DNA from: an uncultured delta proteobacterium
Lineage (GTDB): Bacteria > Desulfobacterota > Desulfobacteria > Desulfobacterales > Desulfosalsimonadaceae
Assembly: GCA_963826785.1 (NCBI GenBank)
Contig: CAWGYD010000006.1
Coordinates: 96,001 to 160,000, forward strand
Direction of reading: 5' to 3'
DNA length: 64,000 nucleotides
Part shown: piece by piece, positions 1 to 64,000 of the stretch
Position numbering within the stretch: position 1 is the first letter of the stretch
How the letters are laid out: each line of letters opens with the position of its first letter
Translations under genes and position numbers: made by a program
The notes under the pieces: generated by a model
The model's database searches: none
Seen by the model: the letters and a program-made list of their open reading frames with translations, nothing else
Told to the model about the DNA's origin: nothing

Positions 1-805
1 CCGGGCAGACCTTGGCGCATTCGCCGCAGGCGGTGCATTCCTTTTCCTCCACGTACCGGGCTTTCTTGAGGATCTTTACATCAAAATTGCCCACATATCC
101 CCTGATATCCACCACCTCACTCATGGTGAGGAGTTTGATCCGTGGATGCCGACCGGCATCCGTCATTTTCGGACCCAGGATTCAGATGGAGCAGTCCATG
201 GTGGGAAAGGTCTTGTCCAATTGGGCCATGACCCCGCCGATGGAGGGTTTTTTTTCCACCAGCACCACTTCGTAGCCGTTGTCTGCCAGGTCGAGTGCCG
301 CCTGGATGCCGGCAACCCCGCCCCCGATGACCAGGGTGCGCTTGGTGAGCGGCAGGGTTTCCTCGAACAGCGGGAACAGGCGATGGACCCGGGAAACAGA
401 CATGCGGACCAGGTCTTCGGCTTTTTTCGTGGCCGCATCCGGCTCCTTCAGGTGCACCCAGCTGCACTGCTCCCGCAGATTGGCCATCTCCAGCAGGTAG
501 GGGTTTAAGCCCGCGGACAGCATCATCTGCCGGAAAGTGGGCTCATGCAGGCGCGGCGAACAGGAGGCCACCACGATCCGGTCGAGGCCGTTTTCGAAGA
601 TGTCGTTCTTGATCTCCTGCTGCCCCGGCTCGGAACAGGCATAGGCGATGTCCTTGGACACCACCACCCCGTCCAGGGCCGCGGCGGTTTCGGCCACTTT
701 TTTGCAGTCCACCGTCTGGGCGATATTCAACCCGCAGTGGCAGACATACACGCCGATCCGGGCCGGCGGGGCGCTCTGCGTGTTGGGTAGAATCGATTCC
801 ATCAT
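1..805 (-). CDS. hdrA: Heterodisulfide reductase subunit A-like flavoprotein, selenocysteine-containing (partial, runs off left edge)
   Basis: IGVYVCHCG, VVASCSPRLHE, NLREQCSWVH, VIGGGVAG and QLDKTFPTMDCSI are HdrA motifs. The 'stop' at 182-184 is TGA, and the frame continues as U-ILGPKMTDAGRHPRIKLLTMSEVVDIRGYVGNFDVKILKKARYVEEKECTACGECAKVCP to the window edge. Confidence 0.93.
144..161 (-). promoter_or_regulatory. Putative bacterial SECIS hairpin for hdrA UGA recoding
   Basis: Minus strand GGATGCC-GGTC-GGCATCC: perfect 7-bp stem with G-initiated loop, starting 20 nt downstream of the in-frame UGA. Confidence 0.75.
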
Positions 806-873
806 GGTTCCCTTTTCTTGATTACTGTTTTATGATGATTCGCAAAAGGTCCAATATCTGCCGTTTTTTCTCA

Positions 874-903
874 TTGGACGCTCGATGTTCGGTGTTCGAC
901 GTT
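874..903. repeat. Degenerate 7-bp tandem repeat (TTCGAYG-like) x4, intergenic
   Basis: ttggacg ctcgatg ttcggtg ttcgacg tt. Confidence 0.6.
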
Positions 904-917
904 AATTCTTCATCTCT

Positions 918-2492
918 CTATGCCCAATAGATCGTTCTTGCGATCATGCTCACCAGGTCCATGGTCTCGATTTGGAGCTCCGGCCCGAAGAACGGATCCT
1001 CCATGGCGCATTTCAAATGGATCTGGCACTTGGGGCACGAAGTGATCATCAGGTCGCTTCCGGTGGCGCGGGCCTGTTTCAGGCGGCTGACCTGCAGCGC
1101 CTTGCTGTAGGCGTCGCACCCGGTCCAGCCGGTGTTGCCGCAGCAGATGGCCGCCCCGCTCCGGTCCTGCATTTCGGTAAAACCTTCCGGTTTCAGCCGA
1201 TTGATCAGGCCGCGGGAAAGATCCGGCCGATTCTCGAACCGGCTTAAGCGGCAGGAATCCTGGTAGGTCACCCGGCGTGCGTCCTCCTTGAAGGCCACGG
1301 CCCCTTTTCCGATCTCCATTTCCAGAAAATCATAGATGTGGGTGACCGTAAACGGCATATCCACCCCGGCGGCCGGATAATCCCGGGAAAGGGTATAATG
1401 GCATTCCGGGCAGGCCGTGATCACCTGCTCGATACCATGGTCCGCCAGCAGCTGCGCGTTGAGCGCCGCCAGCTTGATGAAGTTGTCCCGGTCCCCCGTC
1501 CACAGCAGATCGTGGCCGCAGCAGCGCTCCTGGTCCAGGACGGCCGGGAACACATCGAAAAAGTTGAGCAGCCGCAGACTGTCATGGAGGATATTCAAGG
1601 TCTTCACACCCAGCGTGCTGCTGAAATACGTATCATAGTAGGGCGCGCACCCGCCGAAAAACAGAATGCGGCTATCCGGGTCCGTACGGATATCCCCGGG
1701 CAGGTGATTGTATCGCTTAAGCTCCAGGCCGGGTTCGGTCATGGTCCGCATCAGGGAATGGAAGAAGCCCCCGTGGGACTGGTGGCCCTTCTCGCCGGTG
1801 GACTGGAGATAATGACGGATATCGCGCACAAATTCGGGGAAATTGACGGCCGAGGGACACCGGTCGTAGCAGAGACCGCAGGTGAGGCAGGCCCATATTC
1901 CATCCTGAACAGCCGGTGAATCGACCTTCCCGGCGATGATGGCATTGGCCAGGGCGCGCGGGGAGAACGGTTTTCCCGCCAGGGCCAGGGGGCAGGCGGA
2001 CGAGCATTTCCCGCAGTCCTGGCAGGCGTAGACATCATGCGCGGAAACAATGTCGGTGATCGGCCGTGGGCTTGTTTGTCCGTTTCTCGCCAGGGTTACC
2101 GGGCTGTGCCCCAGGCTGCGGATCTGTTCGCAGAAATTCTTCAAAAACTGCAGCAGGTCATCGGCCTCCTCCGGCAGAAAGGTAGCCAGCTGAAGACGCT
2201 GGTTGCTCAGACCCAGCAGCTCCAATATATCCCGGGTATCGTCCGTGTTGATCCGGGCCGTTTCCGTACCGCTGCCGTATCGGCAGGTTCCCGGTTTGCA
2301 CCCCACCAGCACGACGCCGTCCGCCCCCATTTCAAACGGTTTGAACAGCATGGATTTGCTGATCCGCCCGGTACAGGGGATCCGGATCATCCGGATTTCG
2401 GCGGGAATATCGGCACAGCGGTCCTGAAGCGTCTGAAACGCCGCATGGGGCCCCCAGTTGCAGAGATATAAGACGATGTTGTATTGATTCAT
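918..2492 (-). CDS. MvhD/FlpD-like [2Fe-2S] domain fused to HdrD-like (4Fe-4S dicluster + 2 CCG domains) oxidoreductase
   Basis: N-terminal LYLCNW..IRIPCTGRI..GADGVVLVGCKPGTCRY; CQDCGKCSSACP and CLTCGLCYDRCP; ERCCGH/TACPEC and AICCG/TSCPKC. Confidence 0.88.
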   Translation of the reverse strand: MNQYNIVLYLCNWGPHAAFQTLQDRCADIPAEIRMIRIPCTGRISKSMLFKPFEMGADGVVLVGCKPGTCRYGSGTETARINTDDTRDILELLGLSNQRLQLATFLPEEADDLLQFLKNFCEQIRSLGHSPVTLARNGQTSPRPITDIVSAHDVYACQDCGKCSSACPLALAGKPFSPRALANAIIAGKVDSPAVQDGIWACLTCGLCYDRCPSAVNFPEFVRDIRHYLQSTGEKGHQSHGGFFHSLMRTMTEPGLELKRYNHLPGDIRTDPDSRILFFGGCAPYYDTYFSSTLGVKTLNILHDSLRLLNFFDVFPAVLDQERCCGHDLLWTGDRDNFIKLAALNAQLLADHGIEQVITACPECHYTLSRDYPAAGVDMPFTVTHIYDFLEMEIGKGAVAFKEDARRVTYQDSCRLSRFENRPDLSRGLINRLKPEGFTEMQDRSGAAICCGNTGWTGCDAYSKALQVSRLKQARATGSDLMITSCPKCQIHLKCAMEDPFFGPELQIETMDLVSMIARTIYWA

Positions 2493-2541
2493 ATTGTAAT
2501 CTCTTCGACTCGTGTAATCAAAATGGATTCACTATACATAT

Positions 2542-5500
2542 CTACGATTCGATCAATCCTGAATCCGAGGGCGCCTTCGGACATGCCCCCTCCCCTTTCA
2601 CCCCGGAAAGCAGTTCCGCCAGGGTCTGTTCCAGCACGGCCTGGTTGCGGTAGGGGCTTTCGGCTGCGCCGGACGGGCATACGGAGATGCAGTTGCCGCA
2701 TCCCTTGCAGAGGGCTTCGTCCACTGCGGCATACCAGCCATTGATGTCATTTGCCTTAAAGGAAACCGCATGGTACGGGCAGACCCGCATGCAGCGGCCG
2801 CACCCCCGGCATATATCCGGATCCACGACCACGGTGTATCCCTTGTTCTGGCGGGGCCCGCGGGGCATGACGGCGGCGGCCTGGATGGCGGCGGCATATC
2901 CTTTTTTCCGTTTTGAGATGGCGATGTTCGGCGGATCGGCCAGAAACAGGCCGGGAATGGCCGTCGCCCCCGGATAGAAAAACGGGATGCCGGTCACCCC
3001 CGCGGTCTGTTCGCGGGTGGTCACGGTAATGGCCGGCAGGCCTTTTTGATGAATGTACTCGATGGTCTTTCTCGATTTTTCCCCCAGGATCACCGCCCCC
3101 ACCTGCAGGGTTTGATGGAAGCCGCCCGACTCGAACATGATTTCAAACTCGCCGATGGTGCCGCTGATGCTTTTCACCCGGGCGCCGGCAAAATGGTGGA
3201 TGTTGGGATGGGGAGCAACCCGATCGTCTGCCGAAAACAGGAATACATCCAGCCCCGCATCCGCCAGGGCCTGCCCGCTGGTCCGGGCCGATTCGGAATC
3301 CCCGATGACCGCGGTGGCGAAGTTGTAGTTGCGGGCCAGCGCGGGAAGGGCCTTCAATCGCCGGGCCCGGACCATGGACCGGTCGATCAGGCCGGTGAAT
3401 TTTTTCAGCGCCGCCTGCGGGTCCGATCCCACCAGACGAAGGACCTCCCCCCGCAGGTTGCAGGTTTCCACCATGGACCGGCTCACCCCGGTGGCCGTGA
3501 ACAGGGCCTGCTTGAGCCGGCTTTTCTGGTCCGTGCAGGAGTTGCAGACGTAATTCAGGGGGCAGCAGACGCAGGACGCCAGCACCACCCGGGTAATCCC
3601 CTTGTTTCGGATGGCACGGAGAATGAGCGATGCGCCTTCGGCCGTGCACGCGGCGGTGATGGTTTGCACGTGCACCACATCCGGCCGGTGTCCCATGGAT
3701 TCGATGTAGTCGTCCATTTCGGGCATCCAGCCCATGGAATCGTTGCACCGGCAGGCGAATACGCCCAGGCGGATGACCGGTGAAAGTCCCTGGTCCGGCA
3801 TGAGAAACGACAGGCCGTGCCCCTTGGTCCGGTTGGACTTGCGCCGGTCGAGCATCAGCAGGGCCCGGGCCGCGGCATCGAATCCTCGCACGAACATGGC
3901 CGAAACATCGGTGTCATCGGCTTTGCGGCCGTAGGCCCGGATGACGTCCTCCCCCTTGATGGAGGAAGCCACGGCGGGATCGGCGATAATGATGATGCCG
4001 GCATGCTCGATGCTTTCCGCTTGCCTGTCGGCATGGTTGACGGCGCCGATGGCGGCGCAGGCCGTCTCGCATTCCAGACATTCCGAGCAGACGCCGCACT
4101 GGAGGCACCGGCCGGATTCGGCTGCTGCCTGGTCTGCGGAAAAACCGGAAGCCACCTCGGCAAATCCCGTTCTTCGCTCCTCCAGGGCACACTCCGGCAT
4201 ATTGGTGCGGCCGCAGCGGGCAAGATCGGCCGGTATGTCTGCAAAATTTCTGGACTGCGGCCGAACGGGCGATCGGTCGGCAAAAATGTCGTCACCGGCA
4301 TTCAACGCCTTCTTGCAAAGATCCCGGTGCACCGACCGGGCCGCCGCCTTTCCCGAGGCCATGGCGTCCACCACCGATCTGGGGCCGGACACCGCATCAC
4401 CCGCCGCATACACGCCGGAAATGGCGGCATGCAGGTACTCGTCCGTGCCGATGGTCCCCTTGGGGGTGACGTCAAAAGGAAGCGCGGCCTCACGCCCGGA
4501 AAATTCTCCCTGCTGGCCGATGGCCACGAAGGCATGGTCGAAGGCCAGTTCAAAAGGTTTTTCGCCGGGCACCGACACGGGCCAGGCGATCCCGTTTTCA
4601 TCTTCAGGACCGGGTTGGGTGGGCATGCAGCGAAGCGCCTGCAAACGGCCGTTGGAGGACATGAATTCGATTACCCGGGTGCGATCGATGATGCGGATGC
4701 CTTCCGCCCGGGCCGCCTCCACCTCCAGGGCGTCGGCCGGGATCATCGATTCCGGAAACCAGGACACCAGGGTGACCTCCGCGCCGATGCGAGACAGGGT
4801 GCGGGCGAGATCGAAGGCCGCGTTCCCGTCCCCGATGACCGCCGCCTTTCCATCCAGGGTCTTTTTTTCATCCCGGAAAAATTCACACAGAAACGACAGG
4901 CACCCGTGCACCCCTTCGGCATTCTCGCCGGGAACGCCGAGCTTCCGGTCCTTCCAGGTGCCGGTGGAGACGATGACGGCGTCAAATTCAGTTTTCAGCG
5001 TTTCCAGGCCGCTGGAAAGATCCACCGGATGGCCGGTCGTAAATGTCACCCCGAGATTTTCGATGTATTGAAGTTCCCGGTCCAGGATATCCCGGGGGAG
5101 CCGGTGGGGGCCGATGCCGTAGCGGAGCAGTCCGCCGGCTTCCTTCTCCTTTTCAAAGACGGTCACCGGATAACCGTACCGCGCCAGTTGCGCTGCTGCG
5201 GCCAGACCGGAGGGGCCGGAGCCGACCACGGCAATTTTTTCCTCTTTTGGGGGCGTCTTTAGCGGTGCGGGGAAAGGTTGCCCCGCCTCATGGTCCGCCA
5301 CGAACCGCTTGATGTCCCGGATAGCCACGGGTGCATCCACCTCGCCCCGCCGGCAGGCGGCTTCGCAGGGATGGGTGCAGATGCGGCCGCAGATGGAGGG
5401 GAGCACATTTTCCCTCCGGATCAGCTCCAGTGCCTGGGCATAGCGACCGGCCCGGGTCAGGGCGACGTAGCCCTGGGCATTGACCCCCAACGGACAGTTT

Positions 5501-5967
5501 TCCTGGCACAGGGGACGCTGTCGCTTGTCGATCATGACGCGGCCGGGCAGGCTCTGGCGGCCGTTGAATTTTACCGCCTTTTCCCCCTGCCCGGTTTCCA
5601 CCGGGCAGACGTCGGCACACTTGCCGCACAGAATACATTTCTCCGGATCCACGTACGAGGCGGCCGCCTTCAGGCTGACCCGAAAACCCTGGGGGCTGTG
5701 CTTGATGGAATTGATTTCGGCAGGCAGAATATACTTGATGCCCGGATTGCGCAGAATCCGGATCAGGCCGGGGCGGTGCGCGTAATTGAATGCAAGCCCG
5801 GACTGCAGCCGCCATCCGTTTCGGGAAAGCTTCTGGTCCAGATCGGCATCGGCATCCACCAGGGTCACGGGAATACCCAGTTCCCCCAGTTTGTTGGTGG
5901 CGGCGATTCCCGCCGGGGTGGCACCGATGACCATCACCCGGTGCAAACGATCTTTCAGGTGTTTCAT
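2542..5967 (-). CDS. Large FAD/Fe-S oxidoreductase: HdrA-like scaffold with GltD/NfnB-like NAD(P)H module (HdrL-like)
   Basis: CILCGKCADVCP; CQENCPLG..CGRICTHPCEAAC; AVVGSGPSG; GGLLRYGI; VIGDGNAAFD; YAAGDAVSGP; GVFACRC; two C-terminal CxxCxxCxxxCP motifs. Confidence 0.88.
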   Translation of the reverse strand: MKHLKDRLHRVMVIGATPAGIAATNKLGELGIPVTLVDADADLDQKLSRNGWRLQSGLAFNYAHRPGLIRILRNPGIKYILPAEINSIKHSPQGFRVSLKAAASYVDPEKCILCGKCADVCPVETGQGEKAVKFNGRQSLPGRVMIDKRQRPLCQENCPLGVNAQGYVALTRAGRYAQALELIRRENVLPSICGRICTHPCEAACRRGEVDAPVAIRDIKRFVADHEAGQPFPAPLKTPPKEEKIAVVGSGPSGLAAAAQLARYGYPVTVFEKEKEAGGLLRYGIGPHRLPRDILDRELQYIENLGVTFTTGHPVDLSSGLETLKTEFDAVIVSTGTWKDRKLGVPGENAEGVHGCLSFLCEFFRDEKKTLDGKAAVIGDGNAAFDLARTLSRIGAEVTLVSWFPESMIPADALEVEAARAEGIRIIDRTRVIEFMSSNGRLQALRCMPTQPGPEDENGIAWPVSVPGEKPFELAFDHAFVAIGQQGEFSGREAALPFDVTPKGTIGTDEYLHAAISGVYAAGDAVSGPRSVVDAMASGKAAARSVHRDLCKKALNAGDDIFADRSPVRPQSRNFADIPADLARCGRTNMPECALEERRTGFAEVASGFSADQAAAESGRCLQCGVCSECLECETACAAIGAVNHADRQAESIEHAGIIIIADPAVASSIKGEDVIRAYGRKADDTDVSAMFVRGFDAAARALLMLDRRKSNRTKGHGLSFLMPDQGLSPVIRLGVFACRCNDSMGWMPEMDDYIESMGHRPDVVHVQTITAACTAEGASLILRAIRNKGITRVVLASCVCCPLNYVCNSCTDQKSRLKQALFTATGVSRSMVETCNLRGEVLRLVGSDPQAALKKFTGLIDRSMVRARRLKALPALARNYNFATAVIGDSESARTSGQALADAGLDVFLFSADDRVAPHPNIHHFAGARVKSISGTIGEFEIMFESGGFHQTLQVGAVILGEKSRKTIEYIHQKGLPAITVTTREQTAGVTGIPFFYPGATAIPGLFLADPPNIAISKRKKGYAAAIQAAAVMPRGPRQNKGYTVVVDPDICRGCGRCMRVCPYHAVSFKANDINGWYAAVDEALCKGCGNCISVCPSGAAESPYRNQAVLEQTLAELLSGVKGEGACPKAPSDSGLIES

Positions 5968-6566
5968 GCAATGGCTCCTGTTTTTCCTGCGGCTTTTTTC
6001 TCCCGCCCCTTGAGCTGCGCCAGGCCGAAATCATATCCTTTGGTGAAGGCCTGGGTGTTTTTCTCCTCGGTTCCCTTGGGCACGGATTTGACCACCGTTT
6101 CCCGGGCGGCCTCCAGGGAGATCTGCCGGGTGATGGCCGTGAAAAATCCGATCATGATGATGTTGGCCATCATTTTCCGGCCAAGCTCTTCGGCCAGGCG
6201 GGTGGCGGGAATGGCGAAGGTGTCGTTCCTGACTTTACCCGGCGACACCAGGTCCTGGTCGATCAGCAAAAGGCTTTCGGGCTTGATCTGTCCGATGTAT
6301 TTTTCGAACCCGGACTGGGACATGCAGACCAGGATGTCGGGCCGCATGATATACGGATAGTGGATGATCGCATCGGAGATGACGACCTGGGCGCTGCAGG
6401 CCCCGCCCCGGGACTCGGGTCCGTAGGACTGCACCAGTGTGCTTTCCCGGTGATCCCCGATGGCCGCCGCCTCTCCCAGAATTTTTCCGGCCAGAACGAT
6501 CCCCTGGCCCCCGAACCCGGTGATGATCACCTCGGTCTTGTTTACGGTTGTCTGAATATCCGGCAT
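5964..6566 (-). CDS. korC: 2-oxoacid:ferredoxin oxidoreductase gamma subunit
   Basis: GFGGQGIVLAG and QSYGPESRGG; overlaps next gene by 4 nt. Confidence 0.93.
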   Translation of the reverse strand: MPDIQTTVNKTEVIITGFGGQGIVLAGKILGEAAAIGDHRESTLVQSYGPESRGGACSAQVVISDAIIHYPYIMRPDILVCMSQSGFEKYIGQIKPESLLLIDQDLVSPGKVRNDTFAIPATRLAEELGRKMMANIIMIGFFTAITRQISLEAARETVVKSVPKGTEEKNTQAFTKGYDFGLAQLKGREKKAAGKTGAIA

Positions 6567-6621
6567 GAGTTCAACCTGTTTTGTCGTCTTCAGTTTAGTC
6601 GTTTATCTGCCTGAACTGCCA

Positions 6622-6740
6622 ACATCCCCCTTTAATTCCCCCATCAAGGGGGATTGGTTCAGATCCTTTTCCTCCAAATTTCAACTTCAGAGGGACTGAG
6701 GGATCTTTAATCCCCCCTTGAGGGGGGCGAAGGGGGGTGT
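6622..6740. repeat. Inverted pair of REP-like C/G-rich palindromic elements between korB and korC
   Basis: 6622-6655 acatccccctttaattcccccatcaagggggatt and 6709-6740 aatccccccttgaggggggcgaaggggggtgt; near-identical elements at 56922-57190 and 58809-58839. Confidence 0.8.
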
Positions 6741-6753
6741 CTCCCGCCTCCTT

Positions 6754-7602
6754 CTACACCAGCCGGCAGGTCTTGTCGTAATTTTCGATGCATGTGGGCC
6801 GCTGGGTGTCAACGAACTTGCCCAGGATGATGCCCTTTTTGAAATCGATCTCCGAATCCGCCGGGTGGGCATTGTTCTTGATGATGCTTTTGTCCTGGTA
6901 GAGCTTCAGGGTATCGATGGATTTCTCCTTGTTGCGCCGGCCGTAGTTGATGGGGCAGGGGGAAAGCACCTCGATGAAGGAAAACCCCTTTTTCCCCAGC
7001 GCCTCCTGGATGGACAGGGTCAGGTCCCGGGCGTGCAGGATGGTCCACCGGGCCACGTAGGTGGCGCCGGAGGCATAGGCCATCAGCGGCAGGTTGAAGG
7101 GGGCTTCCGGGTTTCCCGTCGGCGTGGTGGTGGTCTTTGCTTTAAACGGCGTGGTGGCCGCGGCCTGTCCGCCGGTCATGCCGTAGTTCAGGTTGTTTAC
7201 GCAGATCACCGTCAGGTCCATGTTCCGGCGGGCCGCGTGGATGAAATGATTGCCGCCGATGGCGAACAGGTCGCCGTCGCCGGAAAACACGATGACGTTG
7301 AGTTCCGGGTTGGCCAGCTTCAGCCCGGTGGCGAAGGGTATGGCCCGGCCGTGAGTCGTATGGAATGAATCCAGGTTGATATACCCGGCGGCGCGGCCCG
7401 AGCAGCCGATCCCCGATACCATGGCCACCTTGTCCAGATCCACGATGGTGCTCTTGATGGCGGTGAGGCAGGCGGAAAATGCCGTTCCGGTTCCGCAGCC
7501 CGGGCACCAGATATGGGGAATGCGGTCCGTGCGCAGCAGATCATCCAGCGGATGATGATTGTCCGGCAGCATGTCAGCCGCTTTTTTGGGTTTTCCGGTC
7601 AT
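6754..7602 (-). CDS. korB: 2-oxoacid:ferredoxin oxidoreductase beta (TPP-binding) subunit
   Basis: WCPGCG, SGIGCS, HTTHGRA, GDGD..NN, YGMTGGQ, EVLSPCP. Confidence 0.95.
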   Translation of the reverse strand: MTGKPKKAADMLPDNHHPLDDLLRTDRIPHIWCPGCGTGTAFSACLTAIKSTIVDLDKVAMVSGIGCSGRAAGYINLDSFHTTHGRAIPFATGLKLANPELNVIVFSGDGDLFAIGGNHFIHAARRNMDLTVICVNNLNYGMTGGQAAATTPFKAKTTTTPTGNPEAPFNLPLMAYASGATYVARWTILHARDLTLSIQEALGKKGFSFIEVLSPCPINYGRRNKEKSIDTLKLYQDKSIIKNNAHPADSEIDFKKGIILGKFVDTQRPTCIENYDKTCRLV

Positions 7603-7603
7603 G

Positions 7604-8749
7604 TTAAAACGCCTCCTTCAACATCGAAATGACCTGTTCCGGAGAAATGATGGTCCCGCCGGTGTGCCCCACCAGGTAAGCCGGGGCCTTCCCGCCGGCG
7701 CACCGCTGGACCTCCAGGTGGATCTGGCCCAGGTTGATTTCCACCGTGACAAACCCCTTCACCTTTTCGGCCAGCTCCCGGATCTTTTGCTCCGGAAACG
7801 GCCAGACCGTGATCAGCCGCAGCAGGCCTGCCTTGATCCCCATTTTCCGGGCCTCATCCACCGCCGCCAGACTGGTGCGGGAGGATACCCCATAGGAGAC
7901 CACGACGATTTCGGCATCATCCAGCAGATAGCCTTCCGTTATGATGATGTCATCGAGATTTTTCAGAATCTTCCCGGTGATCCGCTCCATCATTTCGGCC
8001 TGGGCATCCACGGTCATGGCGGGATATCCCTTCTCGTCATGGGTCAGTCCGGTGATATGGATGTGATAACCCTGCCCGGCCACCGCCATGGGGGCCACTC
8101 CATTGGGTCCGGGGGTATACGGCTTGTAGCGATCCTTGCGGCCCTTGGGGCCGGGCCGGGAAACCAGGCGGATCGCACTGGCTTCCGGGATCACCACCTT
8201 CTCGCTCATGTGCCCCACGATCTCATCGGCCATGATCAACACCGGCAGCCGGTAGGTTTCGCTCAGGTTGAATGCGGTAATCGTCTGGTAAAAGGCTTCC
8301 TGTGGAGAAGCCGGGGCCAGGGCGATGATCTCGTAATGCCCGTGTGATCCCCACCGGGCCTGCATCATGTCCGCCTGGGCGCCCATGGTGGGCAGCCCGG
8401 TGGATGGCCCGCCCCGCTGGACATTGGCCACCACGCAGGGGGTTTCGGTGACGATCCCCAGCCCGATATTCTCCATCATCAGGGAAAAACCCGGGCCGGA
8501 GGTGGCGGTCATGCTCTTCACCCCTCCCCAGGAGGCGCCCAGGATGGAGGCCATGGCGGCGATTTCATCTTCCATCTGGATGAACGTTCCGCCGATGCGG
8601 GGCAGCCGGGCCGCCATGCGCTCGGCGATTTCCGTGGCCGGGGTGATGGGGTATCCCCCGAAAAACCGGCATCCGGCTGCAAGCGCCCCCTCGGCACAGG
8701 CCTCGTCGCCCGTCATGAAGTGTTCGCCCGTTAAAACCGCTGGTTTCAT
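7604..8749 (-). CDS. korA: 2-oxoacid:ferredoxin oxidoreductase alpha subunit
   Basis: GYPITPATEIAE, QMEDE, ATSGPGFSLMME, QRGGPSTGLPT; ATG at 8749 after GAGG. Confidence 0.95.
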   Translation of the reverse strand: MKPAVLTGEHFMTGDEACAEGALAAGCRFFGGYPITPATEIAERMAARLPRIGGTFIQMEDEIAAMASILGASWGGVKSMTATSGPGFSLMMENIGLGIVTETPCVVANVQRGGPSTGLPTMGAQADMMQARWGSHGHYEIIALAPASPQEAFYQTITAFNLSETYRLPVLIMADEIVGHMSEKVVIPEASAIRLVSRPGPKGRKDRYKPYTPGPNGVAPMAVAGQGYHIHITGLTHDEKGYPAMTVDAQAEMMERITGKILKNLDDIIITEGYLLDDAEIVVVSYGVSSRTSLAAVDEARKMGIKAGLLRLITVWPFPEQKIRELAEKVKGFVTVEINLGQIHLEVQRCAGGKAPAYLVGHTGGTIISPEQVISMLKEAF

Positions 8750-8842
8750 ATTTCCTCGTTGCAACTTCTCATGTGATTATCATCTCTCGTGCCGGATGTG
8801 CCCGCGTCAATTTCGCTTCCGTTCACGTTTTGTCAAACCGCT

Positions 8843-9124
8843 TCAGCCGGCTGTTTCCTGAACTGCCGGATCCGCTTCGACGGAGTACACCGCAAACTCC
8901 GGGCATATGTTTTCGCAGTAGTGGCAGTTCACGCAATCGTCTGATTTGACCATCTCCGGCGGATGATACCCTTTTTTATTAAACTTCTTTGAAAACGCCA
9001 GGACCTGCCGGGGGCAGTATTCAATGCAGTAACCGCACCCTTTGCAACGATCCTCCAGGATGTGTACGACTCCCCGGACGATCTCGATATCTTGCGCATC
9101 TAATGGAATTCGCCAAAACGCCAT
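8843..9124 (-). CDS. korD: 2-oxoacid:ferredoxin oxidoreductase delta (2x[4Fe-4S]) subunit
   Basis: CKGCGYCIEYCP, FNKKGYHPP, CVNCHYCENICPEFA; first gene of the cluster. Confidence 0.92.
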   Translation of the reverse strand: MAFWRIPLDAQDIEIVRGVVHILEDRCKGCGYCIEYCPRQVLAFSKKFNKKGYHPPEMVKSDDCVNCHYCENICPEFAVYSVEADPAVQETAG

Positions 9125-9580
9125 ATCATTTTTCCGCCTGCAAATAGGATTTTGTGGTCAATGATTCCAGCCCTTCGCGGACCGGAAGATGGGGACTGGA
9201 TTTGCCTCAATCCCGCACTCCCCCGGGGGTTCGAAGCGCAATTCCCGCGAAAATGCAAAATGGGGGCTGTCCACGAATTTTAAGTTCTTTTTCCGCAACA
9301 TCTCCCAGCGGGCAGAACGCTTTTCACATGCCATCGGGATTGCTGAAAAAAGATTAATATTATCCTCAACGTCAAGATGTAATCAAGTGATATTTTGGCA
9401 CCAGGTGATAAATTCTGGCTTACCCCCTTAAATTTTGCCGGGGTTTCGATGTGCATTTCGCCGGCCGGGAGAAACTTTCACTGTTCTGCCGCCCGATACG
9501 CACTTTTTTTCGTCTGTGAAATCAGCATTATGAGATAAGGCTCAAAAAAAATTGGATACCATATGATTTTCAGGCTGGTT

Positions 9581-9970
9581 TTACGAGCGGTTCAACATGA
9601 AAAACATAAAATTGAGATAAGTGGCGAAAAGCACCCAGGCCAGGTAGGGGCACAGAAGAAAAGCGGCTATGCGGCTGCTGTGGTAAAAAAGAGCCAGCAA
9701 TCCAAAAAGCGTGATATCCAATACAAGGATATCCGCCAATGCGGCCAGGGGGTTCTGGAGGCTGAAAAAAAGCCAGGTCCAGATAAAATTGGAAATCAGG
9801 TGAATGCTCAGGATGGCCAGGGCAGCCATGGGGAAGATTTTTTCCGGGGAGCGCAGGTACAGAATAATGGAGATGGTGATCATGGCATACAATACCAGCC
9901 ATACCGGGGTGAAGACCCAGTCCGGAGGTGTCAGCGGCGGTTTTTGCAGGCTCTGATACCAGGGATTCAA
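9581..9970 (-). CDS. tspO: TspO/MBR tryptophan-rich sensory protein
   Basis: WYQSLQKPPLTPPDWVFTPVW, NFIWTWLFF, PYLAWVLFATYLN; TTG start with GAGGAG RBS. Confidence 0.92.
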   Translation of the reverse strand: MNPWYQSLQKPPLTPPDWVFTPVWLVLYAMITISIILYLRSPEKIFPMAALAILSIHLISNFIWTWLFFSLQNPLAALADILVLDITLFGLLALFYHSSRIAAFLLCPYLAWVLFATYLNFMFFMLNRS

Positions 9971-10076
9971 TAGACGATCTCCTCAGGAAAAAATCCGGAA
10001 ACGCACATCATGAACCATAAAGCTTTATTTCAGATGCCGCAAATCGGATGCGGCCGTAAAATAAATGGCCCGGGGT

Positions 10077-10613
10077 TTATACCCCGTCATCGTTTTCAAA
10101 TGCCCCGAAACACCGGTACCACCAGAACAGGGTCCCGAAAAACAGCACGTACAGCTCGTGCCCCCGATCTTCAAATTCCGTGATGATACCCGCGTTGAAA
10201 TGCATCCGGAACAAATTGATGGCGTTTTTATAATAAATGGTGCCGATGGGTGAACCCTCCAGCAGAATGCTGGAGGTGAAATGGCTTTTCGAACCCGGAC
10301 CGCTTTTTCCAAGATACGATAACGTGCGATCTCCGATGCTCAGAAACTCGGGGAAGTACAGCCACTTGTCCTTGAGTTCATTTTCGATTACGCCTGCCGG
10401 CGATCCTTTGTATGTCAGTTCCCTCGATGTTGTAAACCGCAGCACCTCGGTTGAGCCTCCGGTGATGGAAAAAACCGGATTCCGGGTGCTCCCCCTGACG
10501 ACAAAGGGTTTCAAGGCGCCATCATTGATATCCCTGAGTGATGCGGAAAAGGTGTTGAACCATCTTCTCGGACGGCAAAGATAATACTGTGTTTTCATGG
10601 GCGTGGCTTTCAT
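10077..10613 (-). CDS. Hypothetical protein (possible LURP-one/tubby-C-like fold)
   Basis: 178-aa ORF filling the gap; short beta-like segments ending in a hydrophobic helix (ELYVLFFGTLFWWY). Confidence 0.5.
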   Translation of the reverse strand: MKATPMKTQYYLCRPRRWFNTFSASLRDINDGALKPFVVRGSTRNPVFSITGGSTEVLRFTTSRELTYKGSPAGVIENELKDKWLYFPEFLSIGDRTLSYLGKSGPGSKSHFTSSILLEGSPIGTIYYKNAINLFRMHFNAGIITEFEDRGHELYVLFFGTLFWWYRCFGAFENDDGV

Positions 10614-10969
10614 ACGGCAGATCCGGAAAATGACTGACTTTACACAAAATCAATCTGCCGGATCAAGCAGTATTTTACCCGATTTTCAACTGCCGCAAAA
10701 TACAGGCAGCCAAGACCGCCCACCCGCATGGCATCCAAAAGAAAAGGTTCTCTTTTTTCCCGCGAAGGCGGGTAGGAAAAACCGTTCACCCTGTTTTTGC
10801 GATCCCTCAAAAAGCCGGGACCAATTGATGAACGGATCCCCAAAACCAGGGGCGCGGATCAGATCAACGGCGCCATGAAAAAATAGGGGTGGCTTTATGT
10901 TCCCCCCCATATTATGTATTACGGTAAAAAACATACGCAACACAGGAAAACAAACACTATATTTTACAA

Positions 10970-11476
10970 ATGAGCCCATCATCGGCCATGCGGACCGAAT
11001 CCGCATTCATTCGTACCAATATGCCCCTGCTCCTGGCACGTTTTTCCCTGTCCTATTATAAAGAGGCATCCTGCGTCGAATATTTCATCAACAGGCGCGA
11101 TATTCCGGATACGGTGTCTTCTTCGCTGGTCTTTTCCTGCAACTCCGCGGCAAGGGATCTGCATGTATCGAGATTTCACCCCGGACTTTACCTGCAGCCC
11201 GATTCAAAATACCTATCCGCCGCGTGCTTCTACCTTCTCATCCATCACTGCGCAAACGCTTACGAAATGGATGATGCCTTCCACATCAGCCTTGAAACCA
11301 TCCCCGTGATCAGCGACAGCTTTTACATGCAACTCAAGGATTTCAATTTCCATATCCGCAGATACGGCCTGGGCAATGTGGTTGAACTGATCAGCGATAT
11401 CATCCGGCTGCCCGTGGATACGAGCATGATCAAAGCACACATTTTCGGCGAAGGCGAAATCCCGTTTCTGAAATAG
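10970..11476 (+). CDS. Hypothetical protein
   Basis: 168-aa ORF with protein-like composition after an AT-rich upstream region, followed by a hairpin. Confidence 0.65.
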   Translation: MSPSSAMRTESAFIRTNMPLLLARFSLSYYKEASCVEYFINRRDIPDTVSSSLVFSCNSAARDLHVSRFHPGLYLQPDSKYLSAACFYLLIHHCANAYEMDDAFHISLETIPVISDSFYMQLKDFNFHIRRYGLGNVVELISDIIRLPVDTSMIKAHIFGEGEIPFLK

Positions 11477-11485
11477 CGTTCGAGT

Positions 11486-11510
11486 TTGCCTGCACCTGAA
11501 GAAACAGGCA
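11486..11510. terminator. Hairpin between convergent genes
   Basis: tgcctg-N12-caggca. Confidence 0.35.
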
Positions 11511-11519
11511 GGGATCGGC

Positions 11520-12431
11520 TTACTCGGATTGGGTCAAATCGAGCCCCCGGCGAATCTCCCGGGCAAGCGCATAGGCATCACCGCTTTTGATCATGTGATC
11601 GAAATAGAGCTGGGGCTGCTCGCCGGTTTCCTGGTTGTACAGGCATCCCTGGTACCATTGCAGTTCATTGTACATGAGCTTGACCACCGGGTCGACCTCT
11701 TCCGCCCGCATGGCGAAATCGGACATGACTTCCGCATTATCGCCACCGGTCGGTTTGAATTCGATATTGGTGGAAATATTCGCCTGGGGATTCACGAGGG
11801 TATTTCCGATGGTGATCGGGTCTGATCGGTACACCCAAACGGTGATCACACCATTTTCGCCGGTTTCGGCGTGCCCCCGCAGGATGTTGGCCAGCCGCTT
11901 CGGATCCAGCGGGGAGGACGTATTTTGCGGCGACTGCTGGGGAAAGGGCGTGGCGGTGACCCCCAGTGCGGCCTTGACCGACCGGGCAAGCTTCAGCGGA
12001 TCATCCGTTCCCCGGAAATGGACAAACCAGATCTGCGGGTCCGTCGGTGCATGCTGATGAAAGGCCTGAAAAACCAGTCCGTTCTCCAATAGAGCCCCAA
12101 TAAACGGGTTCACCTCATCCTCCAGAAGCGCCACATCTGCATTGAGGAAGGCCTTTTTGTTTTCAAGGGGCTGAAAGAAAAGGTCCCCCTCGATTTCAAA
12201 ATCCGACGAAAACGTAACCCCCTCCGGCCCCTTGACCTGACCGATGTCTTTGCGCCCGAAGCTAATTTGAAGCACCTCGTTTACAACTTTTCCCTTGGCC
12301 CCGATAATGTCTTCGATACCTTTGACCGGCAGATTCGCAGGCTCATTTGAAAATGCCTGCCCTGCGGCAAAGACCCAGAAAACCAGGCTTGCAATAACCA
12401 GGGCCAGACTTTTTTGATGATTGATTCCCAT
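11520..12431 (-). CDS. Exported DUF1259 (LppY/LpqO-like) duplicated-domain protein
   Basis: Signal peptide; two repeats (ALLEDEVNPFI..AFHQH..PQIWFVHFRG and AMRAEEVDPVV..LYNQ..PQLYFDH); ATG 12431 after AGGAG. Confidence 0.8.
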   Translation of the reverse strand: MGINHQKSLALVIASLVFWVFAAGQAFSNEPANLPVKGIEDIIGAKGKVVNEVLQISFGRKDIGQVKGPEGVTFSSDFEIEGDLFFQPLENKKAFLNADVALLEDEVNPFIGALLENGLVFQAFHQHAPTDPQIWFVHFRGTDDPLKLARSVKAALGVTATPFPQQSPQNTSSPLDPKRLANILRGHAETGENGVITVWVYRSDPITIGNTLVNPQANISTNIEFKPTGGDNAEVMSDFAMRAEEVDPVVKLMYNELQWYQGCLYNQETGEQPQLYFDHMIKSGDAYALAREIRRGLDLTQSE

Positions 12432-12534
12432 TTTGACTGTCTCCTTTATAACGGCTCGATAAACGTTGTGCCCATAAAATCCGGCGGCCCGCAGGCATTC
12501 ATTTTCCTGCAGGGAGAACCGGATTTCCCGTTTC

Positions 12535-13134
12535 TTAATCATAACCAATCCGCTCCCGCCCGAAATCAGGTTTACTCCCTAAAATCAGAACATGGATGCG
12601 GTATTTTGTGAGCCTGCGCAAGTAAGGAGATTTGCCGAAAAACCGGATGGGTGCGGGATCATCCGGAAAAAAAGGAAGGATGTGAATAAAAATCTCGTCG
12701 TCGAACCACGACGCATGGCGAAACTCAAATGACGCGCGGCACTGCGGCGGCAGCAGGGAAAGGAATTCCTTTAACCGCGGCACGCCTTTCTTCAGGTTCG
12801 GCGGCAGCTGAAACAACAGTGCGCCCAGGCGCTCCTTCAGCACGTCTGCCGTGGCCAACAGGGTGGCCAGCGATTGATCCGCATCCTTTAGCCGCTGAAT
12901 GTGCGTAATCTGCCGCGGCGCCTTGAGCACGAATCGAAAATCCGCCGGTACGGCATCCGCCCAGGCTTCAAGGACGGTTACCGTCGGCATGCGGTAAAAA
13001 GTGCTGTTGATCTCCACCGCCCGAAAATGTCTCCCGTAATAACCCAGCATCCCCTTTGCCGGCAGGCCTTCAGGGTAGAAGGACCCCTTCCATTTTTTGT
13101 ATGCGTATCCACTGGTGCCCGCGTAGAAATGCAT
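12535..13134 (-). pseudogene. DUF72 family protein, C-terminally truncated
   Basis: GTSGY, VEINSTFY, LLFQLPP and EFRHASW are present; similarity appears to end near 12690 and the tail contains a terminator-like hairpin. Confidence 0.65.
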
Positions 13135-13137
13135 GAT

Positions 13138-15006
13138 TCAATTGGATTGAGTAGAGGGGGCGGCCTGCCCCGCGTCCAGCAGCTGCTCCCGGCCGGTTTT
13201 GACAAATTCCTGCCGGATCTGTTCGTAGGCGGCCGGAGTCAGCAGATGATAGGTATCGTCTCCCCGGCGGCGAAAGTAGATGGTCATGTCCGGAAAGGAT
13301 TCAATATTGAAGTGTTGACGCTTGAAGGGGCGCACCAGGAGTTTCTGGGTATTGGTGAGAGAAAAATCGTCGATGATCCGGATGTAGTCGGGCATCCATT
13401 TGGGGTCCATGCCGCCCGCCTTCTGCTGGCGGTCAAACCAGGAAAACGCCGCCGCCGGGTCGAAGGGGGCGCCGTCGTTCAACTGCAGCGCCACCATCAC
13501 TTTTTCGTCGGACACTTCAGACGGCGCCCCGAAGGCGATGGCCAGTTTCACGCCGGGCAGCCGGGAAGCATACTCGGCCACGTTTTCGGCGGAAAAGTTT
13601 TCCCCGTCCTTTCTCACCCAGTCGTCGGTGCGGCCGTTGAAATACAGGTAGCGCCTGGAGTTTACGATCCGCACATGGCCGAGGTCTCCGGAGTGGTAGT
13701 AGCCGTCCCTGAATTTTTTTTCCGTGGCGCGAAAATTTTGGAAATAGCCTTCAAACCGCAGGTTGTTCCGGCCGGTCTTTTTGGCGATCTCACCCACCGC
13801 CTGGGCGTAGTTGACCAGAAAGCCGCTGTCATTGACCAATCCCGGCGGACAGATCCCCCCCGTTTCATTTAAGATCACCACATCCTTTTGGATTTCCCCC
13901 ACCGAGTCAATGGGATCGCCGGGCTTGTTTACGGTCGTAATCACCGCTTCGGTGGAGCCGTATATTTCATAGATGTGCTCCATCCCCAGATAGCCGATCA
14001 ATTTTTGCCGGTCCACGGCCGGGGCGCCATTTCCATAGGCCGCCCAAAACCGGTTGTTCGGATGCCGGGCCAGGGCGTTCTCCACCGCTTTTCCGCCGCC
14101 GTATTTTTTCTCCAGGGCGGCGATGATGTAATGCAGCGGCTGACCCACGTAATTCATGAAGGTGACGCCGTATTTCAGCATATCCTCTTCAAAGGCGCTG
14201 GCGCTGAAGCTGCGCTTCAGGACAAAGCCGGATCCGGAAACCAAGGCGGTCAGCACCCCGATGAACCAGGCATTGGAATGAAACAGGGGATTGGCGATAT
14301 AGCCCACATCGTCTTTTTTCAGGCGGACGGCGCTCTGCACCACGAACCCGGCCCCGAACATCTTGAGATGCGCGCAGGGCACCCCCTTGGGCATCCCGGT
14401 GGTGCCGGAGGTATAGATGACCAGCACCGGAGCGGTATTGTCCATGGGCGGCTTGTATTGGGCTAAACTTCTGCCCTCCGACCGGAAAAGGGCATCTTCG
14501 AGAAAGGTGAAACCGCCGGACCGGGCATCCTCGCCACCGCCGGCCACCAGGATGTTTTCAGCTGAAAGGCCGTTGAAATCATCCAGGCCGGCCTTGATTT
14601 CGTCGGCCCAGGCAGGCGTGGTCAGCAGCATTGAAATACCGGACTGGTTGATTACATTGGCCAGGGTGGTCCCCCTGAATCCCGTGTTGATGCAAAACAG
14701 CACGCTGTTGCTCAGCGCCGCCCCGAACGCCGCAAAGAGAAATTCAGGGGTGTTCTCCTGGTAGATGCCCACGGCCAGCTTTTCGGTTTTGCCCAGCCGC
14801 CCCTGCGCCAGGCGTTTTTTTCGCTCGCAGAGAAACAGGTCTGCAAACCGGCGGGCCTGCTTATAGGTGCCGCCATAAGTGTAGCGGGTGTCTTCAAAGA
14901 TGAAAAAGAGACGGTTTCGCCGAAGGGGGCTGCCGGCGGTCAGCCGGACCAGGGTCCCGAAATTGACAAACGGCAATGCATTACGAATGACGGTTTTGAC
15001 GTTCAT
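13138..15006 (-). CDS. AMP-dependent acyl-CoA synthetase (long-chain/FATP-like)
   Basis: YTSGTTGMPKG, YGSTE, YHSGDLG, GRTDDWVRKDGEN, TQK. Confidence 0.92.
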   Translation of the reverse strand: MNVKTVIRNALPFVNFGTLVRLTAGSPLRRNRLFFIFEDTRYTYGGTYKQARRFADLFLCERKKRLAQGRLGKTEKLAVGIYQENTPEFLFAAFGAALSNSVLFCINTGFRGTTLANVINQSGISMLLTTPAWADEIKAGLDDFNGLSAENILVAGGGEDARSGGFTFLEDALFRSEGRSLAQYKPPMDNTAPVLVIYTSGTTGMPKGVPCAHLKMFGAGFVVQSAVRLKKDDVGYIANPLFHSNAWFIGVLTALVSGSGFVLKRSFSASAFEEDMLKYGVTFMNYVGQPLHYIIAALEKKYGGGKAVENALARHPNNRFWAAYGNGAPAVDRQKLIGYLGMEHIYEIYGSTEAVITTVNKPGDPIDSVGEIQKDVVILNETGGICPPGLVNDSGFLVNYAQAVGEIAKKTGRNNLRFEGYFQNFRATEKKFRDGYYHSGDLGHVRIVNSRRYLYFNGRTDDWVRKDGENFSAENVAEYASRLPGVKLAIAFGAPSEVSDEKVMVALQLNDGAPFDPAAAFSWFDRQQKAGGMDPKWMPDYIRIIDDFSLTNTQKLLVRPFKRQHFNIESFPDMTIYFRRRGDDTYHLLTPAAYEQIRQEFVKTGREQLLDAGQAAPSTQSN

Positions 15007-15198
15007 TGGCGCAATCCTGTTTGGCCGGCACTTCCGATGGGATCCTTATTTTCTGGTATTATGAATAATATGCGCAAATGACTGCGATGACAACCTGATA
15101 ACCCATCCATGTGATTCCGGTCTCCTCCCGACAGAAACCTGTTGATCGCATCCTTGATTTGCCATATGAGTGTCACCACAATAAAAAAGAGGAATGAT

Positions 15199-16389
15199 AT
15201 GGTTATTTTACGCAAAAAAGCGGATAAGCCGCCGGAGCCGGAAAAGCCGGAGTACCTGTACCAGAAAAAACCCCGGTATTTCGCCCAGGTGGCCGATACG
15301 TTGAAGGACCTGGCGGTGACGGAACTTACGGAACTGGGGGCGAAGGAACCGGCACCGTCTTTCCGGGGCATCTATTTTACGGCGGACAAGGCCGCCCTGT
15401 ACCGGGTCAACTACTGCTCCCGCCTGATCTCCCGGGTTCTGGCGCCGGTGATCTCGTTTAACTGCCCGGACACGGACACCATCTACAACCGGGTCAAGCG
15501 GATTCAATGGGAACATTTTTTCTCGGAAGACAACACCTTTGCGGTCTTTGCCAATGTATCCGACAGCCGGGTGGATCACTCCAAGTTCGCATCGCTTCGC
15601 GTCAAGGACGCCATCGTGGATTACTTTCTGGGACATGCCGGCCAGCGGCCCAACGTGGCGCCCATGAACCCGGATGTGGAGATCAACCTGCATATCCTGA
15701 AGAACCGGGCGGATTTGAGTATCGACACGTCCAACGGGTCACTTCACCGGCGGGGATACCGGGAGGCGAGCGTGTCCGCCCCCATGCAGGAAACCGTGGC
15801 GGCGGCCGTGATCCGCATGTCCGGGTGGAACGGATCGATGCCGCTGTATGATCCCATGTGCGGGTCGGGCACCATGCTCTGCGAAGCGCTGATGCACTAC
15901 TGCCGGATTCCGGCCGGAATTTTCAGAAAAAATTTCGGATTCGAGCACCTGCCCGACTTTGACCCGGCGATCTGGCAGCGGGTCAAGGAAAATGCCGACC
16001 GCCGGATTCGCGGCATCGCCGAGGGGTTGATCTCAGGAAGCGACAGGGCCAAAGAAGCCGTCAATGCGACGAAAACCAACCTGCTGGGGCTCCATCACGG
16101 AAACCAGGTGCGCATTTCCCAGGCCGATTTCATGGATCTGCCCCCCCAGGAGAATAAAATCATCGTCACCAACCCGCCCTACGGCATCCGCATGGGCGCC
16201 GACGAAGACATGGGGGCGCTGTATAAAAACCTGGGCGACTTTTTGAAGCAGAAGTGCAAGGGGTCGACAGCCTATATCTATTTCGGAGACCGCCGGTATC
16301 TCAAGTACATCGGGCTGAAACCCGAATGGAAAAAACCGCTCAATTCGGGCGGGCTGGAAGGCCGCCTGGTGAAATACCGGATGTATTGA
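15199..16389 (+). CDS. rlmL: THUMP-domain 23S rRNA m2G2445-type methyltransferase (RlmL-like)
   Basis: SLHRRGYR, APMQETVAAA, DPMCGSGT, TNPPYG. Confidence 0.88.
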   Translation: MVILRKKADKPPEPEKPEYLYQKKPRYFAQVADTLKDLAVTELTELGAKEPAPSFRGIYFTADKAALYRVNYCSRLISRVLAPVISFNCPDTDTIYNRVKRIQWEHFFSEDNTFAVFANVSDSRVDHSKFASLRVKDAIVDYFLGHAGQRPNVAPMNPDVEINLHILKNRADLSIDTSNGSLHRRGYREASVSAPMQETVAAAVIRMSGWNGSMPLYDPMCGSGTMLCEALMHYCRIPAGIFRKNFGFEHLPDFDPAIWQRVKENADRRIRGIAEGLISGSDRAKEAVNATKTNLLGLHHGNQVRISQADFMDLPPQENKIIVTNPPYGIRMGADEDMGALYKNLGDFLKQKCKGSTAYIYFGDRRYLKYIGLKPEWKKPLNSGGLEGRLVKYRMY

Positions 16390-16390
16390 T

Positions 16391-17956
16391 TCACGCCGGA
16401 TGGGTTGGACTGACCCGCACCGGCTTGATGTTGGGCAGAGCCGCAATTTTATCCATTACCGCAAGGCCTTCCACTTCGCAATTATCGATCATCTCCCCGC
16501 TCACTTCGAAAGGCTCGCCCACCGAAATCCCGAGGGTGGCCGGGTGCAGCTGCCAGCCCCGGGTCAGGTCCGACCCGCCCACCAGGTTGACGGGAACGAT
16601 GTAATCCCCGGGCCGCATATAGGCCTGCATGTATTTTGGATTCACATATTTCATCACCACCGCGCCATCCGTCTTATCGATATACGATCTGGACCCTTCC
16701 GGAAAAAGCAGGAAGCATTCATGCATGACCTTTCTGAACAGGTCGAAATCATCCCGCTTCAGTTCACTCAAGGCGGATGCGTACGCATCATCTTTGCGAT
16801 ACTCCGAAAGCGCGCTCACCTTCTTTGGGTCCATGCCTGCGGTATGGCGTAAAAACGCTTCTTCGTCCTTCATGGCCGCGCGGAAGGTTTCATAATCGAG
16901 CATGGCTGCAAGATCCAGCCCGGCATCCGGCATTTTGATCAGGCACTGGGATTTGCGCGCGGTTTTGCGCAGTTCATCGGCCAGCCCCTGGGTTTTGATG
17001 GCGGTGGTTTTCTGGGAAGGGACGGCGATGAACAAATTGCCCACATTGGCCGCCCCGTTTCGGATCACCACGTTGGAAAACATCCGGGGCCCCACCACCG
17101 TGTTGCAGTTCTTCGTCAGGTCGTCAAACCCCAGCTTGCGGATGACGCTGCGGACAAAGTACGGCCCCAGATACCCTTCATGGTGGCCGATGAAAAATAT
17201 ACGGCGGCCCGATGCCTTGATACTGGAGACCTGCCGCAGGGTCCGGACCACGTCCGTTGCGGCGATCTGTTTCGGGGAGCCATGCTTCCAGGAGATCTTA
17301 TCGCCGTTTGCAGAGACGATGACGATGTCGATGACTTTCTTGCGCTCCGCATATTCGAAGAACCGGTGCCAGAATGCCGAGTCGGGCAGCACCGGATAGA
17401 TGCACCGGTCAAAGGCGAAGGGGACCGCCAGCAGCTGTTCCAGCCGGGACTTTGAAAATTCCTGGAAAAACTTGTGCTGCATCAGCTGGTGCCGGGTTTC
17501 CAGAAACTTTTTGCGGGCGGTGGGAAAATGCCGGTTCACGTCAAAGCCGTGGGTGGCGGCAAACTCCATGATCTCCTCCACCACTTTCAATGCCTTTTCA
17601 TTGTGCGGGGGCATTCTCAGGGAGTAGAGCTTGACCCGCACGAATTCGGTGAGTTCCCCGAAATTGAGCTGGTTTTTCCAGCCCCTCATTTTTGCGATCC
17701 CGTCGGAAAGTCCGGGAACCCGCATGAGCCGGCGCTGGGTTTTCATGGACAGCCGGTCGGCCGCCGCCGCCAGGCGGGAAAAAAAGGAAAACATCCGGTT
17801 GGAGGTCCTGTACAGCATCCGGTTTCCATCCAGATGCGACAGAAATTCCTCGAACTTGTCTTTGTTCTCTTCGAAAAACCGGGCCACTTCATCCGGGTTA
17901 TATTTCTCCCGGGCCTCTTCCCACCATTTAAACAATGCCGGATTTATCAGTTTCAA
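16391..17956 (-). CDS. Atypical glycerolipid acyltransferase-like (PlsB/PlsC fold) protein with long N-terminal extension
   Basis: IFFIGHHEGYLG (block I-like), LLFPEGSRS (block III), IVPVNL (block IV); TTG start with AAGGA RBS. Confidence 0.6.
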   Translation of the reverse strand: MKLINPALFKWWEEAREKYNPDEVARFFEENKDKFEEFLSHLDGNRMLYRTSNRMFSFFSRLAAAADRLSMKTQRRLMRVPGLSDGIAKMRGWKNQLNFGELTEFVRVKLYSLRMPPHNEKALKVVEEIMEFAATHGFDVNRHFPTARKKFLETRHQLMQHKFFQEFSKSRLEQLLAVPFAFDRCIYPVLPDSAFWHRFFEYAERKKVIDIVIVSANGDKISWKHGSPKQIAATDVVRTLRQVSSIKASGRRIFFIGHHEGYLGPYFVRSVIRKLGFDDLTKNCNTVVGPRMFSNVVIRNGAANVGNLFIAVPSQKTTAIKTQGLADELRKTARKSQCLIKMPDAGLDLAAMLDYETFRAAMKDEEAFLRHTAGMDPKKVSALSEYRKDDAYASALSELKRDDFDLFRKVMHECFLLFPEGSRSYIDKTDGAVVMKYVNPKYMQAYMRPGDYIVPVNLVGGSDLTRGWQLHPATLGISVGEPFEVSGEMIDNCEVEGLAVMDKIAALPNIKPVRVSPTHPA

Positions 17957-18021
17957 GGGTCATCCTTTTTTTCGTGCCTGTGTACAAATCGGGTTTTTCA
18001 CAGACACGGATAGTTCATGTC

Positions 18022-19905
18022 TCAGTTCACGCGCAACAGGAACGGCGGCATGGGAAGGTCCAGGCGGTAGGCGATCGCGCGCAGCAGTTCCGCTTCTTCA
18101 AGGGAGACGATCCTGTCATACAATACACAGTGAGCGCAAGCATTAAAGATCATTTCCCGGACGGCCGGCGTGGAAGCGCCAAACCGGGAAAGGGCGCGCC
18201 CCAGTTCGGTAAAGTCCGCCTCCGGCATGGCTTGGGGGAAAAGCCCGTCTCTGACCGCGGACAGGGTCTGAATGCCGGCATGGTAGGCTTTCTTGACGGT
18301 GTCCGGGTCCGCATGCCCGGCCCGGGCCAGGCGGGAAACGAGGCGGGCCGCATCGTCGGCCAGGTATTCGATGCTTTTGTACACCCGCTTTTTCACCTTC
18401 GGGTAAAAAGCGGAATCCAGGCGATGGGTGATGATCTGCAGCAGGCAGTATTCAAACAGGCTCATCTGCCCGTCGGACTCGGCCAGCACCGAGAGCCTTT
18501 TTTTAAATTCCATATACTGCGCTTCCGACAGGTTTCTCAGGGAAGGCAGGGCCAGGTCCAGCAGGGGAAGCTTCAGGCGGGGGTCGAGCCCGGCCAGCGC
18601 GGACCGGCTTTTACGGGTCCGGGCAACCATTGCTTCCGGAGCCGAGCGCGTAAAATGTTCCAGCTGGGTCTTTCGCGCTGAGGGATCATCATCGAGCAGC
18701 ATGGCGTAAACCACGCATGACGCCCCCAGCGGCTGGTTCAGTTCGTCTTTGACTGGATCGGGGATGTGGCTCAGCAACTGTTTCATGTAGGCCAGATGCT
18801 CTCCGGACACGGTCCCCACCTGGTCCACCGCCGAATCCGCCTCAATCGACGCCTGCCCGCCCGGACCGGCCAGGGCCATGACGGCGGCGGCATCCAGGTC
18901 CAGTGCACCGCTGACCGGCGTCAGGGCGGAAAAATCGCCGGCAAATCCCGGCTCCAGGTACCGGATGCGGGCAGCCAGGGGGGGATGGGTGGAAAACAGG
19001 GAGGAGACCGCGGTGGAAAAAAACATGTGGCTGGCTTCGGCGGCCAGAGGTGCTTTTATCCTGGAGCCGCCGGAAAAACCGCCGATTTTCTTCAATGCAT
19101 TGGCCAGACCCGCCGGATTGCGGGTGAACTGGACCGCCGAGGCATCCCCCAGGTATTCCCGTTGCCGGGAGACCGCGCACTGGATCATTTTCGCAAAAAA
19201 CACGCCCAAATAACCGATGACCACCAGGGCCAGACCCATCCCGATCACCGGGGCCGCCCCCTTCCGGGATCGGGGCCCGGACCGCAGCATGATCCGGCCC
19301 ACCGTGGCAAGCACCATGATCCCGCTGAGCAGTCCGATCAGGCGAATGTTGAGCCGCATGTCGCCGTTTAGAATATGGCTGAATTCATGGCCCACCACCC
19401 CCTGGAGTTCATCCCGGGACAGCCTTTCCAGACAGCCTCCGGTGACCGCCACCACCGCATCTTCCCGGTTGTATCCCGCTGCAAAGGCGTTGATCCCCGC
19501 CTCCTTGTCCAGCACGTAAACCATGGGAACGGATGTTCCCGAGGCGATGGCCATTTCCTCCACCACGTTGAGGAGCTGTTTTTCCTTGAAATCTTTGGTG
19601 GACCGGTCCACCAGCCGCCCGCCCAGGCTCTCTGCAATGTACGGTCCGCCCCGGCGCAGGGCCAGCACCTTGACTGCGCTTGCGCCGATGATAATGGACA
19701 GGGTGGCTGCGCTCACCCATGCAAAAATCTGCGGATCGATCCAGCCGCGGGTGCCGGCGGGCCCGCCGATGTAGTGCTGAAAGAAGAAATGGACCACGGC
19801 ATAGACCGACAGCACGATGCCGGTCACCGCCAGGATATAAAGGAAAATCAAATATGCGCTGTTTCGCCGGGACTGTTCCTGCCGGGCGAAGAAATTTGCA
19901 GCCAT
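18022..19905 (-). CDS. M48 (HtpX-like) membrane zinc metalloprotease with C-terminal helical extension
   Basis: INAFAAG, HEFSH, SRQREYLGD, STHPPL; downstream of lemA. Confidence 0.92.
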   Translation of the reverse strand: MAANFFARQEQSRRNSAYLIFLYILAVTGIVLSVYAVVHFFFQHYIGGPAGTRGWIDPQIFAWVSAATLSIIIGASAVKVLALRRGGPYIAESLGGRLVDRSTKDFKEKQLLNVVEEMAIASGTSVPMVYVLDKEAGINAFAAGYNREDAVVAVTGGCLERLSRDELQGVVGHEFSHILNGDMRLNIRLIGLLSGIMVLATVGRIMLRSGPRSRKGAAPVIGMGLALVVIGYLGVFFAKMIQCAVSRQREYLGDASAVQFTRNPAGLANALKKIGGFSGGSRIKAPLAAEASHMFFSTAVSSLFSTHPPLAARIRYLEPGFAGDFSALTPVSGALDLDAAAVMALAGPGGQASIEADSAVDQVGTVSGEHLAYMKQLLSHIPDPVKDELNQPLGASCVVYAMLLDDDPSARKTQLEHFTRSAPEAMVARTRKSRSALAGLDPRLKLPLLDLALPSLRNLSEAQYMEFKKRLSVLAESDGQMSLFEYCLLQIITHRLDSAFYPKVKKRVYKSIEYLADDAARLVSRLARAGHADPDTVKKAYHAGIQTLSAVRDGLFPQAMPEADFTELGRALSRFGASTPAVREMIFNACAHCVLYDRIVSLEEAELLRAIAYRLDLPMPPFLLRVN

Positions 19906-20033
19906 GCCTCACCTTTGGGATCGTATTCAATCCGCCGATCGCCGGAAAAAAATCAGTTCCGGCACGGCAGGAAATGGCCAGAAATCCTATAGGGGCGGGC
20001 CTTATGCCCGCCCGGGCGCTGAAAGTCGCCTTA

Positions 20034-20621
20034 TCAGAAGGAGACTTTCGGGGCTTTTTTCTCTTCTGCGGATTCGGTGGATTCCAGAAGCTGGGCCTCC
20101 TTGAAATTGAACATGGTCGAGACGATGGTGTTGGGGAATTTCTCCCGGGAGATGTTGTAGGACATGACCGCGTCATTGAACGCCTGGCGGGCGAACGCGA
20201 TGCGGTTTTCCGTGGAGGAAAGCTCTTCCTGGAGTTGGGAGACGTTCTGGTTGGCCTTGAGATCCGGGTAGGCCTCGGACAGGGCGAACAGCCGCCGCAG
20301 GGTGCCGCTCAAAACACCTTCGGCTTCGGACAGCTGCTTCATCCTGGCCGGGTCGCCCGGCTCCTGGGAGGCCTGCCGGGTGGCGTCCACGGCGGCGCTC
20401 CGGGCCTTTATCACCGCCTCCAGGGTGCCGCGCTCGTGCTTGATATACCCTTTGACGGTTTCCACCAGGTTGGGGATCAGGTCGTGGCGCCGTTTGAGCT
20501 GGACATCGATCTGGGAAAAAGCGTTTTTATACTGGTTCCGGTTCGTGACCAGGGAGTTGTAGATGGCAATCACGGCCGCCACCAGGGCGACGATCAACAC
20601 GAGAAGGACGATACCCGCCAA
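20034..20621 (-). CDS. lemA: LemA family protein
   Basis: YNSLV..QIDVQLKRRHDLIPNLVETVKGY, EAYPDLKAN, TENRIAFARQAFND. Confidence 0.95.
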   Translation of the reverse strand: MAGIVLLVLIVALVAAVIAIYNSLVTNRNQYKNAFSQIDVQLKRRHDLIPNLVETVKGYIKHERGTLEAVIKARSAAVDATRQASQEPGDPARMKQLSEAEGVLSGTLRRLFALSEAYPDLKANQNVSQLQEELSSTENRIAFARQAFNDAVMSYNISREKFPNTIVSTMFNFKEAQLLESTESAEEKKAPKVSF

Positions 20622-20693
20622 TGTTCACCTCCTTTATGATGGACAAAAATTCAAGGAAACACAGGCATTCGTATCATCGAAACTGCGGGTTGA

Positions 20694-21368
20694 TCAATCT
20701 TTTTTCGGGTATCCCACCGTCTGGGCCAGGGTGATTTCCTGCCGGGGTCCGAGTTTCATGGCCTTTTCCAGGGCGTTTCGGTCCACGGACCCGCGCACCA
20801 CCGTGCCCAGCCCTTCGGATGCGGCAAACAGGTAGACGTTTTGGGCGATAAATCCGGTGTCTGCGGCCGCATAGAACTTTTTCTGATCTTCATCACCAGC
20901 CGATATTTTGGCAAGGTCGGCCACATAGACCAGGTTGACCGGGGCGTTTCCCACAAAATCCTGGGTGCCGGTTTTGGCGCGGATATCGGCTGACGAGATC
21001 TGCTTCAAGGCATTGGCCGCGGCATCATAGAGGAAAAGGCCGTCTTCTTTGGCCACGTAAATGCTGATTTCCTGCCAGTTGCGGGCCGATGGTGCCGTGC
21101 GCTTTCCCGAATCCTTGCGGTTGACGCCGAAAGCGGCCCAGAGCAGGTTGGACAGCACCTGGTCGGAGAGCTTCTGATCGGAAAAATCCCGCGTGGTGTG
21201 CCGCTTTTCGAGCGCTTCCATCAGGGGCATGCCGCCCTGGGTCTGAGGCGCGGGAAGTTGAATGGTTTCAACGGTTTGGTTTTCGGCGACGACCGAAGAG
21301 GGATACAGCAGGAAAACCCCCACGGCAATGACCGTCAGTATCAAAAAAATTCCGATTGCGATTTTCAT
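20694..21368 (-). CDS. Nitroreductase/SagB-like FMN oxidoreductase with N-terminal signal/TM segment
   Basis: LSNLLWAAFGVNR..KRTAPSARNWQE, DTGFIAQNVYL, AQTVGYP. Confidence 0.88.
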   Translation of the reverse strand: MKIAIGIFLILTVIAVGVFLLYPSSVVAENQTVETIQLPAPQTQGGMPLMEALEKRHTTRDFSDQKLSDQVLSNLLWAAFGVNRKDSGKRTAPSARNWQEISIYVAKEDGLFLYDAAANALKQISSADIRAKTGTQDFVGNAPVNLVYVADLAKISAGDEDQKKFYAAADTGFIAQNVYLFAASEGLGTVVRGSVDRNALEKAMKLGPRQEITLAQTVGYPKKD

Positions 21369-21540
21369 TTTTTTCCGCTCCCTTCATTCACACATTTTGA
21401 TAAACCAAGGTTTTTGATCCGCACCGCTTTGCGTCGGTTTCCTAAACGTAATCCGAAATGTGTTCAAAAACAAGTTCAACCCAAGCGTTATTCGCCTATC
21501 GTATCCTTGCTGCCTAGTTTCGATCAGTTGCTTTGCGGCG

Positions 21541-22275
21541 CTAAAAATCCCGATACACCGAAACGTAATAGGAGAAACGGTTGCCCGAGGTATGCGTCAG
21601 CCCCCTTCCCGCGGAGAATAAAAGCTGAAACCCGTTCATCAGGGGGACGGTGCCGCCGCTGTTGAAATTAAAGTTTCCTTTACCGTCCACCGTATCCGCC
21701 GTCTGATGAAAGATTTCACTGCCCACGGTGAGGCCTTCGGAAAATGCGTATTGCACCAGGATGCCGGAAAACCAGTAATCGCTGTTGCCGGCTCCGGTAT
21801 TGATCCAGTAACCTCCGCCGCCGTAAGCCGTCCATTGACCGAAATCCTGCTGCAGCCAGACGGGAAGGAAATACTGAGCCTTCCCGTTTCCGAGCCCCTT
21901 GTCCTGATCTCCCGTGGGAATTTCGACAAGCGGGAAAATCCCCATCATGGGAAGGCCATCCGATCCATGTATCAATTGATATTTCAACCCGAGTTCCGTG
22001 TCCCCGTACCCGAAATGGGATCCTTGATCATCCGGTGAATCATAGGCAAACGGTGCGATGATGTGAAACATCGTATTCGGCAGGATGCCGTAATTATATT
22101 CCACCGCCGGACCCACCCCGCTCACCCCCCCGGCTTCGTTGGTCCCGGCTGAAAAGAGATAAAACTCGCTGTGGAGGTAGCCGACCGGCACGGGATCATC
22201 GGTCACATAGGGCGGGCCGGCAAAGGCAGACGCGGCCGAAACCAGCCACAACAAGATGCAGGCGGATATCCTCAT
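21541..22275 (-). CDS. Putative outer-membrane beta-barrel protein
   Basis: Signal peptide, GPPYVTDDP, GYGDTELGLKY, PTGD..GLGNG, alternating aromatic strands, C-terminal Phe. Confidence 0.7.
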   Translation of the reverse strand: MRISACILLWLVSAASAFAGPPYVTDDPVPVGYLHSEFYLFSAGTNEAGGVSGVGPAVEYNYGILPNTMFHIIAPFAYDSPDDQGSHFGYGDTELGLKYQLIHGSDGLPMMGIFPLVEIPTGDQDKGLGNGKAQYFLPVWLQQDFGQWTAYGGGGYWINTGAGNSDYWFSGILVQYAFSEGLTVGSEIFHQTADTVDGKGNFNFNSGGTVPLMNGFQLLFSAGRGLTHTSGNRFSYYVSVYRDF

Positions 22276-22463
22276 GATGGTTTCCTTTTTCAGCGATAAA
22301 AATACGCATCCGGAAAATATATTTCAAAAGGCATGGAAATATCCGCGGAAAGAGGGGTTATATCGGCAGGAATGGGGGGACATGCTATTGATAATGGAAT
22401 TAGGTGGCAATATTATTAAGCAATACGGATGGAAATTTTTTTACCGAATTTGGAGGAAGCAAC

Positions 22464-23132
22464 ATGAAAAAACTGGCCATTTACATGACAATCGTTTTCT
22501 TTGCGGCGGGGTTGTTGTTCAGCTGCACGTCCGGCACACCCAACAAAACAGCCACCGGCGCCGGTGTCGGTGCGGTGACCGGAGGCGTTGTCGGTGCAGT
22601 GATCGGGCACCAGTCCGGACACAAGACACAAGGGGCTGTTATCGGGGCGGTTGCCGGCGGAGCCATCGGTGCGATCATCGGCAATCGTATGGAAAAGCAG
22701 GCCAAAGAACTGGAACAGGTTCAGGGCATGCAAGATGTCTCATACGACCCGGAGCAAAAGAAAATCGATGCCACCATGGATGTCCTGTTTGATTTCGATT
22801 CGGCGGCCATCCGGCCGTCTGAAAAGCCCAAACTCGATGAACTGGCGAACGTCTTTGCCAAATATCCGGAAAATATCGTGGTCATCGGAGGGCACACCGA
22901 CAGCATCGGATCCGAGGCCTACAATCTCGAGCTCTCGGAGAAGCGGGCCCAGAGTGTGGCCGCGTATCTTCGATCAAAAAACATCAATATTTCAAGCCTG
23001 ACCGCAAAAGGCTATGGTGAAAGCCAGCCGGTGGCGACCAACGAAACCGCCGAAGGGCGGCAGAAGAACCGCCGCGTGGAAATTCAGATCACCGCCGATC
23101 CGAGCCGGGTACCGCAGAACACCAATAAGTAA
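22464..23132 (+). CDS. OmpA family lipoprotein with glycine zipper
   Basis: Lipobox LFSC, Gly-zipper, LFDFDS, GHTD..YNLELSEKRA, NRRVEI. Confidence 0.93.
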   Translation: MKKLAIYMTIVFFAAGLLFSCTSGTPNKTATGAGVGAVTGGVVGAVIGHQSGHKTQGAVIGAVAGGAIGAIIGNRMEKQAKELEQVQGMQDVSYDPEQKKIDATMDVLFDFDSAAIRPSEKPKLDELANVFAKYPENIVVIGGHTDSIGSEAYNLELSEKRAQSVAAYLRSKNINISSLTAKGYGESQPVATNETAEGRQKNRRVEIQITADPSRVPQNTNK

Positions 23133-23171
23133 CCAGAGGGATGCGGCATCAGGTCCAATCAAGGCAAAACT

Positions 23172-23363
23172 TCAGATGGGAACATCGTCGACTTTTTCGG
23201 CCACGGCATCGATGGAATCATGGGCGGAATTGCCCAGCACCGGCACGATGGAGACGACGGCTGCCCCCACCCGCATGGGGACGGTGACCAACTTGGTGAA
23301 CACGCAGCCGCCGACCGGGGCGAGCATGAGCAGAAGAATCAGAAATATGAGCCGCTTCTTCAC
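23172..23363 (-). CDS. Small lipoprotein (DUF6726-like)
   Basis: Signal ending VGGC then VFTKLVTVPMRVGAAVVSIVP; GTG start with GAAAGG. Confidence 0.65.
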   Translation of the reverse strand: MKKRLIFLILLLMLAPVGGCVFTKLVTVPMRVGAAVVSIVPVLGNSAHDSIDAVAEKVDDVPI

Positions 23364-23391
23364 TGAATGACGCCTTTCTTTAAATGGATCA

Positions 23392-24633
23392 TCAGGCACC
23401 CCGCCTGGCCGCTATGGTTTCCATCAGCGCTTCCAGCCGGGTAAAGGTAGATTCCTTGCTGTATTTTCGGACATCGGCATGATCCACCTCGATCATGACC
23501 GAAGGGATGTCAAACCGGGCGCTCATGATTTTCTGCTGGTCCAGCTGGGTCACGGAATAAGGCTTGCAGCTGCGGTTGCTGGCATACACGATACCGTCGA
23601 TGCCAAGGCGCTGCACTGCTTCGCCCATGGCCTTTGCCCTCAGCCGAAGGCCATGGGGGCAGACATAGGCGTTCTGGGTCCGGGCCAGGTGCTCCAGCGG
23701 GTCGCCCGCATAGGGATAGGGATTGAAACTTCCCTCCACCGTGCCGATGCAGGACGTGTAGGTGGCGCCGACGATGTTGGCCTTGAGCCGGGCCAGGGTG
23801 GAAGACATGTCCCGGAGCTGATGCCAGGGGGCGATATTGTCCCAGAACAGGCGGTATTTTTCGTCCGGTACCGGAAAATCGTCCGCCGTTACCCGCTGCT
23901 CGGTTTCTTCGGCCAGCAGCCGGTAATGTTGTGCGAACTGCTCGGTGCCCCGGGCGATGAGAAACGGCGCCATCTGCACAAAGGAATCAAAGGCGGTGAT
24001 CCCGGAAGGCCGGTGCTCGGCAAAACCTAAAAAACGCTTCCAGTGCTTGATCCCCTCATCGGTGTAAGCGACGGCCCGGGCCGCCCGATCGGCGTCGTAG
24101 GTCTGCCCGGAAAGGGTTTTAATGGTCGCGATCAGGTCTTTGAACTGGGCCTTGATGTATGCCCGGTCCTTTTCTTTCTGGGGCGAATAGGCAAAAGGGA
24201 CATCTATGATGAAATGGGGGATGCCCAGTTCCCGGTGATGCACATCGAACCACTTGACCAGAAGGGAGCAGTTGTTGTTGTCCGACACCAGCAGGTGGGG
24301 CCTGGGAAGCCCGAAGGTGGGGGAATCTTTGCCCCCGTCGGCAAAACACCCGATATCGATGCGCGCATAGGAGCACAGGTCCATGGAGTAGCCGATGCGC
24401 TCGGCCTTTTCACACTGGAGCGCGCCCACCCCCTTGCCCGCGTTCATGGCCGCATGGCTTTCGGGGACGGCATAGACCACGTTTTCAAAGCCGGCAAACA
24501 GCTCGGCCGGCACATTGATGGCGATCCACACCACGAAAGCCCCCTGGCCGGCCCGGGTATGCAGGTCCATATAGGTGTCCCTGATCAGGCCGGACAGATT
24601 TTTGCCGGCCTTCGTCTTTTGAAAGGATGCCAT
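23392..24633 (-). CDS. 2-hydroxyacyl-CoA dehydratase family subunit (HgdA/FldB-like)
   Basis: VPES, GYSMDLCSYAR, NNCS..KW, YRLFWDNIAPW, NRSCK, TRLEA. Confidence 0.88.
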   Translation of the reverse strand: MASFQKTKAGKNLSGLIRDTYMDLHTRAGQGAFVVWIAINVPAELFAGFENVVYAVPESHAAMNAGKGVGALQCEKAERIGYSMDLCSYARIDIGCFADGGKDSPTFGLPRPHLLVSDNNNCSLLVKWFDVHHRELGIPHFIIDVPFAYSPQKEKDRAYIKAQFKDLIATIKTLSGQTYDADRAARAVAYTDEGIKHWKRFLGFAEHRPSGITAFDSFVQMAPFLIARGTEQFAQHYRLLAEETEQRVTADDFPVPDEKYRLFWDNIAPWHQLRDMSSTLARLKANIVGATYTSCIGTVEGSFNPYPYAGDPLEHLARTQNAYVCPHGLRLRAKAMGEAVQRLGIDGIVYASNRSCKPYSVTQLDQQKIMSARFDIPSVMIEVDHADVRKYSKESTFTRLEALMETIAARRGA

Positions 24634-24634
24634 A

Positions 24635-25762
24635 TCATCTCCGATTCAAAATTTCGCCAAAGGCCCGGATGCGGGCATCATGGGCGCCGGTATGCGCATC
24701 GTCGTCCATGGCGATCTCCAGCTGCAGTGTAAAAATCCCGTCTTCCTTCAATTTCTTTTCCAGAAAAGGAAATTCGAAATATTCGTATTCGCAGAATTTT
24801 TCTCCAATGAACACCACGCCCGCGGCCCCGCTTTCCCGCACCCGCCGGATCAGGGCATCTACCCGTTGGTCTGCGGCATACAGCAGGGTGGAACAGGGAT
24901 AATGACGGCGGTAGAAGTTGTCATAGTATTCGGCGGGATCGGGATCCGGCCCGGGAAGGTCCGCATGCGCGCGATGCAGAAAGGCGATGTCATTTCCCAC
25001 AACCCGCAGCCCGGCTGCATGGATGGAAGAGAGCACCGAAACCGGCGGCGGCAGGATGCCGCTGATGACCACCCCGGCATGTGGGCCCCCGTTTTCCGGT
25101 TGATGCCCGGATGCGCCGGAAATTAATGTCTCCAGCCGGTCTACCCGATCCTGCACCGGCGCAAATGCACCGCCAACCGCTGCATCCACCAGGTCGGTAA
25201 ACATCAGCGCCCCGGAAGCGGCCTGCTGCTGCGCCGTCTGGAAAAGGGCTCCCAGGCGCCGGTACAGATGGATTCCCTCCACGAACTTTTCCGGTGAAAA
25301 ACCGACCGCAAACCGGTCTTCCAATTCCCGGACCAGGCGATTGATTTCATTTTTCAGGTAATGCGATGCATCGGTCTGCTCCGGCGGGACCATGGGGACA
25401 TGAATGCGGAACAACGGCATGGACCGGCCCTTTTCTAAATGATGATTTTCAATGATCTCGGGCAGATTGCGCAGGGTATCGCAGGCATTGTACATGAACA
25501 GCCCGTCAAACCGGTCCCCGGCCTCCGAAAGGAGCAGTTCGGTCATGTGCCGGGCCACGGCGCATGAATAGTTCTGCAGGTGCCGATCGCTTGCGGGGGT
25601 CTCGCGGATATCGGCCCTTAGCCCCCACAGAACCACCGGGACCAGGTCCAGGGCGTAAAACAGCGCCAGGGGCGGATAGAGGGGAAAGCAGCCGATGATT
25701 TTGCCCCCGTTGCTTTTCAGATGGTCGAGCTTGTCGATGGGATTTAGCGGCATGGATTTCAA
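24635..25762 (-). CDS. 2-hydroxyacyl-CoA dehydratase family subunit (HgdB/FldC-like)
   Basis: IGCFPLYPP, YSCAV, ACDTLRN, KFCEYEYFE, RIRAFGE. Confidence 0.86.
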   Translation of the reverse strand: MKSMPLNPIDKLDHLKSNGGKIIGCFPLYPPLALFYALDLVPVVLWGLRADIRETPASDRHLQNYSCAVARHMTELLLSEAGDRFDGLFMYNACDTLRNLPEIIENHHLEKGRSMPLFRIHVPMVPPEQTDASHYLKNEINRLVRELEDRFAVGFSPEKFVEGIHLYRRLGALFQTAQQQAASGALMFTDLVDAAVGGAFAPVQDRVDRLETLISGASGHQPENGGPHAGVVISGILPPPVSVLSSIHAAGLRVVGNDIAFLHRAHADLPGPDPDPAEYYDNFYRRHYPCSTLLYAADQRVDALIRRVRESGAAGVVFIGEKFCEYEYFEFPFLEKKLKEDGIFTLQLEIAMDDDAHTGAHDARIRAFGEILNRR

Positions 25763-26053
25763 CAGAATGATTTTATGATATTAAAATATGGTTCAAACAC
25801 TTATCACGGGATTCAAGTTCACATTGCCGGGCTTTCACCGGGCCGCCGTCCGCCGCAGCGCAAAAATCTATCATTTAAATCCGGAAAGCGTGTTGGTTTT
25901 GTATCATAGAAGGCCTTGATGCCGCAACATCCGAGTCGGCTTTCACGATAAATTCCGGTGGACGGCATCGTCCCTGATAAAATTTCATCTTATTGATTTT
26001 AAGACATTTTTGATTTAAAGGAGAAAATTGGCCCGGCCGAAACCCGCAACTCG

Positions 26054-26082
26054 TTGACACAACGTGTCATTGAAGATATGGT
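26054..26082 (+). promoter_or_regulatory. Sigma70 promoter with overlapping palindromic operator
   Basis: TTGACA (26054-59) N17 TATGGT (26077-82); perfect TGACAC-aac-GTGTCA at 26055-26069. Confidence 0.65.
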
Positions 26083-26114
26083 TATTTTTTTTTCTTCGGA
26101 CACAAGGAGTGGTC

Positions 26115-27113
26115 ATGTTCAGACAAGATCGTTGCGACCTCTGCGGGGACTGCCTGGTGAACTGCAGGTGGATTGAAGCCGGGCGGGACCAGGCGGCCGA
26201 ATGGATGAAAGCCATGATGGAGGGCCGGCCCACCCCGGTGCCGCAGCAGTGCATCACCTGCTATGCCTGCAATGAAACCTGCCCGCAGGACGCCAATCCC
26301 TTCGACCTGATCGCCGCCCTGCAGGAAAAAGCCGCCATCGTTTCCCACCAGCAGATTTCAGAGGCGGAAAACCGGCTGTCCTTTTCCGGCGAACTGCGGG
26401 ATCTTCCGGCCGCCGACCGGATCATGAGCATCTGCGTTTTCGGCAAGACCGACGGCCACCTGATCCAGGGCGAACTTTACGACCTGCCGAAAATCGGTGG
26501 AAAACCCTACTTCTGCTGGATCCTGTTCAGCCACATGGGCGCGGAAAGCATCCAGCACCGGCACGCCAGGGAATTTGTGGACCGGCTGACCGCCACCGGC
26601 GCAAAAGAGGTGGTCTGTTTTCACGACGACTGTTACGCCATGCTGGCCAAGATCGCCCCGGAATACGGCATCGAGGTCCCCTTTCGCCCCGTCCACCTGG
26701 CGGAATACCTGGTGGAATACCTCAAAGCCAATGCGGGGCGCCTCCGGCCTCTCGATCTTGCCCTGGCCTACCAGCGTCCCTGCGCCTCCCGGCATACGCC
26801 GGAGAAGGAGCATTTCATCGACGCGCTTTTTGAACTGTGCGGCTCCACCCGGGTGGCGCGCACCTACGACCGGGGAAACGCCATGTGCTGCGCCGGGGTG
26901 AAACTGCTGCTGGGCATGGGCGACCCAACCCCCGAGCAGGAAAAAAATATCGCCGATGCCAAGGCGGCGGGGGCCAAGGCCATGGTCTGCCTTTGCCCCA
27001 TGTGCATGCACTCCTTGCATCAAATGGCCGCCGATGCGGGGCTCCCCCTGATTTTCATCGGTGACCTGGCCCGGATGGCGCTTGGCGAAATTGATATGCC
27101 CCCTTCATTATAA
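26115..27113 (+). CDS. (Fe-S)-binding CCG-domain oxidoreductase
   Basis: CDLCGDCLVNC, CITCYACNETCP, HDDCY, YQRPC, MCCAG, CLCPMC; ATG after AAGGAG. Confidence 0.87.
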   Translation: MFRQDRCDLCGDCLVNCRWIEAGRDQAAEWMKAMMEGRPTPVPQQCITCYACNETCPQDANPFDLIAALQEKAAIVSHQQISEAENRLSFSGELRDLPAADRIMSICVFGKTDGHLIQGELYDLPKIGGKPYFCWILFSHMGAESIQHRHAREFVDRLTATGAKEVVCFHDDCYAMLAKIAPEYGIEVPFRPVHLAEYLVEYLKANAGRLRPLDLALAYQRPCASRHTPEKEHFIDALFELCGSTRVARTYDRGNAMCCAGVKLLLGMGDPTPEQEKNIADAKAAGAKAMVCLCPMCMHSLHQMAADAGLPLIFIGDLARMALGEIDMPPSL

Positions 27114-27123
27114 GGAGAGTGAA

Positions 27124-28902
27124 ATGAGTTCCCCCAAGCCTCCCCGCCGGATATCCGGCGACGACTTCTATGATGCTCAATTTTTTGAAGGGTACCGGCG
27201 GATCGGATATCCGGAAGAGTGGATCGAAGAAGGCCGGCAGCATGATCCGGGGGATGCCTATGTCATCAGCCACCCCAGCTGGTTTTCCGAACCCATGCCC
27301 GAAGTGCCCATGGTCTCCATCTATCAGCTGTTCAAGCAGACCGTGGTCGCCCACCCGGACGATACGGCCGTCATTTTCCTGGACAAGCCCATCACCTATG
27401 CCGCCTTAGATGACATGATCGGGCGCTATGCCGCCCTCCTTTGCGATCTGGGCATCAAAAAAGGCGATGTGGTGGCCACCATGCTCCCCAATTCCCTGCA
27501 GCACCTGGTGGCTTTCTATGCCGCGGCCATGATCGGCGCCGTGCACAGCCCCGTCGATGTCATGTACCAGGCCAAGGAGATCGAGGCCCAGCTGCGTGAT
27601 TCCGGGGCCAGGACCATCCTGATCATGGACCTGCTCTACGATAAGATCGAAAAACTCAAACAGGAAGGGCTGATCGATCATATCATCATCACCCGGGTGA
27701 GGGACTGGTCCAAGCCGGATGCGCGGGCCCCCCGGGCGCTGAAAATCTATTTCGACATCCCCAAGCGCCCCATGCCCGGGGCCATCGACATGTTCGCCGC
27801 CATTGAAAAGCTTTCCCCGCTTGCCGAACCGGCAACGGTCGCGCCGAAAACCGATCCCGCCCTCCTTTTGTACACCGCCGCCATTACCGGCAAATCAAAA
27901 GGCGTCATCGAAACCCATTTCAACCTGGTGTTCAATTCCATTTCCCATGCCCATGCATTCCGGCCATCCGGAATGGAGCGGGAAGTGAATTTTTCCATCA
28001 TGCCCATGTTTCACACGTCGGGGTATCTGCTTCACCAGCTTCCCGCCATCTACCAGGGGGGAACGGTCATCCTGATCCCGATATTCGACGTGGAAGATTC
28101 CTTCCGGATCATCGACACCTACGGGGTAAACGTCATCTTCGCCCCCCCCACGTTCTTCATTGCGCTGATGGCCCGAAAGGACCTGATGGAAGCCTATGAG
28201 CTCGACCGCATCCGGGTCACCATCTCCTGCGCCGCACCCGTCAAGAAGGAGGTTCAGGAACAATGGCGAAAAATGACCGGGCTTACACTCATCAACGGGT
28301 GGGGGATGACCGAAACCAACAGCGGCGGGATCATTTCCATTTCCGGGATCAAGGAGAAACTCGACTCCATCGGCGTTCCGCTCTATTCCGAAGTCAAAAT
28401 CACGGACATGGAAGGAAACATCCTGGCCCGGAACGAGGAAGGGGAAATCTGCTACCGGGGGCTTCAGGTTGCCGCCGGATACCTGAACCAGCCCGATGAA
28501 ACCGAGTCCACGTTCATGCCGGACGGCTGGCTTCGCACCGGTGACCGGGGATATATCGATGACGAGGACTTCGTCTTTTTTTCGGGCCGCATGAAAAATA
28601 TTGTCATTTCTTCCGGCTACAACATTTCCCCCCTGGAGGTCGAACACACGCTGTATCTGCATCCGGCGGTGGAGCAGGCGGTGGTGGTGGCCCAGCCGGA
28701 CCCGAAACGGGGAGAGAGCCTCAAGGCGGTCATTTCGCTGAAGCCGGAATACCATGGAGCCGTCACCGAAGAGGACATGATCAGCTTCTGCCGGGAGAAC
28801 CTGGCGGCTTTCAAGGTCCCCCGCATCATCGAGTTCCGGGAAACCCTGCCCAAGAGCGCGGTGGGAAAAATCCTGCGCCATGCGTTGCGTGATCCGGAAT
28901 AG
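27124..28902 (+). CDS. Long-chain acyl-CoA ligase (AMP-binding)
   Basis: YTAAITGKSKG (variant A3), GWGMTE, LRTGD, PKSAVGKILR. Confidence 0.9.
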   Translation: MSSPKPPRRISGDDFYDAQFFEGYRRIGYPEEWIEEGRQHDPGDAYVISHPSWFSEPMPEVPMVSIYQLFKQTVVAHPDDTAVIFLDKPITYAALDDMIGRYAALLCDLGIKKGDVVATMLPNSLQHLVAFYAAAMIGAVHSPVDVMYQAKEIEAQLRDSGARTILIMDLLYDKIEKLKQEGLIDHIIITRVRDWSKPDARAPRALKIYFDIPKRPMPGAIDMFAAIEKLSPLAEPATVAPKTDPALLLYTAAITGKSKGVIETHFNLVFNSISHAHAFRPSGMEREVNFSIMPMFHTSGYLLHQLPAIYQGGTVILIPIFDVEDSFRIIDTYGVNVIFAPPTFFIALMARKDLMEAYELDRIRVTISCAAPVKKEVQEQWRKMTGLTLINGWGMTETNSGGIISISGIKEKLDSIGVPLYSEVKITDMEGNILARNEEGEICYRGLQVAAGYLNQPDETESTFMPDGWLRTGDRGYIDDEDFVFFSGRMKNIVISSGYNISPLEVEHTLYLHPAVEQAVVVAQPDPKRGESLKAVISLKPEYHGAVTEEDMISFCRENLAAFKVPRIIEFRETLPKSAVGKILRHALRDPE

Positions 28903-29066
28903 GAAGTCGGCCCTGAAATTAATTGGCGTTGCCAGCGTCGGGTTCATCCCCTGGCCCAAAGGACACGAACCGGCGGCATAAACCAGATGGTGGCCGGACG
29001 AAACATAGATATTTGATCAAAAAGACGGTTTCGTTCCGCCACTGAATATTGAGTGTCCCATATCCG

Positions 29067-30461
29067 ATGAATACCAATTCAAAGTTCTTCTCCGGACTCG
29101 CTGCGGCTGTCTGCATCTTTTTTCTGACGGGCGCGCCGGCGGCTTTTGCCCAAACGGAGACATACGCCCTTTCCGACCTGTACCAGGCGGCCCTGAAATC
29201 CGCCCAGCAGATCCGCATTGCCAAAAACCAGTTGTTTATCGCCGAAAAAGACCAAAACCGGGCCTTTTCCGTGCTGCTGCCCCAGCTGTCCGCCTTTGGC
29301 GATTACATCCGCTACAGCGAAAGCAGCCTGATTCAGCCGGAAACCAATTATGATTACGGCATCAAGCTCCAGCAGCAGTTTACGTTAAACGGCAAGGAAC
29401 TGATCCTGCTGAGGGCGGCAAAGGACACCATCAAGCAGCGCCGGTATGACCTGGATTCGGTTAAGGAATCCTATCTTTACCAGGTGGCGGTGGCCTATTA
29501 TGAAGTAGTGAACCGGAAAAAGCAGGTGGAGATTCTCAGGGAAAATGTCAAGCGGCTGACCGCCTATCGGGATGCGGTCAGGATCAAACTCAAGCTGGAG
29601 GAAGTCCCCAAGACCGACCTGCTTCGGACGGAAGCCGAGCTTTCCGGCGCCGCGGCCGAGCTGATCCGGGCGGAAAATGAATGGGTGTACGCCCGATCCG
29701 CCCTGGCCCGCATGGTGAACATTTCCCCGGATTTTTCCCTGTCCCCCCCGGAAACGAGAGTAAACGCGCAGATGCCCATCCAGGGGCGGCTGGATGAGTT
29801 TGTCGATATCGCCCTGAAAAGCCGGGCGGACATGAAATCCGCTGAGATGTCGGTGAGCCTTGCCGATGATGACATTTCCATATCCAAGGGAGACTACTGG
29901 CCGGTGGTGGGGATCGAAGCGGGCTACCTGGCCCAGGAGACCGACCCTTCCGTGCTGTCCCAGGACAGCATATACGGCGCCGCCAACATCAACCTGATCC
30001 TGTTCGACTGGGGACTTCGCAAGGGAACGGTCAGCCAGAACCGGGCCCGGAAACGCATCGCGAGCCTCCAGGCGGATGAACTGGCCAAGCAGATCGCCCT
30101 GGAAGTGGAAAGGGCCTGGCTGGCCTTGAACACGGCCCAGAATACCATTACCGCCCTGCAGGATAAGCTGGTTTTTTCCCGGGCGGCTTACGAGGCCGTC
30201 ACCCTGCAGTTCAAGCTGGGTCAGGCCGACAGCCTGGACGTGCTGGACGCCAATACCACCCTGCGCAATGCCGAGCGCGAACTGACGGAAGCCGAATTCG
30301 TCCTTTCCCTGTCTAAAATCGCGCTGCAGCGGGCCCAGGGGATTTTTCTCGATCAAATCACCGCCGGCGACATGAGCCGCGGCTGTGCTCCCGAAAAATC
30401 AGATGATGCCGCGCAGCGGGGTGGGGCGCTTTCAAGGAACCTGATAAAGAACTCTTTTTAG
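29067..30461 (+). CDS. TolC-family outer membrane efflux protein
   Basis: Signal peptide; two OEP repeats (LLPQLS, YWPVV, LFDWG, FKLGQADSLDVLDA). Confidence 0.9.
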   Translation: MNTNSKFFSGLAAAVCIFFLTGAPAAFAQTETYALSDLYQAALKSAQQIRIAKNQLFIAEKDQNRAFSVLLPQLSAFGDYIRYSESSLIQPETNYDYGIKLQQQFTLNGKELILLRAAKDTIKQRRYDLDSVKESYLYQVAVAYYEVVNRKKQVEILRENVKRLTAYRDAVRIKLKLEEVPKTDLLRTEAELSGAAAELIRAENEWVYARSALARMVNISPDFSLSPPETRVNAQMPIQGRLDEFVDIALKSRADMKSAEMSVSLADDDISISKGDYWPVVGIEAGYLAQETDPSVLSQDSIYGAANINLILFDWGLRKGTVSQNRARKRIASLQADELAKQIALEVERAWLALNTAQNTITALQDKLVFSRAAYEAVTLQFKLGQADSLDVLDANTTLRNAERELTEAEFVLSLSKIALQRAQGIFLDQITAGDMSRGCAPEKSDDAAQRGGALSRNLIKNSF

Positions 30462-30570
30462 ATTTCGCCAAAGTACGTGCACGGACTGCGGGCCGCATTC
30501 CCCTTGAAGTGAATCAATTTTGTATTTTCAGAGCGTTGACAGGAAAAACCATTCCGGGAGATCATGACAG

Positions 30571-31953
30571 ATGACGGACGACCGACAGGACACACCCGCC
30601 CCCCCGTTTGCCAAAAAACTGCTGAAACGGCTGTGGGGGCTTCTTCCCATTGCGGCGCTGGTCGCAATCATCACGGTGCTTTCCATGATGATTGCGGCCA
30701 AAACAGACAAGCTCGATGCCCTGAAGAAGGGGATCGACACACTGGAGGCCATGGAACTGGCCATCGGCCAGGCCGATGGCGTGGTGTCCGTGGTCCAATC
30801 CGCAAAGGATCCAAACGACGCCGCCCAGAAGCTGGCCGAGAAGTTTTCACTTACCCCGGATCAGGCCAAAAGCATCCTGCACATGTCCATCGCTTCTTTG
30901 GCCGCATCTGAAAAGGCCCGGCTGGAAAAGCAGATCGCCTATATCAAGGGGCAGATCGCGGCCAACAAGCTCGACATCGAACCCGAGCGCCTGGATGTGA
31001 ACGTGGTGGCCCTTGCGCTTTCCCCCCGTGAACTCAGGGACCGGATCAACCTGCCCGGGGTGGTGGAACCCTGGGTGAAATACAATATCGTGGCCGAGGT
31101 CCGGGGGGAGGTCAGGGAAAAGCGGATTGAAAAAGGGACCCGGGTGAAGAAAGGGGATGTCATCGCGATACTGGATGACCGGGACCATGAAATTGCCCTG
31201 GAGGCGGCCAAAGCCTCCTATGACACCGCCCTGGCCTCGAAAAACCGGCTGGAAAAACTCTATGCCGAACAACTGGCCAGCCGCTCCCAGTTAGACGATA
31301 TCACCGCCCAGATGGAACAGTACAAGGCCCAGATGGACAGCGCCCTGCTCAACCTGGAGCGCTCCACCATCCGCAGCCCCATCGACGGGATCATCAACGA
31401 CCTGTTTGTGGAAAAAGGAGAGTACGTCAACGTGGCCGAACCCGTGGCCGAAGTCATCCGGATGGACAGGATCAAGGTCAGCGTGGGGATTCCCGAATCC
31501 GACGTGAGCGCGGTGGGCAGAGTGTCGGAATTTACGGTCGCCTTCGATGCCTTGAACGGCCGGGCGTATCCGGCAAAAAAGCACTTCCTGTCGCGCTCCA
31601 GCGATCCCAATGCCCGGCTCTACAAGCTGGAACTGGAAATCGACAATCCGGACAACGAGATCCTGCCGGACATGTTCGCCCGGGTGGATATCATCAAGAA
31701 GGAGGTGCCCGAAGCCATAACCATCCCCCTTTATTCCATCATCACCTTAAACGATGTCCAGACCGTATACGTGGTCAACGACAATTTCGCCCATGCCCGG
31801 CAGATCAAGACCGGGATCCAGGAAGGCTGGCGCATCCAGGTCACCGAAGGGCTCTCCCCCGGAGACCGGGTCATCGTGGTGGGACACCGCCGGGTCAGCG
31901 ACGGCCAGAAGGTCAATCTGATCCGCACGATCGACAGCATGACGGAATTGTAA
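30571..31953 (+). CDS. RND periplasmic adaptor (MFP) with N-terminal GyrA-like helical insertion
   Basis: TM anchor; GTRVKKGDVIAILD, alpha-hairpin, TIRSPIDG, LPDMFARV, GLSPGDRVIVVG; about 90 extra residues after the TM. Confidence 0.92.
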   Translation: MTDDRQDTPAPPFAKKLLKRLWGLLPIAALVAIITVLSMMIAAKTDKLDALKKGIDTLEAMELAIGQADGVVSVVQSAKDPNDAAQKLAEKFSLTPDQAKSILHMSIASLAASEKARLEKQIAYIKGQIAANKLDIEPERLDVNVVALALSPRELRDRINLPGVVEPWVKYNIVAEVRGEVREKRIEKGTRVKKGDVIAILDDRDHEIALEAAKASYDTALASKNRLEKLYAEQLASRSQLDDITAQMEQYKAQMDSALLNLERSTIRSPIDGIINDLFVEKGEYVNVAEPVAEVIRMDRIKVSVGIPESDVSAVGRVSEFTVAFDALNGRAYPAKKHFLSRSSDPNARLYKLELEIDNPDNEILPDMFARVDIIKKEVPEAITIPLYSIITLNDVQTVYVVNDNFAHARQIKTGIQEGWRIQVTEGLSPGDRVIVVGHRRVSDGQKVNLIRTIDSMTEL

Positions 31954-31971
31954 CATGCAGGAGTCTTTGAT

Positions 31972-34900
31972 TTGATTATTTCCGATACCGCCGTTAAAAA
32001 CCGGGTCAGCGTGGTCATCCTGTCCCTGATCATCCTGGTGCTGGGGATCTACTGCTACAGCGCCATCCCCCGGGAGGACGAACCCGATATCACCATCCCC
32101 TATGTGTTCGTGTCCACGCCGTACAAGGGGGTGGCCGCCTCGGACATCGAGACCGCCGTCACCATTCCCATCGAAAAAAAGCTCAAAGGGCTCGAAAACG
32201 TCAAGAACATCAAATCGGTGAGTTCCGAGGGCATCTCCAACATCAACATCGAGTTTATTCCCGGCACCAACATCGATGACGTCCTGCAGAAGGTCCGGGA
32301 CAAGGTGGATGAAGCCAAACGGGACCTGCCCACCGACCTGGAGAACGACCCCATGATCTATGAGGTCAATCTCTCGGAACTGCCCATCGTGGTCTATTCC
32401 CTTTCCGGAACCGCGGGGATGATTGCGCTCAAACGGATCGCCGACGACCTGGAAGAGGACATCGAGTCGATTCCCGGGGTGCTGGAAGTCGATATCACCG
32501 GCGGTCAGGAACGGGAAATCATCATCGAAGTGGACCCGGACAAGATGGCCTACTACCGGATTCCCATCACCACCTTCCAGCAGGTGGTGGCATCTGAAAA
32601 CACCAACACCTCCGGCGGCGCCATCACCCTGGGCCACGGCCGGTATCAGCTGCGGGTGCCGGGCGAGTTTACCACCCCGGATGAAATTTACGGGCTGGTG
32701 GTGGGAAGCTTCAACGGAAGGCCGGTCTACCTGAAGGACATGGCCAAGGTGGTGGACGGGTTCAAGGATGAAGACAGCCGCTCACGTTTGGACGGAAGGG
32801 ATGCGGTCAACATCGCCGTGAAGAAGCGCGCGGGGGAGAACATCATCCAGATCGTGGACGCGGTGGACCGGCTCATTAATGATCAGAAGGGCGCCTGGCC
32901 CCGGGGTACGGAAATCATCAAGCTGATGAACAAGGCCAAGGGCATCCGCCTGATGCTGGCCGACCTGGAAAACAACATCCTTTCCGGGCTGCTGCTGGTG
33001 GTGGTGGTGCTCCTGTTCGCCCTGGGATTCCGCAATGCCACTATGGTGGGACTGGCCATCCCGTTTTCCATGCTGCTTTCCTTCATGATCATCTATGCCA
33101 TGGGGATCACCTTGAACATCGTGGTCCTCTTTTCCCTCACCCTGGCACTGGGCATGCTGGTGGACAACGCCATCGTGATCATCGAAAACATCTACCGGTA
33201 CATGGAGCAGGGCGTTCCCCGCAGGGAAGCCACCATGCGGGCCACCTCCGAAGTCGCCTATCCGGTGATCGGCTCCACCCTGACCACACTGGCGGCGTTC
33301 GCCCCCATGATCTTCTGGCCGGGGATCATGGGCGAATTCATGAAATTTCTGCCCATCACCCTGATCATCACCCTCACCTCCAGCCTGTTCGTGGCCCTGG
33401 TGATCAACCCCGCCCTGGCTTCTTATTTCATGAAGGTCAAAACACCCGCCGACCGGCCGGCGATAAGCGCGGAAGAGATCGAGGCCGTGGGAGAAAAGCC
33501 CATTGCCATACAGGGCGTTATCCTGAGGATGTACCGGCGCTTTCTGGAATATGCCCTGGATCACCGGCTGTCGGTGGTGGCGGCATCCTTTCTGCTCCTG
33601 GTCATCCTCATGCAGGTCTGGAAACTGACCATCGGCCTGGAAAAGCCGGTGGAATTCTTCCCCAGCCTGGATCCCAAGAGCGCCTATGTGAACGTGGACC
33701 CTCCGGAAGGGGCGGACCTGGACTACATGGACCATGTGATCCGGGAGATTGAAATCGCGGTCAACCACCCGGATTTGCCCCCGGGGCTCTCATTTGCGGA
33801 AAAATACCGGCAGGCCTATGTTCCGCGACAGCATACCCGGATGTCCGGCGAAACATTTGAAGGGCCGTCGGACATTTCCAATATCGAACACATCTATGCC
33901 ACGGCCAAAAAGAAGGCCGGCAGCTCCCTTTTTTCCGAATATTCGGATAACCGTCTGGGCATCCAGTTTTTAGATTACGAGGACCGCAAAACCCCGTCGG
34001 CCAAAGACATCGAAATCATCCGGCAGCGGGTGGCCGAAATTCCCGGGGCCCGGATCACCGTGGCCGAGGAGAAGGGGGGGCCGCCCACGGGCGCGCCCAT
34101 CAACATTGAAATCGCCGGCGAGGATGTCCGCCTGCTGGGGGAAATCGCGGCCCAGGTGAGAAGCATCGTCGCCAAAATTCCCCACGTAGTGGATGTAAAA
34201 GACGATTACATGGATGCCCTCCCCTCGGTGCAGATCGATATCGACCGCCAGAAGGCGGCCCTGTTCGGGCTGTCCACCAACCTGATCGGGTTTGCATTAA
34301 AAACCGCTTATAACGGCCTGGATGTGTCCACCTACCGGGAGGGCGGTGACGACTATGACATCACCGTCAAATTCACCGAGGATGACCGCAGGGTCACGGA
34401 TGTGCTCCGGAAGCTGATGATCCCCACCCCGGTGGGGCAGCTGGTGCCCCTGACCACGCTGGCCAGCATCAAGTACGCAGGCAGCATCGGCGACATCAAC
34501 CGCATCAACCATGAACGGGTGGTGACGGTCAAGGCCGACGTGGACGAATCCAAGGTCCCCGGATCGGTGGCCAAAAACCAGGCGGAAGCGCTGCTGGCCG
34601 ATTTCGTGCTTCCCCCCGGGTATGCCATCTCCTTTACCGGACAGAACGAGCATGAGAAGGAATCGAGCGAATTTCTCACCAAGACCTTTGTCATCGCCAT
34701 ATTCTTGATTTTTTTGATACTGGTCACCATTTTCAATTCCGTGGGCCAACCCCTGATCATCATGACCTCGGTGATCCTCTCCCTGGGCGGCGTCTACCTG
34801 GGCCTGACCGTCATGCGGTATCCCTTCGGCATCATCATGTCCGGGGTGGGGGTGATCTCACTGGCCGGGGTGGTGGTGAACAACGCCATCGTTTTAATCG

Positions 34901-35259
34901 ATTATATCAACAAGCTGCGAGACCGGGGCATGGGTCTGCGCGACGCCATCATCTCCGGCGGCGCCACCCGGCTGCGGCCGGTGATGCTCACCGCCATCAC
35001 CACCATTTTAGGCCTGGTCCCCATGGTCACCGGCATTTCCATCAACTTCAGGGCGCTGTCCATTTCCCTGGTCAGCGAAACCTCCCAGTACTGGAAATCC
35101 ATGTCCGTGGTGGTCATTTTCGGCCTGCTCATGGCCACCCTGCTGACCCTGGTGGTGGTCCCCACCCTCTATTCCCTGTTTGCCACGGCCCCGGACTGGT
35201 TTTCTCTCCAGTACACCCGAATCAAAAAATGGTACTGGAAACCTTTTTCGACCCTGTAG
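31972..35259 (+). CDS. RND efflux transporter permease (AcrB/MdtC family)
   Basis: IPREDEPDITIP, GMLVDNAIVIIEN, VVVNNAIVLID, TRLRPVMLT, LVVVPTLY. Confidence 0.95.
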   Translation: MIISDTAVKNRVSVVILSLIILVLGIYCYSAIPREDEPDITIPYVFVSTPYKGVAASDIETAVTIPIEKKLKGLENVKNIKSVSSEGISNINIEFIPGTNIDDVLQKVRDKVDEAKRDLPTDLENDPMIYEVNLSELPIVVYSLSGTAGMIALKRIADDLEEDIESIPGVLEVDITGGQEREIIIEVDPDKMAYYRIPITTFQQVVASENTNTSGGAITLGHGRYQLRVPGEFTTPDEIYGLVVGSFNGRPVYLKDMAKVVDGFKDEDSRSRLDGRDAVNIAVKKRAGENIIQIVDAVDRLINDQKGAWPRGTEIIKLMNKAKGIRLMLADLENNILSGLLLVVVVLLFALGFRNATMVGLAIPFSMLLSFMIIYAMGITLNIVVLFSLTLALGMLVDNAIVIIENIYRYMEQGVPRREATMRATSEVAYPVIGSTLTTLAAFAPMIFWPGIMGEFMKFLPITLIITLTSSLFVALVINPALASYFMKVKTPADRPAISAEEIEAVGEKPIAIQGVILRMYRRFLEYALDHRLSVVAASFLLLVILMQVWKLTIGLEKPVEFFPSLDPKSAYVNVDPPEGADLDYMDHVIREIEIAVNHPDLPPGLSFAEKYRQAYVPRQHTRMSGETFEGPSDISNIEHIYATAKKKAGSSLFSEYSDNRLGIQFLDYEDRKTPSAKDIEIIRQRVAEIPGARITVAEEKGGPPTGAPINIEIAGEDVRLLGEIAAQVRSIVAKIPHVVDVKDDYMDALPSVQIDIDRQKAALFGLSTNLIGFALKTAYNGLDVSTYREGGDDYDITVKFTEDDRRVTDVLRKLMIPTPVGQLVPLTTLASIKYAGSIGDINRINHERVVTVKADVDESKVPGSVAKNQAEALLADFVLPPGYAISFTGQNEHEKESSEFLTKTFVIAIFLIFLILVTIFNSVGQPLIIMTSVILSLGGVYLGLTVMRYPFGIIMSGVGVISLAGVVVNNAIVLIDYINKLRDRGMGLRDAIISGGATRLRPVMLTAITTILGLVPMVTGISINFRALSISLVSETSQYWKSMSVVVIFGLLMATLLTLVVVPTLYSLFATAPDWFSLQYTRIKKWYWKPFSTL

Positions 35260-35286
35260 CCGTTCGGGTATGGTGAGATCAGATTG

Positions 35287-35329
35287 GAAATCGTGCGCTT
35301 AAACGGCACACGTGCTCGTGCACGATTTC
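35287..35329. terminator. Hairpin downstream of the RND operon
   Basis: gaaatcgtgc ... gcacgatttc perfect 10-bp inverted repeat. Confidence 0.45.
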
Positions 35330-35592
35330 AGAAAAATTGAGCGCCTGTCGCACGATTACACGGCGCACTTTTGCAGCCGACTGTTTCTCCGTATTTGCAA
35401 GTCCGCAGAAACCTTCCAATTTGCAATTGAATTTTCCTGTTTTTGTCTTGTATAGTGTATTGTGAAAATTCGTTCACGTGCATAACCACATGTACCTTTA
35501 CGTGCACGTCAAACCAGGGACCTGAATGCGCTAATCGTGATGCCTCTCTTAGAAATGACATATCGGCCGGGATTCTTTATGGGTAAGGCGCC

Positions 35593-38500
35593 ATGAAATA
35601 CCAGAAACTCCTGTATTTCATGCAAAACGTGGGAAAAGACCCCTCGGCGCTGATGTTCGAGGATTACCTGACCGGCCTGAACAACCGCCGGTTCCTGCTG
35701 CATCACATGAAACACAACATCAACTGGGAGACCTTAAACGAAACCCCGGTTTCCCTGCTGATGATGGATATCGATTTTTTCAAGCGGATCAATGAGCAGT
35801 ACGGCCATGGCGTGGGCGACCAGGCCCTGATCCATATCACCGGCCTCATCAAGGAGGTGGCCAAAAACAAGGGGATTCCGGTGTTGTATGCCGGGGACCA
35901 GTTCATCATTCTCTGCCCCAACTGCGCCAAGAAGGACTCCCTGGCCATGGGCGCGGAGCTTGTGCGCAAGGTCAATGAGCATCTTTTTTTCTCCGCTGAA
36001 GCCGGCACCGCCATCCCCGTTACCCTGAGCATCGGCATCGCCACTGCCCCGGACGATGCCGGCAGCGGCCGGGACCTCATCGGCCAGGCCGCCAATGCCT
36101 TGAACCACGCCAAGGAATTCGGCCGCAACCGCCATGTGGACGCCGGCATGGTGAGCCGCCAGGCCCTGCAATACCTGGAAAGCGCCGGCATCGTCGGCCG
36201 CAAACGCCAGTTCGAGCAGGTCGGCGCCGTACTGAAGCAATTCAGTGAGGGCCAGAACCCATTTTTGATCATCGACGGCGCTCCCGGCATGGGAAAAACG
36301 AGTTTCCTGGACACCCTCCAGCGGAACCTTGAAAAATCCAAAGCCAGCCCCGTCCGGGTGGCCGGGGTGCACCAGGAATCATTTCGGCCATATTACCTGA
36401 TATCCTACATCATCATCGAGCTGATGAACCGGCGGGAGGACAAGGGCACCGGCATCTTAAGGGCCCTGGACGAAAATGAGATCGACCGCCTGGCCCATAT
36501 CATCCCCCAGATCGAGGATTCCGAGGTGCCCATGCCCGAAGATGATCCGGCGCACCGGGATGAAATCTTCAAATCGTTTATCCATTTCTTCGCATCGCTT
36601 ACGGGGGATGCCCCCCTGATCCTGCTGATCGACGACCTGCATTACGTCGACCCGGCCTCGCTTCACCTCATGCGGGTGATCATGCGGGAAAAATCGATCC
36701 GCCTGTTTGTCTGCGCCACCGCCGCCGAGGAAAAGGAGACCCGTCCCGAAGCCATTCCCCTGGAGCTCTTCCGCACGGCATACGGCAGCGAACTGCGCAT
36801 CAGGCAAATCCGGCTGACGCCCCTGTCCGGAGACGACATCACCAAATACATGACCATCACGTTTCCGGGCATCGAGGTACCCCCGCGGCTGACCCGCGAA
36901 CTGCTGGAGATCTCGAGGGGAAACCCGCTGTTTGTCATGGAAATCCTGCGGCGGATGATCAATGACCGGAAGATCGTCCAGTCCGATCACCAGTGGAAAA
37001 TCACCCGCCTGGAACGGCGCTACTTTCCCCGTTCCCTGGAAGACATCATCCAGAATAAACTCGATGCGCTGGATATCGAGAGCAAACGTTTCCTGGAATG
37101 TGCCGCCGCCTTCGGGGAATCGATTTCACTTTCCATGCTCACCGGCAATTACAATGAAAAATCCTCCCGTATTCATGATTTCTTAAATCAGGGGGTCAGC
37201 CAGGGGATCGTTCGGTCCGATTTTACGGATAATGATGAAAATATCCGGTTTTTGAGCAAACGCATCCGGGAGATCATCTACGACGGCATCCATACGGACC
37301 AGCGCAAGAATCTCCATGAAGAGATCGGCGCCTATCACGAAAAACTCTACAAGCAGCACCTGCTGCCTTCCGCCTCATTTCTGGCCTATCATTTCGCCCA
37401 TTCCCCCAACACGGAAAAAGCCAAGACCTACGACCAGCTCCAGAGCGAACTCAACCGCCGGGTATTCAACCACAAGGAAATCGACAAGTATGTGAAGGAA
37501 GCGGCGGGAGACGATGCTGCGGGTGTGGAAGAGATCGGCGACGAAGCGGTCAGCGAGGAAACCCGGGGCGTGGTGCCGATCATGCTGCGGTCTTTGATCG
37601 TGGCCGTACGAAACATCCGGCTTTACCCGGCGGACAGCAAATCGGTCACCAGCGCCGTGGATCAACTGGAGCAGCAGATCAACCAGATACTTGCCGATGT
37701 GGACCGGTTTTCCATCATAGAGGAAAAAGGGCACCTCTTGATCAACCAGGAAGAGATCGACACCGGCAATTTCAAATCCATCGCCGAAAAGATCATCGGC
37801 CTGTGGGATCAACTGCAGCTCAAGAGCCTCACTTTCATCAGGGGCGTCACTGCCGAAGAATTGCGCAAGGTGCTCGACCGCATCAGCCGGCTGGAGGTCA
37901 AATCCATGACCCCGGATTTCTGGCAGATGGCGATGCGCGAGCTTGGCCTGTCGCATGTCGTTCCCCGCCAGGTGAAATACACCAAGGTTTCCGGGGAGGC
38001 TTCGACTCCCGGAGATCCGGCAGCGGTGGAACTGCCGGATGAAGCCGAGGAACTCTACAGTCTAAGCGAAAAACCCATCGACGACAAACAGCTCAACCAG
38101 ATCCAGCGGGTGATCGCCAGCATACTGGGGGCGCACACCAAATTGAAACTCTACCCTGACAGCGGCCCGGTGGCCAAAAATGCCGTTCAGCAGGTCGTCT
38201 TTGATCTGAAGCAGTATCTCGCCCGGCGCCAGGCCTTGACCATTTCAAGGGTGGATAATACCCTGCTCATCAACGGCGTCAAGGTCGACACCTCCCGGTT
38301 TGAAACCCTGGCCGCCGGTCTGCACAAATTTCTGCGGGATGCGCGCCTGTACAGCATCACTTTTTTAAAAACCGTCACCCCCAAGGAACTCATTGCATTT
38401 TTTCCCGCCTCCACTCAACCGCCGGACGATGCGCTCACTTCCGGGTACTGGCAGAAATTCGCCCAGGATCGCAAGATCACGGGGATTCTGTTCAACCGGC

Positions 38501-39747
38501 GGGTCTATGATGTCATGGATGCCCTGCCGGGAAGCGCGGACAATGAAGCGGCGGAACCGGCCGTGGGGCAGAAAAAAGGAAGCGTCAAAGAGATGGATGA
38601 AAAATCGCTGCCCGAAAGACTCCGGGAACTGTTCCTGACCGGCCAGTTCAAAATGGCCAAAACCATCCTGGACCGGCTGGTGACGGAATACCAGAAAGCG
38701 GATGCCGCGGGTCGAAAGAAACAGATCGCCCTGTTTAAAACCATCGTGCACCCGAAAAAATGGCGGCCGACCGCTGCATACCTGAAGTTTTACCTCTCCC
38801 CGGTCATGGCGATTTTTGATCTGGAGAAAACCCCGGAACACATCCGCCAGATCGCCGTACTGCTCCAGGAGAGTGCCGTTAATTTCATCGTATTCGGAGA
38901 ATACGCACTGGCATCCTGGGTGTATGGGGCGCTTCAGGAGAAATCGGGGAAGGACGCCGTCTTTACCCGATTCAAGCTGGAAGCAAAAGTCGCCGACGTC
39001 ATCGCCCATGACCTGAGGTCAGATGATGCCGCACGGCAGCAGGAAGCCTATCAGCTGTTGAGCAGCATGGATCAGACCGCAATGCCCATGCTCATGGATG
39101 TCATCCGGCAGGAGGAGAACGTCAGGGCAAGACGCCTGGCAGCGGATCTGCTGGCTAAAAACCGGGTGGGCGCCGAGGATCTGATGAAAAAAACATTGAT
39201 GAATGATCCCGATCCCCGGGCCCGCGCGCGCATCCTGGAGGTGATCGATACCGTCACCACCGATCTGAGCTCTGAACTCGCCTATGTCCTTTCGGACACC
39301 CGGGAATCAGTGCGCAGAGCGGCGCTGCTTCTGGCCGAACGCTTAAATTCGCCCCCTGTGATCGATCTGCTGATCCAGTTTACCCGCACCGAAGACACGG
39401 AACTGGCCGTATCCGCCATCAATTGTCTGGGCCGGTTGAAAGCATCGGCCGCAGTTCCCGAACTGACCCGCATCATTGAGACTTCGGATGTCAAAGAACG
39501 CCTGATCGCCGCATGCCGGGCCCTGAGCCAGATCGGCGACAGCTCGGGAGCCGCCGCCCTGAATCGGATTCTTTATCCCAAACGGCGGCTCTTCTTCCGG
39601 CCCAAATACGATACCGCCGTGCGTATCGCCGCCGCCTATGCCGTATCCCAGCTGCCCGATTCCCAATCGGACGCTTTGATAAAGGCTTTGTCCGAAGACC
39701 CCGATCCGCGGATCCGGGAAGCGGTAAAGAACGTGAAAAAAAGCTGA
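35593..39747 (+). CDS. Multidomain signalling protein: degenerate GGDEF + AAA/STAND-type ATPase + two repeated domains + HEAT repeats
   Basis: DYLTGLNNRR, MDIDFFKRINEQYGHGVGD, AGDQF; GAPGMGKT, LLIDDLH, GNPLF; two LYP..LLIN..ITF repeats; C-terminal HEAT-like repeats. Confidence 0.9.
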   Translation: MKYQKLLYFMQNVGKDPSALMFEDYLTGLNNRRFLLHHMKHNINWETLNETPVSLLMMDIDFFKRINEQYGHGVGDQALIHITGLIKEVAKNKGIPVLYAGDQFIILCPNCAKKDSLAMGAELVRKVNEHLFFSAEAGTAIPVTLSIGIATAPDDAGSGRDLIGQAANALNHAKEFGRNRHVDAGMVSRQALQYLESAGIVGRKRQFEQVGAVLKQFSEGQNPFLIIDGAPGMGKTSFLDTLQRNLEKSKASPVRVAGVHQESFRPYYLISYIIIELMNRREDKGTGILRALDENEIDRLAHIIPQIEDSEVPMPEDDPAHRDEIFKSFIHFFASLTGDAPLILLIDDLHYVDPASLHLMRVIMREKSIRLFVCATAAEEKETRPEAIPLELFRTAYGSELRIRQIRLTPLSGDDITKYMTITFPGIEVPPRLTRELLEISRGNPLFVMEILRRMINDRKIVQSDHQWKITRLERRYFPRSLEDIIQNKLDALDIESKRFLECAAAFGESISLSMLTGNYNEKSSRIHDFLNQGVSQGIVRSDFTDNDENIRFLSKRIREIIYDGIHTDQRKNLHEEIGAYHEKLYKQHLLPSASFLAYHFAHSPNTEKAKTYDQLQSELNRRVFNHKEIDKYVKEAAGDDAAGVEEIGDEAVSEETRGVVPIMLRSLIVAVRNIRLYPADSKSVTSAVDQLEQQINQILADVDRFSIIEEKGHLLINQEEIDTGNFKSIAEKIIGLWDQLQLKSLTFIRGVTAEELRKVLDRISRLEVKSMTPDFWQMAMRELGLSHVVPRQVKYTKVSGEASTPGDPAAVELPDEAEELYSLSEKPIDDKQLNQIQRVIASILGAHTKLKLYPDSGPVAKNAVQQVVFDLKQYLARRQALTISRVDNTLLINGVKVDTSRFETLAAGLHKFLRDARLYSITFLKTVTPKELIAFFPASTQPPDDALTSGYWQKFAQDRKITGILFNRRVYDVMDALPGSADNEAAEPAVGQKKGSVKEMDEKSLPERLRELFLTGQFKMAKTILDRLVTEYQKADAAGRKKQIALFKTIVHPKKWRPTAAYLKFYLSPVMAIFDLEKTPEHIRQIAVLLQESAVNFIVFGEYALASWVYGALQEKSGKDAVFTRFKLEAKVADVIAHDLRSDDAARQQEAYQLLSSMDQTAMPMLMDVIRQEENVRARRLAADLLAKNRVGAEDLMKKTLMNDPDPRARARILEVIDTVTTDLSSELAYVLSDTRESVRRAALLLAERLNSPPVIDLLIQFTRTEDTELAVSAINCLGRLKASAAVPELTRIIETSDVKERLIAACRALSQIGDSSGAAALNRILYPKRRLFFRPKYDTAVRIAAAYAVSQLPDSQSDALIKALSEDPDPRIREAVKNVKKS

Positions 39748-39952
39748 CCCGTTTCTCCCGCTTCGGCCCCTGTTCCTGCGCTTCATCTGTAAAAGAGCAA
39801 GCGCAGGATCTGAAAACTCAGGCGACTTCCCGCCGGCTTTTTTTATCACCCCCTGATTCTTCTTTCTCATATGCGCCCCTGTACAAACGCCCAAACTATG
39901 ACCATACTTGTAGTATGATGATAACGTGAATAAACTATCAAGGAGGTCGCCG

Positions 39953-41023
39953 ATGCCAGATGACAAACTTTTTTCCCCCTTTTCCCTGAAAAACCTGAAT
40001 CTCAAAAACCGGATCGGGCTCGCCCCCATGACCCGGGTATCTTCGCCGGGAGACAGCATTCCCCGGCAGGATGTGCTCGACATGCTGGTGCGGCGGGCGC
40101 AAAACGGATGTGCCATGGTCTTCACCGAGGCCATCCTGACCGATTATGAAAGTGCCCAGGGATACCCAAACCAGTCCCGGCTGGTGACTGACCGGCAGAT
40201 CCGGGCCTGGCAGAAAGTGGTCAAAGCCATCCGGGATGCCGGTGCGGTCGCCATCATGCAGATGTTTCACTGCGGCCGGATCTCCTTCCCGCAAATCAAT
40301 CCGGCCGGCCGGGTGATCGCGCCCAGTGCCGTGGCGCCCCGCCAGGTCAACAGACTCACGAACAGCCCGTTTACGCTTCCCGATGAAATGAGCCGGTTTG
40401 ACATCGACCACGTTGTCTCCGGTTTTGCGGAAACCGCCCGGGGGGCTGTCGCCGCCGGATTTGACGGCATCGAGATCCATGGCGCCCACGGCTATCTGAT
40501 CAACCAGTTTCTTTCCGCATATTCCAACCGGCGCACCGATGATTACGGCGGCACGGTAAAAAACCGCTTCCGGTTTGCCCGGGAGGTGATCGCTGCGGTC
40601 TCCTCGGTCATCCCCCGGGAAATGCCGCTGACCTTTCGCATCTCCAACTGGGGGGTGGCCGACCCGGAAGTGTCGCTTTTTGAATCTGCCGATGAATGGC
40701 GGCAGATGATCCGGTATCTGGATGAACAGCCGGTGGATGCGATTTCGGTATCCACGAAAAACTTTGCTGAAAAGGTCTATGGAACGGATCGGAACATGGC
40801 GCAGATCACCCGGGAAGCCACCGAAAAGCCAATCCTGATCTGCGGCCGCATCTATGACCGGAGCACGGCGGACGAGGCGTTGAAAGACGCCGACATCATC
40901 CTGTCGGCCAAGTCGCTCCTGCTGAATCCGGACTGGGTGGCCGATATCAAGGCCCATAAACCACTTGAGCCGAAAACCGAGGAAGAGGCGAACGTGGCCT
41001 ATACCGAAACCCCGTTGCCGTGA
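39953..41023 (+). CDS. NADH:flavin oxidoreductase (old yellow enzyme family)
   Basis: LKNRIGLAPMTR, QMFHCGR, GFDGIEIHGAHGYLINQFL, NRRTDDYGG. Confidence 0.93.
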   Translation: MPDDKLFSPFSLKNLNLKNRIGLAPMTRVSSPGDSIPRQDVLDMLVRRAQNGCAMVFTEAILTDYESAQGYPNQSRLVTDRQIRAWQKVVKAIRDAGAVAIMQMFHCGRISFPQINPAGRVIAPSAVAPRQVNRLTNSPFTLPDEMSRFDIDHVVSGFAETARGAVAAGFDGIEIHGAHGYLINQFLSAYSNRRTDDYGGTVKNRFRFAREVIAAVSSVIPREMPLTFRISNWGVADPEVSLFESADEWRQMIRYLDEQPVDAISVSTKNFAEKVYGTDRNMAQITREATEKPILICGRIYDRSTADEALKDADIILSAKSLLLNPDWVADIKAHKPLEPKTEEEANVAYTETPLP

Positions 41024-41049
41024 TTTCACAAGCGCCAGGGAGAAGGATC

Positions 41050-41209
41050 ATGTTCAAATTTCTGATGACCGGCAACAGCCCGGCCCAGTTCTTCATCCGC
41101 GTCGCACTGGGCGTGGTCTTTTTTCCTGCTGGTCATCGGCATCTGCCTGGCCCTGGTGGTCACCGGGGGCGGATGGCTGTCTGTGGACCGCGCCATACAG
41201 CCAAAATAA
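41050..41209 (+). pseudogene. DoxX family gene remnant with internal deletion
   Basis: MFKFLMTGNSPAQFFIRVALGVVFFP joined out of frame to LLVIGICLALVVTGGGWLSVDRAIQPK*. Confidence 0.75.
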
Positions 41210-41317
41210 AAAGAGGCGCGGTTTAATCCCAAGCCGCCCCGGCAATCTTGACAGTCGTTTCCTTTTGGGCGATACTCAGGGCCTGTCTGAAATGAAATAA
41301 AGAAAGGTCAAGATTGC

Positions 41318-42265
41318 ATGAATAAAATATCTGTTCTTCTGCTGCTCACTGTCGGAATCATAACCGGCTGCGCGACCGGCCGGTGGGTCAACGACCCGAT
41401 CATATCGGATCAGTACGTCAAGGTGGGCCTGGAGCACCGGGTTGGGGATGATGCGGTTTCCAATCCGCAATACCGCCATCCCGTCCAGATGGATCCCGCC
41501 CAGGTACGACAGCTCTTAACCGGCCTGACCTATCAGGAATCGGCCGTGCTTCTGGGAAAGCCCAAGATTGAGCCGGTTTTCCAGGATTTTGAACTGGCAC
41601 GGCTGGCGCCGGGTATTTCCGAAGCACTGGCCAAAGCCGGCCCCCGTGAACGGGTGGCCTTCACCTCTTTCAATAAGGGCGGCGGTCTTCTGTTCGCCAA
41701 GCGTCGGATAACCCAGGGCGTTATCTTTATGGACCCTGAAGACCTGCTCAATATCGCCTTTACCTGCATCAACTGTGAAACCCGGCCGGACGAACCCCTT
41801 AACCGATCCTCCGATCCGCTGCAGCGCGATCCGCTTGAGATCACCAAGACCGAGCGCCCCCTGATGTTGCAGCATCCCTTCACCACCATCCACATGGATG
41901 CAGATGGCCGTCTTCACCCCGATTGGGTGGTCATTGACCTGGATGAATTTTCAGCTTCGGCGGCGCGCGGTCCGGTCAACCCGGTACCCGCCTCACCTCC
42001 CGCGGCTGAAGAACCCGGATTGAAAGCCCCGGCACCCCAGGTGCCCCAGGCGCCAGATGCCGCCGTGTCCGCACGGGAAGCCGAACCTGAATTGCAGGCC
42101 GCGCCTGACCAGACCGGCAGCCGGTGGAACAGCCAGAAAGAGAAAATTAAAAGAGAATTTTCCCTTTTAAAGGAACTCTATGATGAAAAGCTGATTACTT
42201 CCGAAGAATACGAGGCCCGCAAAGCCAAACTGCTCGATCAGCTTGCCATCGATCAGGCGGACTGA
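41318..42265 (+). CDS. Lipoprotein with C-terminal SHOCT domain
   Basis: Lipobox ITGC; Pro/Ala linker; LKELYDEKLITSEEYEARKAKLL. Confidence 0.85.
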   Translation: MNKISVLLLLTVGIITGCATGRWVNDPIISDQYVKVGLEHRVGDDAVSNPQYRHPVQMDPAQVRQLLTGLTYQESAVLLGKPKIEPVFQDFELARLAPGISEALAKAGPRERVAFTSFNKGGGLLFAKRRITQGVIFMDPEDLLNIAFTCINCETRPDEPLNRSSDPLQRDPLEITKTERPLMLQHPFTTIHMDADGRLHPDWVVIDLDEFSASAARGPVNPVPASPPAAEEPGLKAPAPQVPQAPDAAVSAREAEPELQAAPDQTGSRWNSQKEKIKREFSLLKELYDEKLITSEEYEARKAKLLDQLAIDQAD

Positions 42266-42307
42266 TGCGGGACTTGAAGGATCTCTTTTACTCGAGGGGG
42301 TGATCCC

Positions 42308-42544
42308 ATGGATTTAAACGGACTGATAAATTCCGTGATGAACCTGCTCCAATCCTATGATCTGGCTGTCATTATCGTCATCTTGGGTTTGGCCGTTCTT
42401 GTTTATGCGAAGCCCAAACCCATGCTGAAGATGGGGGCCATGGTTCTGGCCATTGCCGTCGTGTTTTACCTGATCTCACTCATGGGCGACATGACCTTCA
42501 CCGGGGTGGCGGAAAAAGAGCGGATGGTTCACCAGACCCCCTGA
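42308..42544 (+). CDS. Small two-TM membrane protein
   Basis: GAGGGGTG RBS; two hydrophobic helices. Confidence 0.75.
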   Translation: MDLNGLINSVMNLLQSYDLAVIIVILGLAVLVYAKPKPMLKMGAMVLAIAVVFYLISLMGDMTFTGVAEKERMVHQTP

Positions 42545-42553
42545 GGAATCGAG

Positions 42554-44065
42554 TTAAAAAGCGTATTCGAAGCTGGCGTAGAACAGGTTGTCGTCCTGGT
42601 CGGTTTCCTCGGGGGCGCCGTAGAGGCCTGCCATCAATGATTCGGTATATTCCCGTTCGATCCACTGATAGCCGGTCCTGAACTGGAGGCGATTGGCCAC
42701 CAGGGGCTGAATCCAGTACAGTTCAACGACATCCCCCCGGGTGTTGAGTTTCTGGTACGGATCGAGTGCGGCGATGTTCAAGCCTACCCAGTATTGGGAT
42801 CCCGTGAAATATTCCACCCCGATTTTAGGCTGCAGGAACTGCTCGGAAGCCACATTGTACCGCAACCCCGTATAGACGGCCCATCCGCTTTCATCATTCT
42901 GGTTATCCGTCGACACCAGGTACAGGTATCGGGTATAAGGCTGCAGATCCGGCGGCAGAATGGCCGGGTCCAGCACGCTGCCGTTTACCCGCACCTGCTC
43001 CCCGTTGGCATTTGACCGGCTCCAGCCCACACTGACGAAGAAATCAAGTGGCCAGTCAAAAATTCGCTCATTGTCCAGCTGCAATGTGTATTTATCCACA
43101 AACCCCAGGGAATCCGGAAACTGGATGCTGGCGATGGGCAGTTGATAAAATGCGATCATGTCGCGAATCAGGTCGTCTCCCGTCACCCGGATATTGTCCA
43201 CCCTGAGCCATTGAAACACCAGCCGGGAGTGATCCATGAAATACAGGTCCGAGTTGAGCTGGACCGCATAAAAATCAATGTCATCGAGCCCGTTGGGGTC
43301 GGACTGGAAGGGATACATGTCCGTATCGTCCTCGCTCCGGGCGTAGACCAGGTTCAAAGACTGGGCCATGGACTGATTGAAATAAAAAGACAGGGCCGCG
43401 CCGTCGGATTCCGCATTGAACGCCAGATCCGGGTAGGTGGTCTGGCTGGGGCGGTTATACCGGTACTTGGTCAGATATCCATCCGATGTGGGCAGCCGGC
43501 CGAAAGTCAAATTGACGCTTTGACCGAGCCAGTGGGGGCGGTAATCGACATAGGCCCGCTTGACCCGGATGCCGGCGTCGGAAGGTTTGGATGAATAATT
43601 GAAATCGGCGCTGCGGACGTCCTGGGGAGAATTCCACGCCCCCCAGAGCTTGTACATGGTGAGGGTGGAATTGAACTGGAGTTCTTCGGTGGGAATGGCC
43701 GAAAACTTCAGATCGAAATAATTCACGAAGGCATTGTCGTTGTTCTCGGTCCCGGTATCATTGTTCTTCCTTGTCAGCGCATAGTAGGAGGACCTGAGGT
43801 AGGCTTCGCTGGCCAGGCTGTATTTTTCAATGGTGCCGGTATCGGCCAGGGCCTGCTTGTAGACAAAGGCGATATTCTGTTTGAGCGTTTGGATCTGCTC
43901 CTGCTGCTCCTCAACCGTTTTTTTCAAATTCTCTATGTCCGCCTGCTGTCTTCGAATCACGGCCCCGGCCGAAGGCGCACCATTTTGCTGCGCCATACAG
44001 GGGGTGCTCAAAATCAGACTGAATAACAGGACGGTCAGAGCTATGCTTCTGGTGAAATGCTGCAT
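42554..44065 (-). CDS. DUF3373-like outer-membrane porin with N-terminal coiled coil
   Basis: Signal peptide, coiled coil, LTMYKLWG, VKRAYVDY, TFGRLPTSDG, KIGVEY..GSQYW, KLNTRGDVVELY, C-terminal Phe. Confidence 0.8.
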   Translation of the reverse strand: MQHFTRSIALTVLLFSLILSTPCMAQQNGAPSAGAVIRRQQADIENLKKTVEEQQEQIQTLKQNIAFVYKQALADTGTIEKYSLASEAYLRSSYYALTRKNNDTGTENNDNAFVNYFDLKFSAIPTEELQFNSTLTMYKLWGAWNSPQDVRSADFNYSSKPSDAGIRVKRAYVDYRPHWLGQSVNLTFGRLPTSDGYLTKYRYNRPSQTTYPDLAFNAESDGAALSFYFNQSMAQSLNLVYARSEDDTDMYPFQSDPNGLDDIDFYAVQLNSDLYFMDHSRLVFQWLRVDNIRVTGDDLIRDMIAFYQLPIASIQFPDSLGFVDKYTLQLDNERIFDWPLDFFVSVGWSRSNANGEQVRVNGSVLDPAILPPDLQPYTRYLYLVSTDNQNDESGWAVYTGLRYNVASEQFLQPKIGVEYFTGSQYWVGLNIAALDPYQKLNTRGDVVELYWIQPLVANRLQFRTGYQWIEREYTESLMAGLYGAPEETDQDDNLFYASFEYAF

Positions 44066-44166
44066 GAAATACCTCCGGTTGATCAATAGGGAGAAACAAT
44101 GCCGTTTATAATATGCTGCTGTATTATTCCATTTCATATTCAGGAAAGTGCGATTGGAATAAATGT

Positions 44167-44661
44167 CTACTCCCAGACGCCGATGCCACCTTCAAGGGAT
44201 GTCCTTGAATTTCCGGCGTTGCGGAGAAGATAATCCATGATTTCGGCTTTCTGGCGGGGGGTGTCCCATTCGATGGGTTCGAAAATGGCATGGCCCTCCT
44301 GCTCGATGAGCAGCAGCCACTGCTTTTTCGTCTTGTCCGAAGCGGAGAAGTCTCCGGTTTTGTGGCACCCGGTAAAACAGACCGAGCGTTCAAATTCATC
44401 CGGGCGCAGTTCATGCGCCGGTTCGGCCGGTTCTTCCTTTACATGCACGGAAGGGGATAGGATTTCCAGATCCTGGTCGTCAAGCATTTCGATCTCTTCG
44501 ATTTTCCAACGGACCTGTGCCGTGGCCGCAGGGCTGGATGCCGCCAGCGATTCGTCATCAATCGGCCGCAGCGCTCGTGAGCGGGCCGGAAATAATATGA
44601 ACCCCGATAAAATCGCCAGGCAGATTAAAAGCTTCACCCCGGATCCGTTGCTGACTTTCAT
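44167..44661 (-). CDS. Periplasmic monoheme c-type cytochrome with CX3CH motif
   Basis: Signal peptide; CFTGCH followed by DKTKKQW..H..IMDYL..A.NS; directly upstream of the DUF3373 gene. Confidence 0.7.
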   Translation of the reverse strand: MKVSNGSGVKLLICLAILSGFILFPARSRALRPIDDESLAASSPAATAQVRWKIEEIEMLDDQDLEILSPSVHVKEEPAEPAHELRPDEFERSVCFTGCHKTGDFSASDKTKKQWLLLIEQEGHAIFEPIEWDTPRQKAEIMDYLLRNAGNSRTSLEGGIGVWE

Positions 44662-44975
44662 GACGCTGGTGCCTTTTCAAATTAAAATTGTGCCATCCCC
44701 CCGAAAAAAAAGGGCATCTTCTTTTGAAATTACGGCCTGTTATCCATAATTTTAAATGTTTATATCAGAATCCTCCTAAAAAACAAAGTATAAAATGGGC
44801 CGTCAGCCGCGCGGACGTAGTGTTTTTACCGGGGCAAGCCAATATTTATTGCCTCCATGACTTGACCCCGAAAGTCCCATGATCAGGGGAACGGCAAATG
44901 GCGGATGATTCATCGGATGATATAGATAATCATTTTAAAAATCGGCTATATAGGAAAAGATCAACATTCTTTTTA

Positions 44976-45004
44976 TTGACAGCCGATTCGATTTTTATTA
45001 TTTT
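44976..45004 (+). promoter_or_regulatory. Sigma70 promoter for csp, implying a long 5' UTR
   Basis: TTGACA N17 TATTTT about 180 nt upstream of the start; long leaders are typical of csp genes. Confidence 0.55.
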
Positions 45005-45186
45005 TAAGCCTGTACTCGGCTCTGTCTCTGTACGAACGGTCCGGGTATGGTACTGACTTTGATTAAGGTAGTTTCGGAGTTTTGTCCAATTTCGATCTTT
45101 CGCTTTTAAAGCGATGCCTCTGACAGCTTCCGAAGTGTCACCTACGAAGTTGTACGAAAATTACCAATGAAAGGAGGTGCTTTTTT

Positions 45187-45384
45187 GTGGAAGGTCGAGT
45201 GAAATGGTTCAACGAAAAAAAAGGATTCGGCTTCATCGAAACAGAAACACACGGCGATGTGTTTGTCCATCATTCAAATATTGAAGCCGACGGTTTCCGG
45301 ACCCTGAAAGAACTCGAAAGAGTATCCCTTGACGTGGAGAACACGCCCAAGGGACCCCAGGCCATCAAAGTCAGAAAGTTATAA
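45187..45384 (+). CDS. csp: Cold-shock domain protein (CspA family)
   Basis: GRVKWFNEKKGFGFI, DVFVHHS, KGPQA; AAGGAGG RBS. Confidence 0.97.
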   Translation: MEGRVKWFNEKKGFGFIETETHGDVFVHHSNIEADGFRTLKELERVSLDVENTPKGPQAIKVRKL

Positions 45385-45405
45385 AGACGGCACTGATCCA
45401 GACGC

Positions 45406-45440
45406 AAAAGGCAGGTCCTTGAACGGACCTGCCTTTTTTT
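45406..45440 (+). terminator. Rho-independent terminator (probably bidirectional)
   Basis: aaaaggcaggtcc-ttgaac-ggacctgcc followed by a T-run. Confidence 0.88.
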
Positions 45441-45444
45441 ATGA

Positions 45445-46776
45445 TCATTTTCCGCATCCACCGGGCCGGGCGGCATCATCTCGCCTCACCCCCTGTTTTT
45501 CCGGGGCGGCATCGGCCGGGCAGTTGCCGGCAATGGCCCAAACCAGCCGGACCAGCGCGACAAGATGCGGGCTGAACAATGACTTGCCGGTGGTCTGCAG
45601 TGAAACCGCGATATCCCGCTTCGGGTCCGCCCAGCAGAGAATATTGATAAATCCCACATGGCCGAACGCTTCTTCAGAAGACGGCCCCCACAATCCCACC
45701 GGCCAGGCACCCAGCATGAAACCGGCACTGTAGCGCATGGGAACGATCATGGTCCGGTCGATTCCCATGCGCCGGGCCGGCTGAACCGCGCATCGCACGG
45801 TACCGGGCGCAAAAATCCGGACCCCGTCGAGTTCTCCTTCATTGAGCAGCAACTGGAAAAACCGCGACATCTCTTCGGCCGTCGCATAGAGGTTGGCGGC
45901 CGGGATAATGGCCTGTTTGAACCGGGGATCATCGGCGATGTCCACCACCTCCCCCCAGGACAGGCTCAGTGCCCGCCGGGTAATGGCGGAGAGGGGAAAT
46001 ACCTGGGGCGGACCCGTGTCATAATTGTGCGCTGCTTTTTCCAGGTCCGCTGCATTTAAGCCATAATTGAAATAGTTGAATCCCAGCGGCTCCTGGACAT
46101 TTAGCCGGAGAAATTCGCGAAGGTTCATTCCGGTGACCCGGCGGACCACTTCACCCAGGATCGCCCCGCCGGTTACGGCGTGATAGGCGATCTGCATACC
46201 GCCGGCGGCCTTGGGTTTCAAATCGCAGATCAGCTTCACAAAGGCGTCCGGATCGAACAGGATTTCCGGATCGGCATCCGGCGGGGGGGCGGGAATGCCG
46301 CCCTGATGGGAAATCAGCTGATAAATGGATGTCTCCAGTTTGCCATGGGCGGCAAATTCCGGAATATACCGGGCCACCGGATCCAAAAGCCTTACCTCAC
46401 CCCGCTCGGCAAGCAGGTGGATCATCATGGCGGTGACCGCTTTGGATGCTGAATACTGACAGACAGGCGTATCCGGCGTGATGAGCACCTTTGGCGCATC
46501 AATCGGATCCTTGGGGCCGTTTCCCCGGCTGTGTCCGATGGCCCGGTTCATCACGATCCTCCCCCGCCGCCGCAGGCAGAAGGTAATCCCGGGATGGATG
46601 CCGGTCTGGTAAAGGGCGCAAATTTTGGCCCAGATTTCCGCCACCCCTCCGGCCGTCATTCCCACTTCTTCCGGATCCGTCTCCTCGAAGTCGTTTATGG
46701 TGGATACGGCCAAGAGATCATCCGGGACCCGGATGGACCGGCATACGCTTCTTTTCATCGATTCAATGATCTTCAT
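45445..46776 (-). CDS. Serine hydrolase, beta-lactamase-related esterase family
   Basis: YSASK (SxxK), SHQGG, AYHAVTGG, AFGHVG. Confidence 0.88.
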   Translation of the reverse strand: MKIIESMKRSVCRSIRVPDDLLAVSTINDFEETDPEEVGMTAGGVAEIWAKICALYQTGIHPGITFCLRRRGRIVMNRAIGHSRGNGPKDPIDAPKVLITPDTPVCQYSASKAVTAMMIHLLAERGEVRLLDPVARYIPEFAAHGKLETSIYQLISHQGGIPAPPPDADPEILFDPDAFVKLICDLKPKAAGGMQIAYHAVTGGAILGEVVRRVTGMNLREFLRLNVQEPLGFNYFNYGLNAADLEKAAHNYDTGPPQVFPLSAITRRALSLSWGEVVDIADDPRFKQAIIPAANLYATAEEMSRFFQLLLNEGELDGVRIFAPGTVRCAVQPARRMGIDRTMIVPMRYSAGFMLGAWPVGLWGPSSEEAFGHVGFINILCWADPKRDIAVSLQTTGKSLFSPHLVALVRLVWAIAGNCPADAAPEKQGVRRDDAARPGGCGK

Positions 46777-46798
46777 GAAATATCCGGCTCCGAAGCGG

Positions 46799-48028
46799 TC
46801 ATGCGCTGTTTTTTAAAACATGCATTTTATAGAGCAGGCTGTATCCGAAGGCTTTCAACAGCGCCTGCCGGTAGGTTATTTCCCCGGTGGTGAAAGGAAT
46901 GAACAATTCCCTGACTTTGCGATACTGCAGAAAAAGATACATCGACGGAAACCGTTTAAACAACCGGTGAAAGCGCGACGCATACACCAGTTCCGGTATG
47001 ATGGTCCGCTCACACAAAGCGCTGTAGCCTGGCCTGTATTCAAGTCTCGTCCCGTTCGCCCCTGCGTTTAAGTTCGCTGCGACCGCCCGGTGCACCAGAT
47101 CCGCACTGGACAGCGCGTAATAGATCCCCTCGCCGGTCCAGGCGTCCGCAAATCCGGCGGCATCCCCTATGATAAAGACATTCTGCCGCTCCAGCATCCG
47201 CCGGCGCCCCGGGGTGAACAGCGGGATGGGGGCTGCGCCGATGCGGCTCCATCGGATCGGATCGGGGGAAATCCGGCTTAAAAGCGCTTCAAGCTGCCGG
47301 ACCGGGGCGGCACTCGATATGTTTTTCGCCCAATTGCCGTCTGTCCTCCCGTCGGCACCAATAACCACCCCGACGTTGAACCGCGCCTTTCCGGGAAACG
47401 CCCAGCCATAGAGCACCGGCGGCTTCATCTGGAAAAACAGATGGCAGGTTCGGGGATCAAGCGATGCCAAGGCATTCTGCGCCACGTCGCACTCGACGCC
47501 GAACATCATGGGCAAATCCTTAACGGGCCGGCCCGCCTCGAGCGTGAGCTGCTTGTGCACCCGGCTGTAATAGCCGTCCGCCCCGATCAGCGCCCGGGCC
47601 GCATAGGCGGAATTGTCGGTGACCACCTCGATCCGGTCCGCCCGATGCCGGCTGTAGCGGACAAAGGCTTCAGAGGTCTTGAAATGCACGCCTTTTCGGA
47701 CCGCTTCTTCGGCCAGAGCCCGGTCGAATGCCCCCCTTTTCACCGTAACCATGAAATCATTTCCGGATTTCATGGTGCAGCTTCTTTTAGAAGAGCAGAA
47801 GTACATGGCCAGGTCGCGAACCGGCTGCTCGACGGGGATGCGCTCAAAACAGCCGGAGCGTTTAAGCAAGTCTACGGTACGACGGGTCAGGCCGCCCCCG
47901 CAGCTCTTGCCGCCCGGGGCCGGCTTTTTTTCCAGCAGCAGCGTCGACAGCCCGCTTCCGGCGCATTGCATGGCCGCCATGCTGCCGGCCGGACCCGCCC
48001 CGATGATGATGACATCATATTGTTTCAT
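46799..48028 (-). CDS. Geranylgeranyl reductase family FAD oxidoreductase
   Basis: YDVIIIGAGPAGS, KSCGGG, IGADG, YGWAFP, IGDAAG..TGEGIYYA. Confidence 0.9.
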   Translation of the reverse strand: MKQYDVIIIGAGPAGSMAAMQCAGSGLSTLLLEKKPAPGGKSCGGGLTRRTVDLLKRSGCFERIPVEQPVRDLAMYFCSSKRSCTMKSGNDFMVTVKRGAFDRALAEEAVRKGVHFKTSEAFVRYSRHRADRIEVVTDNSAYAARALIGADGYYSRVHKQLTLEAGRPVKDLPMMFGVECDVAQNALASLDPRTCHLFFQMKPPVLYGWAFPGKARFNVGVVIGADGRTDGNWAKNISSAAPVRQLEALLSRISPDPIRWSRIGAAPIPLFTPGRRRMLERQNVFIIGDAAGFADAWTGEGIYYALSSADLVHRAVAANLNAGANGTRLEYRPGYSALCERTIIPELVYASRFHRLFKRFPSMYLFLQYRKVRELFIPFTTGEITYRQALLKAFGYSLLYKMHVLKNSA

Positions 48029-48047
48029 TTCGATGATCCACGACGGA

Positions 48048-49679
48048 TTATACCCGAAGCACCTGCCCCGCCCGCATTGATTGGATGTAGCGGCCGTTTT
48101 CCACCACCTGGGTGCCGTTGATAAAAACATCCCGGATGCCCCGGGGCCGGCCGGCGGGCCGGGTGCCGGCCGCAGGGGTTTCATCGATGCTGGCGGCATC
48201 AAAAATCACCACATCCGCCTTTTTTCCGGCGGCCAGCACGCCCCGGTCCTTGATGCGAAAGCGGTCCGCACTGGCCGAGGTCATCCGGCGCACCGCCTCC
48301 GGCATGCCGATGAGTCTTCGCTCCCGGACATAGCGCCCCAGGATTTTGGGAAACGTTCCCACGGCCGCCGGATTGGGCCAGCCACCGTAGCGGGTGATGG
48401 CATCGGTCATAAACAGGCACAGGTCATGGGAGAGGACCGCTTCGAGCGCTTTTTCGTTTCCGGGCGCGCCGCTGTACCCGTGCAGCAGGGCCACGGCCTG
48501 GCCGCGGGTCTCTTCACTCAGCCGCATCATGGCCTCAAACGGCGTGACCTTCCATTTGGCTGCAATCTCGTGAAAAAAATACCCGTTGAGGGATTCAAAA
48601 ATCCCGGCGCCCCCGTCCATGAGCTGCAGGTCCCTGTAGGAGAATCCCACCAGGGAAAACCCCAGCTGCAGTTCCGCCCTGAGCACCGCCCGGGCCCAGG
48701 CGCTTTTGTATTTTTCAGGAAGTCCGGCCAGAAACCAGTAGGGAAGGATCACGTTGACGGTGGTATTTCCGCAGGTATAGGGAAAGGCATCAAACATGAT
48801 GTCGAGGCCATTCTGGCGCTCTTTTTCGATGATCTCCAGGCAGGCCCCGGCCGTGGGCCAGGTCCGGCGGCCCACGAAGATCAGGTGGGAGACCTGCAGG
48901 CGTACGCCGGTATGTTTCGCCACGGCAATCATTTCCTTCAAGGCCCGCACATTGTGAGCCTTCAGGTAGGTGACCGGGTAGGTGGGGGAGAGCCGGCTCA
49001 ATGCCTTTAAATGAACCGTCACCAGCTTATCCGCTTCTGCCGCCACTTTGCAGAAGGCTTCCAGTTCATCCATGGGGGAGTACATGCCCGGGTCGTACCC
49101 CAGCCCGAAGCTCAACCCGCAGGCCCCCGCATCCAGCGATTCTTTCAGCGCCCCCAGGCAGGCATTCATTTCATCGGCGGGCAAGGCGCCCCTCGGCGTA
49201 TCGGCGTGGGCGAAGCGGATGGAGCCGTGCCCCACCAGATGGGCCGTATTTACCACCGGGCGGGTGTTTTCCACGTGCTCAAGATACGCTTCCATGGTAT
49301 CCCAGTGATAATCCAGCGGCCGGTCCACCATGAGGCTGAAATGGTCCATGCCGGCAAGCCGGCGGGTCCGGTCCGTGACGGGTGCCGGTGAAAACCCGCA
49401 GTTTCCCCCCACGATGGTCGTTACCCCCTGCTCCAGGAGACACTTTAATGCGATGTCATGATCCTCGAGCGGCAGCACCCAGTCGGAATGGGAATGCATG
49501 TCGATAAAACCGGGAGCGACGCAGAGACCGGCCGCATCGATCACCTTGTCTGCGGCCGGCGGTTCCCGGCCGATGATGATCGTTGAAATTACATCCCCCT
49601 CAATCAGCAGGTGACCGTCCACGGGCGTCGCCCCGGTTCCGTCGATGATCCGTCCGTTTCTGATCAGCATCGTTTTCAC
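48048..49679 (-). CDS. N-acyl-D-amino-acid deacylase family amidohydrolase
   Basis: APGFIDMHSHSD, GVTTIVGGNCGFS, GTFPKILGRYVRE, ADVVIFD. Confidence 0.9.
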   Translation of the reverse strand: MKTMLIRNGRIIDGTGATPVDGHLLIEGDVISTIIIGREPPAADKVIDAAGLCVAPGFIDMHSHSDWVLPLEDHDIALKCLLEQGVTTIVGGNCGFSPAPVTDRTRRLAGMDHFSLMVDRPLDYHWDTMEAYLEHVENTRPVVNTAHLVGHGSIRFAHADTPRGALPADEMNACLGALKESLDAGACGLSFGLGYDPGMYSPMDELEAFCKVAAEADKLVTVHLKALSRLSPTYPVTYLKAHNVRALKEMIAVAKHTGVRLQVSHLIFVGRRTWPTAGACLEIIEKERQNGLDIMFDAFPYTCGNTTVNVILPYWFLAGLPEKYKSAWARAVLRAELQLGFSLVGFSYRDLQLMDGGAGIFESLNGYFFHEIAAKWKVTPFEAMMRLSEETRGQAVALLHGYSGAPGNEKALEAVLSHDLCLFMTDAITRYGGWPNPAAVGTFPKILGRYVRERRLIGMPEAVRRMTSASADRFRIKDRGVLAAGKKADVVIFDAASIDETPAAGTRPAGRPRGIRDVFINGTQVVENGRYIQSMRAGQVLRV

Positions 49680-49713
49680 GGAAGTCTCCTCTGTTTAGTG
49701 AAAATTCAATATA

Positions 49714-50187
49714 TTATCCGCAGCCGTTGGTGGGATCGCCCTCCGCCATCATTTCGCGCAAGACCGCTCTTTCCGGCTCCCCGGGCAGAAACCCCGAAAG
49801 TTCGGCTTCCATCACCACGATGCCATCCTGATTGGTCAATACGGCCTCTGCCGCCGCCGAGCGGTTCCGATCCACCCGGGTTATCACCATTTCGCAGCGG
49901 ATGGTCTCTCCCGGGTAGACCGGACGCTTGAACTTAAACGCCATGCCCGTGGCCAGCCACCCCACCTGCCCGCCGATTTCGGTGATCATGGAACCCACCA
50001 GCAGCCCGTGGCAGATGGTGCCCTCAAACTTCTTGGCACTGGAAAACCGATCGTCGAAATGAACCGGGTTATAGTCCCTCGTGATCCTTGCAAAAACCTC
50101 CGTGTCCGGGCGGTCAAATGTCCGGGTCAACACGAACCGGTCCCCCGGCCGGATCCCCTCCACCGCTTTTCTTCTCAAGGCGGTCAA
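49714..50187 (-). CDS. MaoC-family (R)-specific enoyl-CoA hydratase
   Basis: DYNPVH, CHGLL, FKRPVYPGE. Confidence 0.9.
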   Translation of the reverse strand: MTALRRKAVEGIRPGDRFVLTRTFDRPDTEVFARITRDYNPVHFDDRFSSAKKFEGTICHGLLVGSMITEIGGQVGWLATGMAFKFKRPVYPGETIRCEMVITRVDRNRSAAAEAVLTNQDGIVVMEAELSGFLPGEPERAVLREMMAEGDPTNGCG

Positions 50188-50219
50188 AAAGCTGCTCCTC
50201 TTTTTTACAGATGATAAGC

Positions 50220-50936
50220 TCAGGAATGGGTGAGCCGCTTCATGAATTTCATGAATTCGCGCTTCTCATGGGCCATGGCTTCGGACAGCGTCGCCTGGTT
50301 CCGGAATTCAATGGCATCCTTCACCAGGGGCAACATTTCGGAGTTGGCGGCGCAGATATGGGCAGCGATCTGCTTCACCCGGGGGATCAGCATTTCCGGG
50401 GCGACCACTTCGTTTACCAGTCCCCAATCGAAGGCGGTCTGTGCGGTGATGAACTGGCAGGTGAGCGACATCTGCTTGGCCCGGCGCTGGCCGATGGCCT
50501 GCTGGAGCAGCTGGGTCATCCCCCAACCCGGATGAATCCCCACCCGGGCGTGGGTGTCTGCAAACGAAGCGTTTTCGGAAGCGATTAAAAAATCGCAGTT
50601 TAAGGCCAGTTCGAATCCGCCGGTAATGGCATGACCGTTGACGGCGCCGATGAGGGGCTTTTGAAATTTCGCCAGGATATCCAGCAGGTCGGAGCCGTCT
50701 CCACGGGGGTCGAACAGGTTTTCCTTTAATAGTACTTCCAGATCGAGACCGGAGCAGAATGATTTACCGTTTCCGGTAAGAACAGCCACCCGCACCTGCG
50801 AATCGGCCGCCGCAGCCTCCAGGTCATCATAGAGATGGGTCAGCAGCGCCTGGTTGATGGCATTGCGGCGCTCCGGCCGGTTCAGGGTGATCCACGCCAC
50901 CTGGTCTTCCACCTGATATAAAACCGGGGTTTCCAT
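50220..50936 (-). CDS. Enoyl-CoA hydratase/isomerase (crotonase family)
   Basis: ITLNRPERRNAIN, FCSGLDL, AITGGFELALNCD, FADTHARVG. Confidence 0.92.
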   Translation of the reverse strand: METPVLYQVEDQVAWITLNRPERRNAINQALLTHLYDDLEAAAADSQVRVAVLTGNGKSFCSGLDLEVLLKENLFDPRGDGSDLLDILAKFQKPLIGAVNGHAITGGFELALNCDFLIASENASFADTHARVGIHPGWGMTQLLQQAIGQRRAKQMSLTCQFITAQTAFDWGLVNEVVAPEMLIPRVKQIAAHICAANSEMLPLVKDAIEFRNQATLSEAMAHEKREFMKFMKRLTHS

Positions 50937-50960
50937 TTTCCCTCCTGTAAGTCCGTCCGT

Positions 50961-51509
50961 TCAATTCTTTTGATTCTCCGCCGCATCTGCCGGTGCGCTC
51001 AGGTGAAACTCCTTTTCCACCAGCTTGCGGCCATCGTACCACAGTTCCATCTTCCAGGCTCCCGGAACCAGTTCATAAGGCTGCTCCAGGACATACCCCT
51101 GGATATAGTTGATAATCCCGAATGAATCCGTTCTTTTTTTAACCACCCGCGAATACCCGGTGGATGTCTTGCCGTCCGGCATCGTCATTTCCGGATAGGC
51201 ATAGACCTCCTTTAAATCGATTAGCTGGTTAAACGGCAGCCCCACGACCAGGTACTCGTAGCCGAAGGTTTTGCCGATTTCGGCGGTCACCTGGTCCGTT
51301 TCCCCGATGATTTTCATCCCTTTTGCATTTACGCTGGTTCCGCTCGGCGTGGATGGATCTTTCACCCGGGTGGCGGACTCGGTATTGATCGGCCCGAAGG
51401 TGACGATTTTTGCAGATATGGACTCCCCTTCCGCCTGCACTTTTGCGGCCCCGGTGACGATAAATATCATCATGACCAGCCATGCCATTTTTTTCATGCG
51501 AAATTTCAT
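50961..51509 (-). CDS. Exported DUF3859-like protein
   Basis: Signal peptide; TDQVTAEIGKTFG, ELVPGAWKMELWYDGRKLVEKEF. Confidence 0.75.
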   Translation of the reverse strand: MKFRMKKMAWLVMMIFIVTGAAKVQAEGESISAKIVTFGPINTESATRVKDPSTPSGTSVNAKGMKIIGETDQVTAEIGKTFGYEYLVVGLPFNQLIDLKEVYAYPEMTMPDGKTSTGYSRVVKKRTDSFGIINYIQGYVLEQPYELVPGAWKMELWYDGRKLVEKEFHLSAPADAAENQKN

Positions 51510-51786
51510 TGTCTCTCCTTGATTTTTTCGTTCATCCGATTTCAAGTCTTAAAAACACCGGTACAAATAATAGCAATTTCGATAATTTAAAAGGATACTA
51601 CCTGTAACCGGCGCTTGAAAAACTCACTTTCTTGTTGGTTATGAATTCTTTTATCGGTATTTATAACTGATCACAATAGAGAATCTCAAGGCTTTGCAAA
51701 TCGGATACCGGGCCCGGACAACCACTTTAAAATATGGGTTTGATCGGGCCGAAACACAATCGCCCGGGAATAAAGGAGAACTGAAA

Positions 51787-52461
51787 ATGGATATCATGGA
51801 AGCGATTTTCAGCCGAAAAAGCATCAGGGGATACAAGAAAGATCCGGTCAGCCGGGAGGTGATTTCTAAAATCCTGGAAGCCGCAGTGCGCGCGCCTTCG
51901 GCCATGAACACTCAGCCCTGGGAATTTTTCGTGATCACCGGAGACATCCTGGAAAAGATCAAGAAAGGACTGGTGGAAAAACTGGCCGCCGGCGCCCCCA
52001 TGAACCCCGATCACCTGGTGGTGGGATGGCCGCAGGACAGCATCTATCGCCGGCGGCAGGTGGATTTGGCCAAGCAGCTGTTTACGCTGATGAATATCGC
52101 GCGCGAGGACAAGGAAAAGCGGGCCGAGTGGCTAAAGCGGGGTTTTCGCTACTTTGACGCGCCGGTGGGGATTATCGTGGTGACAGACCGGACCCTCAGT
52201 GAGTCCGGCCCCCTGTTTGATATCGGTGCAGTCGTCCAGACCCTTTGCCTGGCAGCGCTTGAACACGGTCTGGGCACTTGCATCGAGGATCAGGCCGTAC
52301 TCTACCCGGAGGTCTCCCGGGAACTGGCGGGGATTCCCGATTCCAAACGCATCATGATCGCCGTTTCCCTGGGCTATCCGGACCCGGATTTTCCGGCAAA
52401 CCAGGTCCGGAGCGAGCGCGAACCGGTGGACAAAATCAGCACCTGGGTCGGATTCGATTAA
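51787..52461 (+). CDS. Nitroreductase family protein
   Basis: RKSIRGY, RAPSAMNTQPW, FDAP, GLGTC, LGYP. Confidence 0.92.
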   Translation: MDIMEAIFSRKSIRGYKKDPVSREVISKILEAAVRAPSAMNTQPWEFFVITGDILEKIKKGLVEKLAAGAPMNPDHLVVGWPQDSIYRRRQVDLAKQLFTLMNIAREDKEKRAEWLKRGFRYFDAPVGIIVVTDRTLSESGPLFDIGAVVQTLCLAALEHGLGTCIEDQAVLYPEVSRELAGIPDSKRIMIAVSLGYPDPDFPANQVRSEREPVDKISTWVGFD

Positions 52462-52610
52462 AAGACGCCCCAGGCGTACCGGGTAATCGCATACTGGCGT
52501 ATACGTTCATTTTTCCTCGCCGGGGCCCAAATGATTTTCTTTGCGCCCCGGCGAGCGCATTTTGATTTCAAAGGATGAAAAACCGGGGGTAAACGGACAA
52601 CCGCAGTTGA

Positions 52611-52994
52611 CTATTCGCCGGCACCGATCAGCGGCAGTTCCTTGTCAATTTTAAAAAATACAAGGTATCGGGGTCCTTTCTGGGCGTCATCAGCCGGGTC
52701 GGGGCATCTGCGCCGGACTTGATCGAGCAGTTGCGTATCCTTTTCTTCCCGCAGTTTGGTCAAAAAGAACCGCTTCCCCTTGTATCCCGGACCCTCCTCC
52801 TTGAACAGGTAAGCCGCATGGGGATTGGAATTAAGATTGGCATGACTCAGCCGATCACGCATGACCATGGCCACGCTGCCGTCATCCATCAGGTGAGGGC
52901 GGGCATAAACCGCCACATCGACTTTGCCGTCACTGTCCGACGTGGCCAGCACGCCGGTGCCTTTCGTGTTCTCAAAGTAGTCTTTCAGGGTCAT
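52611..52994 (-). CDS. Pyridoxamine 5'-phosphate oxidase-like FMN-binding protein
   Basis: GVLATSDSDGKV..YARPH, SHANLNSNPHAAYLF. Confidence 0.85.
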   Translation of the reverse strand: MTLKDYFENTKGTGVLATSDSDGKVDVAVYARPHLMDDGSVAMVMRDRLSHANLNSNPHAAYLFKEEGPGYKGKRFFLTKLREEKDTQLLDQVRRRCPDPADDAQKGPRYLVFFKIDKELPLIGAGE

Positions 52995-53133
52995 GGCATC
53001 CTCCTGCTATCGCCGTTTCGATTTATCTTTTCGGGCGTCCGAACGTCATATCTAATTAGAAACAAGATAGACACGATTGCGCCGTATGCAATGATACGAC
53101 TACTAATAAAGGAAGATGCCGCTGCGGGTCGAC

Positions 53134-53715
53134 TCACCAGCTGCCGTGAAGTTTTTTGAGCACCCAGGCGATGTTCTCACCCAGCAGGGTCATGGTCTTC
53201 ATGCCTTCCTCATCTTTGGCCACATCGCCTTCGTCCAGACCGAATCCCATGTTCCAGTAGTTCGATCCGGGGATGATCATCTGGCTGATCAGGAAAAAAT
53301 GGTTTATGGAATCGAAGGCATGGATGCACCCGCCCCGCCGGGCCGCTACCACCGCCGCCCCGATCTTTCGCCTGAAGATGTCACCGTTGGCCCTGGATAC
53401 CAGTCCGGCCCGGTCGATCAATGCCTTCATTTCCGTGGTGATATCGGCAAAATAGGTGGGCGAGCCCAGGATGATGCAATCCGCATCTTCCATCTTTTCG
53501 ATGCATTCGTTTAGAACATCGTCTTTTACCGCGCACCGCTGATCCTTGTTTTGGAAGCACTTGTAGCAGGCGATGCACCCGTGGATCTTTTTGCCGGCCA
53601 GTGAATACAATTCCGTCACCATTCCCCTGCCCTTGAGCACATCGAGCACCGTGTTGAGCATCAGGGCCGTATTGCCTTCTTTCCGGGCACTGCCGTTGAT
53701 TGCGATGACCTTCAT
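53134..53715 (-). CDS. Iron-sulfur flavoprotein (Isf, flavodoxin-like fold)
   Basis: INGSARKEGNT, CIACYKC-X6-C, GSPTYF. Confidence 0.9.
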   Translation of the reverse strand: MKVIAINGSARKEGNTALMLNTVLDVLKGRGMVTELYSLAGKKIHGCIACYKCFQNKDQRCAVKDDVLNECIEKMEDADCIILGSPTYFADITTEMKALIDRAGLVSRANGDIFRRKIGAAVVAARRGGCIHAFDSINHFFLISQMIIPGSNYWNMGFGLDEGDVAKDEEGMKTMTLLGENIAWVLKKLHGSW

Positions 53716-53803
53716 AAATAATTACCTCTTTTTGCCTGATTGGAGCAGCGCCGGAATAAAGAGAGATCGCCCCTTTTCAGGCGCTGATATGTGGGTATGA
53801 ATC

Positions 53804-54004
53804 CTACAGCAGGGCTGCCAGTTCTCCGTCATCTAACCCGAAAAATTTCTCGATGCGTGCGGCCTGGCCCTCGGTGGGGACCCGAACGCCCTTCTCCAGT
53901 TCGCTGTAGCGGGACTGGGGGATGCCGACGGCTTCGGCCAGATCCCGGGTGGTCAGATTTTTCTCCTCCCTGAGACCTTTTATCTTATCACCGAATTGAC
54001 TCAT
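53804..54004 (-). CDS. XRE-family HTH regulator
   Basis: FGDKIKGLREEKNLT..LAEAVGI..YSELEKGVRVP; AGGAGG RBS. Confidence 0.9.
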   Translation of the reverse strand: MSQFGDKIKGLREEKNLTTRDLAEAVGIPQSRYSELEKGVRVPTEGQAARIEKFFGLDDGELAALL

Positions 54005-54176
54005 GCTCAAAACCTCCTGGAAACAGGTTAATCCTCTTGAAAAAAATTTCCTGCCCCGATGATAAATCCCGTAAAGGGCGCAACGGGAAATAAGTGCATC
54101 CAGCGGGGCCTGGATGTGTTTTGAAAATCATTTCTATTTACAATAACAGAGATTGGCAAGCCATTTTTAGGCGCAA

Positions 54177-55637
54177 TCATTCCTTTTGCCCATCCGGGTT
54201 TCGATTCACAACCCGGCCGTTGCAAATGACGGCATGGATGTCCTGTGTCCGGGAGATATCATTTCGAAAATCGCCGTTTAAGAGCACCAGGTCGGCGGGC
54301 CCGCCTTCTGCAATGCGGCCGAGGCCGGTTTCACCGGTCAGCAGCGCCAGGTGCGCCCCGGATACCGAAGTGGCGGCCGCTACGGCTTCTGCCGGCGTGA
54401 AACCGCATTTTTCCACCAGCAGCCGCATTTCCGTGTGCAGGGAACCGCCGGCCACGGTGCCCACATTGGGGCTGTCGCTTCCCGCGATGATGGTAATGCC
54501 GGCATTCTTCATCCGTCGGACCGCATCATATTTCATGTCCCGGTAAATGAGAACATCATGGACCCAGCTCTCCAGCTGGGGATCATCGGTTGTGAGCGCC
54601 CCTTCAGGCACATTGACGTAGGATTCAAGGATGTGCGGATCCACGATCTGCCGTTCCAGATCGGTAAATGTCAACTCATTGCTGAAAAAATCAGCTGAAT
54701 TTTCAAAGACCACCAGAGTGGGAATGACAACCGCATTTTTTGCTTTCATTTCTTTGATGGTGGCATCGGAAACGGAGGACCGGTAAGGCACATGGGCGAA
54801 AAAAGTCACGCCGGAATGCAGTCCGGTCAGCAGATCCGATTCCGATCCCACATGGGCGCCCACCACCAGGCCCGATTTCTCTGATTCTTCTACAATTTTT
54901 CTGATCAGCGCCTCATAGAGGCTCGGAATGCCCAGGGGGATCTGGTCCACCATGATCTTGGTCAGCGTCGCGCCATGGGCCCTGTTTTCCGAAATGGCGG
55001 GCGCAACATCGCTCACCTGGTTGATCAGGTAACAGACCTTGGAGATGTAAATTGAATCCATGGGCCAGGGAATCAGTTCCCGCAGCATCCTGTCGGGATG
55101 ACCGCCTTCACGGGTCAGACACTTTCCGGCGTAGAAGAATCGAGGATCGATCTTCTGCTCTGCCCCGATATCGGCTTTGAGTTTTTCCAGGTCATTAAGG
55201 GGTCCGGCCATATCATAGACGGTGGTGATCCCTGCGTAAAGATACGAAGAGAGATTTCTGCGGATCAAGCTGTCGTTGGGCAGCACCGGGTCCCAGGGTG
55301 CGGACCCCGGGGATGTGATGTGAATATGGGCATCGATAAGCCCGGGAATCACCATCTTCCCTTTTCCGTCGATCACCCGAACACCGTTTTCCGGGACAGC
55401 GAGATGGCCGATGGCCTTGATCCGCCCTTTTTCGATGAGAATATCGATACCTTCGAGTACCGCTGTGTTCGGATCGCCCGTGAACACATCGGCATCACAA
55501 ATGAGAATCGGCCCGGTTTCCGCCTCTTTTTCCACCAGGGGCGGAAGCTTTGGGGAATATACACACCCCGATATCATCAGCAGGATTGTCGAAAGGACAA
55601 GAAATAAAAAAATGGTGGTTTTCCTGGCGTGATTCAA
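54177..55637 (-). CDS. Lipoprotein amidohydrolase (metal-dependent hydrolase superfamily)
   Basis: Lipobox ISGC; PGLIDAHIH, AHV, IAGSDS, GRIAEGGPADLVLL. Confidence 0.87.
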   Translation of the reverse strand: MNHARKTTIFLFLVLSTILLMISGCVYSPKLPPLVEKEAETGPILICDADVFTGDPNTAVLEGIDILIEKGRIKAIGHLAVPENGVRVIDGKGKMVIPGLIDAHIHITSPGSAPWDPVLPNDSLIRRNLSSYLYAGITTVYDMAGPLNDLEKLKADIGAEQKIDPRFFYAGKCLTREGGHPDRMLRELIPWPMDSIYISKVCYLINQVSDVAPAISENRAHGATLTKIMVDQIPLGIPSLYEALIRKIVEESEKSGLVVGAHVGSESDLLTGLHSGVTFFAHVPYRSSVSDATIKEMKAKNAVVIPTLVVFENSADFFSNELTFTDLERQIVDPHILESYVNVPEGALTTDDPQLESWVHDVLIYRDMKYDAVRRMKNAGITIIAGSDSPNVGTVAGGSLHTEMRLLVEKCGFTPAEAVAAATSVSGAHLALLTGETGLGRIAEGGPADLVLLNGDFRNDISRTQDIHAVICNGRVVNRNPDGQKE

Positions 55638-55737
55638 TTTTTTCCCCCCTTTTCTTCCTCTGGCATAAGGTCCAAGCATAATTATCAATGGATGGCAAAA
55701 TGACACGGTGGCCATCATAGTTGAAAATCTGCTTTTT

Positions 55738-56304
55738 TCAAATAAAAAGGTCACGTTGTTCTTCCAAGATGGCCTCGGCCCTCATGCGGGCATTATCGAA
55801 AGGATTTGCATGCACGGCTTCAGCCTTTTTCTCAGTTGAATCCATGAAGGTGAAATACAGCGACTGGACCAGAAAGAACATCCAGATGCCCAGGGCCCAG
55901 GTCAGGGCCGAATGGGGGTTGAACCCGGCCACCAGGGCCCCGCCCCCGATGCTGATGAAAAGCTCGGCAGCCAGTGCCCGGGCATGCCCGTTTTCAAAGC
56001 AGATGCCGCTTCTGACCCAGCTCAACAGCCCCAGGGTCAGGAGCAGAAAAGCCGCGTTCGACCCGGGAGAAAACAGGAACAGGAACAGCAGGAAGGCCGG
56101 AAAGAGCACCGCCGCCCGGCGCCTGCCCCCCCAGCCGGCCAGCATGAGGCCATAGGCGCAGAAAGCCGCGAAGATAAACAGGCGAAATACCAGCGGCCAC
56201 CATCCGCTGTATGCAAACACGATTTTAAGCGGGATAAACACCAGGCCGAGCAGCAGGCCGAACAGGATGGTGGTCCGCACGGGTCTTGTGTGCGCATCCA
56301 TCAT
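55738..56304 (-). CDS. Multi-pass membrane protein translationally coupled to pspA
   Basis: About six hydrophobic segments plus a C-terminal helix (FDNARMRAEAILE); 4-nt overlap with pspA. Confidence 0.8.
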   Translation of the reverse strand: MMDAHTRPVRTTILFGLLLGLVFIPLKIVFAYSGWWPLVFRLFIFAAFCAYGLMLAGWGGRRRAAVLFPAFLLFLFLFSPGSNAAFLLLTLGLLSWVRSGICFENGHARALAAELFISIGGGALVAGFNPHSALTWALGIWMFFLVQSLYFTFMDSTEKKAEAVHANPFDNARMRAEAILEEQRDLFI

Positions 56305-56858
56305 GAAACACCTCCTTTCAAGGCATCCTTTCGCCGGAGCAGTTCCAGTTCCACCTCTTCATCGGAAAACCGCCTGCCGGCCGCATGCGGCATGACCCGG
56401 GAGACCGTTTCTTCCCATTTTGCGTTTTCCCGGCTTCTCACCCAGGTCTCCGACCGGAGCTTGAGCTGATCGTATTCCTGTTTCCTATCGCTAAGGTCTG
56501 CTGACAGGGCCGTAATCTGCTTTTCCAGTTGTCCGGATTGGTCCGCCAGCACCTCCAGGTGCGCCGCCAGGGTCTTGATTTTTTTGATGAGCATGCGGGC
56601 AATGGCGTCCTTGTCCTTTTTAATGGCCGCGGTCACATCCTGTTCGAGCTTTTCGCGCTCCCGCAGGCACTTCTCCCGGCCGCCCTCCAGCTGTTCCAGG
56701 CTGTTGCGCAGCCGGGAGAGCCTGGCCTGATCGCCGGCAATGGACGCCTCCATCTCCCGCAGGCACTGCTTGAGCACCAGCCCCTTGTCCTCCAGCTGGT
56801 CCATCACCCCGTGAATGTCCGCCCGGCAAAGCCGAGCAAATCGTGTCATGATCCCCAT
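56301..56858 (-). CDS. pspA: PspA/IM30 (ESCRT-III-like) family protein
   Basis: MGIMTRFARLCRADIHGVMDQLED..LKQCLREME, long coiled coil, DEEVELEL tail. Confidence 0.9.
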   Translation of the reverse strand: MGIMTRFARLCRADIHGVMDQLEDKGLVLKQCLREMEASIAGDQARLSRLRNSLEQLEGGREKCLREREKLEQDVTAAIKKDKDAIARMLIKKIKTLAAHLEVLADQSGQLEKQITALSADLSDRKQEYDQLKLRSETWVRSRENAKWEETVSRVMPHAAGRRFSDEEVELELLRRKDALKGGVS

Positions 56859-56921
56859 GGTTGAGCCTCCTTTTGTTTATGACAGTTGTTGACAAATGAT
56901 GTGGTTATTCGGGATGCCCGC

Positions 56922-57190
56922 ACACCCCCCTTTAATTCCCCCCTCAAGGGGGGATTGGGCCGAAATTACGTGATCATTCCTCCCTCCAAACGGAGATTTT
57001 GGCCGAGAGTTCTTTGCTCAGAAGAAGAATCTTGACAAAAAAATTCCACCCCAAGGCTTGCGACTCCCCAAATTTCACCCCGAGGATTGCGACTCCCCAA
57101 ATTTCGCCCCAAGGATTGCGACTCCCCAAATTCCCCTCTTGAGGGACACACCCCCCTTTAATTCCCCCCTTGAGGGGGGCAGGGGGGTGT
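56922..57190. repeat. Composite intergenic repeat: REP-like palindromes flanking a 3 x 29-bp tandem repeat
   Basis: REP-like elements at 56922-56956 and 57147-57190; units of aaatt(t/c)c(a/g)cccc(a/g)agg(a/c)ttgcgactcccc at 57041, 57070 and 57099. Confidence 0.88.
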
Positions 57191-57205
57191 TGCGGCCATG
57201 CATCA

Positions 57206-58630
57206 TTATTTCATCCGCCGTCCGGCATACCCCTCGTACTGGACGGCCTTGGCATTTTCTTTCTGTTTCTGGCGCACTTCGGCCTCATTGCCGGTGAAGG
57301 TTTCCGTCACCGTGCTGCGCAGGACATCCAGATCATCCTTGAGATTTTTGGCCACCGCTTCGGACTGAACCTGGGCGTTGACCGACTGCTGTCTGGAATG
57401 GTAACTGTCGATCCGCTCCATGGCCGCCTCAGGTCTTCCCGCCTTGATCTCCCCGGCCACTTCCTCCCGCAGCCGGTTGAAATCCTCCGTGATCACCTTA
57501 TCGGCCCAGGTCTCCTTTTTAACGGAAGCCAGGGCCGCATCCGGGTCCTCCACGCAAGCGATGACAAACGGTTTTGACAAGGCAACCCCGCATAGTTCTT
57601 TCCCATAGCGGTACTGCGCGTCGATCCCGGAAATCTTGAATTCAGCTTCCCGGCCGGTGGGGACTTCAAAGGTCAGATAAAGCTTCCGGGTTTCTCCGGA
57701 CCGGAGATCGCCCGGGGTGATCACCGCCCGGCCGGATTCATGCGCCACCGGGTATCCGCCCGCTTCCACCAGGCGAATGCCGCCGCTTTCCGGGACCCTG
57801 ACCTTCACGCCGGATACGGCAATGGCCCGGGTGCGGTAAAATTCATCCTTGAACACCGAGGCAAACGCGCCCGGATTCTCCAGAAAATAGTAGGTGCCCG
57901 CCCCCCGGTCGGCGATCAGCGTCATCAGCTGTTCGTTGAAGTCGTATCCCACCCCCACGGTGGTGACGGCCATATGATGCTCCGGCGCATTGGCGGCCAT
58001 GCTCCCCAGTGCCTCGGGGGCGGTGATCCCCTGGTTGGCCAGCCCGTCCGAGATGAGGATGATCCGGCCGAGATTGCCGGCCTTGTCCGCCATGGTCAAA
58101 AGCCTGATGCCCTCTTCCAGTCCCCGGCCCAGATTGGTCCCGCCGGACGCCCGGATACCGGCAACGGATTCCCCGATGGACCGCCGGGTTTCAGGCGTAA
58201 CTGCAGTCAATCCGGACACCACCTGCGCCTGGTCGGAGTAGGCCACCAGGGCAAACCGGTCTGCGGGGGACAGATCGGCCAGCAGATTGAACACGGCCTG
58301 TTTGGCGTCATCTAGCTTTTGGCCGGACATGGAGCCGCTCCGGTCCAGCACGATAACCATGTCCGCATGCCGTTCGGAGGTCTCTTCGGTTGAGACATCA
58401 TCCGCCTGCAGGTTCAGAACCAGCGACACCCGGCCGTCGCCGCCGGCATAGATCCGGTCCTGGGTGAGATTGCCGGAGAGGGTGATAATGCCGTTTTTTG
58501 CGCTGTTGACCGGCCCTGGTCCGGGTGCGGGAATCATGGGTGCGGGTTTGTCCGAATACGCCATGGCCGCGCAGGTGGCTGCGATGAGCCCGGCCACCAG
58601 GATCAATTGTCGGATGCCTTTTTTCTTCAT
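57206..58630 (-). CDS. Exported von Willebrand factor A (MIDAS) domain protein
   Basis: Signal peptide; VLDRSGSMSG, GGTN, LISDGLAN, TVGVG; Ig-like region and helical tail. Confidence 0.9.
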   Translation of the reverse strand: MKKKGIRQLILVAGLIAATCAAMAYSDKPAPMIPAPGPGPVNSAKNGIITLSGNLTQDRIYAGGDGRVSLVLNLQADDVSTEETSERHADMVIVLDRSGSMSGQKLDDAKQAVFNLLADLSPADRFALVAYSDQAQVVSGLTAVTPETRRSIGESVAGIRASGGTNLGRGLEEGIRLLTMADKAGNLGRIILISDGLANQGITAPEALGSMAANAPEHHMAVTTVGVGYDFNEQLMTLIADRGAGTYYFLENPGAFASVFKDEFYRTRAIAVSGVKVRVPESGGIRLVEAGGYPVAHESGRAVITPGDLRSGETRKLYLTFEVPTGREAEFKISGIDAQYRYGKELCGVALSKPFVIACVEDPDAALASVKKETWADKVITEDFNRLREEVAGEIKAGRPEAAMERIDSYHSRQQSVNAQVQSEAVAKNLKDDLDVLRSTVTETFTGNEAEVRQKQKENAKAVQYEGYAGRRMK

Positions 58631-58808
58631 TGTCTTTCCTCCTTCTTTTGGGTTTCGGGTGATATTGCCGCACATTTGACTTCATTCTAAGCCAATGAAA
58701 TCAAATGACAATTCAAAGAAATGCAAAAGATGTAACCGATTTTTTTACATAAGTTTTGCTTTTATCCGGATCTAAAATCTCATAGGATGGGGTGAAAAAT
58801 GAGTCTGA

Positions 58809-58839
58809 ACACCCCCCTAACCCCCCTCGAGGGGGGAAT
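58809..58839. repeat. Single REP-like palindrome upstream of the response regulator
   Basis: acacccccctaacccccctcgaggggggaat, same family as 6622-6740 and 56922-57190. Confidence 0.7.
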
Positions 58840-58856
58840 AGAAGAAAGGACAAGCG

Positions 58857-59555
58857 ATGACCCGGAAAAAAGCCCGCATCCTGGTGGTGGAGGACGACCC
58901 GGCCATTCTGCACGGGCTGCTGGACGTGCTGGTGTTCAACGGCTACGAACCGGATGGGGTGGAAGACGGTGAACAAGGGCTGCAGAAGGGGCTTGCCGGA
59001 AGGTACGACCTGGTCGTGCTGGATGTGATGCTCCCGTCCCGGGACGGGTTTTCCATCTGCCGGGAGATCCGGCGGCAAAAACCCGACCAGCCCGTCATCA
59101 TGCTCACCGCCCGGGGGGCGGAGGCGGACATCGTTTCCGGATTCAAGGCCGGGGCTGACGACTACATCAGCAAACCCTTCTCCCTCCGGGAACTGATGGT
59201 CCGCATCGAGGCGGTGCTGCGCCGGGCCGGAAAGCCCCTGGGGGATGAACAGTACACGATCTGCGGCATCTTCTTCGACGGAAACACCCTGATCGCCGCC
59301 AGAGACGGCGCATCCATCGAACTGACCCGCCGGGAGATGGACATCATCGTCTACCTGCACAACAACAGCAGCCGCATCATCTCCAAGAAAGAGCTCCTGT
59401 CTAAAGTCTGGCAATACCGGGACGCGGACATCGAAACCCGCACCGTGGACATCCACATCCAGAAGCTGCGCAAAAAAATATCCGGACTCGTCGGCGAGGC
59501 CCCGTTTTTAAACACCATCCGGGGCGAAGGCTACCGCCTGGAAAACGTATCATGA
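58857..59555 (+). CDS. OmpR/PhoB-family response regulator
   Basis: LVVEDD, LDVMLP, MLTA, DDYISKPF, TRTVDIHIQKLRKK, TIRGEGY. Confidence 0.96.
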   Translation: MTRKKARILVVEDDPAILHGLLDVLVFNGYEPDGVEDGEQGLQKGLAGRYDLVVLDVMLPSRDGFSICREIRRQKPDQPVIMLTARGAEADIVSGFKAGADDYISKPFSLRELMVRIEAVLRRAGKPLGDEQYTICGIFFDGNTLIAARDGASIELTRREMDIIVYLHNNSSRIISKKELLSKVWQYRDADIETRTVDIHIQKLRKKISGLVGEAPFLNTIRGEGYRLENVS

Positions 59556-61511
59556 AACGCTTCCGATGGCTTATTCTGACATTCTGTGTGTTGCTGTCCA
59601 TCCCCTTGGGGTATTTCATCTTCCGGACCCACCAGGCCCTGGCCCAGGAGGAGCACGCCGAGCTGCGCTATTTCGCCGACACCCTGTTTCTGGAACTGGA
59701 AAATGAATTGGGCGGATTCATCGCCCGGGAGGAGGCACGGGAGATCGACGCCTACACCCGGGCCTCGGACCTGTCCAGGCTCCCGCGGGAAAGCTATATC
59801 CTCGGGTATTTTCAGAACAACCCGGACGGCAGCTTCCAGACGCCGCTGGCGGTCGATGGCGGCGCCATGACGCCGGCGGATAAAGGGTCCATGGATAAAC
59901 GCGTGGCGGATCTTGAGGGCATCAACCAGATCTTCAATACCCGGCGCACGGATGTATCGGCCCGCACCGATGTGCGGCCTCCGGAAAAGATTGCCGCCCC
60001 AAAGGAGGAATCCCTCCATTTGCCGAAAAATACCTGGACCTGTCCCGGTCCAAGAAGCAGAAATCCGTGCTGGGCCAGGAATCCAGGCGGGTGGAGGAGA
60101 TCACCCCCGGCAGGCCTTGAACCTGGCCAGCAGGGACCGGCAGGCTTTTGAAGAGGACCGCCAGCAAAGCCCGGCCCCGGCCGCCCGGCAGGCCGGGGAG
60201 ACTTTTCGGGAAGAAGAAGCGGAACGCGCTGAGGATAAAACCATGAGCTGGGACGAAGCCCTTTCCGGGTCCCTCTCTGGCGCACCGGCGGGCAGCGCCG
60301 CGCTATCGCCCGGCAGCATGGCGCAAACGCATGGTTTTGCGGATGCCGCCACCTTCCGTGCGGAGATCGACCCCCTCCAGTCGGTGTTTGTCTCCGGCGA
60401 CCAGGTGGTGCTGTTTCGCCGCATCGTCATCGACAATCAAATTTACCGCCAGGGGGTGGTGATCCGGTTAAACGCCTTTGCTTCCCATCTGGCCGAGACC
60501 CATTTCAACGGCCAGCCCATGGCCCGGTTCACCCGGCTTATGCTCTCGGTCCGGGACCAGGGAAGCGACCGGCCGCTGATTCAGGCCGGCGCCGCCGCAA
60601 ATCATCCGCAGTTCAGCCTGGCCCGCACCTTTCCCCGGCCGTTTGCCTTCCTCACCGCGCAGATCGACTGCGACCGCATCCCCCGCTCCAGCGGACGGCA
60701 GACCTTGAACATCATGCTCATGGGCATGGGGCTGGTCATGCTGGTGGGGCTCTTTGCCATCTACCGGAGCGCCGGCGCCATCGCGGATCTCTCCGAGCGG
60801 CGGTCCCGGTTCGTCTCCTCGGTCACCCACGAACTCAAAACCCCGCTCACCAACATCCGCATGTACATCGAGATGCTGGAGCAGAAGATCGCCCCCAACC
60901 CGGAGCGGGAGCAGGAGTATTTCAGGATCCTGGGGGCGGAGAGCACCCGGCTTTCCCGCCTGATCGGCAATGTGCTGGAATTTTCCCGTCTGGAAAAGAA
61001 GAACCGGCAGCTGAACCTGATTGAGGGGACTTTCGACGAGGTGATCAGCGAGGTGGAATCGATCATGGGGGAGAAGCTGCGGCAGGAAGGGTTTTCATTT
61101 CATGCGGAAAACCGCACCACCCAGCCCTTCTGCTATGACCGGGAGGCCATGGTCCAGGTGCTGGTCAACCTGGTGGAAAACAGCATCAAATTCGGAAAAA
61201 CCCAGCCGGTCAAAAAGATCACCCTGAAAGTTCTGCCGGCCGGAAAACGGGTTCAGATCCGGCTGTCCGACACCGGCCCGGGAATTCCCCGCCGGGCCCT
61301 GAAAAAAATATTTGACGATTTTGTCCGGGTGGATGCCGGGGCCGCCAAAACCGCCGCCGGCACCGGCATCGGCCTGGCCCTGGTGCGCCGGTTCATCCGG
61401 GCCATGGGCGGAACAGTCTGGGCGGAAAACAACCCCGGCCCCGGCTGCACCATCGTTATCACCCTGCCGGCCCATTTTGTCAAATATACGGGGTTTTTCG
61501 CCCGCGTTTAA
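59552..61511 (+). pseudogene. Membrane sensor histidine kinase broken by two apparent single-base deletions (pseudogene or assembly error)
   Basis: TM1 and periplasmic start are in one frame; FAEKYLDLSRSKKQKSVLGQESRRVEEITP is in a second frame (60019-~60108); TM2, THELKTPL, N box, DTGPGI and GTGIGL are in the third frame. Confidence 0.8.
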
Positions 61512-61656
61512 TCGTGTTTTAGGACTTCGGTGCATCGTGGGGCCGGGGCATCGGGTTTCCCCTTTTCGGCAATGATCGGTTTCTGTTTCCATTTTACCGG
61601 GATATTATGTAAGATCCTTCAGGTGTATCTGCGCATGATGAATAACGCGGTGATTT

Positions 61657-64000
61657 ATGAAATCCATTCGAGACTTCCGGCTGGAAAAAGAGATCAACAG
61701 ACGCTTTTGCTCCACTTTTTACCTGGCGCACCAGAATGTCTCAGAAAAAGCCGTTTATATCGAAGTTGTCGATGTTTCCGGTATATCTGCGCTGGAGAAA
61801 GCGCGAATCAAACAGGCCTATGAGCGGATCAAAGCGCTTGATCATCCCCATGTCGTTTCCATCTACGACATATTTGAGCATCAGACTTTCCTCGCCATTG
61901 TAACCGAACCTTTCGCAGGCTCCCCCCTCTATGCCGGCCTTGCGCCGGGCGAAATCGACATGGATGAGTTTCTCCGGGTTGCCGTGGTCCTGAGCCGGAC
62001 CCTGGGCGACATCCATGGCCGGGGAATCACCCATCAGTCCATTACCCCGAATGCCGTTTTATACGATGAATCCAAGGATTTGATCAAAATCACCGGATTC
62101 GGTGTTTCAGGCCTGATCAATCGGATCCATGAGGATATATATGATCAGGCCGTCATCAAAACCGTCCTTCCGTACATGGCGCCGGAACAGACCGGCCGGA
62201 TGAACCGCTCGGTGGACTACCGGGCGGATCTTTATTCCCTGGGAATCCTCTGTTATGAGCTGCTCACCGGGGTCGTCCCCTTCGCATCCGAGGACCCGGT
62301 TGAAATCATTCACGCCCAGATCGCCATCATGCCCCCGCCGCCGGTGGAAAAAAACCCGGCTGTTGCCGAAACCCTCTCGGATATTGTCATGAAGCTGATA
62401 TCAAAGACGGTTGAGGACCGGTATCAGAGCAGCTACGGCGTGATGCACGATTTTATGGAATGCGCGCGGCAAATCACCGAGAACGGCAGCATCGGGCGCT
62501 TCGTCATTGGATCACGGGATATCGCACCGGGTCTGCATCTGCCGGAAAAGCTGTTTGGCCGGGAAGTGGAAATGCGGATGCTCATCGATGCATTCGACCG
62601 TGCGGCAAGGGGCGGCAATGAAGTATTTCTGGTGGCGGGCCCGCCCGGCATCGGAAAATCGACGTTGATCAATGAAATACAGAAATCAGTCGTGGCCCGG
62701 CGGGCGAATTTTATCTCCGGGAAAGCGGAACGCGATAAGCAGGATATCCCCTATTATCCCATTATCCAGGCGCTCGAAAACCTGGCCCAGAAAATCCTCT
62801 GCGAACCCGATGCGCACATCCAAGCCTGGAAAACGGCCATTCTCCAGGCCGTCGGGGCCGGCAGCCGGATGATTACTGACCTGGTTCCCGCGTTTTCCCA
62901 CATCATCGGCCCGCAGCCGAACCTTGCGCCCACCGGGACGGACCTTACCCATCACCGTGTCAGCTATATCTTTAAGGAATTTGTCAACGTCTGCGCCACC
63001 CGGCAGCATCCCCTGATCATTTTTGTCGATGATCTGCAATGGGCGGATGCCGCAAGCCTCGGCTTCATCCGGATGCTTTCTGTTGAGCCGGAAATTCAAT
63101 GTCTTCTCATCATCGGCGCATATCGGGACAATGGCCTCGATCTTTTGCATCCGCTGATCCACTGGATGAACGAAATGCATCAACAGGGGGCGGTGGTCAA
63201 TACCGTTGTGCTTCCGCCGCTGCCGGTGCCAAATGTCCACCAGATGGTGACCGGCCTGTTGAAGCGAGAAGACCCGTCATCTTTCGGGTTTGCCGAAATG
63301 ATTTGCCGGAAAACCGGCGGCAATCCCTTTTTCATCCGGCAGTTTATCAAGATGCTCTATGAAAAGAACGTTTTGATGCTGAATCCGGAATCCGGATGGA
63401 TGTGGGATCCCGGAAAGGTCGCCGATATCCGGGTCACCGACAACGTGGTCGATTTCATCGCGGCGAAAGTCGCTTCCCTGCCGGATGCCATCCGGGAAAC
63501 ATTGAAAATCTGCGCCTGTTGCGGCAATCGCTTCAATCTGGAAGCGGTCACCGCCATCGCAAGCCGCACACTGGAAGCGGCGGTTGCGGAGATCACCATT
63601 GCGGCCGACAGGGGAATGGTCTTTTTTGAGGCAGGCACCGGTGTGTTTACCCATGACCGGATCAGGGAAGGGATTTACCAGTTGATTTCCCCGGACGAAA
63701 AGATCCGGATGCATCATCGCATCGGCCGGTATATGCTTGAAAATACCCCCCCGGCCCAACTGGATGAAGCCATTGAGGACATCGTCAATCACTTCAACAT
63801 GGCACGTGATTCAATCACGTCCGTTTCCGAACAATGCCGTGCAGCGGACCTGAACCGACGGGCCGGTGAAAAGGCCATTGCCTCGGGGGCGTTTGAATCC
63901 GCCTATCAGTATTTTAAAGCCGGCCTCGGGTTTATTGAAAAAGACCACCAATCGAACGGAGATGCCGGATCCGGCTGGCAGACCGACTACGACCTGATGC
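61657..64000 (+). CDS. Ser/Thr (pseudo)kinase - AAA/STAND ATPase multidomain sensor (partial, runs off right edge; absent from ORF track)
   Basis: ATG at 61657 (MKSIRDFRLEKEIN..); LPYMAPEQTGRMNRSVDYRADLYSLG, LFGRE, GPPGIGKS, FVDDLQWAD, KTGGNPFF, FTHDRI. Confidence 0.9.
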   Translation, partial: MKSIRDFRLEKEINRRFCSTFYLAHQNVSEKAVYIEVVDVSGISALEKARIKQAYERIKALDHPHVVSIYDIFEHQTFLAIVTEPFAGSPLYAGLAPGEIDMDEFLRVAVVLSRTLGDIHGRGITHQSITPNAVLYDESKDLIKITGFGVSGLINRIHEDIYDQAVIKTVLPYMAPEQTGRMNRSVDYRADLYSLGILCYELLTGVVPFASEDPVEIIHAQIAIMPPPPVEKNPAVAETLSDIVMKLISKTVEDRYQSSYGVMHDFMECARQITENGSIGRFVIGSRDIAPGLHLPEKLFGREVEMRMLIDAFDRAARGGNEVFLVAGPPGIGKSTLINEIQKSVVARRANFISGKAERDKQDIPYYPIIQALENLAQKILCEPDAHIQAWKTAILQAVGAGSRMITDLVPAFSHIIGPQPNLAPTGTDLTHHRVSYIFKEFVNVCATRQHPLIIFVDDLQWADAASLGFIRMLSVEPEIQCLLIIGAYRDNGLDLLHPLIHWMNEMHQQGAVVNTVVLPPLPVPNVHQMVTGLLKREDPSSFGFAEMICRKTGGNPFFIRQFIKMLYEKNVLMLNPESGWMWDPGKVADIRVTDNVVDFIAAKVASLPDAIRETLKICACCGNRFNLEAVTAIASRTLEAAVAEITIAADRGMVFFEAGTGVFTHDRIREGIYQLISPDEKIRMHHRIGRYMLENTPPAQLDEAIEDIVNHFNMARDSITSVSEQCRAADLNRRAGEKAIASGAFESAYQYFKAGLGFIEKDHQSNGDAGSGWQTDYDLM

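Follow-up and report, generated by a model that had tools for sequence, protein, structure and literature searches.

An OMF-adaptor-RND operon with an enlarged adaptor

The window analysed here (64,000 nt of a contig from an uncultured member of the Desulfobacterales) contains an efflux operon of three genes on the same strand, encoding in order a TolC-like outer-membrane factor (OMF), a periplasmic adaptor (MFP) and an RND permease (Table 1). The genes are separated by 109 bases (OMF to adaptor) and 18 bases (adaptor to permease), with no additional gene between them, and the arrangement is kept in orthologous loci, where an OMF gene is conserved upstream of the adaptor in many cases. Among NCBIfam models, the OMF matches TIGR01844 (5.7e-42) and the permease RND_permease_2 (5.1e-175), under the cut-off of the model and of the subfamily, respectively. 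A scan of 28800-35700 for promoters and terminators found sites no more numerous than in shuffled sequence.

Table 1. Features of the efflux locus; nucleotide positions refer to the window, residues to the adaptor, and A2 to the numbering of the module model
Feature	Position	Strand	Basis
Outer-membrane factor, TolC-like	29049..30461	+	First gene of efflux operon; Pfam OEP 5.7e-48
RND periplasmic adaptor (MFP/PAP), 460 aa, insert-bearing	30571..31953	+	ORF; HlyD_D23, HlyD_3, PF00521, TIGR01730
N-terminal membrane anchor (predicted), residues ~21-43	30631..30699	+	Sole hydrophobic segment, by hydropathy
80-residue insert, residues 56-135, GyrA C-gate-like helical module	30736..30975	+	Clean indel against orthologues; PF00521; fold matches
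Predicted homodimer interface part 1, residues 64-84 (A2 23-43; end of helix 1, helix 2, next loop)	30760..30822	+	Complex prediction
Predicted homodimer interface part 2, residues 102-114 (A2 61-73; ILHMSIASLAASE, consensus ILHMPLSxLV)	30874..30912	+	Complex prediction
Adaptor core (membrane-proximal, beta-barrel, lipoyl and hairpin domains), residues ~144-449	31000..31917	+	TIGR01730; orthologue alignment
RND permease, 1095 aa	31972..35259	+	Pfam ACR_tran 1.9e-204

The adaptor is recognised by Pfam HlyD_D23 (5e-21; 75.4 bits against a cut-off of 30) and HlyD_3 (2.2e-19), and by NCBIfam TIGR01730, which covers residues 147-449 with 230.6 bits (cut-off 94.9); an Xre-like-HTH match of 20 bits was discarded, the cut-off of that family being 25.8. 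Its core domains, and its company of an OMF and an RND permease, are those of canonical RND adaptors such as AcrA and MexA. The only hydrophobic segment follows four basic residues (K15, K16, K19 and R20): the Kyte-Doolittle 19-residue mean exceeds 1.6 only in windows centred on residues 25-37 and reaches at most 1.08 past residue 60. There is no lipobox cysteine. MacA and HlyD-type adaptors are described as having an N-terminal membrane anchor (PMC13328181, relevant part), which is what the segment is predicted to be here. The gene product is best explained as the periplasmic adaptor of an OMF-MFP-RND efflux pump, probably held in the membrane by this segment.

Between anchor and core lies a stretch that canonical adaptors do not have. 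The initial annotation had described about 90 extra residues here and quoted an 88-residue peptide, which is residues 44-131 of the 460-aa ORF (30700-30963, plus strand); comparison with orthologues confirmed that there is an insert at this place but made it 80 residues long and moved its boundaries by about 12. Orthologues without the insert align with the adaptor from about residue 131-144 on and join anchor and core by a tether of some 20 residues, and the insert sits exactly in that tether. It probably lies on the periplasmic side, sharing with the adaptor core one side of the single predicted anchor.

The insert is clade-restricted. When 81 unique Desulfobacterales-type orthologues were aligned, the same insertion was found in 20 and was cleanly absent from 60. 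In one more orthologue (L040) this site is occupied by an unrelated insertion of 36 residues; that this could be a remnant of the module was ruled out, as a profile of the 20 inserts gave no match to it. A set of 5.8 billion proteins yielded 22 clusters (458-475 aa) that bear the insert, with identical architecture in all. A word-index search for the insert region in adaptor-length proteins had returned only the protein itself, but this method is insensitive and the relatives were found later.

The insert is homologous to the C-gate module of GyrA

The resemblance to the GyrA/ParC C-gate, which the initial annotation had seen by eye, is borne out by profile searches. Pfam PF00521 matches the adaptor with E 8.4e-9 and 35.2 bits, above the curated gathering cut-off of 31 bits (profile positions 321-414 of 432; envelope residues 38-133), and matches the insert alone with 3.5e-9. 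The NCBIfam gyrA model TIGR01063 gives a local match of 9e-11 in which residues 50-133 align with positions 364-447 over 84 residues without a gap. A phmmer search of the PDB had B. subtilis GyrA (4ddq) as top match (E 2.2e-5), and a profile built from the 20 inserts matched S. aureus GyrA with E 1.3e-15 (60.5 bits, 81 gapless columns, low bias); the best 49 PDB sequences for this profile are all GyrA or ParC, including the isolated GyrA14 fragments 1x75, 4ely and 4elz.

A single insert is enough to find the family. Used as a phmmer query against a library of 1.84 billion representatives, it gave 67 matches at E<=1e-3 (E calculated for the whole library), with genuine GyrA at E 1e-6 to 1e-3. 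These comprise 55 GyrA/ParC proteins or fragments of them, three full-length insert-bearing MFPs with four short fragments of such MFPs, three other small module proteins, and two very short unassigned fragments that have a PF00521 match. Three Ig-repeat proteins in the phmmer list (P0004, P0026 and P0038) were judged to be spurious multi-stretch matches.

We conclude that the insert is truly homologous to the C-gate (dimerisation) module of GyrA, and to that module only. PF00521 matches the adaptor over no more than the positions given above, leaving winged-helix, catalytic tyrosine and tower unmatched, and PF03989 beta-propeller repeats are absent from the nine families listed at E<=10 for the adaptor, so that the winged-helix, tower and C-terminal propeller of GyrA are all missing from the insert. 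As judged from alignment gaps, the module appears to be of GyrA rather than ParC type: ParC-type NCBIfam models are three residues shorter than gyrA models over the insert, and of two full-length PF00521 genes elsewhere in the genome, the genome's own GyrA aligns without a gap (51.5-53 bits) and the second gene with a 3-aa gap (32.4 bits). In the 5.8-billion set the highest-scoring GyrA reaches about 70 bits, and Clostridia-type MAGs are among the named rows of these matches, but a stretch of 80 residues is too short to identify the donor lineage.

The predicted fold agrees. AlphaFold2, given the 20-row alignment of inserts without any gyrase rows, returned a model of the module (A2 residue 1 = adaptor residue 42) with pLDDT 85.8 and pTM 0.74 and helices at model residues 2-25, 27-36, 40-50, 55-62, 66-69 and 71-89. 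In this model the module folds like the gyrase C-gate, with a long helix, a small three-helix knob and a long return helix, although the helices, at about 25 residues, are shorter than those of GyrA. Foldseek top matches are all gyrase (TMq 0.80-0.84, rmsd 1.4-1.8 Å, 90 columns), among them 4ddq_B with TMq 0.82 and rmsd 1.5 Å over 90 columns. In a VIA structural search of 48,161 PDB representatives, type IIA topoisomerases fill the first 12 ranks (Z 13.8-7.2; best match 5iwi_A, Z 13.8, rmsd 2.4 Å, 94 aligned), while the best non-topoisomerase chain has Z 6.5 and many unrelated helical chains lie at Z ~5-6.5. A significant profile match together with a GyrA-like predicted fold supports the proposal of the initial annotation that a topoisomerase dimerisation module was co-opted into a periplasmic adaptor. 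The full-length adaptor, predicted from its single sequence, reached a pLDDT of 45.2, too poor to place the module relative to the core.

Residues kept and replaced relative to gyrase

The insert has kept the hydrophobic framework of the gyrase C-gate: at 15 framework positions the majority residue is common to inserts and GyrA/ParC. It has lost, on the other hand, the basic residues with which gyrase handles the DNA segment being transported. In S. pneumoniae GyrA these are K369, R373, R416, R425, R427 and R428 (PMC8368997, in part); at the equivalent positions K or R is found in 0, 0, 2, 1, 0 and 1 of the 20 inserts, compared with 26/31, 39/41, 58/98, 86/98, 29/98 and 69/98 in a set of GyrA/ParC sequences. 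Since this basic patch and other surface residues are replaced, the surface of the module has been remodelled. The setting has changed as well: the GyrA C-gate (E. coli GyrA14, aa 363-497; S. aureus GyrA, about 366-446) is homologous and shares the predicted fold and the two-fold knob self-contact predicted below, but it works in the cytoplasm as part of a topoisomerase, whereas the insert forms part of an efflux adaptor and is probably located in the periplasm.

Predicted self-association and a possible role in adaptor pairing

In gyrase, the region covered by GyrA14 mediates dimerisation of GyrA (PMC3001019, in part), and the C-gate remains closed, with GyrA dimeric, up to about 5 M GdmCl (PMC12041858, in part). 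When two copies of the module were submitted to complex prediction, they were predicted to pair with ipSAE 0.62 (runs 0.62, 0.62 and 0.63; best control 0.00), a score that may be recall, because a like complex, the gyrase dimer, has already been solved. The mark used for such predictions was reached by 20/30 proteins solved as pairs and 1/23 solved as single chains. At least 97% of contacts recurred between runs, and the partner had a pLDDT of 81 or more. The predicted interface is located on the knob, with two-fold contacts V72-V72 and S106-S106 (A2 31-31 and 65-65), and the residues best conserved with gyrase (A2 M64, L66, L69, I27 and V30) fall inside it; M64, L66 and L69 are majority residues common to the insert and GyrA. 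Across the inserts, conservation is hardly higher in the predicted interface columns than elsewhere (mean entropy 1.50 versus 1.62 bits).

These observations point, with a probability that we put at about 0.55, to a gyrase C-gate module that sits in the tether and pairs adaptor protomers as the dimer unit of a 3:6:3 pump. The module would retain the one activity that the C-gate has in gyrase, two-fold self-association via the knob, and would tie two adaptor protomers together beside the inner membrane; the adaptor dimer, pre-formed or stabilised in this way, would be the repeating unit of an assembly of 3 RND, 6 adaptor and 3 OMF protomers. In reviews, six adaptors are depicted as a trimer of dimers, and examples given include fused dimeric adaptors, TriA/TriB and EmrA, which dimerises through its anchor helix (PMC4446572, PMC13328181, relevant parts); the present adaptor may be a natural counterpart of the fused-dimer adaptors and TriA/TriB pairs. 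As described in the same parts of these reviews, the fused dimeric PAP DSY0927, TriA/TriB, tandem-fused AcrA and the EmrA leucine zipper all fix an adaptor dimer, which is the role proposed here, but they do so by fusion, paralogues or the anchor helix, whereas here the pairing would be non-covalent and through a borrowed domain. The module is not needed for basic pump function, because 60 of the 81 orthologous adaptors work without it and with much the same RND partners (permeases of orthologous loci are 63-86% identical whether the adaptor insert is present or absent).

As to geometry, a C2 clasp has no straightforward counterpart among the neighbours of a six-fold ring, and a flexible 12-residue linker would have to reorient, which counts against pairing. 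The same can be said of the weak conservation difference at the interface, of the many orthologues that manage without the module, of the faster divergence of the insert relative to the core, and of an RND partner in which, over its first ~830 residues, no indel follows the insert (see below).

The gyrase-derived fold might instead dock another partner, such as the RND porter domain, the OMF, a small periplasmic protein or a substrate, rather than itself. The replaced basic patch and other replaced surface residues would fit this, the conserved DQAKAxLHMPL stretch could bind something else, and N-terminal accessory domains of metal-efflux adaptors do bind cargo, for example in CusB (PMC4446572, in part). 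According to the same source, the CusB N-terminal and SilB C-terminal domains are likewise extras on a four-domain adaptor core, on the N-terminal side in CusB, and their function is to bind metal and pass it on to the pump; the insert is dissimilar to them and has no Met- or His-rich metal site. We think docking unlikely. No extra gene lies between the three genes of the operon, and no indel tracks the insert over the first ~830 residues of the RND partner (18 insert-linked against 56 insert-free sequences); only six substitution columns there do, and these are mostly clade markers that the two outlying insert-bearing rows (L016 and L048) do not share. It also counts against docking that the residues best conserved with gyrase are those of the predicted self-interface.

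A second possibility, to which we likewise give little weight, is that the module is a rigid helical strut or spacer that makes the anchor-to-membrane-proximal-domain tether longer and stiffer and binds nothing specifically. Its position exactly in this tether speaks for such a role, as does the L040 insertion, from which it follows that the tether tolerates or uses extra length, and so does the unremarkable conservation of the interface columns. However, the hairpin brings the chain back to its starting point, so that the module adds little net length. A spacer would also have had no need to keep the hydrophobic knob surface that the inserts share with gyrase, and a homodimer is predicted where controls score 0.00.

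Pairing through the knob might also be reversible. In this doubtful variant the module would be an openable clasp, with anchored adaptor pairs arching beside the RND trimer or bridging neighbouring pumps, closing to lock the assembly and opening to release it. A protein gate would then have passed from transporting DNA to controlling a machine of the envelope and, if true, a type IIA topoisomerase module would for the first time be known to act outside the cytoplasm and DNA metabolism.

Origin and maintenance of the insert

The GC content of the insert is the same as that of the rest of the gene (0.588). A free tree of the orthologues needs three insert changes and places 18 of the 20 insert rows in one clade (SH-aLRT 100); a single origin is not rejected, because constraining all 20 rows together costs only 0.89 lnL (p-AU 0.50). 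The best explanation is that the insert was gained by an ancestor within the Desulfobacterales, in the tether between anchor and membrane-proximal domain. It has since diverged faster than the core, being 28-49% identical to the insert in the window while whole proteins are 44-62% identical.

The insert is under purifying selection, with dN/dS of 0.12-0.35 in nine of ten pairs (dS was not computable for the tenth), compared with 0.10-0.16 for the core. It would hence be surprising if it were a functionless passenger, an old in-frame insertion tolerated in a disordered linker, even though its absence from most orthologues (60/81) and its faster evolution could be read that way. Besides the low dN/dS in every computable pair, no frameshift or stop was seen in any of the 20 species-level genomes or the 22 metagenomic clusters, the fold-defining residues are kept in spite of the low identity, and the fold is predicted with confidence.

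RND pumps draw their substrates from the periplasm, and a periplasmic C-gate could in principle act as a decoy that intercepts toxins or compounds aimed at gyrase on their way to the cytoplasm and passes them to the pump. Over-produced GyrA14 does shield cells from CcdB, likely by titration, and CcdB is contacted by Q456, D460, R462 and Q464 of E. coli GyrA (PMC3001019, in part). CcdB, however, acts in the cytoplasm, and the equivalent positions of the insert (A2 59, 63, 65 and 67, by mapping on the full-length chain) are K in 17/20, H in 17/20, P in 16/20 and S in 9/20 inserts, so that none of the four contacts is kept; on these residues a CcdB decoy is rejected, and a decoy of any kind is highly improbable. 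Finally, a generic coiled coil or helical hairpin without homology can be practically dismissed. Helical hairpins are common and unrelated helical chains do reach Z ~5-6.5, but the tests went against it, with a sequence-only E of 1e-15 at low bias, gapless alignment over 81-84 residues, real GyrA found by a single insert and topoisomerases at ranks 1-12 well above other folds.

Significance and occurrence in other proteins

Our literature searches found no description of a gyrase C-gate module in an efflux adaptor, and the adaptor reviews in the parts covered (including PMC4446572, PMC13328181 and portions of a Chem Rev review) do not mention gyrase or topoisomerase in such a role. It is still debated how six adaptors come to the RND trimer and take up their order around it; where reviews argue for the adaptor dimer as functional unit, they rely for the most part on two-adaptor pumps and on fusions made by engineering. 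If an adaptor had acquired a dimerisation domain in nature, this would lend the adaptor-dimer model independent support from evolution and, as the source of the module is among the most stable known dimer interfaces, would offer a handle for structural work on adaptor pairing. Here a piece of an essential cytoplasmic DNA enzyme has apparently been exported and reused in the cell envelope. Domain libraries label it merely 'DNA_topoisoIV', which can mislead automated annotation.

The module also occurs in other non-topoisomerase proteins, as detected by PF00521 or gyrA models: P0008 from Nocardia iowensis has two Clp_N domains and two tandem modules, P0067 has two modules, and P0021 is a single 97-aa protein with one. 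The C-gate knob is therefore an autonomous, portable domain, given its presence outside topoisomerases, including in actinobacterial Clp_N proteins. These proteins differ from the adaptor in having other partners (Clp_N) and no membrane anchor evident in their sequences, and are therefore presumably cytoplasmic. Their modules keep basic residues in the style of 'MGMRRF' or 'MQLRRL', whereas the adaptor inserts have lost the basic patch.

An adaptor with an extra segment in an efflux operon

The 460-aa protein examined here belongs to the RND periplasmic adaptor family, as seen from a family-model score above the cut-off and from its place in a three-gene efflux operon, and a GGGAG motif lies 10 bases 5' of its ATG. 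Its predicted anchor is the only hydrophobic segment found in the adaptor, and everything after residue 43, insert included, therefore shares a membrane side with the core; considering what adaptors do, we infer that this side is the periplasm. The initial annotation had noted an extra helical segment in this protein, given as a peptide that corresponds to residues 44–131, and the segment is indeed there. Four orthologues from the same order (44–55% identical) match the N-terminus up to '...KKG', leave a gap of 80 columns and restart at the linker before 'NVVAL', and this gap in four insert-free proteins sets the insert at residues 56–135.

Features of the efflux operon and its surroundings (window positions)
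Feature	Position	Strand	Observations
349-aa cysteine-rich ORF	26064-27113	+	several CxxC motifs
AMP-binding acyl-CoA-ligase-like gene	27061-28902		start overlapped by end of the 349-aa ORF
Efflux operon, three genes	29049-35259	+	
Outer-membrane factor	29049-30461	+	Pfam OEP 5.7e-48
RND adaptor, 460 aa	30571-31953	+	HlyD_D23 5e-21; TIGR01730 230.6 bits vs cut-off 94.9
Predicted anchor of adaptor (hydrophobic segment)	residues ~21-43		K15, K16, K19 and R20 ahead of it
Adaptor insert	30736-30975	+	
RND permease, 1095 aa	31972-35259	+	ACR_tran 1.9e-204
1384-aa protein, directly 3' of operon	35593-39747	+	GGDEF 1.5e-35; AAA_16 1.6e-19; HEAT repeats 1.6e-15

The permease exceeds the ACR_tran profile (1021 positions) in length, and its Pfam match falls into two stretches, the best pairing residues 3–598 with profile positions 1–588. 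It is likely that the permease has an extra segment after residue ~600, one common to orthologues with or without the adaptor insert, as no indel told the two groups apart. The GGDEF, AAA_16 and HEAT combination of the 1384-aa protein is an unusual large signalling architecture, and the cysteine-rich ORF matched no Pfam family at E≤1e-5.

The insert is a GyrA-type C-gate module

The gyrase likeness proposed in the initial annotation was upheld in every test run from it (profile, structure and homologue survey). Positions 321–414 of the 432 in PF00521 align with adaptor residues 38–133 (35.2 bits, cut-off 31; E 8.4e-9), and the insert alone gives E 3.5e-9. Positions 364–447 of the NCBIfam gyrA models align without gaps to residues 50–133 (9e-11), and the ParC-type NCBIfam models are three residues shorter. 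By phmmer, the top PDB sequence is B. subtilis GyrA (E 2.2e-5), and a search of 1.84 billion representative proteins with the single insert returned 67 matches at E≤1e-3 (whole library): 55 GyrA/ParC proteins or fragments thereof, 7 insert-bearing adaptors (3 full-length and 4 short fragments), 3 other small module-carrying proteins, and 2 unassigned fragments, both very short, that match PF00521. Three long Ig-like/PKD-repeat surface proteins that came up in this search (P0004, P0026 and P0038) were rejected as relatives; they matched the 105-residue query in 4–13 short stretches (E 5.7e-16 to 2.5e-4), showed no PF00521 signal, and look like spurious phmmer artefacts of repeats or composition.

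A profile built from A2, our alignment of 20 inserts, matched S. aureus GyrA residues 366–446 over 81 gapless columns (E 1.3e-15, 60.5 bits), and all 49 of its best PDB sequences were GyrA or ParC, including GyrA14, an isolated piece of the E. coli protein, from crystals with CcdB. Within the same genome, GyrA (840-aa frame) aligned to this profile without gaps at 51.5 bits, and the second PF00521 gene (783-aa frame) with a 3-residue gap at 32.4 bits. Going by such alignments, the module is of the GyrA type, not the ParC type. The adaptor itself is no topoisomerase, as it holds 94 of 432 PF00521 positions and the winged-helix, tower and propeller domains are absent.

An AF2 model of the insert made from A2, with zero gyrase rows, has two long helices, one leading out and one returning, with three to four short helices between them (pLDDT 85.8, pTM 0.74). 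Its best Foldseek matches were all gyrase (4ddq_B, E 3e-4, TMq 0.82, rmsd 1.5 Å over 90 columns), and in an exhaustive alignment with 48,161 PDB representatives ranks 1–12 were type IIA topoisomerases (Z 13.8 to 7.2) covering bacterial GyrA and ParC as well as yeast, human, trypanosome, ASFV and phage T6 enzymes, with the best unrelated chain at Z 6.5. This fold match is not fully independent, since gyrase structures were among those shown to the network; the sequence statistics are fully independent. Judged by sequence and predicted fold together, the insert belongs to the C-gate modules, and the protein is an RND adaptor bearing an accessory module of topoisomerase origin.

The accessory domains known from other adaptors, N-terminal in CusB and C-terminal in SilB, are described as metal binders and are unrelated to the insert. 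Insert-bearing adaptors already carry a PF00521 flag in precomputed Pfam annotation, making the raw match visible in databases; in the openly available full texts searched, we found neither a published interpretation of it nor any adaptor with a gyrase- or topoisomerase-type domain, and the searched portions of adaptor reviews make no mention of one.

Retained skeleton and lost basic surface

Compared with gyrase, the module has kept its skeleton and shed its DNA-facing surface. The same majority residue is found in inserts and GyrA/ParC at 15 framework positions (L17, A23, I27, D28, V30, I33, A43, L47, Q57, A58, A60, M64, L66, L69 and I88 in A2 numbering, where residue 1 is adaptor residue 42). 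In S. pneumoniae GyrA, six basic residues (K369, R373, R416, R425, R427 and R428) are placed along the cavity and the C-gate interface and are important for supercoiling (PMC8368997). Residue n of that protein corresponds to A2 column n-360, as confirmed by the R-L-R-R pattern of the S. aureus alignment, and at the six columns K or R occurs in 0, 0, 2, 1, 0 and 1 of 20 inserts, compared with 26/31, 39/41, 58/98, 86/98, 29/98 and 69/98 in a 98-protein GyrA/ParC set, a conservative contrast since this set consists of matches to the insert itself and is biased toward similarity. The basic patch is a feature of the gyrase C-gate that the insert does not share.

A candidate device for pairing adaptors

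To our knowledge, the sole role of the module in gyrase is the C-gate, one of two GyrA-GyrA interfaces. In gyrase both coiled-coil arms exit the C-gate on one side, and so two modules could clasp with both anchors in one membrane. The C-gate of B. subtilis and M. tuberculosis gyrase withstands guanidinium chloride up to about 5 M, remaining closed with GyrA still a dimer (PMC12041858). Adaptor reviews treat the dimer as the functional unit and the pump as a trimer of adaptor dimers, citing CusBA, fused dimeric adaptors such as DSY0927, TriA/TriB and tandem-fused AcrA, and also an EmrA anchor helix that mediates dimerisation (PMC4446572, PMC13328181). The insert bears on this adaptor-dimer question: we infer, with a probability of roughly 55%, that it would serve as a non-covalent device pairing adaptor protomers beside the inner membrane.

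Two copies of the insert were predicted to pair in three runs (ipSAE 0.62, 0.62 and 0.63; best control 0.00), with partner pLDDT of at least 81 and contact agreement between runs of at least 97%, through residues 64–84 and 102–114, i.e. the knob of small helices between the two long ones. Of the proteins solved as pairs, 20 of 30 attained this score mark; of those known as single chains from solved structures, 1 of 23 did. Because gyrase dimers have already been solved, the prediction speaks of likeness, not binding, and that it may be memory of those structures counts against pairing. So do the predicted interface columns, whose entropy is not clearly lower than that of the other columns (1.50 vs 1.62 bits), the 60 of 81 orthologues without the module, whose RND partners are 57–74% identical to that in the window, and the finding of no RND partner feature tracking the insert in the first ~830 residues. 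Moreover, to fit into a ring of six-fold symmetry, a clasp of two-fold symmetry needs modules that can turn on the 12-residue linker, and it could, equally conceivably, bridge neighbouring pumps.

That the insert is instead a docking site for another partner is unlikely, and a passive strut is unlikely to the same degree. A tolerated passenger is less probable still; dN/dS (NG86) is 0.12–0.35 in 9 of 10 pairs of inserts (dS of the tenth was not computable) and 0.10–0.16 in the adaptor core. Divergence is faster in the insert than in the core (28–49% identity vs 44–62% for whole proteins). G54, L58 and A84 are invariant among the inserts, and a D-Q-A-K-A-x-L-H-M-P-L stretch is strongly conserved. 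A decoy for gyrase poisons is a very improbable role. Chance resemblance to gyrase can practically be set aside, the gyrase-like insert being real and statistically solid.

Distribution and history

The genomes of 40 relatives were surveyed. Among the 24 that share the family, 11 have full-length insert-bearing orthologues (49–63% identical), as does 1 of the 16 that belong elsewhere in the order; another four genomes have insert-free orthologues, and with this query the rest yielded nothing closer than distant paralogues. Scanning 185,579 species genomes gave 233 relatives, of which the best 80 were taken further; all except three of these have titles of Desulfobacterales-type or 'deltaproteobacterial' MAGs. 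Removal of a distant paralogue (L021) and 16 duplicate loci left 81 unique orthologues, 20 with the 80-residue insert, 60 with nothing there and one (L040) with an unrelated 36-residue insertion. The latter (JAABTS010000005.1, L040:1699-2961; residues ~59–94) occupies the exact same tether position and showed no likeness to the C-gate profile; the anchor-to-core tether may be an insertion hot spot.

When the orthologue tree was built after removing the N-terminal 200 alignment columns, 18 of the 20 insert-bearing rows formed one clade (SH-aLRT 100), and the other two (loci L016 and L048) fell in a poorly supported region, with a minimum of three changes. Uniting all 20 by constraint costs 0.89 log-likelihood units (p-AU 0.50), and a single gain is not rejected. 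Searching a 5.8-billion-protein collection with the A2 profile gave 22 clusters of 458–475 aa with the same architecture (95–132 bits), the named ones called only 'efflux RND transporter periplasmic adaptor subunit' or 'membrane fusion protein'; below a score gap came true GyrA proteins, from 70 bits down. The insert, a surprising cross-compartment domain transfer, is limited to a single clade, whose bacteria are uncultured; its acquisition is old, and its GC equals that of the remainder of the gene (0.588).

The module, for which there is no separate family model, is also present outside topoisomerases and adaptors and therefore looks portable: a Nocardia iowensis 'hypothetical protein' (P0008, 315 aa) has a pair of Clp_N repeats and, after them, two tandem modules that are nearly identical, P0067 (194 aa) has two modules, and P0021 (97 aa) is a single stand-alone module.
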